From the IMG/VR virus record IMGVR_UViG_2693429748_000017: a stretch of 5,021 nt of DNA; one strand, 5' to 3'. Positions within the stretch are counted from its first letter, which is position 1; the number at the start of each line of letters is the position of its first letter. Source of the DNA: a virus (Duplodnaviria > Heunggongvirae > Uroviricota > Caudoviricetes). Shown piece after piece: positions 1-5,021 of this stretch. A program made the position numbers and the translations under genes. Under the pieces are notes generated by a model. It did not search any database, had not been told where the DNA came from, and worked only from the letters and a program-made list of their open reading frames with translations.

Positions 1-1712
1 GTGGCATCTTTCGGTTGCTTACCCGCAAGCGCGTTAGTCATGGTGGTCGCAAAATTCGGGTCGTTGCCCAGCGCCGCAGCCAGCTCGTTCAGCGTGTTCA
101 GTGCATCAGGTGACGAATCTACAAGGGCGGCAATCGCAGCCATAACGAAAGCCGTGCTTGCGATTTGGGTATTATTCGTTCCCTGTCGCGCAGTTGGTGT
201 TGTTGGCGTTCCGGTCAGTGCAGGACTATTTAAGGGCGCTTTCTTGTTCGTTTCACCCATTACCGCCTTAACCGCTTTTGGCGTTGCCGCCAGTGACTCG
301 GAAGTGCTGTTGGTCGCACTGCTGAGCTGTACTATCCCCTTTTTCGTCGTGCTCGCATCCTCAAGCGCCACGGCGGATGCAATATCCTCTGCCCGTTTTG
401 CTGCTGTCTCGGCGCGCGTTGCCGCGGATTCAGCAGCAACTTTGCTCTGAGATGCAGCCGTCGCACTGCCTGCCGCCTCTGATGCTTTCGTTGTTGCTGT
501 CGTGGCACTACCTTTCGCTGCTGACGCTTGTCTGGTCGCCTCATCTTTTGAAGCAGACGCAGATGATGCCGATGACGCCGCTGAACTGGCTGACGATGCG
601 GCTGCTGCCTTAGAGGAAGCAGCATTGTCTGCTGAAGTCTTTGCATTTGTTTCAGAGGTTTTTGCTGCAGAAGCAGACCTCGCTGCTGCAGTGGCTTGCT
701 CAGTGGCTTTGCCAGCCTTCGTTGTGGCTGTTGAAGCGGATGATGCGGCGCTTTCTGCCGATTTTCCGGCGGCGGTGGCACTGGCTGAGGCCTGCCCGGC
801 ACTTGTTGACGCGGCACTGGCAGATAATGCAGCCGCTGTTTTTGAACCTGCCGCAGCTGAGGCGCTCTGTCCCGCTGCTGTTTCAGAAGACTTAGCGTTC
901 GTCTCGGACGTTTTTGCCGCCTTCGCGGAATTTCCTGCCGCCGTTGCCGAGGAAGCTGCACTACTGGCACTTGATGATGCATTCGTTTCTGAAGATTTCG
1001 CTGCCTCTTTTGAGGCCGCCGCACCCCGTGCCGAGGTGGCAGCTTCTGACGCCTTCGTGGTCGCTGTGGATGCAGAAGTGGCTGCCGATTTTTGTGATGC
1101 TGCGGCATTCGTTTCTGACGTTTTCGCGGCACTGGCGCTGGTAGCTGCCGCGCTTTTTGATGACTCTGCAGCAGCACTTTTTGCTGCTTCACGGGCCTTT
1201 GTCGATGCCGTTCCTGCGCTGGAAGACGCTGACTGAGCCGACGACGCGGCCTGTCCGGCTGACGTGCTGGCGGCACGTGCTGAGGCTGCAGCATCGGTTG
1301 CATGAGTTGCCGCCTCGCTGGCTGATTTTTTCGCGGCTGCCGTATTCTGTGCAACCGCGGAGGCGTTACGTGACACCTCTTCCACCATCTGCTCAAAGCG
1401 GCGCAGTGCCTCCGGTCGGACATCATCCTCCGTCATGGCACCGAGAAAATCATTCAGCGTACCTGGTCTGGAACCTTCATAGACGGTAATGGTCCCGGCA
1501 TGTGAAGGCGGAAAACCTTCAACCAGCAGGGTGACGCTGTACTGACCATGCTCAACATCCATGCTGTAACGTCCGGCTTCATCCGGATTTTCAGAGGCCA
1601 CCGTGTTCACCACCATCGTGCTGCTGGTTCGTCTGGCCTTCAGCACAATGGTGCAGTTCTGTACTGGTTTTCCTGTGCCATCTTTAAGCACGCCAGAAAT
1701 TTTTACTGTCAT
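1..1712 (-). CDS. stf: Side tail fibre protein Stf, N-terminal ~570 codons (ATG at 1712..1710; C-terminal part lies beyond the window start)
   Basis: Manual translation of the minus-strand frame from ATG 1712 gives an open frame to position 1 with no stop: MTVKISGVLKDGTGKPVQNCTIVLKARRTSSTMVVNTVASENPDEAGRYSMDVEHGQYSVTLLVEGFPPSHAGTITVYEGSRPGTLNDFLGAMTEDDVRPEALRRFEQMVEEVSRNASAVAQNTAAAKKSA... then a long Ala/Ser/Thr-rich region, then ...KKGIVQLSSATNSTSESLAATPKAVKAVMGETNKKAPLNSPALTGTPTTPTARQGTNNTQIASTAFVMAAIAALVDSSPDALNTLNELAAALGNDPNFATTMTNALAGKQPKDAT. From memory this matches the N-terminal part of phage lambda Stf. Shine-Dalgarno-like GGTGG at 1723..1719, 6 nt upstream of the ATG. The frame is missing from the supplied ORF track, presumably because its stop is outside the window. 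Confidence 0.88.
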   Translation of the reverse strand, partial: MTVKISGVLKDGTGKPVQNCTIVLKARRTSSTMVVNTVASENPDEAGRYSMDVEHGQYSVTLLVEGFPPSHAGTITVYEGSRPGTLNDFLGAMTEDDVRPEALRRFEQMVEEVSRNASAVAQNTAAAKKSASEAATHATDAAASARAASTSAGQAASSAQSASSSAGTASTKAREAAKSAAAESSKSAAATSASAAKTSETNAAASQKSAATSASTATTKASEAATSARGAAASKEAAKSSETNASSSASSAASSATAAGNSAKAAKTSETNAKSSETAAGQSASAAAGSKTAAALSASAASTSAGQASASATAAGKSAESAASSASTATTKAGKATEQATAAARSASAAKTSETNAKTSADNAASSKAAAASSASSAASSASSASASKDEATRQASAAKGSATTATTKASEAAGSATAASQSKVAAESAATRAETAAKRAEDIASAVALEDASTTKKGIVQLSSATNSTSESLAATPKAVKAVMGETNKKAPLNSPALTGTPTTPTARQGTNNTQIASTAFVMAAIAALVDSSPDALNTLNELAAALGNDPNFATTMTNALAGKQPKDA

Positions 1713-1725
1713 ACTTTTCCACCAA

Positions 1726-1757
1726 TAAAAAAAGCCCGCAGCAGTGACGCCACGGGC
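1726..1757 (-). terminator. Putative intrinsic terminator on the minus strand between lom and stf (stem AGCCCG/CGGGCT with 13-nt loop, followed on the minus strand by a 7-nt U-tract)
   Basis: Seen in sequence: plus strand aaaaaaa(1726..1732) agcccg(1733..1738) cagcagtgacgcc(1739..1751) cgggct(1752..1757). On the minus strand this reads hairpin then TTTTTTT. The loop is long, so folding energy is uncertain. Confidence 0.35.
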
Positions 1758-1863
1758 TTCAGGACAGTGTAACTTTACGTTTCCTCAAACGCAGTTCACC
1801 CCATAAGGTGGATGAACCTGCGTATCATAACAATATTTACAGAAGATAAATCGGCGTCTGTTG

Positions 1864-2463
1864 TCAGATACGGTATCCGATACCAACAATAAATGCATCC
1901 GTTCGCCAGTCACCACTACCGGAACCTTCATAAGCAAGGTCAATGGTCACGGATTCGGTCGGGTTAAACTGCACGCCAGCCCCCCACGCCAGAGACGTGT
2001 TGCTGTGGCGACCGTCATCACTTCCGGTCAGCACATCGTGCGTTTTCCCCTTGTTGTCAGTTACGCGGAGATAATCCCCGGAGAAAGTCGACACACGGCT
2101 GTAAGCCACACCCACCATCGCATACGCGCTGAACCATTCATTCACGCGTACAGACGGCCCCGCCATCACGCTGAACCAGCGGTTACGCACGGAATCTTCA
2201 TGCCAGCGGGTATCGCTGTAGTGCGTTTTTTGCTCATCCTCAGCATTGGCATAACTGAAGGACGTAATCAGCCCCAGCGCGTCCGTAAACTCATAACGGT
2301 ATTTCACGTTAATCCCGTTCAGATTATCGCTGCCGGGAGCGTTCGTACGGGCATGAAGATACCCCGCGCTCAGTGTGGACTGATGTTCAGACGCCCATGC
2401 AGGCGCACCGGATACGGCCAGGCAAATGGCTGCGGACAAAATGGCTGCACAAACTTTACGCAT
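1864..2463 (-). CDS. lom: Outer membrane protein Lom (Ail/Lom family beta-barrel), intact copy, 199 aa
   Basis: ORF 1864..2463(-). N-terminal signal peptide MRKVCAAILSAAICLAVSGAPAWA with AWA|S cleavage motif. Sequence ...STLSAGYLHARTNAPGSDNLNGINVKYRYEFTD...[114 protein letters not shown] closely resembles phage lambda Lom as I recall it. SD-like GAGAGG about 6 nt upstream of the ATG (minus strand aaaagcGAGAGGtaattATG). Confidence 0.9.
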   Translation of the reverse strand: MRKVCAAILSAAICLAVSGAPAWASEHQSTLSAGYLHARTNAPGSDNLNGINVKYRYEFTDALGLITSFSYANAEDEQKTHYSDTRWHEDSVRNRWFSVMAGPSVRVNEWFSAYAMVGVAYSRVSTFSGDYLRVTDNKGKTHDVLTGSDDGRHSNTSLAWGAGVQFNPTESVTIDLAYEGSGSGDWRTDAFIVGIGYRI

Positions 2464-2486
2464 AATTACCTCTCGCTTTTCTGCAA

Positions 2487-2511
2487 TAAAAAAGGCGCCA
2501 TTTCTGGCGCC
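2487..2511 (-). terminator. Putative intrinsic terminator between the J' cassette and lom (stem GGCGCCA/TGGCGCC, loop tttc, U-tract on minus strand)
   Basis: Seen in sequence: plus strand aaaaaaa(2487..2493) ggcgcca(2494..2500) tttc(2501..2504) tggcgcc(2505..2511), a perfect 7-bp GC-rich stem. On the minus strand the hairpin is followed by TTTTTTTATTG. Paralogous to the hairpin at 3861..3878 with a compensatory base-pair change. Confidence 0.5.
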
Positions 2512-2530
2512 CGTATATGGGTTATAAAAT

Positions 2531-3352
2531 TCAGCTGATACTGATGCCTGCGGTGGCTTTCTTCATCACCACAACCAGCAAATCGCTGATACTTGCTGTG
2601 GGATACCAGTTATTCACCAGCCATGCTGACACCGAAAACTCCAGCGTCATGTGGCCGCGACCAGCTGGCATATCAATAACACCACTGTAAATCAGCGTAT
2701 TATCCAGCGCGGTACGGTTATAAATTTCAGCACCGTTTTTCCGTACTATCAGGCGGCATGACGAATAAATATCGTTATTCTCCCGCTCATGTTTAGCGCC
2801 GCTGAATGCCACCGCCGGAATAACAATTTGCCTGTCAAAAGGCTGATCGTCATAAATCCTGACGGTAATGGTCCCTGATGGCCACCGCTCCGGTGCCCGG
2901 GAGTCCCGCGGAAAAGCCTTACCCACTGTTTTGACTATATCGCCTTCAATCTGGTTGGCTGACAGTTTCCCCTTAATCTGACAGTTCTCATTAATTGTGA
3001 CATTGTTGAGCGTCCCGGCGTTCGCATTCACACTGCCACTGATATCTGCATTTTTAGCGGTCAGTTTTCCGTCCGGTGTCAGGGAAAATGCCGGAGGATT
3101 ACCGCCGCTGGTAATGGTGGGAGCCGTCAGGCGTTTCAGGAACACGTCGTTCATGAATATCTGATCGCCCTGACCAACAAACATCGGCTTTGTGTTGCCA
3201 TTCGCAGGATTAATCATCGCAATCCTGTCTGCCGCCAGCAGCACCTGACTCTGCATTCCTGCTGGCGTATTCTCAATACCGGCACCGATACCCGCAATAT
3301 AAAGGCGTCCGTCCTTCATCTGTTGCAGCTTCACAGCCCACATGCTGTTCAG
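2531..3352 (-). pseudogene. 5'-truncated, promoterless 3' segment of a second tail-tip/host-specificity gene J (J'), encoding the C-terminal 273 aa with an alternative receptor-binding domain; stop at 2531..2533
   Basis: Minus-strand translation [273 protein letters not shown]. The first ~120 aa are nearly identical to the J copy at 3901..5021 (nt 2997..3352 vs 4385..4740, same length, ~94% identical by eye). Homology to J starts abruptly at 3352, directly abutting lom-derived sequence. The track ORF 2531..3388 only adds out-of-frame lom-derived codons with a poorly spaced GGAAG before GTG/ATG, so independent translation is doubtful. Confidence 0.75.
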
Positions 3353-3830
3353 ACGCCAGAGACGTGTTGCTGTGGCGACCGTCATCACTTCCGGTCAGCA
3401 CATCGTGCGTTTTCCCCTTATTGTCAGTTACGCGGATATAATCCCCGGAAAAAGTCGACACACGGCTGTAAGCCACACCCGCCATCGCATACGCGCTGAA
3501 CCATTCATTCACGCGCACAGACGGCCCCGCCATCACGCTGAACCAGCGGTTACGCACGGAATCTTCATGCCAGCGGGTATCGCTGTAACGGGTCAGCTGG
3601 CGATTCTTGTCTCCTGCATAGCTGAATGACGTCACCAGCCCCAGCGTATCCGTAAACTCATAACGGTATTTCACGTTAATCCCGTTCAGATCATCACTGC
3701 CGGGAACGTTGGTCCGGGCATGAAGATACCCCGCGCTCAGCGTGGACTGATGTTCAGACGCCCATGCAGGCGCACCGGATACGGCCAGGCAAATGGCTGC
3801 GGACAAAATGGCTGCACAAACTTTACGCAT
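3353..3830 (-). pseudogene. lom: 3'-truncated lom copy (Lom residues 1..159) fused at 3352/3353 to J'-derived sequence; the ORF reads on out of frame to a stop at 3273..3275, adding a 26-aa nonsense tail
   Basis: ORF 3273..3830(-) translates MRKVCAAILSAAICLAVSGAPAWASEHQ...[10 protein letters not shown] followed by [26 protein letters not shown]. Nucleotide homology to the intact lom (1986..2463, offset 1367) ends exactly at 3353. The last 40 residues of Lom (WGAGVQFNP...GIGYRI) are missing. Same SD and start context as the intact copy. Confidence 0.8.
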
Positions 3831-3853
3831 AATTACCTCTCGCTTTTCTGCAA

Positions 3854-3878
3854 TAAAAAAGGCGTCATTCCTGACGCC
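3854..3878 (-). terminator. Putative intrinsic terminator immediately downstream of J (stem GGCGTCA/TGACGCC, loop ttcc, U-tract on minus strand)
   Basis: Seen in sequence: plus strand aaaaaaa(3854..3860) ggcgtca(3861..3867) ttcc(3868..3871) tgacgcc(3872..3878). The minus-strand transcript would read hairpin + UUUUUUAUUG, located between the J stop (3901) and the truncated lom start (3830). Confidence 0.5.
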
Positions 3879-3900
3879 ATTTATTGGGGTTATAAATATT

Positions 3901-5021
3901 TCAACGAATACTGATGCCGGAAGCCGCTTTTTTGGTCACAATCACCGTACAGTCGGTGATATTGCCTGCCCCCTGATTGCCTTTCTGGAAAATCTTAAAC
4001 TCCAGAGTGACGCTACCACCACCACTAGGCATATCAATAACTGCACTGTAACTACCGGGAATGGCACCTTTAGTTTCTCTGGATGCGATTAATACGCCGT
4101 TTTTGCGAACTTCAAAACCATAACCCGTGTATCGCGTGCCTCCTGGGTTATTTCCGCTCCCCGGATCGTCATACGCTATACCGTTAAAAATAATGGGCGG
4201 AATAATAATCTGGCGGTCAAAGTTATGATCATCGCTTATGGTGACTGTAACCGTCCCGTTTGGTGTTTCCGTGTTACCCCACGTACCAGCCTGTTTCGGA
4301 AATGATTTGGATACAGCTTTAACGAAGTCACCTCTGACCTGAGTCGCCTCCAGCATGCCCTTAATCGTACAGTTTTCATTTACCGTGACATTGTTGAGCG
4401 TCCCGGCGTTCGCATTCACACTGCCACTGATATCCGCATTTTTAGCGGTCAGCTTTCCGTCCGGAGTCAGGGAAAATGCCGATGGATTTCCACCGCTGGT
4501 AATGGTGGGGGCCGTCAGGCGTTTCAGGAACACGTCGTTCATGAATATCTGATCGCCCTGACCAACAAACATCGGTTTTGTGTTGCCATTCGCAGGATTA
4601 ACCATCGCAATCCTGTCCGCCGCCAGCAGCACCTGACTCTGCATGCCGTCAGGGGTGTTCTCAATACCGGCACCAATACCCGCGATATAAAGGCGTCCGT
4701 CCTGCATCTGCTGCAGCTTCACAGCCCACATGCTGTTCAGGTTATTATTTGTATCAACCTGAACCTTCTGTATCTGCTGGATTGCCGCACTCTGGTCTTT
4801 CAGTTTCTTATTGACAGTCTGCGTGATTTCATTGCTGACATCCGTAATGGACGTCCTGATTTCAGCCAGGTCAGGCGCAAGCTGACCGTTATCAATCTGC
4901 GTCCACAGCTCCTGAGCCAGATGGGTTTTCCCTATCTCGCCTTTGAAAAAATCCAGATAACCGGATGCATCATCACTCGGCTGACCAACAGCCTCCACGA
5001 ATGCCGATTTGCCAACGGTGT
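3901..5021 (-). CDS. J: Tail tip / host specificity protein J (central tail fibre), C-terminal ~373 codons; 5' end lies beyond the window end; stop at 3901..3903
   Basis: Minus-strand frame is open from the window edge: ...TVGKSAFVEAVGQPSDDASGYLDFFKGEIGKTHLAQELW...[127 protein letters not shown]...KKAASGISIR*. Motifs [59 protein letters not shown] and the C-terminal KKxxxGISx match phage lambda J as I recall it. The track ORF begins at a GTG at 4998, but the frame continues upstream to 5021. Confidence 0.9.
   Translation of the reverse strand, partial: TVGKSAFVEAVGQPSDDASGYLDFFKGEIGKTHLAQELWTQIDNGQLAPDLAEIRTSITDVSNEITQTVNKKLKDQSAAIQQIQKVQVDTNNNLNSMWAVKLQQMQDGRLYIAGIGAGIENTPDGMQSQVLLAADRIAMVNPANGNTKPMFVGQGDQIFMNDVFLKRLTAPTITSGGNPSAFSLTPDGKLTAKNADISGSVNANAGTLNNVTVNENCTIKGMLEATQVRGDFVKAVSKSFPKQAGTWGNTETPNGTVTVTISDDHNFDRQIIIPPIIFNGIAYDDPGSGNNPGGTRYTGYGFEVRKNGVLIASRETKGAIPGSYSAVIDMPSGGGSVTLEFKIFQKGNQGAGNITDCTVIVTKKAASGISIR

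Follow-up and report, generated by a model that had tools for sequence, protein, structure and literature searches.

The window, the whole 5,021-nt stretch of DNA analysed here, carries all of its genes on the minus strand, in the transcriptional order J 3' part, lom', J', lom and stf (Table 1). Pfam searches recover a J C-terminus with a receptor-binding domain twice, a full Lom once, a truncated Lom once and the stf N-terminus. The J 3' part, whose stop codon is at 3903-3901, includes a C-terminal receptor-binding domain that we call type 1; that of J' is unlike it and is called type 2. The truncated lom' is fused at 3353/3352 to a point inside J'. GC content is 0.55 in lom, 0.48-0.52 in the J segments and 0.57 in stf, with no clear deviation of lom.

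Table 1. Genes and RNA features of the 5,021-nt window
Feature	Position	Strand	Basis
J 3' part (tail tip gene)	3901..5021	-	Pfam Phage_Tail_Tip and Ig_GpJ_C; ORF 3901..4998
Hairpin A stem-loop	3861..3878	-	Fold and terminator scans
U6 tract of hairpin A	3855..3860	-	Read from sequence
Conserved leader ATTGCAGAAAAGC, SD and ATG of lom'	3828..3854	-	Read from sequence
lom', truncated	3353..3830	-	Ail_Lom profile positions 1-164 of 199; ATG at 3830
J', J fragment without 5' end	2531..3352	-	Pfam Ig_GpJ_C, 1-135 of 135
Hairpin B stem-loop	2494..2511	-	Fold and terminator scans
U6 tract of hairpin B	2488..2493	-	Read from sequence
lom, complete, 199 aa, Ail/Lom outer-membrane beta-barrel	1864..2463	-	Pfam PF06316, E 1e-125
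lom-stf spacer, 151 nt, ending in hairpin C and U7			
Hairpin C and U7 tract	1727..1760	-	Fold and terminator scans
stf (side tail fibre gene), 5' part	3..1712	-	Pfam phage_tail_N, 1-134 of 134; ATG 1712-1710

The original prediction, made from the sequence alone, placed a terminator-like hairpin ahead of each lom copy, with stems differing by one compensated base pair and with a U-tract, the lom SD and ATG behind each, and a third hairpin with a U-tract just before stf. Reading the minus strand bears this description out. Hairpin A (3878 to 3861) is GGCGTCA-GGAA-TGACGCC, a 7-bp stem with five G-C pairs and a GNRA loop. Hairpin B (2511 to 2494) is GGCGCCA-GAAA-TGGCGCC, with six G-C pairs in a stem of 7-8 bp, the optional eighth pair being a G.U at 2512/2493. 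The fifth stem pair is U-A in hairpin A and C-G in hairpin B (T/A and C/G in the DNA), and pairing is kept in both. Downstream of hairpin A come TTTTTT (3860 to 3855), ATTGCAGAAAAGC, the SD GAGAGG (3841 to 3836) and the ATG (3830 to 3828), and downstream of hairpin B come TTTTTT (2493 to 2488) and the lom ATG at 2463. The 31-nt leader with GAGAGG and ATG is identical behind the two hairpins. Hairpin C has a stem of 9-13 bp (about 1734-1757) and a U7 tract at 1727-1733, from the end of which 14 nt lead to the stf ATG. In all three hairpins the U-tract (U6, U6 and U7) starts at the base of the stem. The loops of hairpins A and B also differ by one base, GGAA against GAAA, a difference that the first reading of the sequence had left unmentioned.

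Folding confirms the anticipated stability of all three structures (-12.6 to -24.3 kcal/mol). Hairpin A folds at -12.6 kcal/mol (z -5.1), hairpin B at -14.7 kcal/mol (z -4.2) and hairpin C at -17.4 kcal/mol for 1726-1757 (z -4.8) or -24.3 kcal/mol in a longer context; across hairpins and contexts z ranges from -3.3 to -5.1. A strict terminator scan (minimum stem of 7 bp, 5 or more G-C pairs, 6 or more T in 8) returned exactly hairpins A, B and C in the window, each of them in an intergenic gap and on the coding strand. Dinucleotide shuffles gave 0.05 expected hits each, and 0 of 300 reached three. A lenient scan also included A, B and C but showed no overall excess, with 7 sites found against 5.8 expected. 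Hairpins A, B and C are real, stable and terminator-shaped, and lie on the sense strand. Each combines a GC-rich stem-loop, a 3' U-tract and placement at a gene end, as an intrinsic terminator does. A search of the whole window against Rfam 15 at E <= 1 gave no covariance-model match at the hairpins. The matches returned were weak ones to isrG only (19-27 bits against a gathering score of 100), on the opposite strand and inside stf.

Conservation of the J-end hairpin

A single compensated pair carries little weight alone. If two of the 14 stem positions are substituted, the second change will hit the partner of the first and restore pairing with a probability of about 0.03, or about 0.08 if only transitions are counted. 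We therefore turned to a population sample, assembled from an IMG/VR scan that took the lom SD and ATG, and not the hairpin, as its anchor, a Lom-protein scan with one genome per species, and several phage records. It yielded 134 junctions that could be anchored on a conserved motif immediately behind the J stop. In 128 of these the 7-bp stem is perfect, with Watson-Crick pairs throughout, in 3 it has a single G.U and in 3 it is imperfect, although many of the sampled sequences are close relatives and such counts overstate the number of independent events. Four stem alleles were found: GGCGCCA/UGGCGCC, GGCGUCA/UGACGCC, GGCACCA/UGGUGCC and GGUGCCA/UGGCGCC, the last with one G.U. The first, that of hairpin B, is the commonest (63 junctions), and hairpin A shares its allele with 13 other junctions. 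Nearly all loops are GNRA (GAAA or GGAA), the exception being two loop-flipped alleles with UUUC (L036 and L096). The stretch of leader, SD and ATG at 3828..3854 is identical in 126 of the 134 junctions.

Collapsing the sample to 21 distinct variants leaves 98% of cells paired, with changes on both sides in four of the seven pairs. The variants have a covariation score of 0.305, which 0 of 500 shuffles reached; the shuffles gave 0.151. As a control, the 3' partner was slid by 1-3 columns, and pairing fell to 27-56%. Behind the stem, none of the six T columns varies among the 21 variants; the 5' flank does vary. Because of this stem integrity, covariation and invariance of the T columns, the helix, the GNRA loop and the sense-strand U-tract are, as judged from the sampled sequences, conserved features. 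The argument from covariation in the original prediction thus survives at the level of the population (128 of 134 junctions; 4 of 7 pairs) but is weak for the pair within the window (about 0.03-0.08). The covariation indicates that the helix is maintained, as expected for a terminator, with the caveat that the sequences are related and the stem is a perfect DNA palindrome. In perfect DNA palindromes, a single template-switch event can change both arms without selection at the RNA level. The two loop-flipped alleles show that palindrome events at the DNA level do occur at the J-end hairpin.

Unrelated stems occupy the equivalent site in more distant phages. A Citrobacter prophage has AGCGCUC-AUUC-GGGCGCU, a relative with 44% Lom identity has GGCACCU-CAGG-AGGUGCC, and lambda has CGUCCG-GGAA-CGGGCG followed by UUUUAUUAU. 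In lambda (NC_001416), the hairpins lie between J and lom (about 18925-18949) and between lom and orf401 (about 19612-19639). Like the window, lambda has a GGAA-loop hairpin with a U-rich tract between the J stop and the lom SD, and a second hairpin with U6 just before stf. Unlike the window, it has an unrelated J-lom stem of 6 bp (CGUCCG/CGGGCG) and an interrupted U-tract (UUUUAUUAU). The lambda records NC_001416 and J02459 have no terminator annotated at the J-lom junction.

Closer relatives do carry such annotations. In mEp460 (NC_019716), the J-lom site at 18380-18406 and the lom-stf site at 19055-19080 are annotated as rho-independent terminators, in Ayreon (MF807953) the corresponding sites at 18454-18494 and 19128-19173 as terminators, and in phage 21 (OL657228) the J-stf hairpin at 19195-19222 as a terminator; all of these GenBank features are predictions, not experiments. 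They share the position, the architecture and, in essentials, the sequence of the window hairpins. In phage 21 the hairpin reads GGGCGCCAGAAATGGCGCC, with T6 behind it, and matches hairpin B exactly; the Ayreon stem is the GGCACCA/TGGTGCC allele. What sets the window apart from these three phages is that it holds two copies, with the J'-lom cassette joined to a truncated lom, and that hairpin A is the GGCGTCA-GGAA allele and hairpin C of a rarer, long-spacer type. The J-end and lom-end elements are already annotated as terminators in related phages, and the finding is real but routine.

The lom cassette and the origin of the two copies

The hairpin had been proposed as an element separating J from lom. 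Three phages without lom, Tritos, PhiR63_1 and phage 21, carry the same hairpin and TTTTTTATTT right behind the J stop, and continue directly with GTGGAGTGA(A/G)TATG, the stf SD and start. In lom-carrying phages, divergence starts right after TTTTTTATT, and the stf start resumes past the lom block. That block is made up of a 21-nt leader that contains the SD, of lom, and of a stem-loop with a U-tract of the hairpin C type. A hairpin is found at this last position in 107 of 107 sampled lom-stf junctions, in two sequence types. Because phages that lack lom carry the same hairpin directly before stf, it is, by this comparison, a 3' element of J and not specific to lom.

A moron, in the description that PMC3594210 takes from Juhala et al. 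(2000), is an extra gene, flanked by conserved genes, that brings its own promoter and terminator and is expressed from a repressed prophage; lambda Lom is cited as a moron product (PMC3594210). Here, lom lies between genes that are adjacent in related phages (Tritos, PhiR63_1 and phage 21 have J-hairpin-stf). Phages that are otherwise collinear differ in whether they have lom between J and stf, and in all 107 junctions lom has its own predicted factor-independent terminator downstream. It differs from the description in that the cassette has only 21 nt ahead of the lom ATG, with no promoter-like site found, and in that the upstream hairpin belongs to J. Taken as a comparison of gene orders, the layout is that of a classic moron that brings a terminator of its own downstream and is inserted exactly where the J terminator meets stf.

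The original prediction took hairpins A and B for paralogous copies whose stems had covaried while diverging. Both stem alleles, however, are common in ordinary single-copy J-lom junctions elsewhere. Each allele tends to accompany a particular J 3' end, and one 5' context can bear different stems. Comparison of the two cassettes gives 93% identity between 4358-4740 and 2970-3352 and 91% between 3361-3918 and 1994-2548, and the receptor-binding segments between these matching blocks have no DNA similarity. With both alleles common elsewhere, flanks that differ by 7-9% and unrelated receptor-binding segments, we rejected duplication in place followed by divergence. Positions 598-3353 share 99.9% identity with a contig that has the normal single-copy order J-lom-stf (L130), and positions 3353-5021 are 97% identical to another contig (L094). 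Flanking homology is absent at the lom'/J' junction (3353/3352), and this junction was not found in 5,426 complete E. coli genomes or in any fetched locus. On these identities, the window is a join of two phage lineages, its second cassette of J C-terminus, hairpin and lom coming from the other lineage. The join may be a product of natural illegitimate recombination or an assembly chimera. Because the second cassette came from another phage lineage and was joined to the truncated first lom, the apparent compensatory substitution is best described as a difference between pre-existing alleles.

Proposed termination and read-through, and the expression of lom

Taken together, these comparisons make it probable (roughly 0.8) that hairpins A and B are two natural alleles of a Rho-independent terminator at the 3' end of J in lambda-like siphophages, with termination and read-through by Q carried over from lambda. 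We use tJ as our own working label for this J-end element. It would act as RNA, on the sense strand of the late operon, through its 7-bp GC-rich stem, GNRA tetraloop and U6. Its ancestral position would be between J and stf, and the lom cassette (21-nt leader with SD, lom and hairpin C) would have been inserted right after the tJ U-tract. As the cassette sits behind tJ and ends in hairpin C, lom would be bracketed by two terminators. Structurally, the case for terminators is well supported by the sequences.

How these sites might behave follows from established lambda biology. According to PMC7547250, transcription from the late promoter is terminated without Q. Polymerase not modified by the late antiterminator Q would be expected to stop at A, B and C, and J, lom and stf would for that reason be transcriptionally separate in a prophage. 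In a lysogen, stray or read-in transcription from J into lom would be blocked, and a lom transcript would end at hairpin C, before stf. During lytic growth, Q-modified polymerase from pR' would read through all three sites, so that stf would still be expressed. Lambda lom is reported to be expressed in lysogens and strongly in the lytic cycle, and read-through by Q agrees with both reports.

Such a scheme does not explain how lom is transcribed in lysogens. The original prediction connected the hairpins with lysogenic expression and pointed to a possible lom promoter near the end of J or J'. A promoter scan found no sigma-70-like promoter on the sense strand of the window. A relaxed sigma-70 scan, covering the 250 nt ahead of each of the two lom copies and ahead of lambda lom, gave no convincing promoter either, only -10-like hexamers with poor -35 elements, the best of them the lambda TATTAT. 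The suggested promoter was accordingly not found among sigma-70-like sites in the last 250 nt of J or J' and the spacer. With no lom promoter found, the link between the hairpins and lom expression in lysogens is one that we infer. We found no mapped lom promoter, nor an experimentally mapped J-lom terminator, in the accessible literature. One candidate from that literature, the Phi24B small RNA 24B_1 described as downstream of lom, was dropped as unrelated to hairpins A-C. It is located in the 428-nt lom-vb_24B_43 region, in which its authors found no rho-independent terminator, and they report its sequence as absent from the analogous lambda region (PMC4426718).

A role in mRNA stability or processing is a tentative alternative, and one compatible with termination. 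The hairpin would form in the late polycistronic mRNA during read-through by Q and block 3'-to-5' exonucleases, so that the J segment would be stabilised and the decay rates of J, lom and stf set apart. A stable GNRA-loop structure at a gene boundary, conserved as a helix with covariation, is what such an element would look like, and because stf lies downstream the site must be transcribed through in lytic growth. The invariant U6 speaks for termination instead, since an intrinsic terminator needs it and an exonuclease barrier does not.

That the hairpin is an attenuator in the lom leader seems unlikely. A lysogenic lom promoter would then lie upstream, within the end of J, and the terminator would limit or regulate how far its transcripts reach into lom. 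The U-tract ends only about 15 nt from the lom SD, with the terminator about 25 nt upstream of the SD, and this leaves no room for a lom promoter downstream of the terminator. In copy A, moreover, an extended -10-like TGAAATATT lies 70 nt ahead of the ATG, at the stop codon of J. Neither copy B nor lambda has this site, however, no promoter-like site turned up in the scan of the sense strand, and the same hairpin occurs in phages without lom and therefore did not evolve for lom. A combined arrangement, in which the J terminator doubles as an attenuator and lom in lysogens is transcribed from an activator-dependent promoter in the J 3' end, at a level set by partial read-through, appears slightly more doubtful still.

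We give very little credence to a DNA palindrome without RNA function. Such a palindrome might bind a protein or serve as a recombination linker, and replication errors that correct palindromes would keep it perfect and make the covariation mutational rather than selected. In its favour, the inverted repeats are perfect, loop-flipped alleles exist, one 5' context bears different stem alleles, and the site marks a mosaic boundary, with variable J ends on one side and lom or stf on the other. Against it, a sequence-specific binding site is hard to reconcile with the unrelated stems at the equivalent site in lambda, the Citrobacter prophage and the relative with 44% Lom identity (L163), a role at the level of DNA does not account for the GNRA loops or for a T-tract that is both invariant and strand-specific, and hairpin C at the next gene boundary has the same architecture. 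On account of the strand-specific U-tract, the GNRA loops and the unrelated stems at one site, a purely DNA-level role is unlikely.

With termination at the 3' end of J as the preferred reading, covariation at the population level backs a predicted intrinsic terminator at the J end, and another after lom, in lambda-like phages, and the lom insertion point falls exactly at the boundary between terminator and stf. This is of use for annotation and for the choice of engineering payload sites after J, and otherwise means little beyond housekeeping. It does sharpen the small question of where the lysogenic lom promoter lies, given a predicted terminator that precedes the lom ribosome-binding site by about 25 nt. 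Tandem cassettes of J C-terminus, terminator and lom recur, in the window and, independently, in another locus (L069). It is conceivable, though improbable, that they are silent, terminator-insulated spare receptor-binding modules. If so, recombination across the 383-nt shared J segment (93% identity) could swap such a module into J.

Junctions and tandem cassettes

The lom' copy is truncated, covering positions 1-164 of 199 of Ail_Lom, and its join to the J' fragment is out of frame and occurs without homology. We did not find this junction in 5,426 complete E. coli genomes, nor in any of the fetched loci. Its two sides match ordinary single-copy prophages, at 99.9% (L130) and 97% (L094). The junction may have arisen naturally, through illegitimate recombination, or it may be a chimera of the assembly. 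A tandem duplication of the J C-terminus, hairpin and lom is present in a fetched locus, L069, where the copies are spaced 1496 nt apart and lom is complete in both. The L069 junction differs from that in the window, and the duplication is independent; therefore, arrays of J-C-terminus/lom cassettes recur. Such arrays could serve as spare receptor-binding modules.

Features of the window and of locus L069
Feature	Location	Strand	Description
lom'/J' junction	window 3340-3365, join at 3352/3353		truncated lom' fused to internal point of second J fragment
Tandem duplication	L069 3458-6405 (IMG/VR UViG_2671180353_000009)		J C-terminus + hairpin + lom
Leader, 31 nt	window 3828-3860 and 2461-2493		U-tract to lom ATG; same sequence in both copies
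Second lom-stf spacer hairpin	window 1789-1822	minus	imperfect, ~13 bp; no U-tract after it
isrG matches (Rfam)	window 395-1156	plus	three, weak; 19-27 bits vs gathering score of 100

Hairpin orientation and inverted alleles

Hairpin A, which follows J, has CAATAAA on its upstream side and TTTATTG on its downstream side (window 3851-3890), and these are able to lengthen its stem. On the plus strand, the hairpin also scores as terminator-like, with the tail ATTTATTG. Hairpin A may be weakly bidirectional, unlike hairpin B, the copy following J', which is not. Separately, the J-lom junctions of loci L036 and L096 carry the hairpin allele GGCGCCA-TTTC-TGGCGCC, in which the usual GAAA loop appears as its reverse complement. 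The entire palindrome is flipped, and inversion of this sort is a hallmark of events that act on palindromes at the DNA level.

The lom-stf spacer and the lom leader

The lom-stf spacer of the window is 151 nt, compared with 64 nt in lambda, and this type is rare, occurring in only five phage records, P-EibA among them. Within stf, the isrG matches lie on the strand opposite the gene's repetitive, alanine-rich part, and their source is probably the tail-fibre gene repeats rather than an sRNA.

The lom leader is identical in 126 of the 134 sampled junctions, anchored on a conserved motif just after the J stop. While the leader does not vary between the window's two copies, the adjacent lom coding sequence differs by ~9%. 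Conservation of the leader is unusually strong.

Follow-up and report, generated by a model that had tools for sequence, protein, structure and literature searches.

The two diverged C-terminal modules of gene J encoded in the window (the whole 5,021-nt stretch of DNA analyzed here), hereafter tip A and tip B, are very likely two natural receptor-binding domain (RBD) alleles, each from a separate lambdoid prophage tail module within a single Shigella sonnei genome, their side-by-side order being a scaffolding artefact. This reading draws on direct observations of the sequence pattern of the tips, their family membership, fold and allele distribution, the contrast in synonymous rates between tips and flanks, and an N at the join between the two halves of the window. 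The divergence between the tips is already known biology, and their juxtaposition very likely an artefact of scaffolding: the island-and-loop pattern of J tips, their exchange among lambdoid phages and their use in retargeting lambda have all been published, with structures.

The window is the reverse complement of the entire 5021-bp contig CXBM01000219.1, which originates from a short-read draft genome of S. sonnei. The sole difference between the two lies at position 3353, where the public record has N and the window has T. The genes described here are all on the minus strand. The 3' part of a J gene bearing tip A, recognized from its ORF, translation and Pfam domains, occupies positions 3901..5021, with its stop codon at 3901-3903 and its other end truncated by the contig end. 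The J(A) ORF at 4998..3901 was reproduced, and its translation ends in KKAASGISIR. It contains a Phage_Tail_Tip domain at ~4399-4785 and an Ig_GpJ_C domain at ~3907-4314 (Pfam). The divergent cassette A, the 160-aa receptor-binding domain, spans 3901..4383 according to the alignment coordinates. A terminator-like hairpin followed by a T-run (3861..3878) lies past the stop codon and precedes the lom copy linked to tip A (3354..3830), of which codons 1-159 are present before truncation at the contig join, position 3353, as judged from a Pfam match covering Ail_Lom positions 1-164 of 199 and from alignment with the complete lom.

On the other side of the join, positions 2531..3352 hold the final 273 codons of a second J gene, 'J(B), which bears tip B and is a fragment only because a contig starts here; the ORF 3388..2531 that carries this tip was reproduced as quoted earlier. 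Its Pfam domains are Phage_Tail_Tip at ~3011-3349 and Ig_GpJ_C at 2534-2926, and its divergent cassette B, a receptor-binding domain of 154 aa, spans 2531..2995 by alignment. Past its stop codon lies another terminator-like hairpin with a T-run (2493..2512). It is followed by an intact lom (1864..2463; ORF, Pfam), which encodes a 199-aa Ail/Lom outer-membrane beta-barrel protein and, in sister contigs free of N, is joined without interruption to tip B and stf. The 5' part of stf, the side tail fibre gene, fills positions 1..1712 (ATG at 1712, truncated by the contig end; translation MTVKISGVLKDGTGKPVQNCT...); matching genomes annotate it as 'prophage tail fiber N-terminal domain'. Ordinary J-lom(-stf) prophages are collinear with each half of the window (98.0% and 97.8%), the latter value being that of the J(A)-lom half with gpJ-lom of E. 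coli LD93-1 and NCTC9967, where tip A terminates the annotated gpJ genes. Furthermore, phmmer searches of the PDB matched the J ORFs to lambda J and A8 gpJ structures with E values of 1e-94 to 1e-121.

The initial annotation had described two strongly diverged modules that share anchor motifs, and our alignments bear this out. BLASTP of the whole ORFs gave 65% identity over 283 aa (E 7e-123), a value that blends a 95%-identical stalk with a 44%-identical tip. Between the tips themselves, 67 of 151 aligned columns are identical (44%), and 12 are gap columns. Five blocks of 55-71% identity, devoid of gaps, alternate with four segments of 7-17% identity that contain all indels. The conserved blocks lie at 4297-4383, 4180-4257, 4087-4119, 3997-4047 and 3904-3954 in tip A, and at 2909-2995, 2798-2875, 2723-2755, 2636-2686 and 2534-2584 in tip B. 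The variable loops V1 to V4 lie at 4258-4296, 4120-4179, 4048-4086 and 3955-3996 in tip A, and at 2876-2908, 2756-2797, 2687-2722 and 2585-2635 in tip B, respectively. Identity is clustered along the alignment, as shown by the variance across 9-column windows (p = 1.5e-4, 20000 permutations of the identity vector), and none of the 20000 permutations reached the observed count of zero-identity windows. The islands named by the initial annotation (DDxxFDRQ, NG, IDMPxGxG and KKxxxGISI) are invariant or >90% conserved in 34 tips representing about 13 tip classes.

The four variable segments map to lambda J residues 1007-1017, 1044-1057, 1069-1080 and 1098-1115. A published analysis of 1207 natural J homologues reported peaks of entropy and indels at residues 1012, 1048/49, 1077/78 and 1107 (PMC6646904), and each of these peaks falls inside one A/B variable segment. 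Our segment borders were set after inspection of the alignment, and the four hotspots inside them come from that independent paper.

Both tips belong to the Pfam family PF12421 (Ig_GpJ_C), with scores of 91.6 bits over profile positions 1-134 of 135 for tip A and 135.2 bits over positions 1-135 of 135 for tip B, the curated cut-off being 26.2 bits. In both copies, a PF09327 (Phage_Tail_Tip) stalk directly precedes PF12421. The initial annotation had proposed a common fold, to be checked by structure prediction; AlphaFold monomer models (pLDDT 83.7 for tip A and 85.4 for tip B) revealed an identical strand order, with all 12 gap columns outside strands. Using Foldseek, we matched both tips to solved RBD chains (8xck, 8xcj, 9wca, 9wcb) with E values of 1e-13 to 1e-18. 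The TM scores were 0.72-0.76 for tip A against solved lambda and A8 gpJ RBDs (top match 9wcb_F, 0.76), and 0.82-0.92 for tip B (8xck_F, 0.92; 9wca_F, 0.89). Taken together, the family profile, the C-terminal position after the stalk of a J protein of ~1130-1160 aa and the modelled beta-sandwich fold identify both tips as predicted lambda-type J receptor-binding domains. A search among 1.84 billion representatives returned only 112 proteins, all J-like, with nothing to point to a broader or unexpected family.

Each RBD would be a beta-sandwich of ~155-160 aa atop a near-identical J stalk. In the proposed arrangement, the strands, three turns at one pole (DDxxFD, NG and DMPxGxG), the N-terminal linker and the KKxxxGISI tail would keep the fold and the connection to the stalk; this C-terminal tail, which the initial annotation suggested may be a folding or trimerisation element, is conserved across the family and is a coil in the monomer models. 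The four alternate loops at the opposite pole would be replaced wholesale, indels included, and their lambda equivalents are the bottom loops that enter the porin. The variable segments alternate with the conserved turns, the arrangement that one pole of an up-and-down sandwich should show, and the four loops are predicted to lie at the receptor pole, a placement based on the strand order of the monomer models and the published description of lambda rather than on inspected coordinates. We also considered a split between strand and non-strand residues as the cause of conservation; identity was 47% vs 36% (p = 0.2), so that this split fails to account for the conservation, and a description in terms of alternate poles fits better. 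The lambda RBD contacts LamB through four bottom loops (PMC11101478), and by analogy the tips may be trimeric and bind porins through their four bottom loops.

We observed that synonymous divergence differs strongly between the tips and their flanks. dS was 0.24 in the stalk and 0.17 in lom, as opposed to 2.7 (saturated) in the conserved blocks of the tips, where dN/dS was ~0.1. Furthermore, DNA identity falls sharply at 4384/2996, is regained within ~35 nt past the J stop codon, and reaches 100% from 3863/2496. Saturated synonymous sites in the tips next to flanks at 0.17-0.24 indicate old alleles moved by recombination. In addition, close matches to each tip (94-99% identity) are found in dozens of unrelated lambdoid phages, and the modular exchange proposed in the initial annotation fits both results. 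The tips are probably ancient alleles that move among phages through homologous recombination within the conserved stalk and the spacer between J and lom. Engineered tip swaps at lambda J residue 964 are functional (PMC11338833).

The same data bear on whether the two tips could have arisen in place, by duplication of J-lom followed by rapid or programmed divergence of one copy through mutagenesis like that of a diversity-generating retroelement or through strong positive selection. The direct repeats in the window, with periods of 1367-1388 nt, and the sharp bounds of the divergent stretch would suit such an origin. However, it is already contradicted by the saturation of synonymous sites in the tips compared to the flanks, each tip is 94-99% identical to tips of many independent phages, the 211 mismatches involve all four bases (A = 24-30%) and are accompanied by indels, and the contig contains neither a reverse transcriptase or invertase ORF nor inverted repeats of at least 30 nt. 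We therefore give an in-place origin practically no weight. A diversity-generating retroelement was rejected, as neither adenine-only differences nor a nearby reverse transcriptase were found within the 5-kb contig. Invertible segments of the Mu Gin or P1 Cin type were likewise rejected, as the contig has no inverted repeats of at least 30 nt and no invertase, and the copies are in direct orientation.

Comparison of the tips with J proteins of known phages, including OmpC users, assigned them to separate allele classes. Over all 160 residues, tip A shares 93.8% identity with its counterpart in 'Lambda h434 imm21' (OM418627.1), from which it differs by ten substitutions, and 97-99% identity with those of phages Evi, 2B8, cdtI and 2851. 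The J protein of phage 434 confers OmpC use on lambda (PMC3509688). By sequence, then, tip A is assigned to the phage 434 (h434) host-range class, whose class receptor is OmpC. The tips of JLK-2012, Stx2a phages and PhiR55_1 share 94-97% identity with tip B. Rather than a spare module available for grafting, tip B forms the usual C-terminus of an intact J of 1159 aa in sister draft L006 and of gpJ in E. coli cM8a. Its identity to the A8 tip, itself identical to that of PhiR30_1, is 68% by alignment and 64% by Foldseek; V1, V3 and part of V2 differ, which sets tip B in a separate class at the 70% identity level. A8 gpJ is a natural E. coli prophage tip that was grafted on lambda J at residue 964 (PMC11338833), and its structures are available alone (PDB 9WCA) and in complex with OmpC of EDL933 (9WCB). 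Tip B appears to be a relative of the OmpC-binding A8 class, and its likely receptor is a trimeric porin, probably an OmpC variant. No receptor data for tip-B phages were found in 10.64898/2026.04.02.716166, PMC13190303 or 10.1101/2025.02.28.640725.

These assignments divide the initial proposal of a common fold with swapped specificity: the common fold is supported, and a different receptor for each tip finds no support here, as the h434 class and the A8-like class suggest that both may use OmpC. We regard it as evenly balanced whether both tips bind OmpC, with the difference between them determining the range of OmpC variants or strains accepted and not a change of receptor, an alternative that competes only with the earlier claim of swapped specificity. 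Besides the OmpC use of the h434 class (PMC3509688) and the binding of OmpC by A8, the closest characterized relative of tip B (PMC11338833; PDB 9wcb), the natural tips A8 and 1A2 both use OmpC and accept different variants of it (PMC11338833). Conversely, tip B departs from A8 in V1, V3 and part of V2, a small number of loop changes can move lambda J from LamB to OmpF (PMC6646904), and the receptor of tip B is deduced from its likeness to A8.

The region 2531-4384 described in the initial annotation spans the N at 3353; adjacency therefore rests on a scaffold N, and the two modules are not established as one locus. At the junction, lom codon 159 adjoins J codon ~858, without microhomology and with lom' and 'J out of frame. 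Searches of 5426 complete E. coli genomes, GTDB species representatives and IMG/VR did not recover the junction. An exact protein look-up gave no match to the chimeric lom' product, a failure explained by the N in the public record. In sister drafts, these segments occur with 100% identity but in other arrangements: J(B)-lom-stf is contiguous in N-free sister contigs; draft L007 has B then A, across NNNN; and draft L004 has A upstream of B, its A-linked lom continuing N-free to the 3' end of a lom and a distinct allele of stf. Among the sister drafts bearing Ns in this region, N or N-runs stand at non-collinear joins in five out of six, and those of the sixth (L011) are gaps inside tip B. The join was judged from the public record and these sister assemblies, not from coverage or read pairs. 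Presumably, the assembler made it by setting in series, with one N between, two contigs that would be alternative branches of a repeat. In principle, a single N could also be an ambiguous base in a genuine junction, and the sister strains could be genuinely different, despite the 100% identity of all shared segments.

Illegitimate recombination between two lambdoid genomes could have given rise to a single prophage carrying J(A)-lom'-'J(B)-lom, with the promoterless 'J(B) as a scar or a silent cassette. In the latter case, homologous recombination via the 357-nt stalk repeat could fuse 'J(B) to J, switch the tip and restore J-lom-stf. The window as given runs through the junction gap-free, the stalk repeats (92-94% identical over ~360 nt) and the lom repeats (96-100%) suffice for recombination, the scaffolder joined both pieces, and L004 likewise has A upstream of B. 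Against this stand the N at the junction in the public record, the N-free continuation of the same lom copy in L004 beyond that point, through a 3' end of lom and on to its own stf, the reverse order in L007, the absence of the junction from the genomes and databases searched, the lack of microhomology, and the frame shift between lom' and 'J. No unbroken, reproducible sequence crosses the junction, and a real tandem is improbable. A S. sonnei Lom-J fusion protein (P0003) was considered as an independent second lom'-'J junction and rejected; its junction codon spans N, and the locus contains further N-marked odd joins. Still less probable is a real join at 3353 by which the S. sonnei prophage stores a promoterless second tip, 'J(B), behind a truncated lom. 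If true, a single homologous crossover within the 357-nt stalk repeat would swap the RBD and make lom intact again, which would amount to a one-way host-range switch, based on recombination and kept in reserve.

With a scaffolding artefact as the preferred explanation, the arrangement carries little biological weight, and its practical value is a warning on short-read scaffolds of prophage-rich genomes. Such scaffolds can serialize repeat branches and bring false tandem duplications and false fusion proteins into public databases, such as the S. sonnei 'Ail/Lom family' Lom-J protein, and scans that substitute a base for N take such joins as real junctions. As in other scaffolded short-read assemblies with serialized repeat branches, a single N sits exactly at the non-collinear join, near-identical sister drafts differ in order and partners, and the contig ends where both lom copies begin to differ, a likeness read here from assembled records, not from reads or the assembly graph.

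The tips themselves closely resemble known J proteins. They match the family of the lambda J RBD (PF12421; PDB 8XCK, closed; 8XCJ, with LamB) end to end, at the same place after the Phage_Tail_Tip stalk, and share with it the modelled fold (TM 0.72-0.92), the motifs DDxxFDRQ, NG, DMPxGxG and KKxxxGIS, and the gene order J-lom-stf. In contrast, they are only 38-44% identical to it, all four variable loops differ in sequence and length, and the lambda receptor is LamB. The host-range determinant of phage 434 is of the same tip class as tip A, the gene being located here in a S. sonnei prophage with its 5' part outside the contig. A8 gpJ is 64-68% identical to tip B, the best structural match between them scoring TM 0.82-0.89. 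The divergence boundary in the window lies ~14 residues downstream of the A8 graft point (residue 964), and the differences in V1, V3 and part of V2 make tip B a class of its own at the 70% level. Finally, the islands and segments that distinguish A from B follow the same pattern as described for the J 'specificity region' (residues 960-1132; Maddamsetti et al. 2018, PMC6646904), with no substantive difference, and the window provides one further allele pair.

The initial annotation of this region implied a locus carrying two J receptor-binding modules. All features of interest lie on the minus strand, where the 3' part of a first J gene enters at 5021 and ends at a stop at 3901, its C-terminal domain (tip A) occupying 3901-4383. 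It is followed by a terminator-like hairpin with a T-run (3878-3861) and by the first 159 codons of lom (lom', 3830-3354). Directly abutting lom' is a second, 5'-truncated J gene ('J, 3352-2531), whose final 273 codons, ending in tip B (2531-2995), are present. Another terminator-like hairpin with a T-run comes after this J stop (2512-2493). Beyond it, lom is complete (2463-1864) and is likewise followed by a hairpin with a T-run (1760-1731); the side tail fibre gene stf then starts at 1712 and is cut by the contig end, so that its 5' part is present. The two post-J hairpins differ in stem sequence with pairing preserved; the total of terminator-like sites in the window is not above shuffled expectation. 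Within stf (489-1130), repeats in a 33-nt register encode Ala/Ser-rich units (...KSAATSA..TSETNA...), which produce long spurious ORFs in the other frames and also on the plus strand (332-1426 and 502-1236). Identity between the lom alleles is 96-100% outside one patch (3600-3640 vs 2233-2273; AGDKNRQLTR vs ANAEDEQKTH, 77% nucleotide identity), which resembles a Lom-barrel surface loop that was exchanged or evolves fast.

Reverse-complemented, the window corresponds to the full length of contig CXBM01000219.1 (5021 bp) in the Shigella sonnei draft assembly GCA_001260235.1, in which the 'J product is annotated as a 262-aa protein (CSO99376.1). The sole difference between record and window is position 3353, an N in the record and a T in the window, which is exactly the lom'|'J junction. 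A real junction at this site, for which we see very little chance, or more specifically a stored tip cassette, which is less probable still, has to contend with this N, with the lack of microhomology at the join, where 'J is not in frame with lom', and with the absence of the junction from 5426 complete E. coli genomes, GTDB representatives and IMG/VR. Furthermore, sister S. sonnei drafts contain the same segments at 100% identity, arranged in other ways. N-free sister contigs read J(B)-lom-stf, and draft L007 has the reverse order, J(B)-lom'-NNNN-'J(A)-lom-stf. In draft L004, the lom linked to tip A continues from the very same base, N-free, to a lom 3' end, followed by a terminator of its own and another stf allele. 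An N or N-run marks a non-collinear join in five of the six sister drafts with N in the region; in L011, the remaining draft, the runs of N lie within tip B as ordinary gaps. Both halves of the window match ordinary prophages of complete E. coli genomes: 1-3352 is collinear with E. coli cM8a at 98.0%, where tip B ends an intact gpJ, and 3353-5021 with LD93-1 and NCTC9967 at 97.8%.

We consider the implied two-module locus very probably an assembly artefact. In the simplest reading, the S. sonnei genome would hold two lambdoid tail modules with a stalk (the J region directly ahead of the tip), spacer and lom in common; short reads would have failed to phase these shared stretches, so that the scaffolder would have set two alternative branches in series. 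Some scaffolders write a single N where the estimated gap is negative, which would fit two branches competing for one interval. The A-linked lom of L004 (4380-4592, equivalent to window 3354 onward) has lost about 90 nt internally, between two CTGGCG repeats, which frameshifts it ('...HSNTSLAH*'); this copy is probably a pseudogene belonging to the second prophage, and the stf allele beyond it reads MAVKISG...IQLKAKRNSTT. A 386-aa protein (P0003, L003 3122-4282) that bears the public name 'Ail/Lom family outer membrane beta-barrel protein [Shigella sonnei]' fuses Lom(1-105) to the J C-terminus by translation through a scaffold N, a database artefact like the window junction.

Comparison of the two tips confirmed strong divergence around short conserved anchors, and re-translation reproduced both peptide sequences originally quoted. 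BLASTP gave 65% identity over 283 residues for the two J ORFs, a figure that conceals two unlike stretches. Of 119 stalk codons, 115 agree in the residue that they encode, whereas in the tips (the last 154-160 residues) only 67 of 151 aligned columns (44%) are identical, with 12 gap columns. Five gap-free blocks at 55-71% identity alternate with four variable segments, V1-V4, at 7-17%, to which all gaps are confined. This clustering is non-random (window variance, permutation test, p = 1.5e-4), and the observed number of zero-identity windows was reached in 0 of 20000 permutations. In lambda numbering (tip start I978), the variable segments span 1007-1017, 1044-1057, 1069-1080 and 1098-1115; block borders were placed by eye, and the hotspots that these segments enclose come from an independent publication. 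Maddamsetti et al. (2018) aligned 1207 natural J homologues and found variation concentrated in a 'specificity region' (960-1132), with coincident sequence and indel peaks at 1012, 1048/49, 1077/78 and 1107, two of which are residues needed for lambda's laboratory shift to OmpF (PMC6646904). The pattern of islands and variable segments is thus an already published property of the J family.

A search of 1.84 billion representative proteins returned 112 relatives of tip A, all J-like, forming about 13 tip classes at 70% identity. Over 34 tips, the motifs named in the initial annotation are at least 90% conserved and 12 positions are invariant (G18, D19, T46, D51, D52, F55, D56, R57, N95, G121, G123 and G156, tip A numbering). 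A split into strand and non-strand residues did not account for conservation in the tips. In the structural models, V1-V4 are every other inter-strand connection, with the conserved turns DDxxFD, NG and DMPxGxG lying between them. In an up-and-down sandwich, such alternation gathers the variable loops on one pole, opposite the conserved turns, suggesting that the variable pole faces the receptor and the conserved pole the stalk. In lambda, four bottom loops of the receptor-binding domain (L1-L4) insert into LamB, as shown by Ge and Wang (2024; PMC11101478). The family-wide conserved KKxxxGISI tail at the C-terminus, which the initial annotation proposed as a putative trimerisation element, is coil in the monomer models.

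Both tips match Pfam PF12421 ('Tip attachment protein J, C-terminal receptor binding domain') end to end, preceded in both copies by the Phage_Tail_Tip stalk domain, and both copies match solved lambda J chains and the 'A8 gpJ 713' chain (E 1e-94 to 1e-121). AlphaFold monomer models of 3904-4383 (tip A) and 2534-2995 (tip B), built from a 34-sequence alignment, reached pLDDT values of 83.7 and 85.4, respectively, with the same beta-strand order. Foldseek placed them on the closed lambda fibre (8xck; TM 0.72 for A, 0.92 for B) and on A8 gpJ with OmpC (9wcb; TM 0.76 and 0.82, respectively), and also matched both to 8xcj (lambda with LamB) and 9wca (A8 gpJ). With the same strand order and this placement on solved J chains, the predicted common fold is well supported for the monomers. 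Both models also have weak matches outside J (C1q, BclA, the Pgp3 C-terminal domain and 4-1BBL; TM 0.35-0.45), all trimeric jelly-roll heads, which hints that the J tip is closer to the C1q/TNF-like fold than to a classical Ig domain.

DNA identity between the A and B units is 92-94% in the stalk, 50-60% from the NENC codons through to the stop codon, about 67% across the stop codon plus the ~35 nt of spacer next to it, and 100% over ~120 nt from 3863/2496 (the remaining J-lom spacer and the lom start). Synonymous divergence reaches a saturated 2.7 in the conserved tip blocks, compared with 0.24 for the stalk and 0.17 for lom, indicating that the tips are much older than their flanks; dN/dS in these blocks (~0.1) indicates purifying selection on the tip scaffold. 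Tip A recurs at 97-99% identity in many otherwise different phages (Evi, 2B8, cdtI, 2851 and Stx2c phages), as does tip B at 94-97% (JLK-2012, many Stx2a phages and PhiR55_1). This near-unchanged recurrence and the dS contrast bear out modular exchange of the tips. Programmed diversification was not indicated, as the mismatch spectrum has no adenine bias and the window contains no inverted repeats of 30 nt or more.

The general reading of the initial annotation, a same-fold, exchangeable specificity module, was right, as was its sequence observation. Both are textbook-level for lambda J and now structure-backed. Brödel et al. (2024) used residue 964 of lambda J as the graft point for natural J C-termini and obtained functional particles (PMC11338833); the divergence boundary in the window lies ~14 residues downstream of this graft point. 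Tip A shares 93.8% identity with the 'Lambda h434 imm21' tip, and when lambda carries the J gene of 434 it uses OmpC, the phage 434 receptor (PMC3509688). Closest to tip B is A8, a natural J C-terminus that binds OmpC and was solved with OmpC of EDL933, although tip B differs from it in several variable loops. The published origin of A8 is a private strain collection; the J tip of phage PhiR30_1 (PV340558.1) is identical to the engineered 'A8' gpJ tip of PDB 9WCA/9WCB over the 155 residues compared. By analogy with A8 and 1A2, natural tips that both use OmpC but accept different OmpC variants (PMC11338833), tips A and B may well both use OmpC and differ in the variants that they accept.
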